Below are positions 1 through 20,000 of a DNA stretch of 20,000 bases, piece after piece. The stretch is taken from NCBI GenBank assembly GCA_049999805.1, contig JBNGIO010005882.1:182482-202481 (forward strand), read 5' to 3'. The number at the start of each line of letters is the position of its first letter. The first letter of the stretch is position 1. Under the pieces are notes generated by a model. It was given only the letters and a program-made list of their open reading frames with translations. It was not told the DNA's origin and ran no database searches. The position numbers and the translations under genes were made by a program. The stretch is from Folioceros fuciformis. Its lineage: Eukaryota.

Positions 1-589
1 GCATCACTGCCAGAAACCTCCATGGAGCTGCTTTGATGGAGATGCGAATTACATGGATTGTGGCCAAGGGAAAGGAGTGGACGGAGAGAGTAGCAAAGGA
101 GAAAGAGACGGAAGCTGCAGCACCAAGCAGCGTCCACCGCGGGACTGAAGAGTGTTAGCAAGAAGCCCAAGCGGCTCCCTCCTAGCAAACGGCAGTCTCA
201 CCGAACGATGAACCGAATGCCCCCTTCGGTTCGGATAGAGAGGCGTCGACTGGCGACCAAATTCAAAATGTCTAACTTTGGCAGGTAGGTACTGTATGTA
301 TGTAACTACGTATGTAGCTGGGTCGGCCCTTTTTCAAATATTAACCGGGCGGAGGGGAACGTTGCCGACATGTGCATATAGATCTTATGGAGGTATGCAG
401 ACTAAGCTATGTCTTCTTAGAAAAACCATCTCCCTTAGAGAGGAGGTAGACCATGGAGATACTAGGGACTAGTCCTTGAAGCCTAATGACTACCAACAGC
501 AGTTAAAATATCATGGTATACGAGGAGAAAGAGTTTACTTGCCATTGGAGTTGTTAATGCCATCTCTCGTCTCAACACTGTCATGTTGT

Positions 590-812
590 AAATGGCATTG
601 GCCAACACTCACTACATAGCAATGGAAACCCTATGCCCACAAAACGCTACCCTATGCCCACAAAACGCTACCCTATGCCCACAAAACGCTACAATATACG
701 AAAGAGGACCAGCACATCTTGTAAATGAAATGGCATTGGCCAACACTCACTATAGAGCAATGGAAACCCTATGCCCACAAAACGCTACAATATACAAAAG
801 AGGACCAGCACA
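590..812. repeat. Compound tandem repeat: two ~85-bp copies, the first expanded by a 21-bp unit x3
   Basis: AAATGGCATTGGCCAACACTCACTA...AAAGAGGACCAGCACA occurs at ~590-716 and ~728-812. CCCTATGCCCACAAAACGCTA occurs at 629-649, 650-670 and 671-691. Confidence 0.95.
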
Positions 813-887
813 CTGGATTCTTCGAAAGTACTATAGCCAACTGATTATCACACCGTAAAGGTGTTGGACTAGGTTGTAACTGTTCCA

Positions 888-3690
888 ATGGTGCGGAGGA
901 AGCCCATCAATCAAACGCTTATGAAGAGGCGGCCCGTCACTAGAGAAAACACCCGTTGTCGAACCAGTGTCCCATTAAGGAAGAGAGATGCAGCAGTCAT
1001 AGCTGGCTACTTCATGAAGTTATGTTGCAATCAAATGTGCATTCGACGTTTATCAAAAGAGACGTTCCAAGAACAACGGTATAGATTTTTACAGATGGGG
1101 AGACAAGAACAAGAAACATTATTGGAGTCACTGGTTCAAGTGGAGACATCTGGAAGATCAAAAAAGAAGGTTGTAACATACTTGAAGGGTGAGAGATCGG
1201 TGAGGTATTGTTTGAAGTCATTTCGGCGGGTGTATTGTATTGGCTTCAAACGATACGATGAGCTTTGTGCCAGGGTGCTAGCAGCTGCTCCCTGGGACAG
1301 CATGCAAGGGAACCCACCTATCTCATCTTCAGCGAGCAGCAATGCATTAGCGTGGATGGATACCACCTTCCTCAACATGGCTGAGCGCCTTCCGAATGTG
1401 GAGGTTTACAACTTGCCGGACATCTACACCAAGCTTGAGATTTCGAACCAATATGAGCAAAAGTGTGAGAGGTCCATGTGTGCCTTCATTTCGTACCAAT
1501 GGTTCTTATACATTTGGAAGCAGCACTTTAGCAAGGTAAAGATACCAAAGCCCAATCGCTTCTCCACTTGCTCCGTTTGTGCTGGATTGAAAGCCACGAT
1601 GAAGAATACATCAACTAAAGCAGAACAACGTATGTACTGTCATTTGCTGACTAAACCATAGGTCATTTCCTCATACCAATGGACACCGCACAGTATGGTC
1701 AGCGTGCGTACGTTTACACTAGAACTTTAGTGTTTGTCGATGACCTAGACATAGTTGGATTGCCTTCACCTTATATGCCTGTGTTTGTACTGCCGATGGG
1801 CTGGGAGCTGCCCCCATCAGGCCGGTGTATGATCAAGCACGCGGTGTCTATTTAGCTGTCTATATACATGAAGGGCCCCAACTTGCCAGAGCCCTACCTA
1901 TGTGTAGGCTTTCGTGCTTATAGTAGGGTCTTTTGATCAACCCATTCTGTGGGAATTATAGGTGGGTTTTGTGATCACACTTGGCCCGTCCCAGAATCCC
2001 CGAAAGTAGGGTTTAACTGTCGTGAAGCACTGCTCAACTGCCCCTGCCGTTAGATTGGTCCTTGACTAAATGAATGTCATCGATCAGTCAGACCCAACTC
2101 ACCTGATATTCGGTGTCGTGCATGCAGAGAAGTACCAGACTGCTCTTGACGCCCACTGACATCAGTTATGCGCAGAGCGTGAAAAGATGTCCATGCATCA
2201 AATCAAAAGCTATGTGTACCCGCGGAAGTACCTGATGATGGCAATCCATGGGATAGATCAAAAGAAGATGGAGATTCCACACTTCTTACGATGGTACAAT
2301 AACCTACATGAGGAAAGCCGCGTGGCAGTGCATGTAGTAGGGTGTATGGTGCACAACGACGTGTATAGTGCGAAGGCATACCAACATCTGGCAAACTTGT
2401 GGAATGATGCAAACTTGACTATATCAATCATCCTTGATGCTATTCACACATATGCAAGCGTATTGCTAAAGGTTCTATACTTACAACTGGACAACACATG
2501 TAGAGAGAATAAGAACCAACTGCTCTTCGCATACCAGAAAATACTCGTGGATATGAGAACGTTTGAAAAAGTCAAAGTTGGTTTTTTGCTTCTGGGCCAC
2601 ATGCATGACCAAATAGACCAAATGTTTTGCAAAACGCTTACACAACTACTCCACAGGTGAAGATCCTCACACAAGTCCTAGATTTCAGATCCTTCGTGTG
2701 GCCAGTTCAAAGGGGAGCGGGATGCAGTGCCCGCAGAACGACACGATGTTTGAATAATCTCTTGTTCCAACATCAATTCAAAATAACCCGCAAGTAGAGA
2801 GATGACCAGGGGCTCGTCAGAGTGATGCGAAGTAAGCAGTATTCGACGTCTCCCACTTGGGACACAGTAGAAGGCCTAGAGTTTTTGAAATTTGTCCTAA
2901 CGGCCACTATCTCTTCTGCACCACCCCTCTCTCTACGAGCAAGGGACAAGAAAGGAAGTGATACTAATATGCAACCAGTAGCCGGGGTTACCCACTTGAA
3001 GGATGGCCTTGCCGAGTTGCTTGCCTATATCTTGTTGGAGGATGGATTGTGGTGGGATGAGTTCTGAGAAACCCAAAATGCAATAGCAGAAATGGTAGAG
3101 ATCGAAATAGAGCTCCCTCTACAGGTTGCGTGGAAATGGTTTTAGAGGGATGCAGCCCAGGAGAGTGTTGAACCATTGCAAGTCCCTGATGAAACGTTTC
3201 TTCACGAGGCAGTGCTGAGGGAGCTCCCACAGAGGGACACGTACATAGGCAACTATCGGTAGCCCATACAACAACAACAGCAGATGGATCGCGTGAACGG
3301 TGATGTGTCTGAGATAAGGGAGGGAATGTTCATTGCAACCCCATGCTACACAGATACACACAATTGGCCTTTCTAGATAAGAAAAGTGGAGGAAGTGCAA
3401 ATGGAAGGTGCCCAGCCAAGCTTGCTCATCAATTGGTACCAAATTGAACATACAAATGCATATGAAGGGACGTATGTAGAAGAATTCATTATCAAAAGCA
3501 ATAGGCGACAGGACGGCGGTAGGGCAACCTAGCAAGGGCGGAAGGACAAACACCCCAAAAATGTTCAAGAGTTGTTTTTGGATGAGACTGTTATCCTCTA
3601 TTACGGTTTCAACCTCACGAAAAGAAAGCACCTTTATGCCACTAATAAAAAGGGGATTTGAGACAAACTCCATCAGTTGCGTGGGATAAT
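888..3690 (+). pseudogene. Sola-like (DUF7869-type) DDD transposase pseudogene, intron-containing
   Basis: N-terminal Cys motifs CCNQMC, YCLKSF..VYCIG..R and KIPKPNRFSTCSVC. Catalytic-core motifs I(H)GIDQKK..IP, LYLQLDNTCRENKN and FLLLGHMHDQIDQMF. Frameshifted downstream remnants (VLDFRSF, HQFKI, KQYSTSPTW, LYYGFNLTK). Premature stops are present. The 3' limit is approximate. Confidence 0.7.
1630..2127 (+). other. Predicted phase-1 spliceosomal intron in the transposase gene
   Basis: Donor C|GTATGT at 1630 and acceptor TGCAG| at 2127. Removal joins ORF 888 in frame with ORF 2187: KAEQQKYQTALDAH*HQLCAEREKM. Confidence 0.75.
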
Positions 3691-4358
3691 AAAACTCCCA
3701 AGTGACTCTCAAACAGTAGGCAGTGACGACAAGTCACAGTAGATGGTTGTTGGCATAGGCCTCTGTCTGCCTGTATGTAGGTTGCCTAAAAGCAAGCAGT
3801 TGTGAAACAATGTGCCAAGCCATTTTGGAATGAACCATTGGCATGCACCTTCACCTTGGGACGACGAGTGTCCCTGACAATAAGAAGTTGGCATTGCCAT
3901 CTGTCAAGGAGTGAGGGTTGGAATTCACTAAACTTATTAGCGTTCATAAGATAGATGACAATAGATAGCCACAATGTTATGAGTGCAGTGAAACAAGGGA
4001 TGTAATCCATTACCGTTTGTATTGTAGTCATGGCTACAATGACAAAATTTTGTCCGCATTATGTACAGTTGTGTACGGACTTTCGATAGCAGAGGGTTGT
4101 AGCACATGATCCTAACATTGCCCACATCTAAATATGTAGACTTGCCTTCATCATGCAAGTCGGGTGTTGGAAGGCGCCGGCCGACGTGAAACTTCCACGT
4201 ACAAGATGGATGTCTATATTTCAAGCTGGGAAGATCATGGGTCCATACGAAAAAGTGGTCTAGCGAATGAGAACAGGGAGCATGTGTCCCCTCTGTCAGA
4301 CCTAGACTTTGGTTGTCCAACGAGGATTCGCTTAATATCATTTAATATCGCTTAATAT

Positions 4359-5549
4359 GATTTTCCGGATGAGGCATTTTCAGCAGACCTAGTGGGGAGG
4401 GAGAGGGCCAAACCAAATGCTAGGCTACCAAGAGGTGAAGGTGCAGCGCCGAATGAGAAGGGAAGAGGGGGATTCCGTAAACCCTCTTACCAAGAGGTAT
4501 CTGATTTTTTAGGCACGGGGAAGTTCTCGGTTGATCTCTCACGGCCGCAGTAGCGGCTGTTCCTTTACTTCACAAGACTAGTTGTTAAGCACAAGGGCAG
4601 GCTATATCGCACAAGAGCTGATGGGATGGAACGTTTGTGGGTCAACCTTGGCCAAGTGGAGCAAGTTATCAGCTCCTTGCATGAGGGAGAGGTTGGAGGC
4701 CATTATGCAGCCCATGTGACCTGTAGAAAAATTCTGGCAGCAGGGTGTTGGTGGCCAACAATGCATGCTAATGCTGGAGAGTTCATCAGGAGGTGTGATG
4801 CGTGCCAAAGGGTGGGGAAGCCTACCATGACCACACAATGGCCACTGGTCTCCATCCTAGCCCTAGCACCATTTGAGAAGTCGGGGATTGATTTTGTATG
4901 ACCAATTCAGCCCAACTCCAAGGGAAGGCAAAACCAATACATCTTGGTAGCAATCGACTACTGCACACGCATGGTAGAGGCTCAAGCTTTGCCTGTGGAC
5001 ATAGCCAATGTGGTGGCCAGATTTTTGTTTAAGCAGATCATCACAAGGTATGGGTGTCCGTTGGAGCTGGTGAGTGATAGGGGGACTCACTTCATCAATG
5101 AAGTGGTCGAGCACATGACTGAATATTTCAATATCAGTCATAGGAAGACCACCCCCTACAATCCTAAGGCCAATGGGCTCACGGAGAAGGCTAATGGGCT
5201 GTTGTGCAAGATTCTCAGCAAGCTAACCATCACATATGCTCATGACTGGGATAGGAAGCTTCATTCAGCCTTGTGGGTGTATAAGACTGCGGAGAAGGTT
5301 ACCACCTGGAAGACCCCTTATTACCTCACCTATGGACGCTCACCAATTACGCCCATTGAATTTGAGGTACTCACCTTGAGAATGCAAGAGAGCAATCGAT
5401 TGCTCGTGGAGGAGAGTCAGCTAGAGAGGCTGACCAGTTTTGTGCAGCATGATGAAGATAAAGAACGGGCCTTGGCTGTTTTCCTTGATGTCCAGGAGAG
5501 GAGGAAGAAATGGCATGACTCGAAGTTGCGTAAACAAGAGTATGTTGTG
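4359..5549 (+). mobile_element. Ty3/gypsy (non-chromovirus type) pol fragment: post-RNase H linker, H2C2 zinc finger and integrase core
   Basis: One frame runs from DFPDE (4359) through LHEG..GGHY...WWPTMH...CDACQR, GIDFV*P, VAIDYCT, LVSDRGTHF, TPYNPKANGLTEKAN and DWDRKL..ALWVY. Stops at 4551 and 4899. Truncated at both ends. Confidence 0.92.
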
Positions 5550-5734
5550 CCTAGGGTTTATTTAGGTAGTTAGTAGTTATATTAGTTGTAACCGCTTACG
5601 GTTGCAACTACTTACGGTTGCAAAAACTTATGGTTGCAACCGCCCAATCACCTAGCCTATTTAAAGGCTTGTACTTTACTCATTAATTGATTCCGTTGTT
5701 TTCCTTCTTATCTGAGAGCTATTGATTCTCATCA
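5550..5734 (+). repeat. 5' LTR of copia A, missing its first ~66 bp
   Basis: Aligns to 13080-13273 with 9 substitutions and one 9-bp indel by manual count. Ends TCATCA immediately before the PBS. Confidence 0.95.
5585..5665 (+). promoter_or_regulatory. LTR U3 repeats and TATA-like box
   Basis: CTTAYGGTTGCAA with a 16-bp period x3 (5595-5640), CCAAT at 5644 and TATTTAAA at 5658-5665. The repeats and TATTTAAA recur in the 3' LTR. Confidence 0.6.
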
Positions 5735-5746
5735 TGGTATCATAGC
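5735..5746 (+). other. Primer binding site (tRNA-iMet) of copia A
   Basis: TGGTATCATAGC, one mismatch from the canonical TGGTATCAGAGC, directly after the LTR-terminal CA. Confidence 0.92.
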
Positions 5747-5922
5747 ATCTTTGCTCTCTTGCGTATTCTTATGTTTCTTATATATGAGGAGATTGTTTAC
5801 AAGGCACTCTTAAATCTAGCATTTGTCAAAATGGAGTGCTATTGTCCTATATTCTCTATTTCACCAATCCTTTATCTCTTCCTTTAACATGCTTATATGT
5901 TCTAATCTTCTACAATTTCTCC

Positions 5923-6462
5923 ATGGACTTCAATTCTATTAGAAGGAGAAAACAGAAGGTTAAAACGAAAGAGAATCTCATTAAGCAACAAGCTATTGAG
6001 AGTGAAATAGAAGAAATCTCTTCATCTATAGCAAATTTCATTGTATCAATTTTATTTCCATAACCAAATCAAGGGAAGCTTATCAAGTTATCAAGATGTA
6101 ATTTGCTTGAATACTTCAGACCTGTCCATATTAAAGCTTTGGAATTAGCTCTTAATCATATTCCAAATTTAATAAATGGATTGATTTCTTCCTGTACTTC
6201 TATTTTGTTAAATAAAAATAGAATTCAAATTCCATCTCTTCATGATTTTTATGATCAATTTTCATCTCTCAAAATTCAGGTCTCTAATCTACAAACTGAA
6301 TTATTTGATTTGAAAACAAAATTTTCTTTGATTAATACTAATCAAGAATTAGAGAGTAGGCCATCATCTCCTGAAAACAGCCTAATGGAGGAATTCTATA
6401 TGTGCAACAAAATTGAACATAAGCCTTACCGCAAGAGCTTTGTCCTTTGAGGACGATTAGCT
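5923..6462 (+). pseudogene. Extra ORF or N-terminal Gag extension of copia A (~180 codons, basic N-terminus and coiled-coil-like segment)
   Basis: ATG at 5923 (CCATGG). ORFs 5836, 6103 and 6463 share one frame, broken only by TAA 6061-6063 and TGA 6448-6450. Confidence 0.6.
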
Positions 6463-9400
6463 ATGGCCGGAGTGATTGAAGAAGAATTTGAAGCTACCCC
6501 AAACTCACCTTTGGGTAATGATAATGTTCATCCTCCTACACATTATCATTTTGGTGATGGTTTCAAAGAGAAAGGTAGATTCAACGGGAAAGATTATGAT
6601 ATTTGGGCATTACGTATGCGAGGAGCATTGAGACAAAGAGCATTATGGGGCATTATTGATGGATCCATAACAAGACCAAGGTCTGATGATGAATGTGAAC
6701 TTCAGATTTCCTGGGATACCAGGGATGAGAAGACACAAGATTTGTTAATAAGTGGACTCTCTCAACAAATGGTCAGGTATGTTGCACATGCAAAAACATC
6801 TCATGAAATGTGGCCTCACCTTGCTCAATTATATTCATCACAAGATGTAATGAGCATTGTGGCAGCTTCTCGTAACTTCCATAATTTATCCATGAAGGAA
6901 TCCGACACTATTGAACATCATATTAATGCTTTTAGACAAGCATGCTCCCAAGTTGAATCTGCAACTGGTGTACCTATATCTGAGATGGATGCTTATGTAA
7001 CCCTTCTATCTTCATTGCCTCCCTCCTATCGTCCATTCATCACTACTCAAAACGCAGTTATTCGTAATTCACGGAGAACTGCAGATGATGGGACAAAGGG
7101 TTTTGACATTTTCTGAATTGATCGGAGCACTTCTACAGGAGGAGGCAAGTGGGCGCCATTCTCACTCCAGGCCTAATAAACAACAAGTAATGTACTTGCA
7201 GAGAGGCAGAGGAAGAGGACGAGGCAGAGGCCGAGGTTTTTCTTCCCAACGTCCTCCATATTCTTCGCCGAGTACCAACATTGGAGAGAGTTCTTCATCC
7301 ACACCTTCAAAGGGTAAAAAGAAGAGCGGCATTATATGCAATTGGTGCAGGATTCCTAATCATACAGAAAAGGATTGTCGCAAAAAGAAGAATGGTGAAC
7401 CTCGCAAGGAGGCTTCACAAGGAATTAATGTAGCTTCCAAAAAGCAATCTTCATCAACTCCAACAGTGCTCACTGTATGTTTGGCATCACCCAAACCTGC
7501 TAATACCTCATGGTATTTAGACAGTTGAGCAACATCACATATATTTTACAACAAAAGTTATTTTCAGTCATACTCCCCAACCACAAGACATCAATCTGTC
7601 CTCTTGGGAGATGATCACAACCTACCTATTGAAGGCACTGGTTCTGTTGTACTAACATGTGATTCAAGACAAGTCCTCCACCTCTACCAAGTTCTCCATG
7701 TTTCATCAATGTGCAAGAATTTATTATCAGTTGCAAGTATTTGTCAAACCCATTCCATGCAGGTGACCCTTTTTACAAATAGTTGCTTTCTCTCTCATGT
7801 AGGTGATAGCAATCATATCATTTGTAGTGGTACTTTAGAAGATGGCCTTTATAAATTGTCTGTTCTAGTAGGAGGTCAACAATCTGCTCATGTCGCCAGT
7901 TCTTCGCCTCGAAGTCCCTCTCCCACAATGTTATGGCATTGTTGTCTTGGTCATCCAAATAGTCAAAAATTAGTACAAATGTCTAAGGCAGGAAATTTAT
8001 ATCGCACACCCTGCCTCTCTCATATTCAACACCTCTCATGGTGTGAGACTTGTGTCATTACCAAAAGACATCAAGCCCCCTTTAATTACATCTCCCCACA
8101 GAGGGCGAAATGTCCTCTAGGGCTTGTTCATACTGATATTTGCGGCCCTATCTCTACACCTTCTTTCAGTGGTAGTAGATATTTTATGACCTTCATTGAC
8201 GACTACTCTTGGTTTACCCTTACCTATATCTTGAGTCATAAAGGAGATGTTTATTGTTACTTCCAAGACTATATGGTATGGGCTGAGAGGTTAACCGAAA
8301 AGAAACTCAAAACCTTACGTTCTGATAATGGTGGCGAGTTCACTTCCAATCAATTTACGGATTTTTGTCGCCTTCGCGGTATTGCTCAACAACTTACTGT
8401 TGTTTATACTCCGCAACAAAATGGCGTAGCTAAAAATAAGAATCTATGTCTTCAAGAGATTACTGGCTGCCTGTTAAACCAAGCAAATTTACCTAAGGTA
8501 TACTAGGCTGAAGCACTCCTCACAGCCACATATCTCATGAATCGACTGCCCACTTCAGCAGTCCAAGATATGACACCTTATGAAGCCTTTATAGGCAGAA
8601 AGCCCTCCATAGAACACCTCCGCATTTTTGGATCTCCGGCATATTTATTTGTCCCCAAGGCATTAAGAAGGAAGTTCGACCCAAAGGCCGTAAAATATAC
8701 CTTTATTGGTTATTCGGAAGGAATCAAGGGTTATAAATTGTTTGATCCTTCTACTAAGAGGCTTCTCTATGCTCGCAGCGTCACTTTTCGTGAACATTCC
8801 CTATTTTCATCTTCAGTGGGAGATGTTTTGCCTCCTTACCTTTCATCTAAAGATATAAAATCTAAATGTTCTTCCTTTGATGCTAGTGACTATATTGTGG
8901 ATTTTCCTGATCCTGCTCTCTGACTTCCCTTCGATGGACCTGTCATGTAGGAGGAGGAATTAGGACCTAAACTGCGTCCTGACACACCCACAACCGACAC
9001 CGACACACCGGAGGAGGAGGAGCAATTTTCACATTCATCTGATCCCCTTGAGGCCATTTCGGAAAATGCAGTACCTTTTGTTTAACAAGACTGATCAGTT
9101 GGAAGCTGATGATGTTGAAGAAATGGACCCTATAGAACATGAAGATGAACCAGTTTCTGTGGAAGATACACCTGCACCAAGGTACAACCTTAGATCACGT
9201 CCACTCATCTCCGGCCCTGCTAGTTGGAAAGAACCTCCTTTGGGATATCTTGCTATTTTTCTTGATTCTAAATCTCCTGAGTCTCTTTATAATCAAGCTG
9301 TGTATGCAGCCACTATAGACTTAGAGGAGCCCCTTACCCTAAAACAAGCCTTCTCCTCTCCCTCCAAACATCTATGGAAGGCAGCCGTAGACTCATAGTA

Positions 9401-10904
9401 TAATTCCCTTATTAGTAATTCTACATGGAAATTAGTTGAACCTCCTAAGGGTAGAAAAATAGTAACTAGCAAATGGGTATTCAAGATAAAGTGAAAAGGA
9501 GATGGATCGGTGGAAAGGTATAAAGCACGTCTAGTTGCTAGAGGTTTTACTCAAGTCCCTGGACTAGACTACATACCTTGGGCCACTTATGCTCCTGTAG
9601 CTAAGTTTGCTACTCTTCGTATGATCTTCGCTATATGCGCCCAGTATGATCTTGAACTTCATATGATGGATGTGAAAACAGCATATTTGTATGGGCGCTT
9701 GAAAGAAGAAATATATATGAAGCAACCTGAGGGTTATGAGGTAAAAGGCAAGGAGCATTTAGTATGTAAACTTATCAAGGGTATATATGGACTCAAGCAA
9801 TCCGGCAAAAATTGGAACTTGACTATCCATGTACAACTCTTGAACAAGGGATTTAAGCAAAGTAAAGGTGATGCTTGCTTATATAGTTACCTTAAGGGAA
9901 ATAATATATTTTACCTTTTACTATACGTCGATGACATTTTTATGGCAACAAACTCTCTCATTCTCCTGGCTGAGATAAAAGCATGGCTTCAGACATTATA
10001 TGAGATGACCGACCTAGGAGAAATGAATTATGCACTTGGAGTAAATATTATCCGTGACAGGAGTAATAAAAAGTTGAGCATAGTTCAAACCAAATACATA
10101 AAGGAGAGTTTAGCAAAGTTTGGAATGGAAGATGCAAAGCCTGCACCTACACCCTTTGCTAGTGGCATCAGGCTTTCCTCCGATATGAGTCCTGAGAGTG
10201 CTCAAGAGAAAATGGAAATGGCATCTGTCCCATATCGACATGCTATTGGCACTCTTATATATTTATGCAATTTCACTAGACCTGATCTTTCTTTTGAAGT
10301 CAGCTCCTGCTCACAGTTTTTGGAGAACCCTGGACACCAACATTGGATGTCAGTTAAGCATATTTTTTGATACCTTAAAGGGACTATGCATACAGGGCTG
10401 ACATTTAAGCATACACCAGCAATCAAAACATTAACACTCACGGCATATGCCGATGCTGATTATGCTGGTGATCCTGATACTCGAAAATCCGTATCAGGTT
10501 ATGTTTTACTTCTTGGAGGAGCCCCAATATCATGGTCGAGTAAGAAATAGCCTACCATTGTCTTATCTGGTACTGAATCTGAATATAGAGTACTAACATC
10601 TGTTTCCAATGATATAGTATGGTCTAGGCTAGTTTTGAGTGAACTCAATCACCCTCAACATAACCCAATATCTCTTTTTAGTGATAGTCAAGGCGCCATA
10701 GCACTTGCTAGAAACCCTGTTTTTCATTCCACAACCAAACATATAGCTGTTGAGTATCACTATATCATAGAGAAATTGGAAGATAAGACCATAGATATCA
10801 GTTATATACCAACCCAAAACAACCCAGCTGATCTATTAACTAAATCATTAGGGAGAGATTTGCATTTAAAACACATGAAAATGTTAGGCATTCAAGAGGT
10901 TTAA
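6463..10904 (+). pseudogene. Copia A gag-pol polyprotein, disrupted
   Basis: Gag (FNGKDYDIW, LLSSLPPSY), zinc knuckle CNWCRIPNHTEKDC, protease WYLDS*ATSH, pre-integrase LWHCCLGH, integrase VHTDICGP/LRSDNGGEF/TPQQNGVA, RT YKARLVARGF/MDVKTAYL/LYVDD and RNase H YADADYA/SDSQGAI/TKHIAVEYH/ADLLTK. Several stops and frameshifts. Confidence 0.96.
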
Positions 10905-11108
10905 GTCAGCTAGCTAGCATGTGTAATTGTATTTGCTACAGTCCACACATCTTATCTAGCATACATAGTTCCTCTCCTAACTCTATGTAGTCTTCACTAT
11001 ACTCCTTATCCTCTCTCTCTAATGCCCAGAAGGATCCTACAATACACTCCATGGGTTATAAAGTGAAAATGATGAAAAGATAGTACTTAAGTTGTTAGGT
11101 TACTTACT

Positions 11109-12097
11109 CTACAAGTGTTTGGTGTGTCCTTCGTATTTTTCACATGGGGAAGCACCCAACCACATCATTTTTATTCCTCTCTTTTCATATACATACTCCA
11201 TGGGAACTTCAAGGTCATCCTTTCCTCCAGGAAGAACCAAGTAGGTTGCCTTACATAAATTACCAGCTGGCAGGTAGGAACTAGGAATTTTCTTCTTTGC
11301 ACTTGCTCTCTCTTGAGTAGGTCGTAGAGGTAGGGCAAATCTCATATGACTTGTGCCCACATTTTTATCTACATTTGCAAAATAGAGGCAAATTTTAGGA
11401 AAAAGTTAGTTTAGTTTACCTGGTTTTTTGGTATCATCTTTCCCACTTACTTCTTTGCTCTCCTGTTGTTGCCGCTATAACATCCTCTATTTGGTTATCT
11501 GCACAAGGATGTGACCTCCAGCTTGGGCTACCATCACAAATAGCCTGTTGGGGGGTCTCTTCTTGTTTTATGGAGTCTTTTGACTCTTTTGAATCTTCAT
11601 TTATTTTGAAGTCATCATATTCAGCCTTAGTTGGCGGTGTTGGCTTCATCGGATTATCTACATCCACATTTATTAGCATTTTGTGCAATCAAAACTTTTA
11701 TACAATTTATTTTGCAATTCATTGACTTATCAGTCACTTTGACTTCTCTCACAACGACCTTGGATTTTTTCATCAGCGTTTGCACCACCAGGACGTCATC
11801 ATGCCCACCGGCTATGTCTTCACTCGTCACAACAAGTTGACGGTACCTTGCGAGAAATTCAGCACTGAAGTTAGGATCATCTGTACCTTTCTCAGTATCT
11901 GGTATTGGTGCTGCCGCCTCCCGGAACCACACGATGTTTGCACAGTTTGCCAACTTCCTTTCCTCTTTTCTTCTGGCAAGTATTTTTCTCCTGGCCATGC
12001 GAATTGCTTGCTTAATTTTATTAGCACCCATTTTCTGGCCTCATGGAGCTAGGGGGGCATGGAGCCTCCACTCGGCGTAAACTGCAGCATCAGCCAT
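11109..12097 (-). pseudogene. Antisense accessory gene of unknown function in the pol-to-3'LTR region of copia A
   Basis: Minus-strand ATG at 12097 (AAGATGGC) is in frame with ORF 12031-11654 across one TGA. It is followed by overlapping or adjacent minus-strand ORFs 11688-11434 and 11360-11109, which are rich in K/E/D residues. Confidence 0.5.
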
Positions 12098-12148
12098 CTT
12101 TAGGTGTATTATACAGACCAGGTCTTTAGGTGTATTATATAGACCGGG
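12097..12148. repeat. 26-bp tandem duplication with a minus-strand TATA-like motif
   Basis: TCTTTAGGTGTATTATACAGACCAGG (12097-12122) and TCTTTAGGTGTATTATATAGACCGGG (12123-12148). Confidence 0.9.
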
Positions 12149-13001
12149 AATTAAATATTAATATCAGCTATTTTCAGCAATTTATCAGAAATTGACTTCA
12201 ACAAAAAAAAAAAATCATCAGAATTTTCAGGCTGCAACACGCGCACCTGGAAATCGGAAATTTTTAGGTGGCAACAAGTGCGTGTTTTTCTGGCTGGAAC
12301 ACCCCGCAAATCTTTTGGCTGGATGGTGGCACACCAGGCTCGCTAGATTTCCGACAAAAATCTACAGGCTGGATCGCTGATTGTAGACAGGCTGGATCGC
12401 GACCAGGGCACGCACTGGGCTCACCGGATTGTAGGCTGGAACGCGCTTACTGATGCGCGATTTCTGGTCTGGATTGCTATAGATCTGGGCAGAATTTTCA
12501 GGTTGATCTCAGACAATATGAATCGCGGCATGGCCGCGCGGCTGGTAGTCTTGATTGCGGGCTGAATGGCTGGCAAAATTGGTGGCCGCCTGATGCTCGG
12601 CAGATCAGGGCGCACGGTAAGCTGGATGGATCGCGTTGCGGCGCTCCGGATTGTAGCATAAAGCGGGAGGGAGGGAGAAGGCGGTTTCTCCCCATTCGCC
12701 TCCCCGTCCACTAATTGCGGGGGGTGGGCGCGTGCCCACAACGGGCGTCTGCGACGGGGCCGTCTGGGCCAACCGGTCTGTACCGGCTCCCGCGATGGTA
12801 CCGACTATATGCAAAAAAAAAAGGGGAAAGAAATACTAACCTATTGAGCCTGCCAAAACTCAAACCCACGACCTCCAACCCCTATATGAATGTACTAACC
12901 ACTACACCAATGCATTTTGGTTATAAATAGATGGGTTTTGCCTGTAGTAAACTTTGTATGAGCATAAGTACAAAGGCATTAGACTTCACCCCTATATTCA
13001 T

Positions 13002-13013
13002 GGCGAGTGGGAG
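13002..13013 (+). other. Polypurine tract of copia A
   Basis: GGCGAGTGGGAG directly precedes the LTR start TGATGA. Confidence 0.75.
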
Positions 13014-13273
13014 TGATGAAATGGGTCTAGATTAGGGCACTATTCATTAGGGCCTCGTAACTTTAAACATTATTATCTACCTAGGGTTTATTTAGGTAGT
13101 TAGTGGTTATATTAGTTATATTAGTTGTAACCGCTTACGGTTGCAACTACTCACAGTTGCAACAACTTATGGTTGCAACTGCCCAACCACCTATCCTATT
13201 TAAAGGCTTGTACTTTACTCATTAATTGATTCCGTTGTTTTCCTTCCTATGTGAGAGCTATTGATTCTCATCA
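13014..13273 (+). repeat. 3' LTR of copia A (260 bp)
   Basis: Begins TGATGA and ends TCATCA (perfect 6-bp inverted termini), follows the PPT, and 13080-13273 matches the 5' LTR. Confidence 0.92.
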
Positions 13274-16016
13274 ATACTTCACTTCCACACATGTTGGGTC
13301 TTCGCATGAAACACTGGATTCTTTGCCAATTGAATAGCACTCTGGCTATCACAATGCAACACTGGCAGCTCAACCTTGATCCTCAAATCTCTCACTAAAC
13401 GAGCAAGCCACATTGCTTCCCTGCACGCCTTAGTCGCTGCAACATACTCGGCCTCTGTGGTAGATAGCGTTATGCACAATTGCAAACCAGATCGCCATGA
13501 GACTGCCTCTCCAGTGCACATGAAGACATAACCTGATGTGGACCTCCTTTTGTCCATATCCCCTGCTTTATCAGCATCCGTATATCCCACAACAGATGCA
13601 TCTTCACTACCAAAACATAAGCACAAAGCTTTCGTACCATTTAAGTACCTCATAACTCCTTTCACTGCCTCCGAATGCTTCCTGCCAGGGTTTGACATAA
13701 ACCTGCTAACCACTCCCACTGCAAAGGCAATGTCAAGACGTGTAGCAATCATTGCATACATCAAACTCCCTACAGCTGATGAGTATGGAATTTTCTCCAT
13801 TTCAGCTTTGTCCTCCGTAAAGCTTGGGCAGTCCTTGCTCGACAGTTTTACATATGAAGGCAACGGAGTATTCAATACCTTCCCTTTCTCCATATTGAAA
13901 CGTTGAAGCACCTTGTTAATGTATTCGGTATGAGACAAGTACAACAAACACTTTTGTCTGTCTCGATGAATATGCATGCCAAGAATATGGCTTGCCTCTC
14001 CCAAGTCTGTTATGTCAAAACGACCATTCAACTTTGACTTCAACGCTGAAATCTCATCACTATTAGTCCCAACAATTAGCTCATCTACATAGAGGACCAG
14101 AATGAGCAAGCTTCCATCCTTAGCTTGCTTCATATAAAGGCAATGATCCTCATCGCTATGTTTATAGCCTTGAGAAAGCATAAATGAGTGGAACTTGAAA
14201 TACCACTCCCTAGGTGCCTGCTTCAAACCATAAAGGCTTTTCTTTAACCTGCACACCATATTCTCTTTGCCCTTCTCAATGAAACCCTCTCGTTGTTGCA
14301 TGTATACCTCTTCCTAGAGATCACCATGCAAAAATGCCGACTTCACATCCATCTGGACAAGTTCCATGTCGTTCCTCGCAACCAGACCAAGAACTTATCG
14401 CAAGGTGGTCATTTTGACAATCGGTGAGAAAATCTCATCAAAGTCAATACCTTGCTGTTGCTTAAAACCCTTAGCAACCAATCGCACCTTATACTTGGGT
14501 TTGCCATAATGGGGTATGTCCTTCATCTTATACACCCATTTGCATGGCAACGCCTTCTTGCCCTATGCAACCGAACCAACTCCCAAGTTTGGTTCTTATG
14601 GAGCAAATCCATATGCGATTGCATTGCCTTCTCCCACTTGTCCTTGTCAGTCATTGACATGGCCTCTTGATAACAAGAGGGCTCCCCACAATCCATCAGC
14701 ATGACATAATCAAGAAATGTAACATACCTGTCAGGAGGACGTGAGATCCTTCTTGATCTACGAAGAATAGGCGCCTCGACTTGAGCTGGATGCACTCTCT
14801 CCTCTTGTACAAGTGAAGGAACTTGTTCTTGCACATCACGACGTTCAACCTGCGCGGGACGGTCAAGTCCATCTTCTTGGAAGACCACACGTCGCACCTC
14901 CACTTTTGGAGTAGGCTTCTTGTGCATCTTGGTCTCATTGAAGAACACGTCATTGCTGCGAACCATCCTCTTGGCCTCTGGATCCCACAGACGGTATCCC
15001 ATCTCACCAGATTCACCATAGCCAAGAAAAATACATTTTCTTGACTTAGGAGCCAACTTGTCACGAAACTCCTTCGGAACATGGTAATATGACTTGCAGC
15101 CAAACACTCGTAGATGCTTGTAAGACGACTTCTTCCCAGACCACATCTCCTCTAGAACCTGCTCATCCACAGCCCTATTAGGAGATCTGTTAATAAGATG
15201 CACCGTAGTAACCACTGCTTCTCCCCAAAATCCATTAGGCAATCCAAAGTTTGACAACAAACTACGCATCCTCTCCTGGATGTTCCTGTTCATCCGTTTG
15301 GCCACACAATTCTGGGGAGGAGTATACGGCGCAATCAATTCTCTCTTGATTCCCTTGGAATCACAGAATGACTAGAAAGCCTTTGAGACATACTCTCCCC
15401 CATTGTCTGTCCTCGAACACTTCAGTCGAAGGCCAGACTGATTCTCCACAAGGGTGACGAATTTCTGAAACACTGTCAGAAAATCATCCTTTTTCCTCAA
15501 AGGATAAACCCACACCTTGCGTGAGAAATCATCAATGAAAGTGACAAAATAAGATGCACCGCCTAACGATACAGTGGGCATAGGTCCACAAACGTCACTG
15601 TGGACCAACTCAAGAGGTTTACTTTTGTGTTTACCTCTTGCTCCATGTAGTGACTTTGTTTGTTTCCCATACAAACAGTGCTCACGCTCGGAGAAATCGG
15701 AGAAGTAAAAAATAGGGACATAACCAAAATGAGATAACATGTTCATTCCTTTTTGAGACATATGTCCTAACCGACTATGCCACAAGGAAACACTTGGCTA
15801 TTTCGTTACACAAATCACATTATTCTTGACAGTGGTTACCTGAAGTGAGTACAAAGTGCCACACTTCGATCCACGAGCTAACATAAGAGAACCCTTGGAG
15901 ATCTTCCAAGAACGATCTCCAAACCAACAATGGTAGCCAATGTCATCCAACTGCCCTCATCATGCTTTTGGCCAACTTCAGAACATGCCTAATATCCTTC
16001 AGTACGAATGAAGATC
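13274..16016 (-). mobile_element. Ty1/copia fragment B (Tnt1/Tork-like): end of protease region, integrase, RT, RNase H
   Basis: LKDIRHV, WHSRLGHMS, VHSDVCGP, RTDNGGEY, GYRLWDP, LKKSLYGLKQAPR, LYVD, YTDAD, DSQSAIQLAKNPVFH. Cut at HVEVKY by LTR A and at its 5' side by LTR C. Confidence 0.94.
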
Positions 16017-16203
16017 TGTCAAATATTAACCTTGGACAGCTTTAGTTAGCTATGGTTAGGGTTACACATATATATATTTTGCAACCTTTTGGATATTAGG
16101 GTTTGGTATAAATAACATATGAGATACTTTGTCAATTAATTCATACAGTTTTGTACAAACACGGCCTGCTCTCGCTGCCTAAGTTCCTTCGTGGACATTC
16201 TCA
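16017..16203 (+). repeat. Probable 5' LTR of copia C
   Basis: AT-rich segment from TG (~16017, where copia B coding similarity stops) to CA (16203), with TATAAAT at 16107, followed by a perfect PBS. The left edge is uncertain because the partner LTR is outside the window. Confidence 0.7.
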
Positions 16204-16215
16204 TGGTATCAGAGC
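16204..16215 (+). other. Primer binding site (tRNA-iMet) of copia C
   Basis: Exact TGGTATCAGAGC after CA. Confidence 0.95.
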
Positions 16216-16250
16216 ACAGATGCTCTTTAATTTAGTAGCCTCCATGCACA

Positions 16251-16842
16251 ATGCCTAGACGGGGAGGGTCTACTAGACATGCACGTTCTGTAGCTACAAG
16301 TGTTCGTGGACGCCGAGGGAGACATATACCCAGGCCCCAACAATACATACCAACATTTCACACTTGCAAATCCATCAATTGATTCTCTGTATCGATCTCG
16401 TTGTCGTCAGAGAGGCCATAATCCTAATTTAATTTACACACCCAGGGATTTGCCATCTATGGAATCACTCTTTCACCCGAGAACTGCAACAGAACAGCGT
16501 GATCAGAATTTTGAAACCAGGAATTACTCTCAAATTGCTCAACACCGACAAGGGATTGCTGACAGGACCTTTGCCACAGTTACATGTGTTGAGAAGACGC
16601 TGTCTTTGTTGCTGTCTAATCAGGAGGTGCTGAAGAATAGAGTCGATGACCTTCAACCAGAATCGAATGACCAGATTCCCTGGATTTTTGAGGCCAAATT
16701 ATAGATTACTCACAAGCTGGTGGATTCAATTACGCAGAGATTGCGAGATTTGGACATCAGACTGCGAGGGAGTCTTGTGGATCTACCTCACGAGGGAGAA
16801 TGCCTGCCAATTCTATCTTCTGGTGAAGGCTCAGAGGCGTGA
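16251..16842 (+). pseudogene. Extra upstream ORF of copia C (~195 codons)
   Basis: ATG 16251 gives MPRRGGSTRHARSVATSVRGRRGR. An inferred frameshift leads into ORF 16300-16704, which continues past one TAG to TGA 16840-16842 with heptad-like segments. Confidence 0.5.
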
Positions 16843-17318
16843 TTCTTCCGCTGCTCCAGGCAAGAGAGAGCGCCTAGCACATGCGCAGTGGACTTGACTG
16901 GATATGAAGCGTTGCGTTACAGGCGGTGCCTCTTCGCAGCATGACATCTTCTGCGTGCTCATAGGCTCTAGTGTAGCGCTGCGTCAGTTCATAGGCAAGG
17001 GACACGGCAGTTAGGTCAGGAAACTCTAACGTCATTACTTTTAGGGTTTAGATAGGTACTTACATGACGTTTCGTTAAGTGGCCAGGAAGTAACAGGATA
17101 AGTTTGATGATGAAGTTAGCGAGAGAGGGCTAGGATAAGTCCTTATCGTTTCCCCTTCCTACTACTCCACCCCCCCCCTCCCCACCAGACCATCCCTGTA
17201 CTTCTTGTCAAAATCTTGTGATCTGAGCATGTAAAATTAACATTGTGATGAGCAGGACGTTCAGTTTTACCTGGATCATCGTAGAGCCATAGCTTAATAC
17301 GTACCCTGGTGAAATTGC

Positions 17319-20000
17319 ATGTCCACTGCAGCCATCAACGCATTAGCTCAGCAGTTTCAGAGACTAAACCTGCTACCTAAGCCTGTAATCATGTCACGAC
17401 CCACATTTACCTCTGAGTTGAAAGAGAAGGATCGTTTCAATGGAAATAAGTACCATGTTTGGCATGTCCGCATCAAAGCCATTATGTTGGCTAGAGGTGT
17501 TTGGAATATCATAGATAGAACCTATACTAAACCAAACCCAAGAGCACAGCCTGCACCGTCAGCAGATGACATCGCCAAATGGAACATGGACAACGGCATT
17601 GCTGTTGCCTTGCTGATTAATGGCCTTGATGTTGATCTTGTGCCGGATGTTGAGTCCCTCACAGATGCAGCCGACATTTGGGATCAACTTGAGAGAACCT
17701 ACAAAAGCCAAAACATGATGACCTTGTATGCTGTGCAAACTGAGTTGTACACACTCAAGATGAAAGAGGGAGACAAGATCTCGGCTCATACAAGCCGATT
17801 TGGACAATTGAGAGCTCAAATTACCTCTTTAACTGGAGAAAAGATACTTGAGTCACAGGCTGAGGCTAGGTTGCTGTCTAGTTTACCTCCTTCATATTAG
17901 GCTTTTGTAACAACACAAAATGGCCCTGTGAAGCCAAGTGGCGCTGCTAGTGGTTCTGCAAGCACAATTACAGTAGAAGATGTGATTGGTGCGTTGTACC
18001 AAGAAGAGCAAGCACCTCTCAACTCTGTTGGAGTTCCTAGAAACAAAACAAAGAAGGTGTTAGCCGCTGGCCACAGACCAAATAAGGGCAAGTTCAAACC
18101 CACAAGACCCATAGCAGTTCGCAAACCTGATGCTGGCTCCTCAACTTCCAAGAGGCCAGGCAATTGCAACTGGTGTGGCATTGCTGGCCACTGGGCTCGT
18201 GAATGCAAGAAGAAGGCTGGAGAACTTCAACGTGTCACCAAGAGCGCTGCGAGTGTTTCCATCAAGGACAAACAGTCAGGTGACACCAAACCGTCAATGA
18301 AGATCCTCACTGTTTGCCTAGCTCGATCTGTCCATAGAGAGGGAAGCTGGTACCTTGATTCCGGTGCAACCTCACACATATGTAACAACAAGGATTAGTT
18401 CTTTACCCTCGACACACGCCAGTCAACAGCTAAAGTGCTTCTGGGTGATGAGCAGAACAAATCAAGTCTCCAAATACAAGGCCAAGGTACCTGCAAATTC
18501 AGTTTACATGATGGATCAATTCTGACCCTACAAGATGTGCTATATGTGCCATCTATGGTAAAGAACTTAATGTCCCTGAGCAAGCTGATGCAGCAACAAG
18601 TTTACCACATGAGAGCCTCTGAAGATACTTGCTTGTTCTTCAAAAACACAGATCCCTCCCTGTATGTCTTTAGAGGAATACTGGAGAATGATCTATATAG
18701 ACTTGATGTCTTCACACACAAACAGGTGGCACGCCTAACATCCACAAACACAGAAATTAGCAGTCTTATGGCATGCCCGCCTCTGTCATGTAAATCAACG
18801 CAAGTTGGTAGATATGTCTCTACAGGAGTGCCACAAAGAACCCTTACCTAGATGTTTTAGGGATCTTCCCTCCTGTGAGGCTTACATCATAGCCAAGCAG
18901 AAGCAGCACCCCTTTCCACACCAGGCATCATATAGAGCCAAAGATGTCCTTGAACTTGTGCATGCTGATATTTCGGGCAAGATCCAAGTGCCCTTGCTAG
19001 GTGGTGCCTACTACTATATATGCATCACAAATGATTACTCAAGGTACACCTGGACATACACCATGCATCTCAAAAGTGATACATTTGAGCTACTCAAGGA
19101 CTGGTTTGAAACTGTACAGCGCCAAACTGGAAAATTGGTCAAGTATCTACGAACAGATAACGGCAATTTCCTGCAGGAACATGGGATACAAAGACAACTA
19201 ATTGTCCCGTACACACCCCAACAGAATGGTGTGGCGGAACGTAAAAACCAAACCCTGCTATCTATGACACGCAGTATGCTTCTCTGGGCAGGGTTACCTC
19301 AGAAATTCTGGGCTGAAGCCATTGTTGCTGCTACATATGTGCTCAACTGGTTGTTTAGAAGCTCAGTTCCGTTGATGACACCTTATGAGGCTGTATGGAA
19401 CAAGAAACCCAGTCTGCTCCATCTTCGAGCGTTTGGATCTCGTGCCTTTGCTCTTATTCCTGAAGAGAAACGATGAAAGTTAGATCCACGTGCTCAAGCC
19501 CTCATTTTTATAGGTTACAGCGAAACTAGCGAAGGCATACAAGTTATATAATCCTGTTTCACAGACAACTGCACTTGCTCGTTCAGTTACTTTTATCAAA
19601 CCTACACGCCCTGCTACCCCTGGTTTTCAATCACATCTGGATTCAGAGGGAGCCAATTCAGCTGCTGAGGGAGAATCTTTGGCAACAGAAGAAACATCTG
19701 AATCTGACTTCCCTGAAGATGCTGGCCCGAATCTGATCCCTGTCCCGGCAAACCCTGATCCTATCGAAAAGGACATTGACATTGCTGACCAGTAACAAGG
19801 CCCTGTAGATGATCTTGACCTACACGAGCAAAATGCCCCCGATGACATGGATGGCAATGATCAGAATCACGTTGATGTTGGACCAAATGATGGAAATCTT
19901 GCAGACCTACATGATGACCTACCAGATCCTGTTGTTGAACCGGAGAGAGATGTTGAGCCTCCTCCTGCTGAGCCTGAGCTTAGAAGATCCAGCAGACATA
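17319..20000 (+). pseudogene. Copia C gag-pol (Gag, protease, integrase), disrupted and incomplete at the window edge
   Basis: FNGNKYHVW, LLSSLPPSY, CNWCGIAGHWAREC, WYLDSGATSH, VHADISG, LRTDNG, TPQQNGVAERKN, FWAEA, and an acidic/Pro-rich linker ending LRRSSR. Confidence 0.95.

Follow-up and report, generated by a model that had tools for sequence, protein, structure and literature searches.

Among plant LTR retrotransposons, antisense extra genes occur frequently in the gypsy Tat/Retand group, and the layout has been described mainly for gypsy-type elements. In the portions of the literature consulted here, all published antisense extra ORFs belong to Ty3/gypsy families (PMC7264820; PMC4093653; PMC11963269). 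The term aORF-3R denotes additional ORFs that lie antisense to gag-pol, after pol and before the 3′ LTR; they are recognized by their presence in most or all copies of a family, by conservation like that of the other element proteins, and by antisense transcription from an own promoter, and for the Grande antisense ORF an own upstream promoter has been shown (PMC7264820). Fifteen gypsy families with an antisense ORF2 are listed in table 2 of PMC4093653, where the extra ORF of two copia families is read as env-like and contrasted with the opposite-strand ORF2. Retand elements carry a long region between POL and the 3′ LTR with tandem arrays (PMC11963269), and the Retand/Tat TRP28 antisense family is defined by Transposase_28 (PF04195) (PMC11963269; PMC6317226). 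Among copia elements, extra ORFs with 250 or more codons were reported in 582 elements from 45 groups, with orientations given, in the part of that source considered, only for SIRE, whose extra region lies between pol and the 3′ LTR, is heterogeneous and is without conserved domains (PMC6317226). Transduced ORFs in LTR elements are described from one or a few copies (PMC7264820). No example of an antisense extra gene in copia is named in the available portions of these reviews. Macas and colleagues reportedly described in 2009 that the 3′ untranslated regions of LTR retrotransposons in plants are hypervariable and spawn tandem repeats.

The locus compared here with these systems lies in a window of 20,000 nt, the whole stretch of DNA that was analysed. 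Pfam searches placed the copia gag domain PF14223 at 6451-7116, the Pol_BBD, gag_pre-integrs and rve domains within 7529-8506 and RVT_2 (PF07727) at 9495-10370, all on the plus strand, and this domain order, gag followed by integrase upstream of RVT_2, is of Ty1/copia type. The host element is a decayed Ty1/copia LTR retrotransposon, whose gag-pol (6451-10904, plus strand) falls into at least seven ORF pieces by the ORF list and Pfam. The final pol piece (10551-10904, plus strand) ends with a stop codon at 10902-10904, confirming the pol end at 10904 given in the initial annotation.

An LTR pair in direct orientation was found at 5571-5734 and 13110-13273, 95% identical over 164 nt, and the homology continues weakly back to ~5536 in the 5′ copy and ~13066 in the 3′ copy. 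By alignment to the 3′ LTR, the 5′ LTR is recognizable from 5543 to 5734 (plus strand) and is either truncated at its 5′ end or a shorter LTR than the 3′ one. Directly after it lies the PBS TGGTATCATAGCATC (5735-5749, plus strand), which begins TGGTATCATAGC at 5735 and is of the initiator-Met tRNA type. At the opposite end, the PPT-like purine tract GGCGAGTGGGAG (13002-13013, plus strand) is immediately followed by a TG dinucleotide at 13014, so both were located in the sequence where they had been claimed. The 3′ LTR (13014-13273, plus strand) ends with ...CTCATCA at 13273, a position that one sister contig joins to 5750 via TGGTATTAAAGCATC; its start would be either 13014, where the TG follows the PPT, or a point around 13066-13080, at the onset of homology, a choice that a single copy does not fix because 13014-13065 is without counterpart in the 5′ LTR. 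A 5-bp TSD was not present, the flanks being GAGTA (left) and ATACT (right), and the element is bordered by a plus-strand integrase ORF on the left and a minus-strand copia RT ORF on the right. The absent TSD together with the retroelement ORFs on both flanks indicates that this copy is truncated or recombined and is no clean insertion.

About 2.1 kb separates the pol stop (10904) from the PPT and 3′ LTR, and by these coordinates the extra 3′ region noticed in the initial annotation is real. No second copy of it was found within the window by blastn or tblastn. A repeat scan detected scattered 15-19-nt motif repeats in this region, and the tandem-array listing was limited to four short arrays, with 2.3-3.0 copies each. 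The chain of minus-strand ORFs that had been described from an ATG at 12097 down to 11109 was reproduced, and its three pieces A, B, and C (310 codons together) span ~1 kb with one reading frame each, three frames in total. Piece A (11654-12040, minus strand) has 128 codons and contains an ATG at 12031-12029, piece B (11434-11688, minus strand) has 84 codons and is acidic and Lys-rich, and piece C (11109-11405, minus strand) has 98 codons and ends with a TAG at 11111-11109; A and B overlap by 35 nt. The upstream in-frame extension of A (12041-12097, minus strand), which starts with the ATG at 12097-12095, is severed from A by a TGA at 12043-12041. The putative antisense gene is interrupted by this in-frame stop, by a frameshift where A meets B, and, unless the interval between B and C is spliced out, by a stop there. 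Judged from its sequence, the gene is dead in the present copy and pol is equally broken, the density of disruptions being alike (1-3 per ~1 kb in the antisense chain vs 6 or more across the 4.45 kb of gag-pol). The spacer between the convergent stops of pol and the antisense chain (10905-11108) has a CpG o/e of 0.00.

The probability of such ORFs arising by chance was assessed with 2000 dinucleotide-preserving shuffles of 11100-12100, each strand being treated separately. On the minus strand, the longest ORF of 128 codons was matched in 13 of 2000 shuffles, and neither the top-3 ORF sum of 310 codons nor a third ORF of at least 84 codons was matched in any of the 2000, so that the tiling of ORFs exceeds chance; the total of minus-strand stops was unremarkable (63 vs a shuffle mean of 67.6). 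The plus strand remained within chance for the longest ORF (842/2000), the pair length (83/2000), and the top-3 sum (412/2000). When the two strands were pooled by taking the better one, the longest ORF did not reach significance (271/1000 shuffles), because the T-rich plus strand yields long ORFs readily; the strand-specific tests were adopted after this pooled test, and the outcomes of both are given. The region had been picked for its ORFs, and after correction for ~40 window-strand choices the significance was kept, but weaker. Per 1 kb, the top-3 ORF sum was 297-310 on the antisense strand of the segment, compared with ~300-480 on the Pfam-confirmed gag/pol strands and ~120-250 on the opposite strands.

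A codon model trained on 11 gag/pol ORF pieces from the window gave scores of -4.009 for A, -3.967 for B, and -3.939 for C, and -3.95 to -4.05 for four re-scored pol pieces. These scores were reached by 17.5%, 2.7%, and 1.0% of null ORFs for A, B, and C, respectively. The codon score of piece A alone is unremarkable. The purine content was 60% on the minus strand of 11109-12040 vs 50% for gag-pol on its own strand. A coding reading of the minus strand is therefore favoured by the shuffles of the top-3 sum, and its codon usage is compatible with that of pol.

Probably, the antisense gene contains one short intron, an 82-nt candidate at 11369-11450 on the minus strand with the donor GAA|GTAAGT and the acceptor TGTAG|AT. 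Removal of this GT..AG interval would fuse B to C in phase, and a 1-nt length difference at 11424 in sister contigs falls inside it. An equivalent splice from A to B was rejected, as no good acceptor or phase-compatible donor lies near the boundary and a frameshift in the 35-nt overlap is simpler. Adjoining the antisense ATG on its upstream side, a 26-nt tandem duplication (12097-12148, 92%) carries TATA-like motifs of the minus strand, and this stretch is a candidate promoter of the antisense gene.

The segment occurs in other copies. The evidence comes from DNA contigs of the same organism, which give no copy numbers, and in each of the three runs X1, X2, and X3 these sister contigs covered the segment fully (30 of 30 bins). 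At 11580, 11623, and 11640, the letter of the window was contradicted by all of the two to three contigs per run in X1 and X2. One X2 contig covering 11700-12239 (record 14) has 16 other letters and 29 gap letters, and a contig of that run joins the pol end at 10891 to 11087, skipping 10892-11086. A private insertion, which the initial annotation had considered, is not what was found, since differing contigs cover the segment and one of them bridges it from pol; TIRs or a flanking duplication of its own, likewise considered, were not detected around 11109-12097 by repeat scans. Within piece C, the sister contigs show deletions of 2 and 7 nt (9 nt in sum) with equal depth and contig count within each run, consistent with a single sister contig carrying both. 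Skips of 176 nt within A and of 293 nt across B occur in some of the sister contigs, and neither length is a multiple of 3. Contig depth was lower over 11798-12805 than over pol, a depth that, coming from contigs, cannot rank parts of the gene. A fourth run (X4), guessed to be RNA, supplied two contigs of <90% likeness that match pol parts only and are uninformative on expression.

Searches for relatives of the three pieces were blank. At E up to 1, none of the pieces had a Pfam family, in agreement with the earlier statement that no domain was recognizable in the antisense ORFs, and the PDB sequence search returned 0 matches for all three. With piece A as query, none of the 143 word-sharing candidates of the near-length search and none of the 1028 of the longer-length search passed; piece C had no credible relative among 1.84 billion representative proteins, and its sole match, a bacterial repeat protein aligned over 45 residues, was judged spurious. 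The Atlas contained no usable match for A or C. Recognition by the language model was low (1494 and 1933), whereas 91 of 100 known-family proteins reach 2300. As evidence, the missing relatives are weak, since in the same collection the RT, too, has no match beyond 50% identity. Two AlphaFold2 single-sequence models were poor, with mean pLDDT values of 44.6 and 48.5; in piece A an N-terminal Arg/Lys-rich helix was predicted at residues 3-34 (pLDDT of 71, 88, and 66 for 10-residue blocks), and the pLDDT outside this helix was below 50. This predicted helix is the only hint of a nuclear or anti-silencing role.

The remainder of the 2.1 kb outside the putative antisense gene, ~800 nt at 12100-13001, is made up of AT-rich DNA, a block rich in CpG, and a stretch with tRNA-box-like motifs. 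The block (12221-12810) has a GC content of 0.58 and a CpG o/e of 1.00 and contains short scattered motif repeats; both values are the highest of the whole window, and CpG o/e elsewhere in the element is 0.00-0.47. An A12 run (12203-12214, plus strand) marks its left edge and an A10 run (12813-12822, plus strand; T10 on the minus strand) its right edge. A 127-codon minus-strand ORF in the block had no Pfam match, and the block itself received no ORF support and no plasmid match by blastn; an internal duplication of it was not supported. In the adjacent stretch (12823-12925, minus strand), motifs read by eye include TGGTGTAGTGG at 12909-12899 and GGGTTTGAGTT at 12867-12857, which are box-A-like and box-B-like, respectively; they are 42 nt apart and are followed by the T10 tail. 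ARAGORN found no tRNA at 12823-12925, Rfam gave no tRNA match there at E up to 10, and no target duplication was seen around it. The stretch is possibly a short tRNA-derived SINE, and it and the CpG-rich block look like separate additions to the 3′ region.

The reading that we prefer, though tentatively, is that a decayed antisense accessory gene belongs to this copia family and is analogous but unrelated to the genes of Grande, RIRE2, and Retand, and the interpretation of the initial annotation, an antisense accessory protein encoded by the element, is partly supported. The extra 3′ region would then be a heritable part of a Ty1/copia family, and the minus strand from 12097 to 11109 would represent a decayed protein-coding gene converging on pol and having a promoter of its own in the AT-rich stretch with TATA-like motifs at ~12100-12150. 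The antisense intron would not be spliced from the genomic RNA and would hence be copied at each transposition. The product would be an orphan protein of ~200-330 residues with an Arg/Lys-rich N-terminal helix, and its likeliest role, by analogy with Grande, RIRE2, and Retand, would be that of a nuclear nucleic-acid-binding accessory factor for the element's own cycle; the antisense transcript may additionally feed dsRNA-based copy control.

The coding signature in codons and ORFs would fit a captured gene equally well, namely a passenger fragment of a host gene or mobile element that was taken up once, by transduction, template switch or old nested insertion, and was copied with the subfamily while having no role for the element. 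Retention of an intron-like interval fits capture at the DNA level, the skips in sister contigs break the frame, the CpG-rich block and the box-A/B-like stretch suggest that foreign pieces accumulated in this 3′ region, and transduced ORFs are known, in one or a few copies (PMC7264820). We nevertheless consider a passenger unlikely, given that searches of Pfam (E up to 1), the protein collections, and PDB yielded no cellular or transposon protein similar to the three pieces, that TIRs and flanking duplications are missing around 11109-12097 in the repeat scans, and that several differing contigs cover the pol-adjacent part.

A distinctly unlikely explanation is that the region between pol and the PPT is a non-coding, hypervariable 3′ region of the kind found in many plant LTR retrotransposons, in which ORFs are a by-product of composition skew, since three tiling ORFs on a stop-prone, purine-rich strand were unmatched in 2000 composition-preserving shuffles and the codon scores of B and C fall in the top 1-3% of null ORFs. 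It would account for the unexceptional longest ORF of the pooled-strand test (271/1000), the absence of a homologue and of a confident fold, the low language-model recognition, the scattered short repeats with the 26-nt duplication, and the structural differences among sister contigs. Very improbable is an extra ORF on the sense strand, which covers 216 codons of one frame (11399-12052), is interrupted by one stop and is hydrophobic like the SIRE env-like ORFs. Its two neighbouring 108-codon ORFs share one frame, a pair length matched in only 83 of 2000 shuffles, and the codon score of the first half is high, being reached by 0.6% of null ORFs; however, the second half scores poorly (reached by 86%), the longest ORF and top-3 sum (842 and 412 of 2000) are ordinary for a T-rich strand, any T-rich strand translates into hydrophobic sequence, and the statistic was picked after the fact.

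The present case is one dead copy, and its support is statistical, not functional. A further-reaching form of the antisense accessory-gene reading, which we regard as rather doubtful, is that a copia lineage of a poorly sampled plant group possesses its own spliced, promoter-bearing antisense gene for an orphan basic protein, independent of Grande, RIRE2, and Retand. If true, antisense accessory genes would be a recurrent solution in both LTR-retrotransposon superfamilies, and the intron on the antisense strand would serve as an internal marker of expression from DNA copies, not from genomic RNA. If the layout, an antisense gene behind pol with an own promoter, arose independently in copia and with an unrelated protein, this would argue for selection of the layout as such and would offer a second, smaller system for asking what antisense genes do.

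Compared with the known systems, the locus resembles transduced genes in carrying what may be foreign coding sequence inside an LTR element, but differs from them in that no donor or homologue is detectable and the segment is present in several contigs that differ; resemblance to cellular genes was absent from Pfam, the protein collections and PDB, a weak negative with the best RT match only 50% identical. The 26-nt duplication, the scattered 15-19-nt motifs, and the structural differences between copies are like those of hypervariable 3′ regions, whereas real tandem arrays are lacking and one strand is coding-like. As in SIRE (Sirevirus/Maximus), the putative extra coding region lies behind pol and ahead of the 3′ LTR in a copia element; unlike the SIRE env-like ORF, it has the opposite orientation and the LTRs are short, and a SIRE-type sense ORF was not supported, with the plus-strand ORFs within chance. 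Membership in Retand/Tat TRP28 was rejected, as A-C contain no Transposase_28 (PF04195) and a host with integrase before RVT_2 is copia, not the non-chromovirus Ty3/gypsy host of that family. Relative to the gypsy aORF-3R group, the host here is a copia element with short LTRs (260 nt or less), the antisense ORF has at most ~330 codons vs 211-939, and by Pfam its pieces are without the TRP28 (Transposase_28) or SMC domain of the gypsy relatives. With the same group (maize Grande gene23, rice RIRE2, Silene Retand, and the common-bean pvRetro13 ORF2 group) the locus shares the position between pol and the 3′ LTR, opposite to gag-pol, and the lack of informative similarity to cellular proteins. 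It would also share with Grande the own upstream promoter that is proposed here, and it shares with Retand, as far as the portion of that source considered goes, a long pol-to-LTR region that includes repeats (PMC11963269). What was found in the position and on the strand of an aORF-3R is a broken, coding-like minus-strand chain between pol and the 3′ LTR.

Several retroelements are nested in the 20-kb window, and among them the copia element carrying the antisense ORFs was delineated on the plus strand by Pfam matches to copia gag (PF14223; 6451-7116), to Pol_BBD, gag_pre-integrs and rve (7529-8506) and to RVT_2 (9495-10370). Its gag-pol is broken into at least seven ORF pieces, the final one ending at 10904. 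LTR direct repeats were found at 5571-5734 and 13110-13273 (164 nt, 95% identical), with weaker homology extending back to ~5536 and ~13066; the PBS position directly after the 5′ LTR reads TGGTATCATAGC, and in a contig from another copy the LTR end is joined to the leader via TGGTATTAAAGCATC. The initial annotation had placed the PPT and the 3′ LTR start at 13002 and 13014. A purine tract, GGCGAGTGGGAG, indeed occupies 13002-13013 and is followed by TG at 13014, but nothing in the 5′ LTR corresponds to 13014-13065, and the LTR boundary could not be fixed. Two ORF pieces at 5788-6063 and 6064-6450 share the frame of the gag piece at 6451-7116, and 5788-6450 is either a long gag N-terminal extension with two in-frame stops or an unusually long leader; so read, the leader would be ~700-800 nt and AT-rich (GC 0.31, CpG o/e 0.18).

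The element ends carry no 5-bp target duplication (GAGTA versus ATACT; 5538-5543 and 13274-13278), and the flanks belong to different elements in opposite orientations, with another integrase ORF on the left (4902-5573, plus strand) and a second copia encoding RT, an SH3-like domain and integrase on the right (13279-15797, minus strand). Probably, therefore, either the 5′ LTR of this copy has been truncated or the copy arose by recombination between copies; in both cases the pol stop lies ~2.1 kb from the PPT. A third copia starts at 17313. Elsewhere in the window, an ORF at 2160-2660 (plus strand), upstream of a gypsy-like integrase, matches DUF7869 strongly (E 3e-31) and is part of yet another mobile or repeat unit, and 590-812 holds a 21-nt tandem motif, ACCCTATGCCCACAAAACGCT, with a duplicate of its surroundings at 138-nt spacing.

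Within the ~2.1 kb segment beyond pol, the minus strand carries an 18-codon frame from an ATG at 12097-12095 to a TGA at 12043-12041, continued in the same frame by piece A (11654-12040, 128 codons, internal ATG at 12031-12029), and then piece B (11434-11688, 84 codons) and piece C (11109-11405, 98 codons), each in a different frame from the other two pieces. Dinucleotide-preserving shuffles were used to assess chance. With both strands pooled, a 128-codon ORF was reached in 271 of 1000 shuffles of the 2.1 kb, which is chance level, but it is the T-rich plus strand that dominates this null. Over 11100-12100 the minus strand is rich in A and G, and hence in stops, and here the longest ORF was reached in 13 of 2000 shuffles, while neither the sum of the three longest ORFs (310 of 333 possible codons) nor a third ORF of at least 84 codons was reached in any of 2000. 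Since the minus-strand stop total is ordinary (63 versus a shuffle mean of 67.6), stops are not fewer but in each segment are excluded from one frame. Taken by itself, the plus strand did not exceed chance (longest ORF, 842/2000; two adjacent ORFs in one frame, 83/2000; top-three sum, 412/2000). The pol end at 10904 and the chain of minus-strand ORFs in the gap are confirmed, and this chain exceeds chance on the very strand that the initial annotation named.

Coding-like signal was evaluated by a codon model for which 11 gag/pol ORF pieces from the window served as training set. Pieces A, B and C scored -4.009, -3.967 and -3.939 per codon, within the range of four re-scored pol pieces (-3.95 to -4.05); among stop-free ORFs of at least 80 codons from shuffles, these scores were reached by 17.5%, 2.7% and 1.0%, respectively. 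Purines make up 60% of the minus strand over 11109-12040. The top-three ORF sum in 1-kb sliding windows is 297-310 at the antisense region, which is at the low end of the values for strands with Pfam-confirmed gag/pol pieces (about 300-480) and above those for the strands opposite them (about 120-250). Pieces A and B share a 35-nt overlap, in which a single frameshift would fuse them. Pieces B and C do not overlap; an AT-rich 82-nt candidate intron, with donor GAA/GTAAGT (G at 11450), acceptor TGTAG/AT (G at 11369) and compatible phases (a split codon of one base in B and two in C), could join them. Such an intron is plausible, because the sense genomic RNA would still contain an antisense intron when it is reverse-transcribed. 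Upstream of the antisense ORFs, a 26-nt tandem duplication at 12097-12148 (92%) with minus-strand TATA-like motifs is a candidate promoter. The antisense gene carries 1-3 disruptions per kb and gag-pol at least 6 in 4.45 kb, and these comparable densities fit decay of both since the copy was made.

No Pfam family and no PDB sequence matched the minus-strand ORFs at E up to 1, no relative of piece A was present among 143 near-length and 1028 longer word-sharing candidates, and the Atlas returned no usable match, with low recognition scores. For piece C, 1.84 billion representative proteins yielded one match, to a bacterial repeat protein over 45 residues, which was judged spurious. AlphaFold2 single-sequence models were poor (mean pLDDT 44.6 and 48.5) except in residues 3-34 of piece A, modelled as an Arg/Lys-rich helix. 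In a control, the RT piece (9495-10370) had 5270 relatives, none above 50% identity; the matches listed come from seed plants, a charophyte alga, a water flea and metagenome contigs. By this measure the copia lineage or its host group appears poorly represented in the protein collection, a faster-evolving accessory protein of such a lineage would escape the search, and the blanks are thus weak evidence.

Sister copies were surveyed in sequencing runs. Two DNA runs of one sample contain 60% and 44% of the segment's sampled words. Four runs were compared with 5750-13300 at ≥80% likeness, the contigs indicating presence rather than copy numbers, and in each of three (X1, X2 and X3) they covered 30 of 30 bins, with 599, 718 and 770 contigs matched, most below 99% likeness. 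At 11580, 11623 and 11640 the window letter is found in none of the two to three contigs per run of X1 and X2, nor at 12265 in any of the two (X1) or five (X2); X2 record 14, covering 11700-12239, departs from the window at 16 letters and has 29 gap letters. In X2, one contig connects 10891 with 11087, linking the pol end to the end of piece C. Because differing contigs cover the segment and one bridges from pol, other copies carry it, and its being a private insertion, the main refutation proposed at the outset, is contradicted. In X3, C>T (283) and G>A (232) differences are in large excess, and the run looks like a bisulfite-converted library; if so, it could be used to read methylation of the candidate antisense promoter and of a CpG-rich block next to it.

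This block (12221-12810) is the most GC-rich and least CpG-depleted part of the whole window (GC 0.58, up to 0.61; CpG o/e about 1.00, versus 0.00-0.47 in the rest of the element), and is bracketed by A12 (12203-12214) and A10 (12813-12822) runs. Its repeats are limited to short scattered motifs, its 127-codon ORF has no Pfam match, and comparison with plasmids gave none. The undepleted CpG suggests a history different from the element's and probably younger; the block may have been acquired secondarily or may have stayed free of methylation. Adjoining it, 12823-12925 (minus strand) carries box-A-like and box-B-like motifs 42 nt apart, then T10, possibly a short tRNA-derived SINE judging from these motifs, although ARAGORN and Rfam gave no confirmation.

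The proposal of an antisense accessory gene of this copia lineage thus survives in part. ORF tiling, codon usage and the sister contigs favour a family-borne antisense coding remnant, which we tentatively consider the best reading, at somewhat under even odds. Skips in sister contigs, one of 176 nt from 11790 to 11967 and one of 293 nt from 11357 to 11651, would break the frames and speak against conservation, the sole sign of which is a pair of 2-nt and 7-nt deletions, matching in depth and contig count, that total 9. The 1-nt length difference of sister contigs at 11424 falls within the candidate intron. The same skips would suit a passenger fragment without function, a less likely explanation, and a non-coding variable region, which is a little less likely again and is opposed by the ORF tiling and codon usage.

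In copia lineages without extra ORFs the polyprotein almost fills the internal region (PMC6317226), whereas this element has ~2.1 kb beyond pol. That survey records 582 copia elements, in 45 groups, with extra ORFs of 250 codons or more, and in the passages covered it gives an orientation for the sense ORF of SIRE only. Two copia families with an extra ORF were read by the authors of PMC4093653 as env-like, in contrast to the opposite-strand ORF2, which 15 gypsy families carry. The Ty3/gypsy elements maize Grande, rice RIRE2, Silene Retand and the bean pvRetro13 group are described as carrying additional antisense ORFs (aORF-3R) in the interval from pol to the 3′ LTR (PMC7264820). A TRP28 domain is encoded by 97% of Retand clusters (PMC11963269), whereas Pfam detected none in the ORFs here. 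Because the named cases are all Ty3/gypsy, TRP28 is absent and no copia case was found described in the portions of the literature on antisense ORFs in copia that were covered, the antisense ORF would, by analogy, work like an aORF-3R outside every named family: the layout is that of Grande, RIRE2, Retand and pvRetro13, but the host element is Ty1/copia.
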